64,000 nucleotides of DNA from Paramecium tetraurelia (Eukaryota), in NCBI GenBank assembly GCA_000165425.1, contig CT868097.1, forward strand, positions 502,867 to 566,866, given 5' to 3'. Below the pieces are notes generated by a model, which was given only the letters and a program-made list of their open reading frames with translations, searched no databases and was not told the DNA's origin. Each line of letters starts with the position of its first letter. Positions within the stretch are counted from its first letter, which is position 1. The translations under genes were made by a program, and so were the position numbers. Of this stretch, positions 1 through 64,000 are shown piece by piece.

Positions 1-718
1 TTAATTCATTATAATTCAAACTCTAAAATAATATGTAATAATATACATCTTCAAAAATTGGTTATAAAACATTTTACAGAGTTTCTTTCGCGTCCTTTAA
101 GACATGGGATCTTTAAATCATATTTCCATCAATAAATATCCTAATTGGAATACTGAGTTATTATTCCTTCTTTAACATGGTTAAATCCCAGATTTTGTCA
201 AAGAATTCATAAAATTGAGGTCTATAATTATGGTCAGAATAGTTTTGGAACATTTTATACTATTATTCTATAGTAATTGTCTAGAAGATTTATCGTTCCC
301 ATTTATGACCATACCTAATCATGCATGCCTATTTTAGATTCCAAAAGTATCTATTTTTGATATCAACTTAAATGTTCTCAGAAATAGGTAATACATTTTC
401 TGGTCTTTTTTTAAAATGAACAACCATTTCTACCTCCTCATTAATTCTATCTATTTGTACAAAGAAAGGAATATGCCACTAAATGGGTTAATCATTAAAT
501 GATAACCACAGGGAGGATCTCGCTTTATTTGAGTATCTTATAAAATGATTGTAGATTGATTCAAAATAGAATCCAGGATACTTATTGTTGTAAACTATGC
601 AAACAAAGGGGATGATATCCTCAACATCTTAAATGATAAATTTTCCAAGAAAAGATTATTCATTAATTTATTTGCGAATATCTTCTAAACTCATTTCTTC
701 TAAGGGTTAATTATCCAT
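1..718 (-). CDS. ATG5: Autophagy protein 5-like (3' end runs off the window)
   Basis: Table-6 translation from ATG 718: ...SSLWLSFNDQPIQWHIPFFVQID...VVHFKKRPENVLP...IKNRYFWNLKQACMIRYG...IPIRIFID. These match the ATG5 'WFxxxGxPLKWHYPIG', 'SxKEAxxxKxG' and 'IPxRIY' blocks. Tiny GT..AG intron near 23-46. Confidence 0.75.
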
Positions 719-1079
719 ACTATTTTAATAATATATTATTTATATAAATATTTTAATATAACTTATTTTATTGATCATTTATTTATATGTAATAAAATGT
801 CCTATTTGATTGTTGTTTAAGTGAACTAAAAACAAGAGAGTTATAATAAAAAATAGATAATTTTTTACAATAGGAAGTTAAATAATAACTCAATAAGAGT
901 AGATCGTGAGCAGAGGATTTACAATTATAAAAGAGGCTTATATTTTAATATGAATAATAATTTAGAAATTTGTGAGCTATAAAATAAATATTTTAATGAT
1001 GTTAGAGTGTGAGGGATAATGAATTTGAAGAGCATTTGAATAGATTTCGTATAATATAAGTTTGTATTCTATTGTTTAT

Positions 1080-1110
1080 CTAAATTGGGTGAGAAATTAA
1101 ATCTTTTTTT
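1080..1110 (+). promoter_or_regulatory. Candidate ribosomal-protein promoter motif (copy 1, upstream of RPL18A)
   Basis: CTAAATTGGGTGAGAAATTAAATCTTTTT ends ~15 nt before the ATG and is similar to the element before RPL5. Confidence 0.4.
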
Positions 1111-1123
1111 AAAATATAAAAAA

Positions 1124-1805
1124 ATGGTTAAAAACTCAGCACAAGACCCTTAAGATAATTCACTCTAAATGAAAGTAATTGATAAAAGTGCTATTGGCTT
1201 AGACTAGATAATATTTGGTTTCCGGAAGAAGACTTCCATCTAAGGAAGACCCAAATCCCAAAGTGATTAGTATGAGAATCTTTGCAAGAAACACAGTCGC
1301 TGCTAAAAGCAGATTCTGGTATAGCATGAGTTAATGGTTAGGTGGAATTTAAGAAGACTCAATAAACTCAGACCTTCACATGGATAGATCTTAGCAGTAT
1401 AAGAATTATTTGAAAGAAGAGACACAAATGTCAAAACATACGGAATCGTTCTTAAATATTAATCCAGAACAACCATTCATAATATGTACAAGGAATTCAG
1501 AGACACAACTTTAAATGGAGCAGTCTCTTAATTATGTAATAACATTTGCTGAAGAATATTTTAGATCAAGAAATGGCTGGAAATCACAGAGCTCAACCAT
1601 AAACAATTCATATTCTCAGAACATCAGTTTTAACAAAGAGTGCTGATATCAAGAGAGGAAAGACTAATTAATACAGAGTACAATTCAAATATAGTTTTAG
1701 GGTGACTCAATCAAATTCCCAATTGTCAAAACAGTCCCAAGAGCTAGTCACAAAAAGTTCAGAACAGTGTTCAAAGCCAAAAGACCCAACCTCTACAGAT
1801 CATGA
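1124..1805 (+). CDS. RPL18A: 60S ribosomal protein L18a (eL20)
   Basis: MVKNS...[47 protein letters not shown]...[42 protein letters not shown]...[11 protein letters not shown]. Four tiny introns (~1174-1202, 1319-1341, ~1536-1564, ~1678-1700). Confidence 0.97.
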
Positions 1806-1935
1806 ACATGTTATTTTAGTACAATAATCATCATATAATAATATTTAATATTAATTAATCATTCCCATTAAGCCACTATTCAAACATCATTTGAAATTGG
1901 TTCATAAAATATAAATTTTAATATAATATATATTA

Positions 1936-3284
1936 TCATTATTTATTAATCAATTTTTTAAAATTAGGCAATTTTTAAACAGGTTCTTGATTATGATGTA
2001 TCTAAATGGATAAAGATCCAGTAAAAGTCTGAATTTTCATCAAATTAAGATAATTTAAAGCTTCGCTTGCGCTTATCCTATTTTATGGATTTTCTTCTAA
2101 CATTTAAGCTATAAGATTTTAGTAGTCATTTGATTTTATTTTTTAAAGTATCTAAGTAGTAACGGTGAAATTTTTGTTGTTTTCCATAATTTCCTTTTAA
2201 TTGCTTCCTATAATTAATTTTAGGCCAGTCAACCTAAATTGTTTTATTATTCTTACATTTGGTATAAAATGGCACCACATGCAAAGATATCCACTTTTTC
2301 TGATACTTTTTAAGAATTATCAAATAATTCTGGTGCCATATATCCAGGAGTTCCAAATTTCATGTCTTTATCTTTATCCAACTCCTATAACTTTCCCGCA
2401 CTTGCAAAATCAATTATGTATAATTAGGAAAATTAACCCAAATCATAAAATAAAATGTTTTCTGGTTTTATATCTCTGTGTACAAATCCATTTTTATGAA
2501 TATGATTAATCCCCTCCAAAATTTACTATTGAGCTTAACATTATATACTGTACATGTAATATGATTATAACTTCTTGACTATTTAGTTTGCAATATTTGA
2601 GACATTGACTGAGAGAGCCACCTCTTAGGTATTATAGCACGATCTAATATGTGGAATCTGATTCGAAGATTTGGATTAGCTTGACTATATTTTTGTGTTT
2701 TAGTTATCTCAAGCTTTCAACTTCGTTTTGAAATAACTACATAAAAAAGACATGGTACTTATTAACTATTTTTTTTCAGTTTTTTCATCTCTTTTAAAGC
2801 AAATATTTATTCATGATCAATTCTTTTGATCAATTAGATCTTCTTTATAAATAGATTTAAATACAGAACTTTATTATTTGGATTCAGGTTTTTTTATTGC
2901 TTCAAAAAAGAGATCCATATTATAATAAATCACTTTTCCATCCATGTATTCTTTAACTCGGAGCAACACATTCTCATCAGCATAAAAATATCTCTCTTAT
3001 CCGTTCCAAAATATCGCAAAGGCTACTAATTTCTGATTTTCCTCATTTACTTTCCAATCAATCATGGTTTGCGAATTCATTGGAATTACATACTTGATTT
3101 TTTAAGTAGACTTAACTATAAACTAAAATATTACTTCCCCAATATCAATACTGTCCTGTTTAAGATAGATAATATAGCTTCTATCGAACAATAAGTGCTC
3201 TCTTATGCAATACATCAATTTGAATATTAATGAATTAAGATTAAAAGATTCTATCCGCTCTTAAATCCCTGCTTCTAATTTCAT
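1936..3284 (-). CDS. Ser/Thr protein kinase (CAMK-like) with N-terminal PH-like region; Gly-rich loop degenerate, DFA instead of DFG
   Basis: FALKE...NEVESLRQLKHKNIVKL...YLRGGSL...GFVHRDIKPENILF...IIDFASAG...FGTPGYMAPE...KVDIFACG...MLEENPQNRISASEAL. Several tiny introns. The start codon choice (3284) is tentative. Confidence 0.88.
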
Positions 3285-3697
3285 TAACCAACTAGTAGAG
3301 CATATTATAGAAAATGAAAAACTAATCATACAACTACCTGAAATATTGTAATACATTTATTTATAAGATGTATCCAAATTTTAACAATCAATTGATAAGA
3401 TTGCAGGAAGAATACCAAGTCATTCCGATTCCTTTTTGTCTGTAATCAAGAAAATGCAAGCGAATATGGCAGAAACTATTTAAATTACATAAGAAAAAGT
3501 TTAAATTTTAACTTTCAAATGAGCTCATTTTATGTTATTTATTTAGAATCTAATAGAAATACACATACGATCGACGAAGATTTTTGATATTCGAGTAGCA
3601 AGTGCGAACTATTTCATAAATCTTACTATTGTGTTATTATCATATAATTAATTATAAATAATATAAATCCTCGGAAATTGATTAAAATTTTATAAAC

Positions 3698-5218
<1,521 letters not shown>

Positions 5219-5291
5219 TCTTTATTTTTAATATTTTGTTCTAAATGATGATTTAATTGCATATGTAATAATAATTATTAATATATTATTA

Positions 5292-6156
5292 ATGGGAAAT
5301 GGTACGATTATTTTATATTTAATAAGATGCTTTGAGCTCTTGTACAAAAAAACAAAAATCCTCCTTAGTTTAAAGAGAATCAAATATTACAATAAGTAGA
5401 TAGTTCAACTCAACAATGTGTTCGATATTGCAGGGAGATATATATTGTTAGTGGATTGAATATAGGTATTACATTTGTCTATTATAGTAAATTTGTTCAT
5501 ATGAACCTGCAGATTCTTTAATCGTTAAAACAGTATTTATTTAAATTGATAGTTTAGAGATCAGTATATTAATAATAGATAGAGTGATGAGATCAGAGCA
5601 AGTATATTCTATGTTCGATTTAGTGCATGTTGGAGATGTTATTTTAACAGAGAGATAGAATCTATTCCTACTTCATGCTAAATTACCGATGTATTCCGAA
5701 ATTAAAGATTTATAAAAAGTATATTCAACATATGAAAAATGGTATCTAAATCTAAGATTTTAAGTTTGGAGATTGCTGATGAAAACATTTTGTCTGAAAT
5801 CACTTTTACAGAATAAAATGCTTTAAATTTTGCTATTCCAAAATAGTATAACGCAGAATGTTTAATTAGATGTATCATAAATTATATTAGTTTGAATCCT
5901 TAAACTAATTTAAAATAAATAAATTTCCTTAGCAATGATTACACAACAGTAAATTCAATCATTATTTTAGATTAACATATTTAAACTTGAATTAGATAAT
6001 ATTTTAGAAGAAATGAAAGTCCCAAATTTGGCAGAGAAAAATAGGAAAATCTTTTTTGAATTTTTAAACTCAACTAATTGTGAAGAAGCTCCATATTTTC
6101 TAAGTACAGGCTTGACAACAAGTTTTGCCCATCTAACTGAGAAAAGTGCTGAGTGA
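5292..6156 (+). CDS. Divergent macrodomain-like protein with possible N-myristoylation (MGN...)
   Basis: Open in table 6 after five tiny GT..AG introns: ...VHVGDVILTERQNLFLLHAKLPMY...LQKVYSTYEKCLEIADENILSEITF...AECLIRCIINYISLNPQTNLKQINFLSND...IFKLEL. This resembles the C-terminal half of a macro fold. The gene model is good; the domain call is inference. Confidence 0.6.
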
Positions 6157-6189
6157 TTTGAATTTATTTATACTCTTATATATTGAAAT

Positions 6190-7873
6190 TTAATAGAAAG
6201 TTATTTAATTTAGTACTAATATTCATTATCAACAGTTTTTCATTTTATTTTTTCCATAAAATTGATAAAATGATCATAAGTAAACTATTTTTAAATTAAA
6301 AATTATAAATACCCTCCATTTCAAACAATGTTTTTCGAATTCTTTATTTAATGATTGCTAATCAGTTTACATAAGCCTCACTAAACTTTTTTTGCTTATA
6401 TACTAACTCTTATTTGATAATATCTAGAATCCTTTCCTAAGATTCTCTATAGTGAGAACTCTACTTAAAGTGCTGTTCATTATTAAAAAATCTTGAAATG
6501 ATACTTAATCATTAGATTCTATCAATTGCTAATAATCAGTTCCCACATTTTAATCTTAAAATAAGTCTTGCAGTAATTTGCAGAGGCTTACAAGATTCAA
6601 ATTGTTTTCTTCATTTTTATCTAAACTATCATAAAGTTTCTTCATTATTAAAAATTAATGAGGAACAAAAGATTAGATCAAATAAAAAGTAAAGCACTTT
6701 TATAAATAATTAATTTTTTTATGAAGATTTTATGGTATTAATTTTAGTTGATGCAATTTTAAAAATTCCTAATTTCCAGATTACACAAACTTGTTCTCTT
6801 TTATCTAATCAATTTTAATTCTCTATTAAGGTGCCAATTAAAGCATTGCCAATATTAATGATCTTAAATTGATTCCAATTATATTTTATGGGAGCCTTAA
6901 ATTGGCTTTTATTGACTCTAACCATATTTCATTATCTTAATCCTTATAATTGCTAATTTTTGTAGCATTTAACTTTGCAATCATAGTGTAGATTATCAAG
7001 CCTATCTACCATATATCCAATTCTGATGATTTATTCCTATCAATTATATCAAAATTTGTGCTGCTGAACTCACCTTTCTTTAGATGAAATATTCCATTTA
7101 TATTAGTTAATTTAAGGTAATGATATTTTGAATTTACAAAAAAATGAAATGATTGCATGTCCAAGTTGTTATGATATAGCTGTTTAGAATGTAGATGACT
7201 CACAATAGAAATAATCTATGAAACAATTATTGAAATTTGTTCCAAATTTATATCTTCATGTTTATCTAAATAATCTTATAAGCTTTCCTAAGAACAATAC
7301 TCGAAGTAAAACTTGTCTTTTTGCTATGATTCCTCATTTTCTACTTCTAAAATTTCAATTATGTGTGGGTGAGACTAGACTTAACAAATAATTTACAAGT
7401 GCACTTTTATTCAATCTAATATTACTATATTGAATTGTTTCTTCACCTTAAGAAGAGGAACTTGTATAATAAATTCTTCCAGTAAATTTATTTGCAAAGT
7501 ATTTATAAATACATTTATCTGCTTTATTCAATTCTTCGGAAGGAATGAAATCACTTTCCTGCAATTTATTCATATCAGCATTTCTCTTACTTATAAGAAG
7601 AGTTTAATGTGATCTTATGCTTCTGGGTGAGGAGATAAGTTTTTCTTTTTGCATTTGATAACTTTCTAAAATCACTGTCAGCTAATGTTAAGCACTATTA
7701 GGCTAGGACAAATTTCCAAATCTATTATTTCTTTGAAAATGAGAACCAGGAGGTGATTGTTACTTTGAACTTACATTTTAAATTTTCTAGAATAATTGTT
7801 TTTTGTTTACATCGCTCTCACTTTATGATTTATTATTTTTTGAGGAGTTTGTCTTACCACTGCATAATCCCAT
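6190..7873 (-). CDS. CDPK-like pseudokinase with N-terminal myristoylation/palmitoylation signal (3' end approximate)
   Basis: MGLCSGK start. Kinase skeleton HPHIIEILEV...YFEYCS...IVSHLHSKQLYHNNLDMQSF...LKLTNINGIF...LDIWQIG, with HRD replaced by HNN and DFG by NIN. Degenerate EF-hand-like C-terminus. Confidence 0.75.
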
Positions 7874-9029
7874 TTGTTAAATACTAAATTATAAAATGAT
7901 TAAAATAGGATTTAAAACATAAAAATAAATTATGCTCACTTCTTGGATTATTATTAAATACAATAAAATAATTAATATCTAATCAATATACAATAAAAAT
8001 TAATACTGGAAGTAACAAAAGAATATCTTAGATTCCTGATTATCTTCTTTTATGTATATAATTCTTAATTAAATCATAAAAAAATCATTTATATACCTAT
8101 TTTTAAATTTTTAAATTTTTAAATTCACTAGACATCAATTACAACAATTATTTTGATTTTTAGAGTCCATTTAAGAAAATAGCCCTTGTTATAAATGAAT
8201 AATTAATTATACTAATTAATTAATCGACACAATTTATTTTAATTAAATAAATAATTAATAATATGTGTTAATTTATCATTAAGAGATATTAATGTTTTTT
8301 ATATGAATTAAATTACAAATATTTTTAAATCAAATCAAATCAATTCTTACCACTTAAGGAAGAGATTATTTTTTATGATTAAATTGAAATTTCAGAATTA
8401 TATCGATATACATATTTATTTCATCAGATCTTTTTTAAACAATATAATTAAAGATTATTGTCTAAGTATTCTTAAAATAATGTATATGTATTCTTAAAAT
8501 AGATTACGAACAAGAATCTGAAAAAGTATAAAACATATATTTAGTAAATGAACCTTGCATTTGAGTGATAATTAGAATATTTACTAAAATATTAAATAGA
8601 TACTAGTACCTTAGATGCCTAAATTTATCTTCGTTCCTCATATAGTCATTTTATAAGGAGAATTAAAGCAATTAATTATGTTTGAAAATTATGCGAAAAC
8701 TGAATTGCTAATAAGATAGATGAATTACTACCTTGATTTTATATTGAAAATTCACATTTTAAAGTATGCAAGTACTTTTTAGAGAGGCTTTTCAAATTTT
8801 CCAAAAAATGAAGGCTCAATGTTGAATTTAATTAATTATTCACATTATTAATTTGAACTGAAAAATTGAATTAAAATTGCTTCAAAGAACAAAAAAATCC
8901 TAATAATTAATAATATAAATACTCTAATATTGAAGATGCATTGATTCTTATTATAAATTATTATTTATAAAATATAATAATAAATATTCATAAATTCTAA
9001 TTCAATTATGCATTAGATTAAAATTTAAA

Positions 9030-9930
9030 TCAAATAACAGAAAACTTTACAATTTTCAAATGCTAAATTTTGTAACACAAATTCATAGATCGATATTGAG
9101 GTTTTCTTTTGTAAGGGGGCACTTTAAAGTATGGAGCTAAAGAATCATGCGAGATTTAATCATAATCTATTTAATGAGTTTCACTAAATTCTTCAAACTC
9201 ATTTTCATTTGCATTAACTAAAGCTTCGTATTCTGCCTTGCATTTTTTATAAAACCTTCTGTACTGTCTCCAGCAATACTGAATCAAGGTTTCATCAATA
9301 TTTTGGTCTAAAGGTTCAACTTCATAGAGCATTTTATTTATTAAATTTGGTGCTAAGTATCGATGTTATTTCGTTTAATGTATTACGAAACTATTTGTAT
9401 CATTACTAGTGAAAAATTCAATATTTAAATTCTTTTTGCATTTTTCCTCAAGCTTCATTGTCTTTTTGAGTTATTTCATTCCACTCAAAATTTGTTAAAT
9501 ATTTTTGAAATCTGTGTTTTTATCGTGGATGATATTGCATTAGTATATGTTGTATTTCTATTAAGGAGGCTTAAGGTTATTCTCTAGAATTCATATTTTT
9601 AAGAATACTTTTAAGTGCTTCTTCCTCAAGGAGAAGTCCATTTTTATTACAATACTTTAGATAGTCATATATGTCTGTGAACCCTAGTGACTCAAGATGC
9701 TTGATGAAGAGGAATTCGTTTTAAACACAGCTTTAATATATTGGATCTTAGATTAATTGTTCATATAGAGTTTATTGCAAAGGGGCATTTTTTCGTTTTC
9801 TCAAGATTCTTTCAGTAAGTCCATCAAGCGGTTTATTCTACAATGAATCCTCTTCATGTTCTTACTGGGAATCGGTCAAATCTATAATATTACCGGGAAA
9901 ATTAAAATCTGTCTTAAAAACTTGTTCCAT
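9030..9930 (-). CDS. Hypothetical protein (~290 aa)
   Basis: MEQVFKTDFNFPGNIIDLTDSQQ... is open in table 6 to TGA at 9030-9032 after removing one 25-nt intron (gtattcttaaaaatatgaattctag). No family recognised. Confidence 0.7.
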
Positions 9931-9993
9931 TTATTTGAGTATTAAAAAATAATTAATTCTATATATATATTTATATGTGTTTAAAATTATACT

Positions 9994-11775
9994 TCACTTC
10001 TAGTTAGGTATTTATTAATTGATGTGAACAGGTTTAATTGTAACAGAATTATTATTGTTATTGTTATTATTATTATTGTTATTATTATTTGTATTATTAT
10101 TATTATTGTTATTATTGTTGTTATTATTAGATTATTATAATCTTTCAGATGTCATCTCGTTTCCAGCATTCTTCAAATTTTCTGCTATGTCTTCTAAATT
10201 AGGTAATGGCTTCAAATCCTATGTTATTAGGTTTGTTATTTTAAGTTCTTTTAACATAAATTTGGAGATGACCCTCACTGATTTCCATGCGTAATCTTTC
10301 ATATTCTTACATCTTTCGTTGTCAGCTATTTTACGATTTTGATCTAATTAATAAAACACTTCATTTAAATAATAATTTAATCCAGGTTCAATAGGATTAG
10401 TTTCAATTTTATAAGGTCTTCCTTGATCTTGGAGAATGTATTGAAATGCATCAGTCTATTTATATTTGAGATCGTCGTAAATTCTTTTCTGAATTTCTTA
10501 TCTTTTTTTTTTGGCTTTCTCAGATGCTTTAATGCTAAGTTTTTCATAGCCATCATCAAAACATTGTTTTTCTGTCACCCAAAGTCGCTGAGATATAACA
10601 ATAGAATACCCAAGTTCGTTCTGTATCAATTAAATGTTAAACTTTTTCTCCTAATTTATCTCCTAATTCATCTAATTATTTTTGAACTTCAATTTTCAAA
10701 TTTTATATGAATTATTTCTAAAATATTAACAGGATTTCAATACTTCTTGATTTTCAAGTTCTGCTACAAAAATAAACAATAAAACTTAATTTAAGAATAA
10801 CTTTCTAAAGTAAGGATCATTAAGTTAATTTTTGAATAAAGAGTATTTTGTTAGGAACTTAGGAAACCTTTTCACAGTTATAATCTCAGGTTCGATAGGA
10901 TTCTCTTTGAAATATTGCAATGCTCTCATTATTACTTTTATGACAGCTTATAGATTCTTTGTCCTTTAGGGTTCAGACACATTCTAAGACACTTAACCAG
11001 CTTCTTCTCCAATATCATCGAATTCTACTTTGTTTCTAAAAATTAATTCAGAGTTATTAAGGTATTTTTGTAAAGTCCAAAAATTTTTATAGAAAGAATA
11101 TGGCAATGAAGCATTGACTTTTACTGCTTCCTCGTCAAAGCCTCTATCCCTTATATTGATTGGCTTCTTCCTCAAGGATGGATGTATTGTTGAGAATATT
11201 TGGGTCAAGAATATTTAAACTTATCCTCTTAAAAATGTGTCATGTGTTGTTGATAGTCTTTTGAGCATGGAATTACAAATTCTCAGCAAAACATATTTGT
11301 TTTCGTCTTAGAATTTTGATATTGTGGCTATCTAACTATATAAATTATTAAAGTAATCCTGAAGTTCTGAAAGAGACAAGCATTCATAAATATCTTCACT
11401 AAAAGCTTAAATTAGTAATGGAATTTACTAAGTGGGTATGATTTGAGATCTGGCACATCTTTGCAAATTGTATAAGATAATTCAGCCAAAAAAATATTTA
11501 CTTTAAGAAGTTCTAAGAGATCCTCATCTAGAACTTTTTTAGTAGTCAATTTCTATCGATTAACATATTATCTTACTAATTTTTGATGTAAATAGTCTCT
11601 ACAGTTTTTTAGGAAAGCTTAGTAAAATGGCTACAATTAATCTGCGGATTCTTCCTCATGGAGCTTTTGCAATTTCTATTTTAATATTTCTGTGTGTCTC
11701 ACTTTGAAATTTAAAATGTACGACTATGAAATATTCAAACAATACTTCAATTTCCATTAGTTTAAATTCACTCAT
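9994..11775 (-). CDS. THOC1: THO complex subunit 1 (Hpr1/p84)
   Basis: LLRICNSMLKRLSTTHDTFLRG..QIFLTQIFS, YSFYKNFWTLQKYL, FPKFLTKYSLFKNQLNDPYFRK and YAWKSVRVIS match conserved THOC1 blocks. Ends in a poly-Asn tail. Confidence 0.85.
10049..10130 (-). repeat. (AAT/AAC)n trinucleotide tract encoding poly-Asn at the THOC1 C-terminus
   Basis: The + strand reads attattgttattgttattattattattgtt...; in the THOC1 frame it gives ERLQQSNNNNNN...SVTIKPVHINQQIPNQK*. Confidence 0.9.
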
Positions 11776-11823
11776 GTTAAAATGTTTATTTAAATAAAAA
11801 TAATTTTTATATTCTAATATAAA

Positions 11824-14442
11824 TCACCTACGACCGTAATGGCCATCTCCAGCATATCCAAATTCATCTTGTTAGGCTAAGATTTTCTAATTCTTTGGAT
11901 TTGGATTATCGACACTTTATTACCTCTTATTCCATTCAGCTAAAGCCTTATGCTTAGTAATCGGATTTTCTCTATCATAATCAGTATCAAAGTTTGCACT
12001 TCCTTCAGCGTATGGTTTTATCTAGATAAGTAAATTTATGTACTTCCTCATTGTTTTCTACTGGAAAAAGATATTCAGATATATCTTCCATAGGTAATTG
12101 TTAATATAAAACTGCTAAAATAATAAGTAGAATATCTATTTTGCTAACTTCTTTGAAAAAAGTGTATGTCATGATCATTTCTCCAAAAGCGCACCATGCA
12201 ATAATATATTCTAACATTTCAATCATTTCTAAAATCAATCAAAATGCATACCTGTAGAGAGCTATATGCTTATAGATTCCTTAACTGTCCTTCTTCTAAG
12301 GATGTTATAATAATCTACAAAATAATAGATCAGAATTCCGAATGCACTAAATAAGGTGCCTAATGGTATTGCAGTACCGTACATAAATGTAAACCACATA
12401 GTTTTCATAACATCCGAATATCGTTTAGCAGAAAGATAGTCTGGTTCTTCCATTAATTTGTTGGCTTCTTATTAAGTTAAAAGTGCTTTATCACCTTTTG
12501 ACATGATATACTTTCTCCATATGTTCTTACATAGGCTCCATGGATCAACGCACCAAATAAATGGAGGAAATATTGCATTAAGTACAAAGATTTAGCTTTC
12601 ATTTTAGATGAACCCTCCTGCTCCTTTGACATTCTTTAATATAACGATATCCACTAAAAAACTAATAATGGCTGCATTCAAAAACAACGCTAATGCATAC
12701 TTATAAACGAAAGATATTTAGAATTTCGTTTTGTTTGATATTTTTTCATCATCAACAATATAATGAACAATTTTAGCCACTCCAAATTTATTGAACAATA
12801 CGATAGTCATTGAAATACTAAATGACATTATATTTATTTTTCTTTTAGTATCTTCATCCAATTTTCCTTTCAATTCTTCTTCATGAGCTTCATCGCCCAG
12901 TAAAGCTAATCGATGAGATATTAAATATATAATAAAAAAGGCGGCACTTTCAAATAAAATGTAATATACCCATGCTCTCAGCCTTTTAAATATCTTCTCA
13001 CTAGTAGTAATATGAATGAATTCCCAATCGACATCATTTGGTTCAGGTGCTTGTTCTAAAAATAGTTTCTATCCCTTCCACTATAAATCATTGTTTGTGA
13101 GACTCTTTAATTGGCCTCTATTTATGTGAGATTTCATTCTTTCCCATTAGGTATGAGGATTATCCTACAAAACTACTTGTTTCATAGATTCATCATCAAA
13201 AGATATGAAGGCTATTCCTGCAAAGTTTGTGTTATGAGTTTCATACTCCTCTTCGATTTTATGGATTTGATGTTCTAAGTGTTCAATTTCTTCATCTATC
13301 TTTTTAACGCTTTCATGATGAAAGTCAAAATTAGACTTTTTTATGGCATCCTTCTTTGATTACAATAACTAATCCAGTTTCTTTTCGAGTTCAATTATTT
13401 CTTCTATATCATAAACTAAAACTACTTTTCTAACTATAATTTATTTAGTTGAATCCAAAACCGAGTAATTTTCAAATATATTTTTTAGTTCGTATTTATA
13501 ATCCACATTCAGTCCTGTGGGAATATTCTTAACACATATGGTGTAATCTGCAGGAGTCAACTGCTCTTCATCAATAGTAGTATCGATTTATCTTTGGCTT
13601 TTTCTGAAATATATTAGAACAAACATAATTATGAAAATGCTTATGAAATTTAGGAGTTACATCATTTCAAGGGCTTCTCGGTTACTACTTTAAGTGTTAT
13701 TAATTACTCTAATTTGTTTGCCAAAGATAATTGTAGAAAAATGCTGTCTGGACAATATGGTTCCTCTATAAAATGTCCTTCCATCTTTTCTCTTTTTATG
13801 TGACTACAATATGAACCATTATAGTTAGTGTATAAATTGTGCAATTACTTAATCAAAAGCTAGATGAAGAGGATTATTATGCAATATTTCAAGTAATTAT
13901 AAAATAACGTAAAACCTGATCCTAAGAAAGATAAAGACATCGGATCCGAACAATATGGAATATCCTCCCTATCTACTTCGAATCCGCAACATGGACATGT
14001 ATCAACTAATTATTAATAACCCAATTCTACTTTATAATGTTTTCAGAGGATCCTTCTTTTTTTCTTATGCCGTTCGTCTTGATAATGCATGTTTTTTTGC
14101 TATTTCCCAATTACAAGGCATTTACAAAGGGTTATAATGACCCTCATGGTGATCAACGCCTGAATGATGAATGTCATGATCTCCATCCATATGACCATGA
14201 TTCGAATATTGGTGATGAGACTAATCATTGTGAAGATATTAATGTTGAGAAGGCTTTATATTGAATTAAATAGACTTACCTATGATTGTTTTTGCATTTC
14301 AGGTTGTGATTGCTATTGTTACTATTTTGGTATTAAAAACTATTACTTTAGATTAATTTCTTTAACCATGTGTTTCTTAGTCGTTGCAATCATCCTAATC
14401 ATTTGCATGAGGCTAATGCTAATTTTAAGATGATTATTTCAT
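11824..14442 (-). CDS. OSCA/TMEM63 (CSC1)-like multi-pass membrane channel with Gln/His-rich N-terminus
   Basis: LTPADYTICVKNIP, FAGIAFISF, FLEQAPEPNDVDWE, multiple hydrophobic helices, and YSDVMKTMWFTFMYGTAIPLGTLFSAFGILIYYFVDYYNILRR. N-terminal CPCCG motif. Confidence 0.8.
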
Positions 14443-15086
14443 TCAATTATGATTAATTTTAATGATGGATATATACTCATATATAAAAGTCTTTCAAAAT
14501 CAATATGCTAAAGTACCCAATTACATTCAGGCAAGTTCGATAACTTGCTTAGAAAAGTATTTGAACAATCAAATTCATTTCTTCATTGGGAAAATGAGTA
14601 ATTAATATTCGTATTTAGAAATCCCAATTAAATATGCTTATAATTATTGTGTTTTAAATATTATTTTGAATTTTATAATTTCTAGGCAAACTTAATATCA
14701 AATTACATCAACAAGTTATATGATTTTTCTTTTGGTAAGAAATAATGTTACTGATAATTGTTATTTTTGTGATTATTATAATAAGCAGGAAGATGTTCCT
14801 AGATGTTCAATTTTCATTTGTTGAAATAAAATCAAATATATCAAAATTTTGTTAACTACATAAATAAAATTGAAATCAAATTGACATTAATATTCAGATT
14901 TTCAGATATTAATTTTAGAGTGAAAAATGAAATTTCAAAAGAATTTTTTGAGTACCAACTTTTTAAATACTGCATCTTAACTTATTTAATATGCAGAATC
15001 CAAGTTTGATTGGCAAGAAAGTTTTGGACGATATAATAACTAGTATTAAATTATTAAATAAATAATTATATTAATATTTTATATTT

Positions 15087-16539
15087 ATGTAATAAGAGTT
15101 CAAATTGCCATAAAAGATTATTTAACTTTATGCAAAATATTAGAATAAATCATAGAAAGTGAAAAAATTCCAGCTTCAAGAACATACTTTTATGTTAGAA
15201 GACAATTATTCACCAGTTGAAATCAGTAATAATTAATTTATTGTTCAAAGTCGGAAGTGGTGCATATGGATGTGTTATTTAAGCTGATGATAAAAATGCA
15301 AAGGTCGAGAAGGATAGATAAGTAGCTATTAAGAAAATCGAAAGAGCATTCGAACATAGATTGTATGCAAAAAGAACTCTAAGAGAATTAAAGATTCTCA
15401 GGTTGATGAAACACGAGAATGTATTATCATGAAAGTGATATAGATCGTGGAATTAAAAACTTTGCTTCTTCCAAAATCTAGAGAAGAATTTGAAGATGTT
15501 TATATGGTTACTGAATTATTGGAAACAGACTTGGCCCAAGTGATAAAAAGCGATTAGGTATTGACAGATGAACATATCCAATTATTCTTATATTAAATCC
15601 TAAGAGGGCTCAAATATTTACATACTGCAGGAATATTGCATAGAGATTTAGTAATTATATGTGAAATCAATTTAGAAACCTAGAAATTTATTGTTAAACA
15701 GGAATTGCGATTTAAAGATCTGCGATTTTGGATTGGGTAGAGCAATGGCTGATCCATCCTCATCAAACAATGCAAACATTATGACTTATTATGTTGAGAC
15801 TAGATGGTATAGAGCACCAGAATTGTTGGTGAGTTTCAAGAATTATACTCCTGCAGTTGATATATGGTCAGTCGGATGCATCTTGGCAGAATTGCTATTG
15901 AGAAAACCCTTTTTAAGGGGAGATTCCAGTATTGTTATTTTAAATAAATAAAGCTAAAAGATAAGTCAAGTTAATATTTGAATTGTTGGGAACACCGAAT
16001 GAGGCTTACATATAATCATTCTAAGACGAAAAAGTTTAAAATAATTTGAGAAAAGTCATTAAAGAAACAGGACCCAAATAAGGTATTCCATTGGAATAAT
16101 TATTCAAAAATGCTTCTAAAAATGGTATAATGTACAATCATTTCTGAAGCTTTGGATTTATTAAGGAAGCTGTTGACATTTGATTACAGATAAAGAATCA
16201 CAGTTCAGCAAGCCTTAGAACATCCATATTTAGCTCAATTGCACTTTGAAGCCGATGAGCCAAGTGCTTAACTTGTTAATTAATTAGAATTCGAATTTGA
16301 AAAGTATGAAATGACAAGGGAATAGATTAAAGGTGCATTTATAGATTTAAAATAGATCTTCTTTATGAGGAAATATTATTATATCATTTTCCTGAATTCT
16401 AAACATCTTATGAAGCTAAAAAGAAATCTGGATAGAGTTTGATATCACATGTAGTAAATAATGAGAACGCTAAAATTGTAAATAACTTATTTAATTAAAG
16501 TTTGATCCCACAGCTGATGATGATTTAGATAGGGATTGA
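15087..16539 (+). CDS. Mitogen-activated protein kinase (ERK-like), TYY activation loop
   Basis: [99 protein letters not shown] (CD domain). About 7 tiny introns. Confidence 0.96.
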
Positions 16540-16723
16540 ATATAATATTATGATAAATTCAATAGTATCTTATTATTATATCTTGAAAAATATTCTATTA
16601 ACAATTAAGTCTTTGATAATAAATCAATGTATGAAATCTATTTACATTTTACATATCAGTTTCATTAGTAGCAATATCTTGATTATTTATTATTATTAAG
16701 TAACTCTTATTTCTTATTTGATA

Positions 16724-17215
16724 TCACATCAACTTTTGAGTCTTATTGAAACTATAAGTTAATATTTTATTATCAAACTTAAAAAGATGTAGAAGTAAAA
16801 TCTAAATCTTTAAATTAGACACCTCTTCCCAAAAGGAATTCATATTGTTTAAATAGTCATTAAGCAGATAAGTTTAAGCTCATATCATTCTGGTTTACAT
16901 TGGATTTAAATGGATCCATATTTCGATTAGTTAATTCGACTTACTTAAATAAGATAAAATGAAAATTTACTCATGATTAGTTCGTTATCATCTATTTTTA
17001 ATGATAAATCAAATAAGACAATATTTAGGATCAACTATAAAAATGAGATCATCATTTTTAATATATCACTTCTATTTACTGTCTAATTGTCCATCTAATA
17101 TATTAGCAATGAATAAGGATATTCCATTCCATACGTTGAATTATAATTCTTCTTATATTCTTTTTAATCTATCTTGTATTCCAGTTATTTTTTTCAAATA
17201 ATATTAATTATTCAT
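16724..17215 (-). CDS. Possible small hypothetical protein (exon structure unresolved)
   Basis: ATG at 17215 (MNNQYYLKKITGIQDRLKRIQEELQFN), GT..AG-like segments and coding-like stretches downstream. I could not build one fully consistent model. Confidence 0.3.
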
Positions 17216-17226
17216 TAATTATTTTT

Positions 17227-18075
17227 ATGGAAGACTTTGTACCCTCATTAAATAGCTTAGTCAAATATTCAACACCTGTTTTAGTATCTGTAGCTGGAAA
17301 AAACACTGGTAAAATGTAATAATAACAAATAGGCGAAAAAAAAGATGCCTAAGCTAAGCAATAAGTCAGAGTCAATAGTCCTGGAAGAGTACAAATTTAT
17401 AACAAATTATGACAGCAAGAGAAGATGATAACCTAAGAGATTTTATAATAAAATCTACCACCTAAAGAATACAGATTGAAGAATGGACAATTATGGGTGC
17501 AAACTGTTTTATCTACTCCTGCAACCAGAATTGAAGTGGTCTAATTATAACAAGAGTTAGACAAAAGGTTAGTATAGAGAGGAGCCAGAGAAACAGGAAT
17601 TTGCCCAATAAGAGAAGAGTTATACGAATAATGCTTTGATGAATTGATTCGATAGATCACAATTGATTGCAGTTAAAGAGGATTATTATTGGTGAAGTAT
17701 GAATTTAACATTTAACCCTATTTGAGTTCGAAACGAATTCCGAAGTTAATTAAATTCCTACAAAACATTATATGAAAGTTCCATAGCATATGGTATGAGA
17801 AAGATGATTGATGCTGAATAGAAAAGAACAGATAAATCTAATAAAATCATGTTTATGGACAGAGAATGTTAAGAATTGTAGAAAGCTGTGGAGGATTTGG
17901 AATAAAAAATCCAATATACAAAAAAAGTTGAAACTGAGAAATTATAAAAAGTAACTATTTTAAATGTTCTAACTAATAGGAATCTGAAAACCATAAAAAT
18001 GAGATAGAAAAAATTAGAGCCTATAATAACTCCCTTAAAGATGAGTTAGGTAGATTGCTAGAAGGTAGAAGATGA
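17227..18075 (+). CDS. DNALI1: Axonemal inner-arm dynein light chain p28, with one intron lacking a frame-compatible AG
   Basis: LPPKEY..NGQLWVQTVLSTPATRIEV..LQQELDKRL.QRGARETGICPIREELYEQCFDELIRQITIDC.QRGLLL..VRNEF...YKTLYESSIAYGMRK. Confidence 0.92.
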
Positions 18076-18442
18076 CTAAGATATAATATATATAATAAAC
18101 CGATATATATATATTATATATCACAATGCAATATATAATTAACCAAATAATGATTACATCAATTATTTAATTATCCTAAATAATATATCACACGATTCTA
18201 AGTTATAGTTTTAAGAGTTATTTTTAGAAAAGTAAATAATTTTCTTTTGAATACAGATGGATAATTTCTAGTACAGTATTCTATGGAATTATGACTTGAT
18301 TTAAATGAATTTTGTTTTGAACAATGAGGAATAATGGAAATATCTTAGTAATAATTAGAATTAAAATATTTACTTTATTAGGAACAGCTGTTATTTAAAT
18401 TGTGATTAGGGTATTTTGAAATTATAGATAATATATATATCA

Positions 18443-18895
18443 TCAAAGGAACTAAGGGCAAGGGATCTCCTAACATTTAGGACCAGCGATGAAATTACTC
18501 ATTGCATAGGTCTCTTGGTCACTGAATTTTCGTGATTTCTTTCTGCTTTTAGTCTAAGAAATCACTTATATCAGGTCACCATTTAGGACTACCTACAACT
18601 CACCACATGGTTCTTTTCCTTTTGGGCAGTAATATACAGGACTTAGATTTTCTAATCGTTGACTGCTATCAGTCGAACAGTTAGAATCAATATTTAATTC
18701 CTCAATATTAGTAAGTGGGTTCTAAAACGATTAAAAATAGAAATACCTTATATTTCGAAGGTGGAGTGATATAGTATTATGGACGTTCCTTATTTTTTGG
18801 AACAAAGAGACACTTAGAGCTATTGTAAGTCTAAGACTTTTTTAAAACTCGGATTTTGTTACTGCTCACTAGATTATTTTAGGTGTTTACTTACT
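18443..18895 (-). CDS. Small protein (~130 aa) ending in a PNRC/Edc1-like motif; ATG split by an intron
   Basis: A(18895)|gtaagtaaacacctaaaataatctag|TG AGC AGT... gives MSSNKIRVLKKSQTYNSSKCLFVPK..., then a second 25-nt intron. The C-terminus reads KSRKFSDQETYAMSNFIAGPKCQEIPCPQFL*. Confidence 0.7.
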
Positions 18896-19001
18896 TTTTC
18901 GATTCTGGGGAAGTCTTTTGTTTTTAAAAAGCTGGTAAGGCCTTTTTTTAAAATTTTTATTTAATTAATATTATAATATGGCCAACTGGTCTAATAAATA
19001 T

Positions 19002-22000
19002 TCACTCGTCCTCCCCCTATCTGGGCTAAGTGTCCATTCCATTCAGACGATCTTTGTACACCTCAAGCAAAAATTTGTAATCAATGCGACCGTTTTTCTT
19101 AGACCAGGAGATAAGTTGTGGCCACTGTTCATCTCTGACGACAATCCCTTAGGATCTCAACATTTTATCCATCTCTTATTTGATGCGCTATTTAAATTAC
19201 TAACATAACTTACATCCTCAGTTAATGGAATTTACCCATTTGATGTCAAATGTTTAAAGATTTCCAAAAGGTACTTTCTATTTTTGCCAATTGCATTTAT
19301 AGTTTTATCAAAGTCTTTTGAACTCTCCCAGATACCATTTTCTACATTGTTAAGATACAAAACGTTACCAACATATTAAAGAGCACTTTATTTAGCAGGA
19401 GGCTTTCTGAGAAATGTTTTGAATTTATTGGCAGCATTAATCAATCCATCATCCGTCAACCCTTCAAATTATTATTGAGAAGGTGATCTTTATTTGTTTA
19501 ACCAATTCTTATCAGTTTAGGCCATTAATGACTTCTAAGAGTTTTTCTTAACTCTTATATTAGCACTCAGGGGTCTAAAAATAAGATAAAATTCTAACCT
19601 TTTCTTTTCGTTAGGATTGGAGAACTTTGAAAAAGCATCCATCCATTCAGTCAAATCAAGATGTCCATCCCTTCTCTTATCTATAAATTCAAATAGGTCT
19701 TTGATTATTGCAAAAGGTGGAATGTCTTCGGTAGCTAATCTATATAACATTTCAATCATGTCCTTAAATTTATCAAAGGTAAGAAACCCTGTGTGTTGAG
19801 CATCTATTTATCTGAATGCATCCTTAGGGGACAATAAATAATGATAAATGTGATCGTTGACTTTTTGTAAATGAATACCAGCTCTCTCAAGAATCTTATT
19901 ATCAGCTTATCTAAAATCTAATTTCTTAGAAAACTCCTTCCAGTTGACCATGCTATTTCTATCAGTATCAAGCATAGCAGATAATATATCGACATCCTAA
20001 AAGGTCAACCCCATATTCAAACTTCGAATGACTTATCTGAATTCCAAATTAGTGATGAATCCAGTGTTATCTGAATCGTACTATTTGAATAATTCATTAA
20101 TGTTTTTATTTGAATTTCTCAAGAATCTTCGAATTTTATCTAGTAAGCTGATATTAACTTAATTTCTTTCATCCAAAGGTAATTCAGATAGTCCACTAAC
20201 ATAATACACAATAATACCCTTATGTTGCTGGACGAATGGCCAATTGTTGTGATTGTCCTTCAGGTTGCTCATAGATTTTACCACCTTTCCCGAATATAAG
20301 TGCAAATGCTTGATTACTTAATGAACCATTCTTTTAGATTCTATTCCATAGAATTTCGATATCTCCATCTACAAATCTCTTTGGGAATAATGCTTACAAG
20401 GCCTTATAAAAGCTCTCTTTAGTAATGATGTGGCTGTGTTCCATTTAAAAATAGTGGATTGCATTTTAAATGCTAGAGAAGTAAGTTGATAGTGCATCTT
20501 GGATCTCCTTAATCATCTAGTCTTACCAATTGTATTGAGCAAATGCATTCAACCAATCTGATTCTACCAAGTATCCTTTTTTATGAGAATCAAGATCTGA
20601 AAAAATCTCATAAACTAACTTTTCTGTCAAATCAAATCCTGCCAATACATTTTTTTCATCTAGCCACTTTTTAAATTTCTAGAATACCAATTTCTTACGA
20701 TATCCTGATACAATATCAAAGGATTCCTTCACGTTTGGATAATGTCTGCTAATTATTAAGCCTATCTGTTATCTTGCATTCATCTTCCAATCAAAAGATG
20801 ATCTAGATTCTTGTTATTATTTTGCAGCTAAAGTAGCATTTTATCCAAAGATTTATTTGTTTTTCCCATAAAAGAATCCTTCCTCTACAAATCTTCTAAA
20901 ATCCATCAATGTTATTTTCCCTCTCTTATATTAATCCATTAATTTGAACAATCTATTAATTTTGGCTTCAGTAATCTCTTTCTCTTCTATTTTCAATATG
21001 TCTTTCAAGAATGTCCTTAAATCGGTTTTGTTAATCTAACCATCAAAATCTTTATCAAAAGTTCTGAATGCATCCTCTATAGTAATATTCTCTCTTTGAC
21101 ACCAATTTCTGATCTTAAATAGGATTTCCAACTCCCAATCCCAATCATCTTCTGATAATTAGGGCATCTGCTATATTATTGATTTGCCCATAAACTTTGC
21201 AAAGGTATTTAAATCAATCAAACCGATTCTCTACTTATCCATAAAGGCAAAGAATCCATCCTTAGCAGGTTGACTCAAAGTGGTTATTTTGTCAATATTA
21301 TAAAATTCACTTATTGATAGGAATCCATTATGATCAGTGTCTAGAAATGTGAATAGTTCTTCATAAGACATTCCCTTCCTAGCTAATTTTATTCGTAAGT
21401 CCTTTAGAATTTGATCAAATTTGGCTTCTGGCAATTCTTCAATGGGGAAAAGACTTTTTTATTAATTCATTCCATCTACTAAAGACTAAAACATTTTCTT
21501 TTGCCCCATGGTAACCAAGTCAATAGATTTGGATTAAACACAAGTTTTCTCAATGGCCGATAGGGTATCACCAAATTAAGGTTTGATTTTCATACTTTCA
21601 GCAATTTAATCGATTTGAGATAGATCTTTTCTAATGTTGAAATACGAATATCGTTTAATGAAAATATTCATATCTTCATCACTTACAACTCCATTTGCAT
21701 CAACATCCATTTCTCTACAATATTCTAAGCATTCCTCATGTGGCAATTGTGTGAAGATATTTTTTTCAAGATATTAAGCAGTAGATTCAACATTACATGA
21801 CCCATATCCTGACTTCACTTATTATAAAAATTGTATGACACTAAACTTTTTTTGAGCCAGATACTTGCTTATTTTCTAAGCAAAATCAATGAGGTCTTTG
21901 GCAGTATCTTTTTAATCCATTTGTTTATTGACATCCATTATCATCTAAATGAAATCATAGTAATTTATCAGAGACTCTCTATTCTTTGGAAGGTATCGAA

Positions 22001-23846
22001 CTAATCTATTGATGTCCTGCACATTCAAACCCAGCTAACTCTCCATCAATACAGTTTTAAAGTTGGCTGTATCAAGATTACCTTCTTGATGCTCATCAAA
22101 ATATTCAAACGATTATCTGAATACTTTCAACTTCTAAGGATTAATTAAATGATCTCTCATCTTATGAAGTGTATCTTTGAACCACGAAAGATCATATAAC
22201 TTATCCTCTTCCTCTACAGTGTTAAATAGTATTAATATGTCATTCATACTGATGGTTTCTCTTCCATCCAAAATTTCCTTGGCCACTTTTAGAGCTTTAT
22301 GTTAATTTAATGATTCATCTAAATGCATTAATGCTAGTTTCAACTACTGAAGGTTAATTGGTGGATGATCTCTATTTAAATTCATTCTTTGCAATAAATC
22401 ATCAGTGTGAATTTAGAATTTAAAGACTACATCCTTGATATAATTCACATGAGATTCTATTCAATTAAATAAGCATTGTTACATACTTTTATCTACTACT
22501 GCTTTGAGCCAATCAAATTTATCAATAAATCCATCATTATTTACATCGAGTGTCTAAAATAATGTAATAATTTGAATTTCATTGAGAGGCAACTAAATCT
22601 ATTGGACAGCTCTTTTGAAGTCATCAAAATTCATGCGAACCTTCCTTTCACTAGTTTTCCCAAAGGCTTATTGACAGAGATCTAAAAATGACTTAGAATA
22701 AACAATTGATGTTTACATCTTCTATATTTAAAGCATGATCTCGAATGTAGTATTTCAATCTTTCAAGAGCATATACTTTATCATTTACAGATCTGGAAAA
22801 TCCTACTCTTGAGTTTTGCTGTGTAGATGGTCTAACATCAATCTAATGAACAATAAGGCTAAAATTTACAGTTTTACTCATTAAAGGTCCTTTTTTGGAT
22901 GAATATTAGGAGTGCTTGGCTGTTTTAGGTCTAGTTTCTGGCAATTCAATTCCTAATGAATTAGTGAGATAATTTTTTGCATTGTCATCAATTATAAAAT
23001 TATTTTCCTCTGGATGGGAACTTTTGCTTAATTATTGCAAGTATTATTGAGTAAGTCTCATGTCTCCCTTTGATTTTCTTTCTGACAAGGGTCGTTTGGT
23101 TATTTCCTTTGTTTAAGTGAAATTGGGTTACTTTGCAGCCATCCATCAAAGATTCAAGGAACTGTACAGCTGCAGAATGAGCTTTGACAAAGAAGGTTCC
23201 AACACATGGAATCTCTACTTCAACTACATCTCTCTATATTTAATTGATCGCCAAAATACGTTGCGCACAATATCAGATAATGATTTTAACACTCTTTCAA
23301 CAGCCATCTTAGCAGAGTCCTTATTCTATGAGGCATAGAGTGCAATCTCAGCCCAATTGACAATTGCATGTTAAATTTTTCCAGATGTTTAAACTTTGTA
23401 AGGCCTCAATTATCGACCAATGGCTATGCCAGTTTTGAGATTAAAACCATTAACGAATTCCTTGGATTGTAAGTAAGTTTAATTACTTTAGCAACAAGGA
23501 ATACTGGTTAACGAGGCTACTTATCTCGATCTACTGGATTTGTTACTCCATCCAAAACTACATCTGGAGCACTAAATGAAAAAGTTCCAAATTTATTGAC
23601 TGCCACTCCTCTGCCCATACGTAATTATCTTGAAATATGAAGACCTTTATAATAATGGGTGAGCAAATACCAAATGCATTCCAAGCAGCCGAAACAGTTT
23701 CTTCATCCAAGGCTGCAATCAAGGAGGAATTGCTAATATTCAATTTGAACTACTTACTCAGCTTATCCATTCCGAGTGGCTATCTTGGAAATAATTGATT
23801 GTGCATTAATTGTAGCTTTACTCTAATAACTATCAATGCTATTCAT
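19002..23846 (-). CDS. CCDC81-like HU-domain protein with a long array of EF-hands (~1500 aa)
   Basis: N-terminus AWNAFGLHISRQLRMGRGVAVNKFGTFSF...PRQPVFLVAKEF...VNWAEIA resembles CCDC81 HU domains. Many EF-hands follow, e.g. LDVNNDGFIDKFDW, LDTDHNGFLSISEF, FDKDFDGQINKTDL, YDSDNTGFITNLEF, LDTDRNSMVNWKEF, IDKRRDGHLDLTEW. Confidence 0.8.
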
Positions 23847-23864
23847 TAAATTAATATATTTATT

Positions 23865-24702
23865 ATGAAGGCTTATTTGAGATATGAAGGCATATCAAAG
23901 TAATAGTATCCTCAGTCACCTCTCCAAGTGGAACCAAAGCCCTTATTCACCATGATGCCACGTCGTAAAACTGCACAAGTGCCCTTTCGTAGAAGTTTGC
24001 ATCAAAACAAATCCCCCACGAATTTCGACCGATAATTCGTAGTTGAGGAATTGAAACTCGCCAATGCATCTCTTCAAGAGGTGAACAAGGAATTACAACA
24101 ATTGAATGAATCTTTACAGGAGTAGGTTCAAAAATTGTAAGAAACTAACAAGGTCTTGCAATTGCAGATCAATTAAATGACCATTCAAATTGATGACTTG
24201 AAAATAAACAACCGACACTTGAGATCACAAGATAGCAGTGTGCATTTTCAAACCAAAACATTTGATTAGAGGTTCAAAGTAATTGAGATTTAAGATTACA
24301 AGATCAAAATAGCCATATCGGGTATCTGTATCTGCAGTTGCAATTAAAGAAGCTAAATGATTAATTGGAGCAAAAGAGAGTACTAGAAAGCAAACCCATG
24401 AAGTTGCAATAGCAAGCCCTCAGGGAATTAGATAGCATTTGCGTAATTTGATCATTATAAAGGATTAGTTGGACATCAAGAGTTTTATCATTTGTAAGTT
24501 GTGTCATTAGGAACTCAAGGATCCAGTAACTGTGATTCCTTGTGCTCATTCGTACTGTCGATCATGCAAGAAGGGTTACATGGGAAAATGCTTCATTTGT
24601 GGACCTGAAGAACAAATTGAAGCCACCTATGCCAACATGCTGTTGATTCCCATGATAGAGCTATTCAAGAAGAATTGTGAAATAAGGGAATTATTTAAAT
24701 GA
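23865..24702 (+). CDS. Coiled-coil + C-terminal RING (C3HC4) finger protein
   Basis: A heptad-rich middle region is followed by CKLCHQELKDPVTVIPCAHSYCRSCKKGYMGKCFICG. Two tiny introns restore the frame. Confidence 0.85.
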
Positions 24703-24727
24703 TTTTGATATACTTTATATTTAGATA

Positions 24728-27700
24728 TCAATATCTGAGGGCAAGGAAAGCTGCCACTCCTGCCTTAATCCAAATGTCTTCTTCTTGATCTGAAGCAAAT
24801 TCTAACCACATCACAAAGTTTGTTGAATGTCCTGTAGTCGAGAGGGTACCTGCTCTTGATACTACTTTGTACCTAAAAATGAATAAGAATTAAATATTAC
24901 AAGGGACAATTATAGATTCCAGTTTTGGGAATGACTCTATTCTTCTTGGGTATCAACTAGACAGCTGGTAAATCACTAAACAATTCTTTGGGAGTAGATT
25001 CAGATAGCACATGCTTTATTGAGTCCCATTTACATCCTTCTAAATAGCAACCATAGACATAACATCCATCACTGGGTTTGTCTACTATTTTAGAGATTTC
25101 TAAATCGTCTCTGACTTAATATTCAAATGAAACAAGATCAACTGCGATGACATGTTTACGAGCATAATTCTAAGTGATACCTGCTATGAATGCTTGTGGG
25201 AAGAAGAATCCTGAGAACCAGAATGTTGCTGGTGTTCCTCCGTCGACCCATTTTTATAGGAAGGCTACTCTGTCATTCAAGTCTTAAGTCCATGAAGCCA
25301 ATGGTTTCAATGACAGGAATCCCTTTTCTGCCCACATCTTAGGTACTTGGTTATCATAAAGAGAATTAGATAGTTTCTCCAAGTCTTCAGACATCACAAC
25401 CAATCCCTTCAATGCCTTTTTCACATTAACCAAGGACTCAATCATTACCTCTAATAGCCTGTTGTATCTCAAGACTTCTTAAACCAACACAGTATTCATA
25501 CTCTCCTGATAATCAGTTGGATATTTGATGAAAATGCCATCATAATCGAAAACTGGAGGTGTCTTTCCTTAGACAAAATTAGCCAGATCCTCAATCTATT
25601 CTTCTCTGGTCTTTCCTGCAGATGAACTCGTTCTTGGTTGAACTGAGAGAATGGTTTCAAGAAGCATGATGGTTTGATTTTGGGCATTGGTGATGTCTGC
25701 ATTCTCATGCAATCCGAAGACTTCTGGAGCAGGATTCAGAGGAAGACTCTCAATATAGTTCATGTAATCAGCCTACAACCCAGAAGGAGGTGAAAAGTAA
25801 GTGCCACTTTTGGAGAAGGAGAAGTTATCAAGTAATGCCTCTTTCTTAATGTAGGTTCTCAAAATAGTCTTGATCAATCTAACATCTTTATCATCTGTCA
25901 CTCTGCCACCATAATTGATTTCACTACCCAAATAGTTTAACACTTTGTAGGGGACTTCTTCGTATTCATCCAATAACATAACCAATTATCTCTTGCACAC
26001 ATTCAAGTCTTCATTAGTAAATTCGTAGGCAATATTCCAACCGATGGGACCAAATTTACGTCTATCCTGAATGATAGCATGGAAGAAGCAGAACCCGAAT
26101 ATCAATTTCTTGAATATTTCAGGTTTCTTGCATCCACTTTACAATTCATTGTCATCTAATCTAGCATAAGATCTCAACAAATTAGATCTCAATCCTGAGG
26201 GTGGTTCTAAAGTCATCTTTACACCATTCTATAAAACTGAGATTGGGAAGGAATTAGTTGGCATACTGGTTAACCATAATCTGTAATCCTTGCTTGCACT
26301 CTCATCGATATCTTCACAGATACGTTCCAATTCACTCATCCAAGATGCTGCCAAGTGACAATTCTATAATAAAACCCATCCTCCTTTTTGTCTGGCTGCT
26401 CTGATCATCTTTTCAGCTTTGGGACCTTAACCTTATCCCAATGAAATCTATTCGTATCTTTTAAGCATCTCCTTCTCTTCTGCAAACTTCAAGAAATCTG
26501 CCACAGGATCTGATCCAGCAGACAATACAAAGATCAATGGAGTCTACATTGTGGAATCCTTATAGCATTTGGCTAAATCGAATAGAGGTGGGACAATGAA
26601 TTGCTTACCAATTTTGTGGGATATGAAATTCTACACACATGGAATTACCTTATCTGGACGGAATGACTTAATGAAGATCAGTTTTTAGAACTCATCCAAT
26701 TTAGAATTCCACTCTCCTGGTAGATCCATAACATGGGGTTCAGTCGAATCATAATGTGGTTTAAACAATTCAGTGTTGGTTATCCAAAACTCTTCAAATC
26801 CCTTAAAGGCTGGCAATTAGGACATTCCATAAACCTGTCTGTACATGTCTGGCCAAGTGTTTTCAGCTATCCATTTAGTTGGATTCTACTTTATTTTGAT
26901 ATCACCCATCGGTCCTGTCAATAGGTATCTCCACTCCTCTTCATTCAGTTACTTATATCCTTAGAGAATCTTTATGGTTAACATCAAAGAGAAGAGTAAC
27001 TTGTGTTTCTCAAAGAGTGATCTACACACATTCTCATACAAACTGAAAGTGAAATAATCATTCAGATTTGTCAATCTAACTTCGTGTTCTTTGGCTGCTG
27101 GAGCATTCTCAACTCCCATTGAGAATAAATTCATAAACCATTGTAATGAGTATTGATACATTGGGTCGATTCCTGACAAATCCACAATGCAAAAGAACAA
27201 TTATGATGCTCTAAAGGCAACTGGTCTGTAACCCTCTCTTGCTTGATCGATTTACTCCTCAGTAATCTTAGAATCAGCCACTCTCTAATTGATTTCTGCT
27301 GCGAATTTCTTACTGTTTTACAATTTATTAATTAGAGTCTCATCCATTAATACTTCATTGATATCGTTGGCACCTTCTGAAAGTGATTTGAGAATGTCAT
27401 CTTCGATTAATAATAATTGTTTCTTATCCTCAGCATTCTTTCTCACAATTTACACTTTATTAGCTTCCAATTAAGGGTTTTCAAGAGCCACGATCAATGC
27501 TAACATCTGATCTTCCAATCCACTTGGAGTAATAGCGAAATTGATAATAGTAACCTTGACAAAGGTCTCAGGAGGATAATGAGGATTCGGTATGGTAGTG
27601 GTGAGGAAGAATTTAAATTTGTCATTAAATGATAATGTCTTTTCGCCCAAAGTAATAGTGAGAGATGATCCACTTTTAACAATTTGTTATAAGAGAATGG

Positions 27701-30700
27701 GATCGAAAGAAGGATCCAAGTCCTTTCCCACATTTTCAATCAACACCTATTTACCAAATTAGACAGCCAATTCAAGAGTTCTCATAAGATTGGGGTCGTT
27801 CACCTTCAACACTTCAATACCCTCAGCATGTTCCTTACCCATATTCTTAATGAACTTATTGGCCTAATTTTAAGGATCAATCATCAGAGGATATCTTCTG
27901 CTCTTATCAATAATGATACCATTTTCAATGGATGTATCATCCTTAGGTAATCCTGCAATATTCCAAGATTATATTTTAACAGGTACTCCCAAAAATTGAA
28001 CCATGGAGATATGTTCAGTATGTTTGATGGCCAATTCGATTAGGTTCTTTCTCCACTTATTCTCTAACCCTTGTCTATAACTAGAGACAAATGGTCCTGC
28101 ATAAGCAAGCATAGCAGCAGACAACAAGGAATTACCAGGAATCAGAGGTTCCTATAATTAGAGTTTATCAACATCGGCTGTCCATCTAGTTTTTTCATCT
28201 GATAATCCACTAGTCAATTTTTAGGCTCTGACTAATTTAATTTCACATTCTTAGATCTTTTTTGATAGATCTTCCTTAAGTTTGACTTTTTCATCGAATT
28301 CCTCCTACAACCTCTTGATTTTCGCATTGACTGCATCTAATTGCTCCTTTTTCACTCTAAGTAAGGCTTGTTTCTAATCCACAATCTTCTGAGCTTCTGC
28401 TAATTTATCTCTCAATGGTTGAGTTTACAAGAAGATCTTATTGTAATCATACATGGCTTGGCACCAACTGTACATATATTTGATGGCTAAACTGCAAATA
28501 TTAGCTCTTTCTAGTTTGAAATCTGGATCACCAATAATCTTCTGTTCCAGTTTTCTGATGTAGGCTTGATTAATATTGTCTCTCTTGTAATCCAATAATT
28601 AATCTAAGAGTTATTTTGTATCATTAAGTAAGTACTTCTTGGCTGTGCTGAAATAATCTTCGACTTTCTTCATACCTGTTTCATCTTTCATCATTTGTAT
28701 TTCACCACCTTATTCTTTGATGAAATCCTATAACAAAATGACACAACCTCCGAGAGTGATGATAGCAGCTCTGGGAGGATTTGGTAATGACTTGACTTCT
28801 ACTAAATGTTCTTTTTTCAATTTCTACACTTCAATCAAAGTAGTTTCTAAGATTCTATTGGCCTCAGCCACTGATTCTTCTGCTTCTCTCTTAATTTCAT
28901 TAGCCTTCTTGGTTTCTATTTGAGCCTCTGCCTCTTCGACTGACACAATCTTTTGAGTTTCATCAGCCTCCTTTTTGTCCACTTCCAATCTGGCCATGAC
29001 CTTTTCTGTTTCAATAGCAGCTTCTTCCAATTTCGGTTGCATATCCTTAAGTTGAATCTGCATTTCTGAGACTGCCTCATTTGCAGCAATTAGTTTATCC
29101 AGACCACTCTTGAGACGGTTGATTTAAAATTTAAGTTCATTCTTCTTCTCATTATTGACTGACTTGAACATTGTGATTAATTCTAAGAAACTTGTTGGAG
29201 TGACATAATTATAACGACGCAATTACTATTGATATTGGACTGAAACTTGTTCGACTGACTTATGCATTATCTTACACATTTCAACGATCTTCTCTAACTA
29301 TTCACTAAAGCCAAACTCAGTTGCATATTCAGTCAGCTATCCTCTTCCTACACCTACCAAGGCTTCTTCAGGCCATTCTGTGAACCAATCTATGGTACAG
29401 CAATTGACAAGTGAAGGGAACATACGCAGACGAGTTTGGAATTTATCACTCAATGGAGACATCGCTAATATTAAATGGATGTTGTTCTTCACTCTTGCTA
29501 AATATTAAGCAAAAATATTATTGGGAGTTGGCTACAAGTTTCTCTTCAGACACTCTCCTTTACATGATGTAATAATTTCATCCATGTCCTTATCTTAATA
29601 GAGATTTGTGACATCTCCTGAATTCAATATGGAATTCATATCCTCTAACATCTATTCATTGATGATTTAAGTATCCACAAAAATAAATGACACTCCTTTG
29701 TTCTCAACTCCTGCCATCATCAGTACTTTCTTAACATCTTCTCTCCATGATCTCATGTTGTATGTCTTAATCACCTCAATCTAAAACAGTCTATAATATG
29801 AGATGAATGTGGCCATCTTTGCTAGAGATTATCTACCACTACCTCCTACTCCCAATAGCAGTGCGTTTCCTTATGGTTGTCTGAGTACTCTACTTATACG
29901 GCATATGTGTTCGCATGCATCCAAGAATAACACCAACTTCATTGACTTTTTACCACCCAATCCTGCAAATGAAGGATCTGCATTGTACTCCTACTAGAAC
30001 TCATACATCTAATTTGATAGCTTCTTTAAATCATTAACCAAAAAGTAATGTCTGGGTTCCACATCTCTACCTTATTAGAAATCTGCAAAGATTATACGAT
30101 CCAAACTGAGGATATTCGATTTCTCTTAACCAAAACGAGAAAATAATTCTTCTAAAATCGATATCAAATATTCTCTATCTTCTGTATTGATCAATCTGTC
30201 ATGGAAAACTCTCATGTTCTCATGGAACCACAATTAGATAATAGATTTTGCATCTGTGCAATATTTCTATGAAGCTGAACAAATTCCTTAAAATACTTTA
30301 TTAATATCTCTTAAGTTAAAAGTATAATGAGACTTCTTAGGAGTTGGTAAGAGTTCTCTCTTGACTCTTTCATACACTTATAGTACTGTGTCTACCAAAT
30401 TACCAATTTAATTTCTTATGTCTTCACTGAATCTTCTCAAAAATGAACTCACAAGGGTTCCAAATATCTATTTGATTGTTAATTAACCCAATTCTGTGTA
30501 TGCAATGATGTTGTAATGTCTCATCAATCTATTTGTAATAGCACTTCTACCACCTCCAGGAGGTCCCATTGCTGACAATAAAATTATGTCTTACAAATTC
30601 ATAAAGAATAATTCCTTTCTATTATACCAACCTTTGTGATCCATGTATTATCTCAATAGTTCAATTGGGGGTTATGCTCCATATTCCTCTTTCTTAGGCA

Positions 30701-33700
30701 TATTCAGATCATCCACAAAAATAATGCATTTCTTAGGAGGAGGAGGACCATAATACCCTTTTCTTCTCTTTGTCAACTTTGAATCAATTGTGTCTTAAGT
30801 CTAATTGGCACTGGTCTATGCTGAGAATGACAAAGACATATATTGATAGTCTTCACCCATCCTTTAGATCAACAAATTCATAGCATTAACGGTTTTTCCA
30901 GTTCCTGTGGGACCTGGGAATAGACAGTGATACATGTTGGATAAGAGAGTTTTCATTAGATGCATGTTTCTAGTTGAGTCAGTGGTGGGAATCAGAATTT
31001 CAGAGTAAGATAATTTAGGATCAACTTCATAGGATTTGAATTGGTCATCCCAATGTGTCCATTGTTTGGTACGCTCATTGAAGAGATAATCAAAAATAGA
31101 TCCTTCTTATGGGAAAGTAGCCTTTGATTTACTAAACTACTCTTTAATATAATTGTTGATCTTCTCTCTGCCATCTTAATCTACAGTGCAACACAAACTC
31201 CAAGTCAAACAAAAAGCAAATATAGGTTCAATTTGTTATTCTAAATTGTCGATATCTTCTTTAGGTACCTTTTTAATTTCTGTATCCTTATATTGATGTA
31301 AATAACAATTAAGTAATCTACATAGTGATTAAGTGAGATTATTATTAAAAGTACCAACTACTTCTTTAAGATTTCTCCTCATATATTCTAAAGTGGGTTC
31401 TAAATATTGCTCAAACAACATGCTTAATTGTGTTACTATTTTAGGTCTATCTCTGCAATGTGGGGGTAAGGTATTTAACCAAGATTTAATTAATGGCTGT
31501 AAACCCAAAGAGACAGGCTCCATGTAAACCATACCACATCTACTAACAGTGGCAGGGGATGCAACAGCCAAATCCTCAACCTCAAACATCATAGTCATGT
31601 AAGGAGTCAAGGTCAAGATCTATCCTGAATTCAAGCATAATTTCTTATTGTCATCCAAGACTGTATTCATAGATTCGATCCAAATAGCATCAACAGGGCC
31701 ATCGAACATAATCCAGTGTCTTTCAGATGTTTGATCTCTACAAACTTCTCTTACTGTATAGGCTAATATACCATCATTCCATTCTCTTGTTTATTCATTG
31801 AATTGACCATACAACTGTCCCATGGTAATGGACTTGGGATTCAAGATGTGAGTGTGCACCTTATAATACAAGGTGGTTTAGAGTGCTGAGAGGGCACGAG
31901 CCAATACATTGTAATTACTGGTTTTGCCTCCCCCTGTTGGTCCCACCAACATTAATCCATGTCTAACTTGGATTGTATCGTACAATTAATTGATTTTAAC
32001 CAAGAAGGATTCTGTACACTGCAAATTCATTGATTTGCAAGCTTCCTATATCTGCACCAACAATTCTCCAATGTCAACTTCTGGTTTTTCAATGCCTGGA
32101 AATAGATCTTTAATAATGTTGCTAAAGAGTGGCAGATCATCCTTCAAGAACTTAGGCACATTGACATCCATCAAGGCTCTCAACAATAATCGATCTTCGT
32201 CTTAATCGGGGTCAGCTGCCTTCAATAGACCTGCAGCATTAATAACAGATCGCACTGCTCTCATACCATAATCGTAATGATCTTAGGAACTCAACTATTC
32301 TGAACTCAATTTAAATGTGTAAACCATCTTCTTAGCCAATTCTCTACCTTTCTTAAATCCGAAAGAATAAAGCATAATTTCTCCAATCAAAGCGTAATCT
32401 GGAACCATCATAGCCACTGGTCTGAACAAGGCTTTAAGATTGTCAGGCAATTCAGTTCTACCTGCATAACCAGGATTCATGGTAATAAACACAGAGAAGG
32501 TTGGATCTAAACGAATAGAACTGCCTTCAAAGTCTGCAGATGCAGCACCTTCAGCCTTCTTACCAAAGAGAATTAACAATTACTGTGCAATAACTGATAG
32601 CACTTCAATGTTGATACGATTGAACTCATCAAAGCAAGCCCATGCTCCTGCACTTGCCAATCCTTTAAAGAACTTTCCTACCATTATGTAATCCATCTAA
32701 TCTGAACAATTAAACACCACACATTGTTTTGCCAAAGCCTTAGCTAAATCCTTAGTAGATTCAGTTTTACCAGTACCTGCTGGACCAGCTGGTGCACCAC
32801 CTAAATTCAATTTCAATGCTCCCATCAATGTCATATAACATTTATCTGTCAATGGAGTAATGACCAATCTCAAAGTGTTTCCTAAATACTCATAACCATA
32901 AGGGAAGTTAGTTTAAATACATTTCACAAAACAATTATCCTATTCCCAATAATATCTCAATTATGATATCCATTCGAATGCTGAGACATCTTCAACGTTT
33001 TCTTTTTGCAACAACTCCACAACATCCTTAGCATGCACATCAATAACAATCAATGCATTTATAGTAACCATTTGCATCTTGGTTAATTTAGTTCTCACCA
33101 AATCGACTAAGTTATTCAATTACCCTTATAATAATTCCAAATAAGTCTTAACATTCTAACCCTTGATGGCAGTTTCAACTTCCTTTGTCCAATGAACCTA
33201 GGATCCATTCAATACACATTGTCCTGGATGCATAGTGACCCATTTGATTCTTGGAACTTCCACATACTAATGGACAGAATTAAGTAAAGCAGCCCTAACA
33301 CTCTATTTCATCTAGTCTTCAACATCATTCATCCAGTCTTCTACATTCTTATGATTTGGATCAATGACTTTAACAAAATTGATCTTTTCTCCTTCTGCTG
33401 AGAACATCGCATGAATCTTCTTGCTGCCATCGAATTCAATTTGATTAACATTCTCAAACACCTTTCTTAAATGTGGTTGCACTGCAGTTGGTTCTTTGGT
33501 CTATGACAATATTTCCAACAAGTCATCATTGGATAAGAAATAAAACCTAGCGAATCTTTCTCTTTTTCTCTCCAAATAATTGTTCAATTCCTTTTGAATT
33601 TATTCCAAACTATTATACCCCTCTGTCAACTTCTCTAACAATCCTTCAGCAGAACAAACCTTCAAGACATTCAAAGTATTCTTTGAATTAATCATAATCA

Positions 33701-36700
33701 ACTTCCAATTTTGATCAACAGCCTTGAATCTCTTTGATTCCAAGGGCAATTACTTTATGATGTCTTGACTGTCAAAAATGGGTTGCAAATACATCCAATT
33801 CACCTACACCTTAGCCCAAACTTCAAGAATATCACTGACCTTCTTCAAAGTGCTGTTCCAATCATTCAGAAGTCCTTCAAAAGGCTTTTTAAAAGGCGAG
33901 AAAAGCATAGCCTAAGTATTGACAATATGTTCATCCAGGGTATTGCCTATATCATCGAATCCTCTAATGATAAAGGAGATGTTCTTATATCCGACTACAT
34001 CGAAATTGATCTATTCCCATTAAGCCATCATAGAGTTGAGCATTGTTTCAATCTAGAATTCCTTATAAGCTCTTTCTCCTATCTCCATACAATCCTCAAC
34101 TATCTTCATCAAACCCATGTCGATGGCCTTAGTGAATGTAAATCCAGGAGCAGGCTTGACTTCCTACCCCAACTTCTAGGATACCTACTCCCAATGTCTT
34201 TCCTTCATCCCCTGCTTCCTCAAAGCAACCATCAATGGAACCTTTGGTCTAAACTCCTCCAAGTAAGATCGGATGTTCTAACCAATTTTCAAAACTGGCT
34301 GAATATCCTTATCATTAAAATGCTTATTCACTAATGCAGTCGTCTTGTAGGCTTCCTCCATGAATTTTTCACAGTAATCTGCATCCAACTTTTCAAAATC
34401 GTCATTCCTCCAATGCTCAATATTCTTAAACCATTGATTGGTAGTCAACCACAAATCTGAATATGGTCTGAACTCCTTAACCATTTGCTATATTACACTG
34501 TAATCAGTTTATTCCATTTCAAACAACAGTTCTCTTGAATTGAATTGCCTTGCATTCTCTTAAAACTTTTGTAACTAATCATTGATTCCTCTAACTCTCT
34601 AAGCAACACTCTCGTGATCATCCATATTTTAATATGAATAGAATGTTGAGATGGTTATCTACAATGATTTCACTTATTCTAAAAAGAAATCCTACTCCTA
34701 TTTCATTTTGTCTTAGAATATGCTCTTCTCCTTTTCTAATGCCTACGATCTCACATCCACTAATTCCAGGATTTCTTTAGGCCCACCATAGACCTACCAT
34801 CTTCTTTGAATGTCCTCAGGCTAGAATCTCACTTTGAATGGCTCTAACAAATCATATAATTCACAAGACTTATCAATATCTTCCTTCATCTTTTCCAATT
34901 CTTGAGGCAGATTAGCCATATATTGTTTTATTTCTGTGAGCTTTTCAATGTCAACTGGAGGTTCATTCAATCGCAATTTCACCTTCTAAACTTCATCATA
35001 CAAAGCCAATGTTGATTATTTCGCTCTTTTCACTATCACTTCTATAAGCAATTTGTACAACTATTAATATTTTCCTGTCAATAATTAACTGATCTCTTTG
35101 CAATTCACCTTGAAACAGCCAACTTAAATAGAGTCAGGTATTTGTAATTTCAACTTCTCTTCCTTCTTTTACAATTCCAATACTTCATCTCTGATCAACT
35201 CTGTCTCCTTTGGTTTTTCCTCATTATCAACTGTCTTAATGTATTCTTCTGGTCTTATCATTAGGATCTCTTTGTAAACTTAGAAGCACTTCAAATACTC
35301 ATCCAATGCCACAAAGGATTTATCCAAGTGTTCACTGAGTGCATCAAACAATTTATTCACCCAAATGTTTTCATCGAAGAAATAGGGATCTTAATTACCA
35401 AATGGATCATTTGTGATCTGAGACTTCTGAGGAACCTTATAATACATTTCTGATCTTGTTCCTTTGAATATCTCCTTCATTAATTTGGGCTCTAAATCAG
35501 GAATCTTGGCTAAATCCTCCAAAGCCTTATTAAAGATAATCAAAATTGTAGTTGCATAATTTCTGATCATTGTAGAGTAACAGAAGTTATCCTCATTGAT
35601 TGCCTTGAGCAATTCAATTGTAAATAAGGGTTTCACAGCTCTTGGATCATAGAAGCTGTCTGGATTTTTCTGACTTAAAACCAACCCATCTGCAAACTCA
35701 TTTATTACATCATCAGGTCCATTGATAATAACATTATTAGGTATGTAACTTCTAATATACTTGTCATAATTGTTGAATGACTTTTGTGATAAATTTAAGA
35801 TAGCATCTTGAATCATCAATCTAACACAAGCAAAAAATTTCTTGAGTCTTCCTTTCTCATAATTATTTCTATCTGTTTCTTTTAAATTGAACCATTTATA
35901 TTGGGTGTACCAAGATTTGTATTTATCTTTCTCAACCTCTTTCTCTTTTTCCTTGTCCTTGGGTTTTTCTTTGTCTTCCTTTTCTTTATTATCTTTTTCT
36001 TTTTCTTTCTCCTTTTCCTTCTCTTTCTCCTTTTCTTTCTCTTTCTCCTTTTCTTTCTCCTTATCCTTATCTTTCTCTTTATCTTTTTCTTTCTGTTGTT
36101 ATTCCTTGTCTCCAAATTACTTAATGATGATCTTCTCAACATCTTCCATAAAATCCTTCCTCAATTTGCTCATAGATGTAACCAATTATGAATCATTATT
36201 TTATTTGAATTCCTCCAACTTATAAGGAGATTGACTTTATCCATTGATGTAAAAGAACTCCAATTCCTGTAATTGATTGCACTTTTCAGTGATCAATTGT
36301 AAACATTTCACTGATTCAGGACTAGCCATGATACTGTTCAACAAGAACTCTTTGAATATCTCTGTGAAGCTCTTAGGCTCATTAAAGAACACTTCATGAG
36401 GTGTCCACATGTAAATTTCCTTCGCCCCTTTTTTTGCTTCCAATGCTAACATTCCATAGTAATTTGGGTCCTTTTTGGGGGGAACTTCAGGGAGCACCAA
36501 TCCATGAGGCACAAGATCTGTTGGATTGGCTGTCAAATGATAATCGAACAGAATTCTATTCATTAACAGTTAATAATCAATGGCAGCATCCATCATTAAG
36601 GCACTTATTTCACTGAACTCAAGTTTCTTGTTCTTCCTTATTAAGTCTTCGATTTTCTTTTTCTATTCATTGGGCATATCTGGCAAATGATCTCTGGGCA

Positions 36701-37327
36701 TACATTGGATGAAGGCACTCTTCTTGAGAAGGGAATGAGCAACTATTCTGTGGTACCAGGCGTAGGCAAATCGATCAGCCCACTTGTTATGATTCTCGTG
36801 ATCGAAACACAAATAGACTCTTGGTATCAGGCGTTTCCCCAAAGAGGGCATTACACATTTGAATTTCCTCTTTGCTTCATCGTATCCAATCACCTACCCT
36901 CTTTCAAATGTCACATCGTTTCCATTACAAATGACAATTTTAGCTGTTACTTCGTAAGGCTACTCATCAAATAAAACATTCTCAAACTCTATTCGGTCAT
37001 CCACAAACACCTGCTCCAATCCGACATCATCATGTATTTGTAACGGAAGCTATCTTAAGTGTTAAGTCGGGTCATTAAAATCAACTCCCTAATCTAATTT
37101 TGTATACTTACTTTGCTTAATAGCAGTTGCTGCAAATCAATTGAGTTATTCTCATCTCTTTTCTGAATGAAATATTCTTCCTTACTCAGAGCCACTTTTT
37201 GATTAGCATTTGGATCATAATCTTCCTCTATCGGCATCTCTTGTTTATAGAGGCTTCTATATTGGAATCGCTCCTTGCTAAATTTAAATTAAGCCTTCTT
37301 TGAAGGAGAGGCTATTAGATTTGACAT
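24728..37327 (-). CDS. DNAH1: Axonemal inner-arm dynein heavy chain, single-headed DNAH1-like
   Basis: [23 protein letters not shown]1 [41 protein letters not shown]2 GPTGGGKT, P3 GPTGTGKT, P4 [36 protein letters not shown]-terminal [15 protein letters not shown]-terminal IPRVYLCFD block as in DNAH1. Very few introns. The heavy-chain identity is certain; the subfamily is inferred. Confidence 0.93.
35925..36112 (-). repeat. Low-complexity purine-rich tract encoding a (K/E/D) alternating-charge insertion in the dynein tail
   Basis: The + strand is tttctcttttcc.../ctttctcc repeats. The dynein frame reads [31 protein letters not shown]...[15 protein letters not shown]. Confidence 0.9.
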
Positions 37328-38068
37328 ATTAAATAATAAATTAATAAATAATCATTTCCCTATTGTCTTTATTCGCTTATTAATTGTCTTCTCACACATT
37401 TTATGAGATTTTGAAGATCTTAAAATCTCTAATAACTCTAAAAGTTCCCATTAGAGGCTGATTTAACCTTCATTTTTAAGCTAGTGTAATACCAATTTGA
37501 AAATGTTTCGAGAAATTAGTATAAATGTAAATTAATTGTTATTCACAGAATTTATGAAGAAATTTAAATTCTAATTAAGGACTTTGATTAATATGACCTA
37601 TTAAATTGTTAATGAGAAATATAAATGATCCATAGAATAAAGAACCTCCTCATTATAACTTGTAAATTTAAAAATAAATTAATATTTAATTTAGGGATTC
37701 CTCTTCACAATAAGAGAGGAGCTTATCAATTTTGCTTTATTTTCATCCTCCTCTTGATTATATCATTTTTAGTATTTTTTGGGTTAAGAATTCCTTTGGA
37801 GAGATATGAGCTGGCATATCAGCGATCATATCCATATAATGTATCATAACAATTTATGTGATTATGACCATCAGAGACTCAGAGAACTTCCCAAAGGCAG
37901 ATTAAGCGAGAAAGTAAATGGATTTAAGGAAGTTAAAAGCAAATTAGCATTAAGTAATACCATACGCAATAACATAAATGAATAAGATAGCGAAAAGAAG
38001 TAAACTTAATCAAGTTAGGATAAATTGAAATAAACTTGAAATATCGTAAAATATATATATAATATTTT

Positions 38069-41000
38069 TCAATTATTCTTTTTAAATTCAACTTTCATCA
38101 ATTTTCCCATATCAATTATTTACTCTTAAACAAAAACAATCTATATATATAAAAACAAAATGGTTACTTTCTCTTCTATTTTTTAAATAAGTTCCTTCTC
38201 TCGAATTCCTTTATTGCCGTCTAAATCTACCAATTCTCTAGCTTAATTAAATGGAACCCAACAAAGGTCTTCCTCTTTCAATTTCTAATCAACATAACTC
38301 TCGATTCCTGAATATTCTGTCTTCTCTTTCCATTTCAAATAAGCGAAGAAGTAAACATAATTCCACATGTAATGATTTATTTTTATGTGTTCTCTAAATC
38401 CCCCATTGCTTTTTGATTGTAATCGATCAAAATCAGCTCTAATAATACATACAATATTTATACTTTAGATTTCCACATATGAAGCAATTGTCAACCATAT
38501 CTTTCAATTTATTCTCTTCCTCCTCTCTCAAACTTCCGAATGTGTCAATAATAATACCAGCCACAATATTAAGCATTATAACACCCAAAGTAATATTGCT
38601 AACTTCATCAAAGAAGAATCTGTCAACGCCTAATTCTCTGGCAACATTGTTCTTTCCAAGTTCTTATTAGACATAATCTCCTATTGAACCTCTAAAGGTC
38701 CATTCAACGTTCATCATAAAACAGTATAGTAGAGTATCGCAATATCCTGCAAAATCATTTGATAATCTCCAATAAGCAAAAATAGTAAACACATAAACCA
38801 ACAAAAACAGTAAGAAGAATGTTAAAATTAATTAAGTTCTGGGACGATAAACTGATAAGATGATATTTTTCAGTGTTGGATATCTAAATAGAATTTCAGT
38901 TAAATGAAATATGAAAAACAAGGGATGATAAAAAGTTCCTAAAATTGCAAATAAACCGTATGCTATGTAATACATCACCTCTACTTCTTATAAAAAGCTT
39001 AAAATGGTTTGAATAAATTTGTAAAACATGTCTATTAAAATAAACAGAGGATTTGGATCTTGATCATCGAATAACCCTTTTTATAACCAAGCTCTCTTCA
39101 GAATTAAAGGCGCATTCTTCAGTAAGTAAAATGATACAACAAATAAGGATAAGCAAGTCATAACAATACCAATAATATAAATAATAGTCTTCGTAATCAT
39201 GGGATTAAAGCTTTCATATTAACTAAAAAAGATGTAATCTTGAACTCTGTCACCTACTGTTCCATCAAAGCTGAAAAGTATAAATAAGTTTAAAAATAAA
39301 GTCAGGAAAAATGCCAGTTCTCTCCACAGTTTAACATAATCAGTCAACAAAGCTAAGTATTTTTATCTATCAAATAGTCTCTTCAAATATTCTTCATGTT
39401 TGCAAACTTCAATCAAAGTAGGTGCTACGTTCATTAACCCTTAAACCTTTGATTAGGTAGTACTTCTATCCACCTGATCATGAAATAGGATTTTCTATTC
39501 TTTAGGTAGATATTTGGTAGATGGTAATTTAATAAAATAAACTACTTCTAGATTCTCATCATGCATAACATCGATATGGGCACTATTCTCTTGATAAAAG
39601 TTGATGGCCATTTGCAAATCTTGTCTATATTGCTCTTCTTTGATTCTTTATTTCTCCTCCTCTGACATATCTGGTTAAACTTAATTATTTTTAAATTAAT
39701 CAGTAGCCAAATTCTTCATTGAATTCAAAGTTCCAAATAAATTGCTGATTAAGGCAATTGTAAATTAAATTAACATATAAATAAACGAATCTTTGAATAT
39801 TTGCCAAACTTCATTGCTAGTTTATGTCTTTAATATTTTCTTTTTGTACGTCCTTGTAATTTTAATTATTGGACTTACAATGTAGGGATCGCATTCCATA
39901 TAATAACTCATTAAGAAGAATAGAAGAAATCCATTTTGTAAGATGGTTTCAAAGTAAGGCTACTATTAAGAGATTTGTTTTATTCTATCAAATTTGCTTT
40001 CTTTCATTTTCCTAAGTTTATATGGATCAACTGAAAGATGCTCTAGAGATTCGATTTCGTATTTATCTCCGTATATTTTGACATATTTATTATATTCGTT
40101 GACACAATGCTTTTCTAATAAATTTATTGGTAGATTTCTCATGATTCTTTTTAAGATAGGATTATTTTGGCTTATTTCGCTTCCTTCCAATAAACTCATG
40201 ATCAAATTCAAGATTTTGTTCATTAATCTACAAATCTACCATCTTTATAATGGTTAATCCAAAAGAGATTTTCGTTTACCAATTTATTCAATCTCCGCTG
40301 GAGGTGATAGTATATACTATTGAGAAAACAAATCAGCAGCTATATCCAAAAATTTCGATTCGGAAATTGCTTTTTAATTGTCTGAACAAGGCCCTTAAAC
40401 CAGTTCATTTAAAGTATCTAAACATTTCAACATATTGTCATAGTTTTTTTAAATACGACCATCATAATAATAAGTCTTAAATAGATCAGTTATTGCATTA
40501 GTTAAATCATAATTATTTTTGGAGTTAGTCTGTTCTCTAAAGTAATTTTATAGTTTTCTATAATGTCCTTCAACAGCATTTTGCAAGAATGTTAAGACTT
40601 CCAAAACTAAACTTAAATCTTCTTCAAATTCGTGATAATCTATCTAAAGTAATCCTGCAGATTCATCTTCAGATCCTCCCTTAGATTTAGATAGGATTTC
40701 TAAATTTTCAATTTGCTTTCGAATTATAAAATAGATTTTCTAGAAGATATTTTCAGATTGACTGAAATTTATCATAAAGCTGTATATAGTTCCTTAGACT
40801 TGATCATTTCCTCCATCTAACAAAGTGTTAATAAATTAAATAAAAGACTAGAGATATGATAAATATTAATACCATCATTAATTTCTTGTCTTGGTTATTT
40901 TCACTCAAGACTAGCAACACCATTTATGTTGCTCCTAATTTATCAAATAGATTTTGCATCTCCACTTTTCTTGCTGGATCAGTGTCAATTATTTTTTTTA

Positions 41001-44000
41001 GAATATGTAATAATGTTTAGATAGACCCCTTGCAATTAGGATCCGAGAAGGCTGATTAAAGATAAGATATAAGTTTCCTAGAAATACTTTTAACATCAGG
41101 TTTATTTGTTAAATTCTTGCTAAATTCTGGTTTTAATAAACTAGATATGTTTAAAATGGCATTGGCAATAGTTTCTCTTTCTTTTTCAGCTTCCTTAATA
41201 AACTAATCCTTATTTAGTAATTCTTTCAAAAATAACTTCCAAAGCTTCTCAACTTTGATTGATTTAGTTGAATCATACCCTTCTAACAGTTCCTCTCCTT
41301 CGTCTTTATCAGAGAATACATGTATTTTCTTTTTATCAGGCAAGTATTTCTTACTTGATTTTTTATCATTCTATTCATCAGGATTACTAAATTATTTTGA
41401 TGTCAAACTGCTCTTCTTTGAATGGTATCCTCCAATTATTTCAATGGCTGGCTTTGAATTAGGAATATTATTATCCTAATCAAATTAAATTTAATCCTAA
41501 TCTGTTTCTTAAAGTGAGTCTAATTTAATCTTTACTTAATTCCAAATCGGATCTTCTTTTTAACTCACTGTCTTCTCATAAAACACTTTGCAAAATGTTT
41601 ATAAACATCTTACTAATATCTTTGCGTCTTCACTTGTAGTAATTATAGGATGAAGTATGTTTGATTCAGAAGTTAAAGTTTTTACTTTTTTTAACCATTC
41701 TTATAAGAATTTTTCAATTGCTTATAGATCTTTTCTTAAATCTTATTTCTCTATGGTTTTTAAGAATCTATCATGATATGCCAGAATAAATGGGAAAATC
41801 CCTTAAATGTGATAATTTTTTAGATCTTGAGTGAATAATTGCAAGTCAGTTATTTTATCAAGTCTATTGATTTCAAAGGTAATAAAATCAATTATTTATT
41901 ATCGGCAATGGAACAGTTAAGAATGTTATACCTATCCTCTTTCAGAAGAGATGTGAACCAATCTCAAAAACTCTATTACTTATAATTTTATTAAGGAAAC
42001 CCCTTTAATTTTGTCATTGCTATCAATATATTGAATTTGAGATTTAGTTGTAATAGGCATCTTAACAAATGCGTCATTGGTACATAGTATTTCAAGGAGA
42101 TAGGCTGCTGTAAACAATCTTTTTAGCTTACTTACACTGATGTTGAAATTCTTTTTCACATCTTCTTCTTTTGTGTTGGCATTAAATTTTCTCTTTTCTA
42201 CATTATTCAAAGTTGTCTAAATGAGAATGTCTAATAATTATGCATGATAATAGAAGGGTTCATCTCTAAATGTATCTCTATAGTCTATCTCTCTAAGTTT
42301 ATCAACAAATTTTAAATCAGGCTCTTAAATTGGATCATCCAAAAATAATTTCAAATCACTATTCCTTGAACCATCACAATACAATATCTTTATATCCTTT
42401 TCCCCAAATTCTACTGGCAACAGACTATTTTGTATTAAAATTTAATTGTCAAAAATGTAATTTTATTAATAAATCATTAATGACTCAAATACTTTTAAAA
42501 ACCTCCTTTGTCTACCCTCTTTTAGAATGAGTTATAAAATCATGTCAATTAATTATTAATCAACTTTTTGAACAAGCAAAGTCTTATTATTTTAAAATAT
42601 AGATTCAACCAATTCTAGTTAGCCTAGATCATATTACATGTATCGATAAAAGTTTAAATACTCATAGAGTATAATTTAATTTTCATTGTTGTTGAAACAG
42701 AAATTTTTGAGAACATCAATAGCCAGTCTAAAAAACTCAATCATATAAATCTTTTTCTCCTCTTCTAAATCTCTATCCATTATATATTCATGAATGTATC
42801 TTAATCCATTGGGCAATAAATTAACTACTGCTATATGAGCTCCCAAATTTGCATACAGTTATTGCTTCTTAGGATCAATAACATCTAAACATGATATCAA
42901 TTCATTCTCTTCTAATTTAATATCACTTTTCAATCCATGATAAAAACTATTTAAATATTTTTATGCCTATTCAAAGTCACTACTGACTCTATCCTCAAAA
43001 ATATAGTTGGATATCCATGTATCAAGACGCTCATTTAAAGTTTAAAACTTTTCTAAATTTGTTGTAATGTATTTGTGCAGTATAGTCTTTTCAGCATCAA
43101 AGATAACCTACATGTTTTACAGATTTCGTTTGAATTCCTCTTTTTAAGTAAATAATCTTAGGAGCAATTAAAGACATCTCTTTTCTAATTCTTTATCCTT
43201 CACATGATAGAACGTATGTAAAAATGTTGGCAATAAACTAGCTACAGGCTAATCATTTGCATTGATATCCCCTAAGGCCAAACTCAAATATTGGTCCAGA
43301 TCTAAGATTTCTGGGATTTGAGGATTGTTGATATAATTGTAAAACCTTGCTTTTGCTTTTTCTTCCTACTGATTCATTTTCATTAAGTTTTTTGTAAAGG
43401 AAGTTAAACTATTTTCTTCTTTTAATGGTTCATCTATTTCTTTAATCCCAGTCGAGGCTAAATTAGGCAATAATCCCAATGCATGATGTTTTAACAATCT
43501 CTAAATAATCAAGAGGTTCTTTTGTCTTTAATTTAAATCTTCATACTATATTCTATGACTACGAGGTTTCTTTTTATTTTCCTTTTGTAAATATTAACTA
43601 TAAGCAATAGGATTATTCTCTATGTGATCTCCTTACAATAGATAGGTTTTAAAGAACACTATGCAATTTTACATCATAAAATCTTATCTTAAGTCTAATA
43701 AATATTCCATAAAATCACATATTTTGATCTTCAATTAAACTTCATTTTCTACATATTTTGGATCCAAGAAATTGATTGTTTACATGATTGATGATAATTT
43801 TAAATACCCTCTCATAACTGGATTTAAGTATATGTTTTAATCATTTGTTGTTTGACTTTCTCCTCTCTGTTCCTCATTATCTTCTTCTTCCTTATTTTAT
43901 TTCTTCAAAAGGTTCATAAAATTTGGAGCTGTAAGTTTATGCTGACTTTGCTTATCTTATAATTTCTTTTAGACTTTTTGTCTTTCTGTTTAACAATGAG

Positions 44001-47000
44001 CTTGAATTAAATTCAGTTCGTATTTCTCATAAGTGAAAATATCTAAACAAGACTTAACCATAGATTGAATGAAATTTTAGGGTCTTAAATTGGGTTATAA
44101 TGTTTCACCTAAAGAATAATCCAAAACCCAGATAAGATTCAATTTCATAATCTTATCCAAAATTCTCATAGTGTTTAAGATTAATTCTTCTTATAAGAAA
44201 TCTGGCCCAACCTAGTTTTAGAACTTTTTCGAATCTCTATCTTCGCCCCCTTGATTATTCGCTGGAGGACACATTACTTCATAAATTTCACTTCCCTTCT
44301 CATTCACATAATTCATCAGATTATTCACCAAATCTTTGTAGGTATTCAATTCTTAAATATTCGAAGATCCAGCTTTAGTTGAACTTTTGAATAGAATATA
44401 ATCCCTAGGCTTTTCACACTCACTAAATAATTAACACATAATTGGTGCTTTCTTTATCCTCAGAGGTTCTTAATCAATATACAAAGTCAATGCTAATCTG
44501 GCAAATCCAGGCTATAAATCTATATATTTAGGATCAATAGGATGTTTAAACCATATATTCCTAAACAAAAATGATTTTTCAAATTAAGCACCAAGTTCAT
44601 TTTTCCATGAATAATTTCTTCCTAAAGCAACCTCTGAAAAAAAGGTGAGTTACTCAATAATATACATAAATTTGTCCCTTGAACTTTTATTAATGTCTCT
44701 TAAATCGCAATCCTAAGGTATGATTAGTTAACCTGCTTTGGATGTTAGTCTTACAGTTCCATCATTACTTTTGCTTTCTTCAGCTTTAGTTTCGACTCCC
44801 AATTTTGGTTACTTTGTATTGTTCTTCTTATACAACTTAAAGATGTTTTCTTAGTTAATTTAAATTGGAAATTCTGAATGACTGCAAACATTTCTTAAAA
44901 ATTTTAAATAATATGAGTTGTTTTTGGCTTCGTCATCCCATAACAAATTAATAAAGTATTCAATTAAAGGGACAGGTTTCTTCATTATTTTTTCATGTTA
45001 TTTTATCTCAATTTATTCTTCCTTATCATCAAATTAGTACAAATTAATTAAAATCTTTATTTGTTAATTATCTATTTCGTCGTCCTCATAAAATTCAATC
45101 TTAATATCTTCACTTAATTTATATAATAAATATTTATTGCTTGATACAATATTGATGATAGCTTCGATAGCTTTTGGTAAATATTTAGTGTGCAATTAAA
45201 AATATGGTATTAAGTCATAAGTATATATTTAGTTTTCTCTGTTTAATTTACATACAGATCCTAAGAATTAATAGATCTAATCAACTAATTCTACTTTAGA
45301 TTTAACATAATTATAATATTAGGTCTTTAATGTGTTTTCAGTCTTTTATTCATGCAACATCAAGGCTTTGTCTTCAAAAATAATGTTGCTTTCAATTTCA
45401 AATATGTTTTTGGATTGTTTATCACCTTTTTCTAACTCAATTTCTAATTTCTAATAAAATTCCAATTCTCCTTTAGTAATAATTCTTTCTAAAATTTTAA
45501 TCAGTATATCTATGTAAAACTATTCCCTCATTAATTTCTATCTATATTAATTGATAGATCCAAATAACTATTCTGCAGATGTGGTATAAGACTTATTATT
45601 AACAAAATTCTCTAATTCTGCAATGCAACTTTTTAATTATTAAAATACTCCAAACCATTTTCTTTTAGAAGAGAAATTATCAATTCCAGGATATTTTGGA
45701 TCTTGAATTTAAATAACAAATTTGGCCAATCTACGAAAACAAGATTGCAAAAATTAGATTTCCCAAACTTCATTCCTAGTAGCCATATGTATTTTAAATA
45801 CTGCATGTTCAGTCTTTTCATTTGGTGCTTTCAAAATTGGAATATATTCATGATTTTACTTATCATTCTAAAAATCCATCCAATTTTAACTCTATCTATT
45901 TTATAGATATGTATAACTTCCTCCCTTTAAATATTTTTAATTTGGTTGAGTTTTGAGATCAACAAAAGTAAATATTGTCGACTTATCCAACTCCTAAGTT
46001 AAACGATATTTATATTGTAGTTATTTTTTATTTTATTTATTATTCTTATCCCCTGGGATTTCTACAACACTTAAATAATATCCAGTAGTAACATTCTTAA
46101 GTCTATATCCAGCCTCATACTTGACAAATCCTCCTTAAAGAAACTCTTCCCCTTCGATTTACCATAATCCATTAGTACTGCCCTGATATCCTTAGGCACT
46201 TTCAGTTTGAGACTTAGTAATCGCCACATATAAATTTTTTATGGACAACCATTCAGAAAGGTGATAAAATGTGAAATTGGCCTTGTCTACTGCCTCTTGA
46301 TATTTCTTCACAGAGAGTGTAGCTTCCGCTTCACTATGATACAACCATATGCAATCCCCCACTCTTAAATTTCTTGAACTTTCAGAGATGTATTATTAAA
46401 ACAAAACTATTTTCCAAGAATGAGACTGTTCAACACTAGCATTTATTTCTTTCTTCTGGATGTGTTCAGATCTTGAAGAAGCATATCCTTTGATTTCAGA
46501 AATTTCCAATTAAGAACAATTGATATATGCAAATCGATTAGAGATAGGCATTGCTCTGGTTATGGCACACATTTCACCAGCATTCACATCCTATTCTCCA
46601 TGACTCTAATACATGTAAGCAGGCACTATTTTAAACACAGTGTAATCACTTGAAAAATCATCCAATTTAACCAAGTAATTTTAATTCTCTAATTATGCTT
46701 CATTATCATGACATGCTAAAAATCTACCGCTTGCGATATGTAATAATTGGAATGGTTGATGGTATGTTAATTTTTAGCACCTCGATTTATCAATCGCATC
46801 AATATTTTGCTTATACTCATTCATTAATTGACTAAGTTCTTCATTCATCCTTTATGTAGTCATTTTGATCTTATCCTAATCATAAAATTGTTAATAATAC
46901 ATCCTTCCCATCTTTGTCTCCCTTCTTAATATCAGTTACATTATAATCTTACAAAACTCTAGTCTTCACTGTATCGGAAACCCTGGGCAAAACCTAAAAT

Positions 47001-47222
47001 AGGCATTTGTAAAAGGAATCATTATCTAGGCCATCAAATGTTTTTCTTCTATATCATTCTTAAATACTTTTTTTATTCTTTATGAACAAAGTTTTTTAAA
47101 AATACTTCTGGTTTCAAAAACCCATCTGAAAATAAGAATGCTGTTTGATCAACAAAATCAGAGATGGCGATTATCGACCCAAAAGTGACCATCGTTTAGT
47201 CTATTTATTCATCTTCGTCCAT
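38069..47222 (-). CDS. IP3-receptor/ryanodine-receptor family Ca2+-release channel (Paramecium CRC family)
   Basis: N-terminal QLLHIASGRFL and MIR-like LWQIEG...YRLKNVTTGYYL. C-terminal channel: CDTLLYCF...FRGSIGDY...RFFFD...LNIVAGIIIDTFGSLRE...CFICG...FREHIKINHYMWNYVYF..YL..K.KTEYSGIESYV...WVP. Confidence 0.95.
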
Positions 47223-47538
47223 TTTAATAATTATAAAAATTAATTGTTTAACTAAATTTGAAATTCATTTATTATGCAGTATTTTTGCATTCTGTAGAAA
47301 TAACAAATAATACTCAACTCAAGTAGATATCACATTCTTCCTACAGAAGGTATCAAAATTTAATAGAGAAAGATGAATTTCTTAAATTTATATGATCTAA
47401 AACATTATTTGAATTTTAATCATAGAAAGATGGAAATAGGTAAGTTTATTGAGGGACTTCATCAACTAAGCAATTCTAAATGTTTTCTAAGAATTCTTAT
47501 TCATAAAATTAATTAATATTTTATTTAATATAAAAGGG

Positions 47539-48543
47539 ATGAAATCTATATATTAAGACATGTTAAATAGAGCTTATAACACTCTATTCCACCCATCCGT
47601 GTAATGGTTTAGGATTCTTACACCAGTGAGCAAATTTGTTACGATTTTAGGGTTACAATATTTTCAGATACCCTGCACCAGCATCAGAATAAATTAATCA
47701 TATCGAACATGACTTTAAAACTCCTTATCGTGACTCAAAATATTATGTCAGACATGATGAACCTGTAATCGAAAGAGTATCAAAGTTTACATTCACAGAC
47801 CCTTTGAATGAAACTCCATCTGAAAAGTAATTGATATTCATCAAGAATCTAATAGATTAGTCAGATTAAAATTACTTACTAAAGATCAAGTCAACAATTC
47901 AGAAGCTGTGTAAACGGCAACTTAGCAATATGAATAAAAATACGGATTGCCTTTATCTTAAAGAGGTAAGATATAATTATCAATAATTAGTGTATTGTAA
48001 TCAAGTTGGAGGTGGAGACGCCCTTTAAGACTTTTTCTAAGGTGAAAATATAAGAGAAGTCATGGCTAGCTTTGTGAGACAATAATGGGAAGAAGTCAAT
48101 GAAAATGCGCTTGAAGACTTAAACTGTACCAATTTAGATGACGATTACCATCCAGTTTTAAATGAGAAGGTTGGATTCAATCTCCAAGAAGCAGATCCAC
48201 TTTTTAGATAACTAACTGTTGATTTACACACTTTAGTTAAAAATATTGGGGTAAATTTATTGATTTAATGATTTATCAAATAGGAAAAAGCAAAATAAGA
48301 GGGTCATCTAACATTTTTCAGGGGAGATCCAAATTATTGGCATGTCCTCGATAATAGTTTCCCAGTAGAATCCATTAGATTGATATAAAATACTTTGGGT
48401 GATGAAGTCTCCTAATTAGGTATTACTATCGATTACTATGTTTTATTTTAGATCCAAAGGCATTATAAAAACAACAAAATAGAGAGGATTATCACATTGA
48501 ACAAAAGGTGTAATTACCCATAGAAAATAAATATTATTCATGA
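47539..48543 (+). CDS. NDUFA7: Mitochondrial complex I accessory subunit NDUFA7 (ciliate extended form)
   Basis: LFHPSVQWFRI...FRYPAPASEQIN...DFKTPYRDSKYYVRH...DPLNETPSERLVRL..LTKDQVNNSEAV...ADPLFRQ...TFFRGDPNYWHVLDNSF resembles my recollection of the Tetrahymena NDUA7 subunit. Five tiny introns. Confidence 0.75.
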
Positions 48544-48590
48544 AATCATAAATAAAATAAAATATTTATTCAGTATAATCAATATTTACA

Positions 48591-48803
48591 TCATTGAATG
48601 GCACAGGAACAAGAACATTTTTTCTTCTATTATTGGTATTGTAAACGTTCGACAATATAAATGTCTTAGATTGGTGTACCTTCAATCTAATCTCTAAATG
48701 TGACAGCTTTTGCTGACACCCCTTTGAGAATAGGATAGTTAAATTTATCAAATCTTTTAGTTTTTTTTTTAATTTCTTGTTACGCCACCCTATCTTGGTT
48801 CAT
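48591..48803 (-). CDS. 70-aa intronless protein with polybasic + CaaX C-terminus and a KxVxF motif
   Basis: MNQDRVAQQEIKKKTKRFDKFNYPILKGVSAKAVTFRDQIEGTPIQDIYIVERLQYQQQKKKCSCSCAIQ*. Confidence 0.8.
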
Positions 48804-48877
48804 TTTTATTAATTTTATTAAAAATGGCATTATAATATCAATTTAGTAACAAATTAATTGAATCTATAAATAATTAA

Positions 48878-50495
48878 TCAGAGAAGAGAAAGCATTAACT
48901 CTTTAAATTAGCTAAATGTCATCTACTTTTTAATGGAATAATTACATTATTGTTTTAATCTTTGGATTTCTTATCAAAGTTGAATTTCACACAATTATAA
49001 TCTAAAGAACAAATGTTTAGAATTTCATCTATGCTAATCTTTCCACTATGATTTTTATCTATCAATTTGAATGTCACTTATAAATGTTGATGAGTTAAGA
49101 GAGAAGATTTGTCAACAGATGCAATAATGAATTCATGAAAGTCCAAAAATCCATTTTTATCAAAATCTACCTTTTTAAACAATTCAATGATCTCTTCATA
49201 ATTTTACCCAGGGTACAGTGATCGATATGCTTCCTAGAGCTCCTCAAAACTAATCTTTTAGTCTCTATTCGTGTCAAAGGTATTGAAAATTGAGGCGAAA
49301 AATTGCTTCTATTGTTAGTTGAAATGATTCACCATCAATAACAAAACACAAGCTTAAACATTATTGATATTTTTTAAATTTTTAACCTTTTTCATCTATT
49401 TGAATGCCTCAACAGTTTTTTATGAATTATTAATAGACTTTATCCAATTTGTGTCTAATGCCTATGAAATGGTAATCCTTTGTTTGAAATCATAGGCAAG
49501 CAACTTTTTCATGAAATTCTTGCAATTTTCACTTGATCTTTCAAAATCAATACAATCCAACCTCATGCCTCCGCGTATAATATTCTTCATAATTTGCTAA
49601 ATCGTTAATAGAGTGCCAGTCTTTTGGGGATGATAATTAATTAATAATTAATATCCTATCATTCCTATGGCCCAAATATCACAATGTTTATGCTTTTATT
49701 TTGTTTTGCAAAATTCTGGAGAATAATAATATACTTGTTCCCCTTCTTTATGGATGACGGTTTTTGAGAATAAGGGCTCAATGTCAACCAGTTTCAAAAT
49801 AGGATTCTGAGATTCATCTGAGAACATGAAGGACTCCAACTAAAGTTCTCCATGATATAAATGTTAACTGTGTAAATACTCAAAAAGAGTCAGCATTTAA
49901 TACATAATTTGTACACACTTTTATTCTGAAACTGAACCAAACTCCCTTAGATAAGCTGATAATGTATTCCCACTACAATAATCCTCAACCAAGTAATAAT
50001 GTTTGGGATCGCTATAGATTTCGTATATTTCTGGCAAGTTTATGTGTTCCTAATTCAAAATAAAATTGTACCAATTTCTTTTTCTAGACATACTCAACTA
50101 CTGCTGGTTTTGTCAGGCAGTCCCAATTTAGTTATCTAACGTATCTTACAGATTATGTGAGATTATGGTTGACAATAAAATAATTGATAAGTGAGTCTAA
50201 GCTAATAAAATCTTTTACTCTAACATCCTTTGAACCTGGAATCCATAAGAGTGTAATTTTTAAATATACTGCCATCTTATTCGTTTATTTTCAATTCTAA
50301 ATTACTGCCTAATTATTCCTTCTCCAGACTCTTGGATATTTACAAATTAAAGCTGTATTTGCTAGTATTAAGGTTATTTTCTTAGGTTTTTACTCTTATT
50401 TCTGCTGCTTATTTTTTGCTTTGATTAATCTTCTTTTTTAAAGAATCTTTAAAAGAAGTACCCGTTTTATCTTGTTTAGAGAACAAACAACCCAT
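48878..50495 (-). CDS. CDPK-like pseudokinase with EF-hands and N-terminal MGCxxSK acylation signal
   Basis: MGCLFSK; HINLPEIYEIYSDPKHYYLVEDYCSG; YLHSQHLYHGELQLESFMF (HRD to HGE); LKLVDIEP (DFG to DIE); YYSPEF; CDIWAIG. EF-hands FDTNRDQKISFEEL and IDKNHSGKISIDEI. Confidence 0.85.
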
Positions 50496-51304
50496 TTATA
50501 CTTTATATATTAAAGATAATAAAAATTATAAAGAGAAATATGATTTTCGATAATTAATAAGATTCTTCTTAATTTAAAATGTTTGAATAAATCATAATCA
50601 TTCTAACATTAAATATTGTTAAATCCATTATTTTTACAAAGGGATGATTCATAAGGGCAGCATGAGATTATTATATTCTAGACAATGAGATAATTACTTT
50701 TTAGATTGAGATAATTTTATTAAATTGTCTTTAGATTATTAATTTTGGAATTATCATATAAAAATTGAATAATCACTAGAAACTAATCAATAATCGAGAG
50801 TTAGATAACTATTAAATATAAAGCCATTTCTGGATTTGAAAATCAATCAAGTATCTGTCTATTCAAGAACTGTAGGTTTATTTAATTCGCTTTTATTTGG
50901 TTTTTCTGATTTTGTAATCATTTAAGAATGTATATTCTCTTGCCAACAGGGAATAATTTAAAAGCGTATGATTAATGCGTGTTAATTCTACAAATTCTCG
51001 AAGAATAATCTAAATGCAGGGTCGATAAATAATTAAATATCAAGTAATTTATATCTCCTTTCGATTTGAGTGAAGATAAACAGCTTAGAAAAACACACTT
51101 ATCTAATTAGATTTATTTCTTGGACTACCATTTGAAATCTTAATGGTATACTACCAAATCAAATTAATATTTTATCAAAACATAATATTATATACAAATT
51201 CGATTTGATTTTAAATTTGAATAGTGTCAACATGTATTACCTATTGAATTAAACATGAATAATAAACATATTTAAACATATTAAATACATAATAAATTAA
51301 TATA

Positions 51305-52499
51305 TCATAAGTCTGATTTTTATGAACGCTATTGAAGTCCTAAAAATGATTATGTAAAATTAATGATTCCATCCTTTGTAATTTCACTTAATAAATTAAA
51401 GCTGTCTGAGATTGGATTAAATGCCACAATCTAAGGGAGGTAATCTATAATGTAAGCATACATTTTTACCATTCTAAATTCCAAAATATTGCATAAGTCT
51501 CAACCCATATTTGTTGTCTGTATTAGCTATGCAAATAAGAATCTAATCTTTGATTTTAGATAAAGCTAATCTTAAGTGCTTTTCAGCTTGACTTGTTTAA
51601 GAATTTTACACTAAGATAAGAGTTGGTTAATCCCCTTTGAATATTCTTTTTGCTGTCTAAACAATTTAAATTCTATATTCCTACTTAAATGTCGAAATTC
51701 ATCAACACAGGATAAGAATGTTTTTTGACAAATTATTCTATGTAAGAAATCTCGAAATTATCAAAAATTGCAGCTTTTCTTTCATCATATGGTTTATAAA
51801 CAACTATGCTGGGTACTTAAGCTCTCATCTCATTAGCGAAGTTTTAGTTAAATGTGTGCAAAGCTGGGATATGTTTATTCTTTCTAAATAAATAAAAATA
51901 TAGTGATTACTGTGAGAATTAATAGTATTACATGAATTCGTATGATTCTTTCTATTCACCGAAGAATACCATAACTAAATTAGGAGATTCTGAGAACTTC
52001 TTCAATTAATCTAATGATTTGGCTTCAACAGATCCCTTATCTAAGATGTACTCATAAATATAATGTTTACTTGTTTTCTTTCTCATCCAATCAACAATAG
52101 CTTTTTCTGTTCTATCGCCTTGGTATTCCATCAATAATTGACCATCACCAAATAATTTTAAAGTTGGGAATCCAGTTACTTAATATTTTCTACATAAATG
52201 TTCGTATTAAGGACAATTGATCTTAAATTTATCAAGTTTATTACTTTAGCAAATTGAACATTTTGATTCCTGACTTATCTTGCAGATGAAGCAAACACTG
52301 GAGCTAGATGATGACTAAATTTTATTTATGATTATTACCAATGTCCACACCAATGAGCATAGAAATCCACTAATACAAATTCATATTTCTTCAGAACATA
52401 TTCAAAATTTTAATCGCTCAATATTAAAACTCCATTCTCCTCTGGCACTTATTATCCAAGGACAAGTGAGAAAAAAAGAAGTGTTAGTAAATATTTCAT
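51305..52499 (-). CDS. Protein disulfide-isomerase family (one WCGHC thioredoxin domain + b/b'-like domains)
   Basis: Signal peptide MKYLLTLLFFSLVLG; ENGVLILSDQNF; VDFYAHWCGHC (split by an intron); GFPTLKLF..YQGDRTEKAIVDWM. C-terminal KSDL* is an ER-retention-like signal. Confidence 0.92.
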
Positions 52500-53165
52500 T
52501 AGAAAATTCTAGATTATTTATATTAATGATGTGTAAATTAGAATTATTCATAATTAATATACAATAGATTATTTAAGTAATTGATGGGATAATAAGATTA
52601 AATTGATGCTTTTCAGATCGATACCATACTAATTATATACAAAGTTCTATGAAAATTATAATTAAAATTACAACATGTAATTTTTATGAAATCAATAAAA
52701 ATTAATTGAACAGAATATTTTCATTAAAATTATTAAAGTTTTCTTAATCAAAAAAATTTAGTGTGTGTGTATGAAAATACTCTTTTAAAGTTAAAATCAT
52801 ATATCACTTCCAAATAATTAAAACCTATTATCAATGAAAATATACCCTAATTTTAGGGTAATTAGGGCAATGATCTTAGGAAAGAGTTAATTTCATCATT
52901 TTGTTAAAATGAAGGGAATTCTTCAATTTTTTGAGGATACTCCTAAAATAACGATCTGCTTGATAGATATTTACTAGTTGCAGAGAGAAAATTATTTTTT
53001 CGTTAATTCACTTTTTATTACAAATGTTTAAATTAATAACTGATAAATAAAATTTAGTATTAACATTAAAAAACGCAATATTTCTTTGAAAAACGAATAT
53101 ATTTTGCTGAGTTCCTGATTCAAAATGGAGATATCAAACGATATTTTTCATTATTATTATTATTA

Positions 53166-54351
53166 ATGAAGACCGTCATATTGGCTTTAGCACTTATTGT
53201 CTTAGCTTCATCCACATAAGCTGATGTTATTGCTACTATTAAGAAGATCGATCAATCACCATTCGGCAGAACATTGTTTGATACAATCTATTTAGAACTC
53301 TAAACAGGAGACCCATTAGATAGATTATTGTCAACCTTGACTGACTTGGAAGATAGATATGTGGCTGAATAAAAGGAAGATGATGCTAAAAACTAAGAAT
53401 ACTAAGGTGCTTGCACAGTTGTAAGAACTTATGCCTATATTTTAGGATATCTCAGCATTCGATAAGGATTTGGCTGAATCTAACAGAAAGAAGATCGAAC
53501 TTGAAGCCAGATTAGAAGGATAATTATACCCATAAAGATCAATCTTGGAAGGCTTAGTTGCTTAAAAGAAAGCTGAAGTCAAGGGATACTAAAAGGATTT
53601 GGATGAACTCGATGCTTAAAGAGCTGAAGAACACGAAGATTTCGAAGAGAAAGTCTTAGAACACTAAGAAGCAACAGCTATCATCGCTGAAGCTAGAAGA
53701 CTCTTCGCTGATAACATCGAACACGGATCCTTCATCTAAAAAGGAAAGGCCACAAAGCAAACCCACAAATTCACCAAGGAAGTTGCTAGCATGATCTAAA
53801 AGCATTTTACCACATCTGCCAAGAAGACTGCCAAATTCTAACACAGAAAGGGATACAGCAAGTTATTCAAAGCCTTTGCAACAATTGCCTCAAAAGTTGA
53901 ATAATTAGCTGATGCTGGTGCCGTCTAAAAGATCATTGACTTAGCTGATGAATTATTGGCCAAGATTGCTGATTCATTGTCCTTATTGAGATTCGCTGAA
54001 GACAAGAGAGTTGAAGCATATAAGAAATCAAGAAACTTCATAGTTATCTCTTTGAATGTTGCTGGTTCCGCTCTTGCCAACGCTACTTCTGACTTAGCAT
54101 CATTGAACGATATCATTGCTTAAGTTGAAGCCTCACTCGATACAACTGAATAAAGAATCGAAAACGTTTCAGCTGACAGACATGACAGATTCACTTAATG
54201 CGAAGAGGCTGTTTAAGATTACTAAGATGCCAGAGCTGCCAGAACCTCAGACAGAGATGTTGTTTCATAAACCATCGGATTAGTCAACAAGGAATTGAGA
54301 ACCTTGAGAGAATAATTGGCCTTGAGATAATAAGCTGGAGAAGAAATTTGA
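53166..54351 (+). CDS. Trichocyst matrix protein, T2 subfamily precursor
   Basis: MKTVILALALIVLASSTQADVIATIKKIDQSPFGRTLFDTIYLELQTGDPLDRLLSTLTDLEDRYVAEQKEDD...SFIQ...AGAVQKIIDLADELL...LREQLALRQQAGEEI*. One intron ~53420-53445. Signal peptide and coiled-coil organisation typical of TMPs. Confidence 0.93.
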
Positions 54352-54433
54352 TTTTTATGATCTATACAACATTAAAAATGATTAACATTTCCTTGCAAGT
54401 TTTAATTAAATTGTTTTATAAATTAATTGTAAC

Positions 54434-55883
54434 ATGTAATAATTCGACAATCAAGAAATATTGATGAAGCTCAAGTCTTCCAAATAATTCTGGGATATCA
54501 AGAAGAAAGTACTTACTTTTCTCTATCTAGTTAAAATAAGGACTCGGTGACTAACAGAAAATTGGAGTCAATGACATTCAAAAATTAGCTCAAAGTTGTG
54601 AAATTGAAGACCAATTAATTAAATTGATATCTCATATTCTCAAAAAATCTAAGAAACGAGAAACTCTTAAGGAAGATTAGATTGAATTTCTGAACACTTC
54701 AAAAATAAAATGGACCGAATTGTTATTTAAAAATTTAGATATCGTTCATTAAAAAACAAAAAATTAAGAAGAAGATGACACTAATACCGATTCTAAACTA
54801 TACATCTATGATGAAAAGAACCTATTGGCATTTTTATAAACTTTCAAATAATAATAATAGTCCAATGCCCTATACTAAAATGTCCAATTTCAGTCTAATA
54901 AACTGTTAAATATCAATATACCCTTAAAGTCATCACAATCAATATTGGACAAATATTAATATTTGTTACTCTAAGAAGAATTGCAGGATGATAAAATCAA
55001 TAAAATCAGAAAGCAAATTGAAAATGAACACTTAGATATTGAATTAGAAAAGATAGCCCAAACCTTTGTACCTAATGGAGAGAGGTGTCTTCTCTACTTA
55101 AAATATTTTGAATTCGATCACTAAGAAACAGTCTTACAGTAAAATTTTGCAAAACTCTAAAAAGAGTGTTTAAATTAGTTGTTTTATGATGAACTACTCG
55201 AAATAGACGGACATGAAATATCTGAAGATACATTCTATTTTGTGTTTTAAGAGTAAATTCTAACATGTTTAAAGTGCTTTATTAGAGACAGAACAATAAA
55301 AGAGAATATAAGGGTATTTGGATTAAATATTAATTAGATTCAACTATAAAATGGAGTGAAGAAAGAACATGCAGAGTTTTAATTGCCAGTTACAGGATTC
55401 TTTCCTTTCAAAAACATATCAAAATATGTTGCACCATTATGTTACCTCTCTACAAAAATACACATAATCTATGCATTGTTTAAGGAGTTTTTTTGTAGAT
55501 ACTTTTGCTTTTTGCATGCCATATCGTCAGAGAACAATTCAATTTTATCTCTTTGCATGCAAATCGAAGAAATTGTAAGCACTCGATCTCCTAAATTATT
55601 TCATCATTTAAAGGTAATTGGATGTGACACATTAAAATTGATCATTCATCAACTAGTGTATTGTTTCATAGGTGATATGGATCCTCCACATATTTTAACT
55701 ATTTATGATTAAATTATAGGACACGATAGTCTAGAAATTTTAGTTATATTATGCGTAGGTTTTTTAAATAAATACAAACCTAAGTTATTATTAGCTAAGA
55801 ATTAAGAGAATGTATAATAAATCTTTTCAGAATTAAGAGAGGACAGATTTTAAGAATTAGTGCAATTTGCATATAAATAATGA
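54434..55883 (+). CDS. TBC1D19: TBC1 domain family member 19-like (Rab-GAP TBC fold)
   Basis: PVTGFFPFKNISKYVAPLCYL...LFKEFFCRYFCFLHAISS...ILSLC...PKLFHHLKVIG...YDQIIGHDSLEILVIL closely parallels the TBC1D19 C-terminus. Confidence 0.82.
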
Positions 55884-55948
55884 ATTCTATAACCTAAACT
55901 AGTTTTAAAATTTTATTTCATTAAAACTAAAGTTGTATAATTAATCGT

Positions 55949-56768
55949 TCACTTTTTTAGTCCTCCCTATAAAATCTTAATTGCCTTCTATATTTCTTCA
56001 TCTTTATGCAAGGCTAATTCAGCAAGAGAACCCCCTTAGGTTCTTTTATTTTATTTCACTCTTTTTGTCCCTTCCTCAGGAATCATCGCTATATAAATTG
56101 CAAATAGTACTAGATTTATGGCTTCTTTAATATAATTAACGAACAGATTTTTGTTAAGATAAATATGGCTTTTCGTTTCTTTACAATTAATTTTAGACAT
56201 TTGGGGATTACCAATCCATGAATTAATTTTATGTTGGTAACACTATTTAAAGATCTTACTTTTAACCATCAATTCTATATTCCAGTAAATCCTATTACTA
56301 TTCTTGCAATAGTTATTCAGTATATAATCGTTGAATTGATGGATTGAGATTATTGAGAGATTTAATCTATTTGAGTGTTTAGATTTGCATATCACTAGAA
56401 GGATGATTTTTGTGTTATTCTTAGGACATTTTCTTTTTAGTATTCAACTACTCTTTAATTGCTTAAGGTTTCTAAAGTAATTTGCCAACTTCAAAACATA
56501 AGCGATCTATTTCATTTGCAAAGTAATGAATAGTTCCAACAGCATTTGCTTCATTACCTTAATCCTATTTCTAAGGAGCTTAAGGATTAAGAATTTGTGC
56601 TGGATCTCCATAAATTGTTTTTGGTGGATCCAAACCTCTCTTTGTGTAATACTCTAATGGGTTTCTATTTAATCTTTAAGTTTTGGAATGAGAGTCTGTA
56701 TCATTATAAATGGTTAAATATGAGGAATAGGTTTAATATTTAGCAAAATGATTTAGATCTTCTGTCAT
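55949..56768 (-). CDS. Hypothetical protein (~270 aa)
   Basis: MTEDLNHFAKYQTYSSYLTIYND...NPLEYYTKRGLDPPKTIYGDPAQILNPQ...QGGSLAELALHKDEEIQKAIKILQGGLKK* is open in table 6. No family recognised. Confidence 0.65.
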
Positions 56769-57631
56769 TTATTTTAATTAAATTAATGAACTAAGCTACT
56801 TGATATAAGACACTTAGAACTTGAGATTGTACTGTCCTAAGTTAAACCTTTATTTTCTATGTGATAAATCATTAAATTAATGGTAGACTATTAATAATTA
56901 AATTGAAGATCACTGAACATTACTACATTAATTGAGAATTTGAAGTTAAATTTTAATCCCTTAAAAAGGACTAGGGAGTAAAGATACTGATAAAGATAGA
57001 GGAGATGGATAGAATCAAGAATCAAGTTTAGATCAGCTAGCTCTTCTGTTATTTTAGTAATCATATTTCAAACTTATTGATTTTAGAATGATTTATATAA
57101 TAAAATTAAATAAAAATATTTAAGATTATTTATGCGAATAGGAATCAAAGAATAAAAATAATTGATTATAACAATAGCTACATTAATATTCGGAAATGTA
57201 GTAATTGAATTTAACATCTTAAGGTTAAAGCATAAAAGAATTCTTGGTATAAAGAATATAAAAACTGAGTTATTAGTATCAATTGAATACAGGATGTCTA
57301 CATTAATTAAGTCTTAATTATAAAATGTATAATTAACCCTTTGCTTTGATTTAGAAACTTCTTTTTTTTCTTATTCTGCAGCTCATCTAAAGATTGTTTA
57401 TATTGATTTTATAATCCCAAGGATTTTTTCATTATAATACATAATCTTTTTCTCTGCAAATATTGAATCATACTTGAAAAAAAGCATGCATCACTTAAAT
57501 GTAAGTTCTGGAGAATGAAGATCTAATATAACTAATTTAAAGATTCTAGACTTTTAGCTAGATTTGCGTTTTAGTATTTTTATCAGTGATTTTGTGCAGG
57601 ATAATTTTTATTATAAAATATTTTCCTATAA

Positions 57632-58225
57632 ATGTTCTAAGCAGAAAAAGGAGCTAATGCAATTCCAGGATATACAGGGTATGAGTGTGATTTAGTGTAG
57701 ATTTGCCCCAACATAGAATTTTGATGCAGATTTATTGTAAATTTAAGGCAATAGGAATCATATTCCAAGTAATAATCATTTTGTAACCATATTTAGACTA
57801 TGCTGGTTTTGTGCCAGGGATAAAGGCTGAAAATCTGTTTGGAAAAACCTTCGGGAAAATCACTCTTTTATCTGGTACGAGATAAAATCATTAGGGGTAA
57901 TTAATTGATAGATGATTGAATCTAGATCGAATTTGCCAGCAGATCTCAGATACAGAAGTGAAGTCAAGGATGCTTATTGCGATCAAAATCATTAAAGAAA
58001 TAAAGATAAATTGCTATATGGAAAACTTGATTCTGAAACTTCCGTAATTTATATTGAATCTATTGTAGAAAGCTCTGGCTTATAGCTTATCAAACTTAAC
58101 AAGCACTCAGGTACCCAAAACAACGAAATCCAGAGGTATTGTTAAGTTAGTATTTTGTAGTGGATGTGAAGGAGAGAGTGAGCAATGTGAGTTATCAGGA
58201 AGCACTAAAATAAGCCGGAAAATGA
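57632..58225 (+). CDS. FAM166/PYG-repeat ciliary microtubule inner protein-like
   Basis: MFQAEKGANAIPGYTGFAP...NRNHIPNYAGFVPGIKAENLFGKTFGKIT after removing tiny introns. The 'IPGYxGxxP...FGKTxG' signature is typical of FAM166-type MIPs. Confidence 0.78.
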
Positions 58226-58320
58226 TTATATTAATTATGAGGATTTATTAATTATCCCACAATTATTTGTTTTCAAATCAAATACATTATAATTATGAAG
58301 TCATTAATAAAAATAATTTA

Positions 58321-60021
58321 ATGAGTGAAAACTATAATTTTTCTGATTTCGTCAAATTTAGGAAGGGTAGTACCTTTGGCATAGGAAAGATAGAGAATTT
58401 CAGTCGCGAAGAGGATTGGTTCGAATATTTCGAATACATCTTAAGCGAAGAATTACCAACAGGTTGGTTTATATATTGTATATTTTATTGTATTTAAATA
58501 TTACACAACACACATTTTCCAATAATCCTTATTATTGTGTTTTTCTTTTTTATTAATTTTTATTAGGTAAACAACCACATCATGGATTGTATGAAGTGTT
58601 TAAGACAGATTAATTGAAGAAAGGGAAAATGACTGATATTATTGAAAAAGTCCAATTAAGTAAGCTCCCCGAATATGTCCAGATGACGGAAAAGAAAGGT
58701 TATGTGATGAGACAATAGTTCATATCCAAGGATCTGATGCCTCTATTAAAATAGTGTTTTTGTGGCCAATATGTGAATCCAGATTAGGTTCTTGTGCTTT
58801 GTACTTCATGTGAAAAGCCTTTTCATGCTGAATGTCTAATTAAATAGTTTGAACAAGGAAATGCTAATTGTGATTCTTGCAGAGAAATTCTCTCTAACCT
58901 CCAAATTACCGATCGTATTAAAGATGCATTGTAGACCAGGTCATCTACTATTGTCATCTAAACCAATCAACAAAAGACACATGAACAAAGGGCTATTTAA
59001 ATTGAAGAGGAAGAAGAAGAATAATTAGATAGAAATGAAAAGAGAATAGATTTAGATAAGATTGTCAAAAAAATCAAGACTAAAGATGGTCAAATACATT
59101 CTAAAGTGTAAATAGTAAAGTAAGATACTCACACAAATGGAAATTCTAGAGAAAAGAATTAAACACATGAAGCCATCCCATAAGCAAATCCTCCTGAATA
59201 GTAGAAACAATAATCATTACCATTTAAAAACATATCAGCCCAGGCTGTAGAAAAAATGAAAAGCTGGGTTGAGAGATATAGATAAATGGAATCCAATGCA
59301 TCAAATTTTGAAAAGAAGAGATAAGAAGTCAGAGAAAAATTCTTTTCAGTCATTTTTTATGGCATAGAAGAATTAAAAGATATGTATGAAAAAGATCCTA
59401 ATTCTATCACACAATTAGAAAAGGAGATTATCAGTAATTCTGACACAGCCTTGTTTTAATATATTAAGAATTTAGCATTAGACATTGAAGTTTACACTCA
59501 TATTAAGTTTAACACATAATACAAGACAAAATTAGAGCCGCTCTATGTTGAAAGATGCAAACTCATTTATTTACACATGAAAGATGATAAAAATTTAGAA
59601 TTGCGAAGAAAAGTCATCTCTAAAGAATTTTAAGCCCAAGATTTGAGTACTAGAGATGAAAGAGATCTTTACAATCCAGAAAAAAGACGATAAACCCAAG
59701 AAATAGCTATGAGAGTCATTGAACTTAATTAAAAAGATAAGGATGAAGAATAAAAAATCATCAAAGATATTGAAGAAGTATCCTTTTCTAGAAATGTAAA
59801 TATATATCATTATTAATTAGTAATCTATAAATGAAGAAATTTAAATCACTACTCAAAAGAAGGATGGTCATTCGACTAAAAATCTATTAAAAGAGAAAAT
59901 GATGGAATATTCAGTTGAAAAGTCTATCATGAGATTTAAAAAAAGAATTGCTGATGAACTTAATGACAAGGAACGTTTACAAATATTAGCCAGCTTAGAA
60001 TAGTATCAACTTCATTAATGA
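58321..60021 (+). CDS. BAH-like + PHD finger + TFIIS central (TFIIS_M) domain protein
   Basis: BAH-like GIGKIENF...EELPTGKQPHHGLYEVFKTD...IIEKVQL...Y..MRQ. PHD CFCGQYVNPDQVLVLCTSCEKPFHAEC...CDSC. TFIIS_M-like VREKF...LALDIE...Y.ERCKLIYLHMKDDKNLELRRKVISKEFQAQDL..RDERDLYNPE. Confidence 0.82.
58463..58566 (+). other. Atypically long (104-nt) GT..AG intron
   Basis: Removing GTTGGTTT...TTTTATTAG joins CCA ACA G|GT AAA CAA CCA CAT CAT GGA and restores the conserved BAH motif PTGKQPHHG. The segment has no internal AG. Confidence 0.8.
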
Positions 60022-60118
60022 ATATTCAAATATTATTGTTTTATATAAATCATAATTTAAAATATTGAAATAGTTTTTGTTTTCCAGAAAAAAATAGATA
60101 TAAAATGATAAAATTAAA

Positions 60119-62182
60119 TCAATTATCTTTATAGTATTCTAACCATTTAAATTATGTTTTCATAGATGTTTCAAACGCAATTCTTATTAAACTTTCTATT
60201 GCTTTCTCCTTGGCAGTCCCCTCACATTATTACAGGTTTTTTATAGATCTACGGCTTTTTATAAAGTTTACAACCCATTTTTTGAAATATTTAATCTTTC
60301 TTTTCTTTTAAATTATATCATATTTAAGTTTGACTATCTAAAAATCTTATTTTAACTTCTAATTTGAGAGTGATTACCACAATTCATGCAAATTGTCATT
60401 TTACAATAGATATTTCCATGCTTAAAATGCTTTCTTTTGAACATTTTTATTGTAAACTTCTATTGCCATTTCTTCTATTTATTGTCTTTGTTATTTTAAA
60501 GTGATTATCTTCAATTAATCTTACAATTTCTATTATTTACTAGTTAATTAATTATATCTGAATCCCTCAAGACCTTTCCTTTTTAATAAAAATTGGTAAA
60601 AGGGGTGGTATTCTTTATCGTTTTTCCAAAATTGAAACCCCTTCTGTATTCTTCTTAGTTACATAATTTAAATAAATTCTTTTTGTCTATGTCTTTGGAG
60701 GAATGCTATTTTCCATTTGATAAATACTTTTTACATCAAATTTGGACATAATTTTAAATCCTCTTTTAGTTCAAAAATTATGAGCTTAATTTTCTTAGCT
60801 TAAACTTGTCTTTCATCTACAGTATATATATCATTTAAACAATTAGGCCCTTCATACATATTTCTTGGTTTTTCATCAGTTAAAAATTAGGATAATACTT
60901 GATTATCATCATTATCATCATCCTCTTTTTGATTTTCAACTCTTTATGCTTTTTCTTTTTATTCCTTCTCTAATTGTCTCTTTCTTTGCTCTTATTAAGT
61001 TAGGTAGTAAGTAATTTATTACCATGCTTGAAGTGATTATCTTAAGAGAATCTTTCTGATTGACTTTGCTGCTTATCTTTATCGAGCCAAACATTAATGA
61101 AATATTCTCCAATTTTAAAATATTGTATTTAAAGTTTTCACTCTCATGTGATCACAGACTAATTCGTAGAATTCATTTTTAGATTTGTTTCTTTAAGAGT
61201 ATTAATATAGCTTTTAAAAGCATTTTTTTTAATTTATCATTTGTCTTATCTGTGTTGTATCATTTAATATCTTGTTAATTGCACTTTTGTATTTAATTCT
61301 CAAAAACAAATATCTTAAAAACATCTTTTTAGTTATTCGTTTTTATTCTAATAGTAACATATTCTTCTTCCTTTCGTAAAGGGCTTCACTTAATAACTCT
61401 TTTTTTATCTCATTTGCCCTTATGCAAAGTTCTCTAATAGGATAGATATAATTCAAGCATAATATTATACTGTAAATTTTCAGTTACTAAAAGAGTTAAA
61501 TGCTAAGAAGAGTGAATTCTTTAATATTATTGTTCTTCTTTTATTTTATCGACTGATTGAAATAATTAATATTCTTCATATTCTCAATTAAGGATAAAAT
61601 GTTGATATTTTATGTACTCAAATTGGCTAACTCTTCTTCAGGCCAAAATATGCATAGATTTAAGTTCAATTTCAATCCTTACTCTAATTTTTTTTCAATT
61701 TTGACAGGAATCCAAGAAGGTGGGTTTTCCAATTCAAATTCTAATTTTTTTATTATTAATTTAGGTTGTACTTGTCTAACTATACCTGTTCTTTTTTAAA
61801 AGACCGATTCATTTGGTATTGTTCGAACTTTTTCTAAGTCTTACTAATATTCATCAGCAAATTTAACTTAATGTTATTATTCATCCATTTCATCTGGTTC
61901 ATTTAACATTTATAACTTTTGAATTTCTGGTGTTGAACACGTAAATTATTTAGTAGACACATCTTCAACTTTGGGTTTTGCTTTTTTCACAGTTGTAAGC
62001 TTTTAACAAAAAAAATCAATTTCTTTTAGTAGCATGGACTATTATGAAAACTCCTCTTATTAAATTAGAGGAGCATGAAGAGGTTTTGGTTTCTATAGTA
62101 CCATCATTGTCTCTTCCATCTACTTTAAAATATCTCTTTAAGGTTAAAAATTTGGAGTCACATCGCTTTCCAATTTAATCAT
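60119..62182 (-). CDS. Hypothetical coiled-coil protein with IQ/Sfi1-like repeats
   Basis: MIKLESDVTPNFQPQRDILKQMEETMMV... is a long Gln/Lys-rich frame in table 6. QAAKSIRKILLRQSLQAW and KVFIKWK segments resemble calmodulin/centrin-binding repeats. Ends ...WLEYYKDN*. Confidence 0.65.
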
Positions 62183-62545
62183 GAATACTTATTAACTGAA
62201 AAATAATTAATTCAAATTAATTATTTATTAAATGAAAAACAAATAATAAATCCATTTAAGAAGACAATCATAGATGCTCATCTATAATATACAAAACAAT
62301 TCGATATTTATTATATTATAAAGTATCCTATAAAGTCTCTGATCTATTTCAGGTTTAATTCTACATTATATACATAAAATGAACTCAGAAGATTGTTATA
62401 GGATATTATTTTTTTAATGAATTATTAATTATATCTAATGAACTTTGAGCCATTCATGTTGCAAATTGGAAAATTAGGGAGATAGTATTTAATTCTAAAT
62501 AATTATAACTCAGAATTATGGATTATTTATATATAAGTATTAGTG

Positions 62546-62573
62546 CCTAATTTGTGAAAATTCAAATCTTTTT
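62546..62573 (+). promoter_or_regulatory. Candidate ribosomal-protein promoter motif (copy 2, upstream of RPL5)
   Basis: CCTAATTTGTGAAAATTCAAATCTTTTT ends 8 nt before the ATG and is similar to the element before RPL18A. Confidence 0.4.
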
Positions 62574-62581
62574 AATAATTA

Positions 62582-63549
62582 ATGGCATTTGTTAAGCTTG
62601 TTAAAGGAACACCCTATTTCAAAAGATTCTAAACTAAATTCAGAAGACGAAGAGAAGGAAAGACTGATTATTATGCAAGAAGCAGATTGATCGTGTAAGA
62701 CAAGGATAAATATAACTCACCAAAATACAGATTTGTAGTTAGACACACAAACACAAAGATCATTTGCTAAGTGATCTATGCTACCTTAAAGGGAGACAAG
62801 GTAGTGGCTGCTGCTGAATCTACTGAATTAAAGAGATTTGGTTTAACAAGTGGTTTGACTAACTATGCTGCTGCCTATGCCACTGGTTTATTATTGGCCA
62901 GAAGAACACTTAAAACATTGAAGATGGATAAGTTTTATGAAGGCAACAAAACCATCGATGGAAACTTGTATGATGTTGCTGAAAAGGAAAACCCAGAGAG
63001 AAGACCATTCTTTGCCGTACTTGATATTGGTTTGGTCAGATCAACTCTCGGAAACAGAGTATTCGCTGCCTTAAAGGGAGCAGCTGATGGTGGTATTCAC
63101 ATCCCACACAACAACAGAAGATTCCCAGGATTCTCTGTTGATAATGACAAGAAAGAAAAATATGATGCCAATGTTCACAAGGACAGAATCTTTGGTGTTC
63201 ATGTTGATAAATACATGGCTCTCTTATAAAAGGAGAAGAAGACTAACAAAGATGGAAGATCTAAGTTCGATGTCTAATTCCACAATTGGGAATAAACCTT
63301 GAAGACTGTAATATAATAAATTAATATTAATAGGCTGGTGTCAAATCAGTTTAAGAATTGTTCAAGAAGATTCACGATGAAATCAGAAAGAATAGTGACA
63401 GAGTAAAGAGAGGTGCTAAATAAAATCCAAAGAGAGATCACACCAAATACAGAGCCAAGAGATTAAACGCTAAATAAAGAAGAGCTAACGCTTTAAAAAA
63501 GATCGATATAGCCACCAAATAAGCTGCTAAATTAAAGAAGAAGGCATGA
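62582..63549 (+). CDS. RPL5: 60S ribosomal protein L5 (uL18)
   Basis: [54 protein letters not shown]...GLTNYAAAYATGLLLARR...LDIGLVRSTLGNRVFAALKGAADGGIHIPH. One intron ~63308-63332. Confidence 0.98.
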
Positions 63550-63740
63550 TTTCATTTATATTTGGTACATTATAAAATATTCCAATCTTTTTCGATTTTG
63601 TCTTGACTAACCTAATTAATATCACTACTTGACATTTATTATTTATATATCCAAATATGTCTCATGGCCACTTTAATGGTTATATAAGAATAATCTTTTT
63701 GTTATTTCAATTAATTTCAAGAATAATAAAAATATAATAT

Positions 63741-64000
63741 ATGTCAACTTAGTATAGAATACCATCTAACGATAATTATATTCGAGACTTAGAAAACATT
63801 TCTCAAAGGTAATTTTGAATTTATACTAAAAGAGAGCGTCATGGATTGTTTAATCAGCCTCCTCCATTACTAATAGGTGATTAATATAACGACGCATTAA
63901 AAAGTAATGAATTACTTATTTAAATATAGGCTAAGGCAAGGAGAAAGGTGTATTGGTCAATAAAAAATTATAAAAAAAGCATGAACCTACTTTATTTTTA
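63741..64000 (+). CDS. Probable ciliary protein, CFAP96/UPF0602-like (5' part only)
   Basis: MSTQYRIPSNDNYIRDLENISQRERHGLFNQPPPLLIGDQYNDALK... with two tiny introns. 'ERxGLFs.....GDxY' resembles the CFAP96 (C4orf47) N-terminus. The gene runs off the window. Confidence 0.5.

Follow-up and report, generated by a model that had tools for sequence, protein, structure and literature searches.

Results

Structure of the locus and its predicted product

The window, i.e. the whole stretch of 64,000 nucleotides of Paramecium tetraurelia DNA that was analyzed, carries on its forward strand a gene with three exons, the first two of which are separated by an unusually long intron. The features of the locus are listed below, with positions counted from the start of the window.

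58321..58462, + strand: exon 1, opening with the ATG at 58321; it comprises 47 codons and one further nt and is predicted to encode the first half of a BAH-like domain
58455..58468, + strand: inverted repeat ACCAAC-AG-GTTGGT, with the 5' splice site of the long intron in its middle part
58463..58566, + strand: long intron of 104 nt, phase 1, donor CAG/GTTGGT, acceptor TTATTAG/GT
58567..59795, + strand: exon 2, predicted to encode the second half of the BAH domain, a PHD finger and a TFIIS central domain
58589..58608, + strand: spurious intron of the public P. tetraurelia v1 model, 20 nt, GT..AG, deduced from protein P0012
58618..58620, + strand: first in-frame TGA upon retention of the long intron, giving a read-through ORF of 98 aa (P0015)
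59796..59820, + strand: intron 2, an ordinary intron of 25 nt, GTAAAT..AATTAG
59821..60021, + strand: exon 3 and TGA stop, from translation

The spliced coding sequence (58321-60021, + strand) is open over 1572 nt and gives a product of 523 aa. Its exon 1 peptide is 100% identical to the P. primaurelia stub protein P0014, and the C-terminus encoded by exon 3 is the same as in the P. tetraurelia protein P0012. In Pfam searches, the window protein matched TFIIS_M (PF07500) with 44.6 bits against a gathering score of 29.2 (E 2.2e-11) and PHD with an E-value of 3.1e-4. BAH (PF01426) was matched in one of four full-length paralogues with 15 bits, below the cut-off of 30.8 (E 0.023), and not in the window protein, which was queried as split halves. 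A profile of the older paralogues matched the plant BAH-PHD histone readers SHL (PDB 5znp, E 5.3e-6) and EBS (5z8n, E 6.3e-5), and this alignment passes through G48, the glycine whose codon is split by the long intron; the same profile also matched the TFIIS-like domain of Bye1 (PDB 4bxx) with an E-value of 0.0037. The AlphaFold model of the paralogue P0020, based on an alignment of 5 rows, had a mean pLDDT of 50.4, with residues 1-111 under 50, too low to be of use for judging the BAH part.

Judged by these domain matches, the host gene is predicted to encode a BAH-PHD-TFIIS_M chromatin reader of 523 aa with the 104-nt intron inside the BAH part, which is where a preliminary description of this DNA, made from the sequence alone, had placed it. 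The second half of the BAH domain and the PHD finger are common to plant EBS/SHL and the Paramecium paralogue profile, whereas the Paramecium protein is predicted to join BAH, PHD and TFIIS_M in one chain and the plant proteins have no TFIIS_M. The TFIIS-like domain of yeast Bye1 is likewise matched by the paralogue profile, yet the architecture of Bye1 is PHD-TLD-SPOC, unlike that of the Paramecium protein.

Sequence and size of the long intron

The interval 58463-58566 consists of 17% G+C and 55% T and contains no AG except at its very end (58565). The length of 104 nt, the GTTGGT donor and the lack of an internal AG, all of which had been described before, were confirmed by the sequence. 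As 104 equals 3n+2, excision carries the frame of exon 1 into that of exon 2, while the shorter GT..AG intervals that end at 58566 measure 30 and 28 nt and are both in the wrong phase. A candidate branch point, chosen by eye, is TTAAT about 11 nt upstream of the terminal AG. The predicted 5-bp hairpin at the inverted repeat across the 5' splice site has an energy of -3 kcal/mol and is not significant (z -0.3 to -0.44). A U12-type intron would begin with [AG]TATCCTT and have TCCTTRAY as its branch site a short way before the acceptor. The long intron does not fit this type, as its 5' end reads GTTGGTTT and TCCTTATT is located about 35 nt from its 3' end.

Compared with other introns of Paramecium, the length is exceptional. 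PMC5485702 (Table 1) gives a median of 25 nt, with 720 of 94,711 v2 introns longer than 40 nt, which agrees with the earlier estimate of about four times the normal size, and according to PMC11334263 more than 95% of Paramecium introns have 20-34 nt. With these standard introns, the long intron has in common the GT..AG ends, the removal from mRNA and, as described for Paramecium in PMC11334263, a frame-shifting retention that leads to a premature TGA. It differs from them in its fourfold length, in a GTTGGT donor as opposed to the GTA-type donor of its 25-nt neighbour, in a long U-rich 3' third, and in a sequence that is conserved across species.

Splicing and transcription

The loss of the interval was observed directly in RNA. 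Record 8 of the contigs of run X18 (1165 nt, depth 369), a run whose classification as RNA is a guess, joins 58305-58460 directly to 58565-59573, with the 104 nt gone; since AG repeats at both sites, this joint 58460/58565 is equivalent to 58462/58567. Run X23 consists of oligo-dT stranded raw reads, of which about 33/100 were sampled and 1409 reads were placed. Here, 19 reads had loose ends at 58464 and went on as AAACAACCACATCAT, i.e. as exon 2 past its GT, with an agreement of 1, and the junction of intron 2 was represented by four reads with a loose end at 59821 bearing the exon 2 end CTAGAAAT. In X23, the bins of exon 1 had depths of 34.7 and 60.6 and those of exon 2 depths of 78.4 and 98.4, compared to 12.5 and 10.6 for the two intron-spanning bins. 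By our arithmetic, the 11-13 exonic nt in each intron-spanning bin explain most or all of the depth there, the retention figure being inexact with bins 63 nt wide and 58540-58564 skipped as a repeat; the same arithmetic for X18 leaves a depth of zero over the intron.

All X23 first mates lie on the minus strand, as expected of + strand RNA in a usual stranded library. Overall, RNA read depth ranged from 35 to 61 in exon 1 and from 20 to 114 in exon 2. Transcripts starting downstream of 58566 had been named beforehand as evidence that would speak against an intron; instead, RNA contigs begin at 58288 and 58305, upstream of the ATG. In the RNA library X20, we found an unspliced piece of the 5' junction (record 13, 58435-58476) with a depth of 9 compared to 16.9 for exon 1, which could be pre-mRNA, retention or DNA carry-over.

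The older-paralogue proteins P0007, P0019, P0020 and P0008 read ..LP[KT]G-KQ[PQ]HHG.. straight across the junction, so that splicing is predicted to restore a conserved BAH motif. From the joint 58462/58567 in RNA, the open frame and the homology across the junction we conclude that the interval 58463-58566 is a true spliceosomal intron of the U2 type with GT-AG ends, which is excised from most poly(A)+ transcripts. The RNA loses the 104 nt as one unit, and the view that two tiny introns flanking a micro-exon are not involved was therefore correct.

Conservation across species and duplicates

Conservation was read from the translations of read-through ORFs in public annotations, in which changes at the third positions of that frame are hidden. 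Counted in codon-sized steps of the read-through frame, the intron differs from the window at 0/35 steps in P0015, a read-through ORF that is also recorded on the contig carrying the P. octaurelia protein P0013, at 1/35 in P. primaurelia P0014, and at 3/35 in each of the two P. sonneborni copies. When exon 2 of the same proteins is read out of frame, 3/21, 14/39 and 13/39 steps differ. For the two P. sonneborni copies, which are non-independent samples, the comparison of the intron with the out-of-frame exon 2 gave Fisher p-values of 0.006 and 0.012. This indicates, indirectly, that P. octaurelia, P. primaurelia and the P. sonneborni pair of copies possess an intron whose length in the read-through frame is unchanged and whose sequence is almost so.

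The stubs P0023, P0029 and P0030 of the recent paralogue are identical to the window over the first nine intron steps and, past a 1-nt shift, match its second frame with differences at 5/21 steps (16/21 identical), which makes the likeness of the introns independent of one reading frame. A 42-nt unitig of double depth (58447-58488), comprising the exon end and intron nt 1-26, fits an identity with the recent paralogue in the same cells. In addition, the older-paralogue stubs P0026 and P0033 open their read-through with G-WFISC.., which implies GTTGGTTT. Thus, a long intron at the same site and with the same GTTGGTTT start appears, again by indirect evidence, to exist in the paralogues of both the recent and the older duplication. 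Being common to sibling species and paralogues, the intron is likely to be old and to evolve more slowly than the adjacent coding DNA. Gene conversion between duplicates, which is widespread in Paramecium according to PMC11334263, could explain why paralogues of a single species are identical, but it would not account for identity from one species to another.

An alignment scan with exon 1 for orthologous DNA in metagenome contigs yielded 598 pattern stretches, none of which was confirmed. Within the window, GTTGGTTTATAT has two matches with at most one mismatch, compared to 0.72 expected (19 of 100 shuffles reach two), and its 27-nt core is unique in the window; we found no repeated element.

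RNA structure and small RNAs

The inverted repeat CAATAAT(58520)-CCTT-ATTATTG(58531) and the ACACA/TGTGT segments pointed out in the preliminary description are indeed present in the intron, but the inverted repeat carries no more meaning than chance, since 367 of 2000 shuffled versions of the intron contain a perfect stem of at least 7 bp with a loop of 3-12 nt. Folding gave z-scores of -0.78 for the intron alone, of -0.31, -0.34 and -0.44 for the region of the 5' junction, and of -0.83 for 231 nt of pre-mRNA, none of them significant. The natural variants that we infer from the translations, namely a changed A36 together with C58>A in P. sonneborni and a changed A63 in the recent paralogue, break three predicted pairs, and there are no compensating changes. 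The earlier suggestion of a structure-shortened intron conflicts with the fold scores (z -0.3 to -0.8), the chance level of the repeat and these uncompensated variants, and was dropped for want of any significant fold.

An unusual small RNA hosted by the intron had been another suggestion. C boxes (RUGAUGA) and D boxes (CUGA) do not occur on either strand of the intron, as it contains neither TGA nor TCA; their absence had been noted correctly, and canonical C/D boxes are thus impossible. An Rfam scan of 57800-59200 up to E=10 yielded four weak matches, none of which lies in the intron, and scans of the whole window returned no Rfam match at the gathering score and no tRNA by ARAGORN. For an H/ACA RNA, there is again no Rfam match and no supporting fold; ACA triplets do lie mid-intron behind a weak hairpin whose pairs are broken by the variants. 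In many eukaryotes with few or tiny introns, long conserved introns host snoRNAs, and the combination of a long intron with a conserved interior is found in such hosts and in the Paramecium case alike; what sets the 104-nt intron apart from them is the lack of UGA on either strand, of an Rfam match and of a significant fold. A stable, non-canonical small non-coding RNA processed after excision would be in line with a conservation that spans the full length of the intron beyond its ends, and with the ACA-rich block at 58503-58514, which follows the weak hairpin predicted over intron nt 1-47. The poly(A) libraries used here are blind to small RNA. Given the empty searches and the broken pairs, we regard such an RNA as unlikely.

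Coding capacity, internal start and somatic DNA

Constraint on a protein encoded by the retained form would give the same translated conservation as constraint on the intron itself. In this case, retained mRNA would encode a protein of 98-121 aa, consisting of half a BAH domain and a hydrophobic tail, and it would be this frame that is conserved. Indeed, the frame is open in P. tetraurelia, P. octaurelia, P. primaurelia and the two P. sonneborni copies, its changes are few and mostly mild (F>L, I>L, Y>N, P>Q), their level is similar to that in the real exons (89-91% amino-acid identity to P. sonneborni), and the UniRef label of P0027 is 'Transmembrane protein'. However, the 1-nt shift in the recent paralogue leads into the other frame and to an early stop, and the sequence past it is still identical at 16 of 21 steps; three of the five differences fall on third positions of the read-through frame, of which there are 21, so that these positions are not saturated. 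Furthermore, T-rich DNA always gives peptides rich in F, I and L, and with TGA as the only stop chance alone should leave a frame open, while intron-retaining molecules make up the smaller part of the poly(A)+ RNA and, with a stop far upstream of the normal one, are a likely target of nonsense-mediated decay (NMD). A coding role of the interval therefore appears very unlikely to us.

We give similarly little credence to an internal promoter or start in the intron, from which a shorter, BAH-less transcript would be translated from Met69 (58629). Paramecium promoters are tiny, the upstream transcript ending at about 58260-58271 and the transcripts of the gene itself starting at about 58288-58305; the X23 depth is higher in exon 2 (78-98) than in exon 1 (35-61), and several public models begin at Met69. 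Yet no contig has its 5' end within the intron or where exon 2 begins, record 14 of X20 continues for another 26 letters on the 5' side of 58565, as exon 1 sequence would, and no cluster of starts lies near 58567-58630 among those listed (eight further clusters were not listed). The depth within exon 2 itself varies between 20 and 114, so that its ratio to exon 1 means little, and the Met69 starts of public models are accounted for by the annotation limits described below.

A TA-bounded internal eliminated sequence (IES), retained in or formerly excised from an ordinary tiny intron, had also been proposed before. IES ends have the consensus TAYAG. The intron contains 17 TA dinucleotides, giving many TA-TA pairs 73-84 nt apart, but no TA is followed by YAG to form a TAYAG-like end. 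Like Paramecium IESs, it is AT-rich, TA-rich and some tens of nt in length, and according to PMC8354472 introns harbor about 5% of IESs. Records 1-3 of the DNA contigs of run X12 tile 58200-59573 including the intron with no other letters and no gaps, and thus without the deletion of about 75-80 nt between TAs that had been proposed as a decisive observation; one joint row at the skipped repeat was discarded as 'most false'. In 16 of the 24 listed runs, from eight studies, 0.97-0.99 of the sampled words were present; the contig-level comparison was made with X12 as one of these 16, and the macronuclear nature of the runs is assumed. The interval 58463-58566 thus belongs stably to the somatic DNA. 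Unlike an IES, it is kept in that DNA and removed from RNA as exactly 104 nt at GT..AG, with no smaller unit lost, and in contrast to a recent insertion its sequence is kept across species and duplicates, which makes an IES or an assembly artefact extremely improbable.

Public gene models

For the two gene groups of the recent duplication, ten main public models were compared (P0012, P0013, P0003, P0011, P0005, P0006, P0018, P0016, P0017 and P0004), and the true junction is missing from all of them. In public models the gene is broken up, cut short or read through, because 104 nt exceeds the limits of the annotation pipelines: PMC5485702 gives a 45-nt filter for v1 and a 100-nt maximum for TrUC/TopHat, and the same pipeline was used for nine species according to PMC8354472. 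The faulty models examined have either lost half of the BAH domain or gained a nonsense hydrophobic insert. P0012 (..NNHIMD/YQLKKGK..), for example, must skip 58589..58608 to regain the frame after reading through the intron. No joint or loose end was reported at this position in the RNA and DNA read data, and the 20-nt intron is an annotation artefact. The portions of the literature that we searched contain no report of a validated Paramecium intron longer than 100 nt, and the four GSPATT gene ids are not mentioned in the literature searched.

Discussion

Taken together, we consider it probable that the locus harbors a real, conserved U2-type intron of 104 nt, which lies beyond the limits of annotation. 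That its interior acts in cis is inferred and holds somewhat less than half of our belief. The conserved interior would act on the pre-mRNA by enabling a spliceosome tuned to about 25 nt to pair splice sites that are 104 nt apart, and it may also tune the fraction of the transcript that is spliced. Candidate signals are the AG-free interior, the CA-rich block ACACAACACACA, the U-rich 3' third and the donor CAG/GUUGGU with its putative extended complementarity to U1, for which we presume the textbook U1 5' end, possibly different from that of Paramecium U1. Retention would shift the frame to the TGA 52 nt downstream, and unspliced mRNA should then enter NMD. The regulated intron offered as one option by the preliminary description gains in plausibility, as the sequence of the intron is conserved.

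Long conserved regulatory introns are known from intron-poor fungi, namely in autoregulated ribosomal-protein or RNA-helicase genes of yeast. As in the Paramecium gene, these introns are unusually long for a genome with minimal introns, they have a selected interior, and their retention leads to a premature stop. In contrast to them, no significant RNA structure was found here, and an autoregulation of the yeast kind could be suggested by analogy at most. A further-reaching reading, which we put forward tentatively and with some doubt, is that the intron is a functional RNA element with a regulatory role whose conservation predates the aurelia whole-genome duplications, that it sets the level of the reader through NMD-coupled regulated splicing or through a non-canonical intron-derived RNA, and that it is the first example to come into view of a hidden class of introns above 100 nt. 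If this were true, such a class would have been left out of every Paramecium annotation by the settings.

Irrespective of function, introns longer than 100 nt are absent from the public Paramecium annotations by construction of these settings, and the corrected gene model of 523 aa gives grounds for remapping RNA-seq data with a higher intron ceiling. Paramecium is a textbook case of minimal, seemingly signal-poor introns, and here a longer one is spliced efficiently. The gene thus offers a tractable example of how a spliceosome adapted to 25-nt introns deals with a classical-looking intron, and of whether a conserved ciliate intron sequence carries regulation.

Splicing of a 104-nt intron in a chromatin-reader gene

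The DNA of the window reads as ciliate nuclear, with about 25-30% G+C and long frames that are open solely under code 6.

Structure of the gene, from the sequence (window positions)
58321-60021, + strand: gene, ATG 58321 to TGA 60019-60021
58321-58462, + strand: exon 1
58463-58566, + strand: intron 1, 104 nt
58567-59795, + strand: exon 2
59796-59820, + strand: intron 2, 25 nt
59821-60021, + strand: exon 3

The spliced CDS of 1572 nt encodes 523 residues. Since its C-terminal 461 residues are those of P. tetraurelia GSPATT00008249001 (P0012), with no difference, and 5 of 455 residues differ from the P. octaurelia orthologue, we took the window to be macronuclear DNA of the P. tetraurelia type. 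On the minus strand, a Q/K-rich frame of 796 codons (60119-62509) is open under code 6; Pfam gave no match for it up to E 0.01.

Four public sequencing runs were aligned to 58200-60060. X18, RNA by the tool's guess, contains 0.84 of the sampled words, which fits a transcript without introns and flanks, as expected. Its 1165-nt contig (depth 369) spans 58305-58460 and then directly 58565-59573, a joint equivalent to 58462/58567 because AG stands at both 58461-62 and 58565-66. The two bins with intron sequence have values of 369 x 9/63 and 369 x 13/63, i.e. the depth over intron 1 is zero by arithmetic. X23 consists of raw reads, at most 58 nt long, from a stranded oligo-dT library; about a third of the run was sampled and 1409 reads were aligned. 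Of these, 19 match to 58464 and go on with AAACAACCACATCAT, the exon 2 sequence minus its initial GT, a dinucleotide with which intron 1 begins as well. From the X18 contig and these reads we conclude that 58463-58566 is genuinely spliced as one 104-nt unit, as the preliminary description had proposed; splicing of intron 2 is backed by 4 reads.

X23 reads covered exon 1 at a depth of 35-61 and the beginning of exon 2 at 78-98; the two 63-nt bins with intron sequence had depths of 12.5 and 10.6. Each of the two bins includes 11-13 exonic bases, which explain most or all of its depth. Retention of intron 1 in poly(A)+ RNA is therefore low, by our estimate at most a few percent, an inexact figure since 58540-58564 was skipped as a repeat. 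An unspliced piece over the 5' junction (58435-58476, depth 9) in the RNA library X20 could represent pre-mRNA, retention or DNA carry-over.

The intron in genomic DNA

A retained internal eliminated sequence (IES) had also been considered. Contigs of X12, DNA by the tool's guess, cover 58200-59573 with zero differences and zero gaps. They gave no sign of a TA-bounded deletion, and no deletion or joint was listed for them; at the skipped repeat, the tool had itself dropped a single joint row as 'most false'. X12 alone was aligned to the locus among the 16 of 24 listed runs (8 studies) that contain 0.97-0.99 of the sampled words of 58250-60050; 3 runs were flagged as possible sources. TAYAG is the IES end consensus, and none of the 17 TAs in intron 1 has such an end. 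The IES and assembly-artefact readings therefore fall.

Sequence features of intron 1

The intron has the GTTGGT donor described previously and no AG apart from the terminal one. Its AG-free interior holds a CA-rich block, and its 3' third is rich in U, with T at 29 of the final 45 positions. Among GT..AG intervals that end at 58566, no shorter one restores the frame; the candidates of 30 and 28 nt have the wrong phase. Exon 1 end plus donor (CAG/GUUGGU) would pair with the textbook U1 5' end, which may not match Paramecium U1, at 8/9 positions, 1 of them a wobble, compared with 5/9 for the intron 2 donor (AAU/GUAAAU). By these features, intron 1 does appear as a classical-looking intron. A motif search of the 64-kb window found no second exact copy of the donor motif; the sole near-match, GTTGGTTTATGT (38791-38802, minus strand, 1 mismatch), is within chance expectation. 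An inverted repeat, ACCAAC-AG-GTTGGT (58455-58468), spans the end of exon 1 and the first six intron bases. It could fold into a 5-bp hairpin with the 5' splice site in its loop; the predicted hairpin is weak (-3 kcal/mol, z about -0.4) and may be due to chance.

Conservation across species and duplicates

Mis-annotated stubs, short public proteins that continue the exon 1 frame into the unspliced intron, served as translations of intron 1 in other species. Orthologues were scored in codon-sized read-through steps and compared with exon 2 read out of frame, which reveals the synonymous changes of the exon.

Differing steps in intron 1 and in exon 2 read out of frame
P0015 (also on the contig with the P. 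octaurelia protein): intron 0/35, exon 2 0/16
P0014 (P. primaurelia): intron 1/35, exon 2 3/21
P0021 (P. sonneborni): intron 3/35, exon 2 14/39
P0027 (P. sonneborni): intron 3/35, exon 2 13/39

For the two P. sonneborni copies, which are non-independent, Fisher p was 0.006 and 0.012; the comparison is blind to changes at the third position of the read-through frame and thus falls short of proving strict conservation of the nucleotides in orthologues. None of the four has a frame-shifting length change in intron 1. By comparison, the actual protein shares 89-91% identity with those of P. sonneborni.

Stubs of the recent paralogue (P0023, P0029, P0030) share the first nine intron steps with the window, and past a 1-nt shift 16 of 21 steps match the window's second frame; the likeness is therefore independent of one reading frame. 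A 42-nt unitig with the last 16 nt of exon 1 and intron nucleotides 1-26 (58447-58488) has double depth in DNA and RNA runs and stops exactly at the inferred 1-nt deletion. It is one of only three shared double-depth stretches in 1.86 kb; from this sharing we estimate an exon divergence of about 12% between the two copies. Minority letters in X23 at 58589, 58616, 58634, 59588, 59594, 59666 and 59928 (3-11 reads of 42-85), of which 59588 and 59928 directly adjoin double-depth 44-nt unitigs (59544-59587, 59929-59972), fit cross-placed reads of the recent paralogue (GSPATT00011925001 type, with about 90% identity), as opposed to editing or alleles. Older-paralogue stubs (P0026, P0033) share G-WFISCIYY.. 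for 22 steps, implying a long intron at the same site beginning GTTGGTTT; more distant relatives have G-CFIY.., which implies GTTGTTTT, and diverge beyond this point. Gene conversion between duplicates, described as common in Paramecium (PMC11334263), could raise the likeness of paralogues, but not that between species. Judged from these translations, intron 1 is old and conserved.

Possible role of the conserved interior

We suggest that the conserved interior acts in cis on the recognition of this over-long intron, perhaps on its regulated use; retention would expose TGA 58618 and lead to transcript decay. A non-canonical RNA derived from the intron seems an improbable explanation of the conservation: intron 1 has no Rfam match and no tRNA, and a C/D snoRNA is impossible, as the intron lacks not only both boxes, as noted before, but any TGA or TCA. 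The inverted repeat CAATAAT-CCTT-ATTATTG (58520-58537) and the ACACA/TGTGT segments are indeed present, but the structured intron they had suggested found no support: intron 1, its 5' junction region and a 231-nt stretch of pre-mRNA each fold no better than shuffles, the 7-bp repeat arises in 18% of intron shuffles, and three predicted pairs are disrupted without compensation by inferred natural variants, two in P. sonneborni (A36, C58) and one in the recent paralogue (A63). We consider a coding retained-intron isoform very improbable, given the low retention in poly(A)+ RNA, and grant an internal promoter in intron 1 equally little credence. Transcripts beginning downstream of 58566 were not seen; RNA contigs start at 58288 (X20) and 58305 (X18) and X23 depth in 58263-58325 is 0.57, so transcription begins upstream of the ATG. 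Upstream + strand transcript contigs end at about 58260-58271 and those of this gene begin at 58288-58305, leaving a spacer of about 20-40 nt without transcription.

Host protein and public gene models

Exon 2 matches Pfam TFIIS_M (E 2.2e-11), with PHD below threshold, and the 47-residue exon 1 peptide has no Pfam match. Pfam BAH matched weakly in one of four full-length older paralogues (E 0.023). A profile of five full-length paralogues matches plant BAH-PHD readers with solved structures (SHL, E 5.3e-6; EBS, E 6.3e-5) and the Bye1 TFIIS-like domain (E 0.0037). The SHL and EBS alignments run from just upstream of the intron site, via ..G-(K/R)(Q/R)..HG..E(V/L)F.., to the PHD finger, and hence place intron 1 inside a BAH-like domain, in line with the original assignment; the AlphaFold model is too poor in this part to inform. 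In the P. bursaria homologue P0010, ..ELPTG is followed by IILKNVVYPTM.. in place of KQPHHGLY..; either the protein has truly diverged here or an intron at this same position may be wrongly modelled.

In a search with exon 2, the family was matched solely in Paramecium. Its clusters form two groups that share about 90% identity, which are the recent-duplication pair, and an additional group whose identity to the window protein is about 65-68%. The true junction is present in none of the 10 main models of the recent-duplication groups, 9 of which begin at an internal Met (MTDII 58629, MTEKK 58683 or MRQQF 58707). P0012, a v1 model, translates intron 1 (about 35 residues) and regains the frame by skipping a spurious 20-nt 'intron' (58589-58608), which removes part of the real BAH motif. 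Many mis-models are adjoined by 'proteins' of 76-121 aa made of exon 1 and intron read-through (P0014, P0015, P0021, P0027, P0023, P0029, P0030); P0027 carries the UniRef label 'Transmembrane protein'. Of the older group's 5 models, 4 are correct and one, P. tetraurelia v1 P0009, is wrong.

According to Arnaiz et al. 2017 (PMC5485702), the v1 annotation deliberately removed introns >45 nt, and the maximum intron length was set to 100 in TrUC and TopHat2; its Table 1 gives 38 introns >40 nt in v1 and 720 of 94,711 in v2. The same pipeline is described for nine species (Sellis et al. 2021, PMC8354472), and the longest annotated intron in a P. bursaria study is likewise 100 nt (PMC12862383). The public models are wrong because these limits exclude a 104-nt intron, which is thus invisible by construction. 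Taking it into account puts right the models of a family of chromatin-reader genes in at least five species. Intron 1 is of a known kind, a spliceosomal intron, but lies beyond the length range permitted by the field's pipelines.
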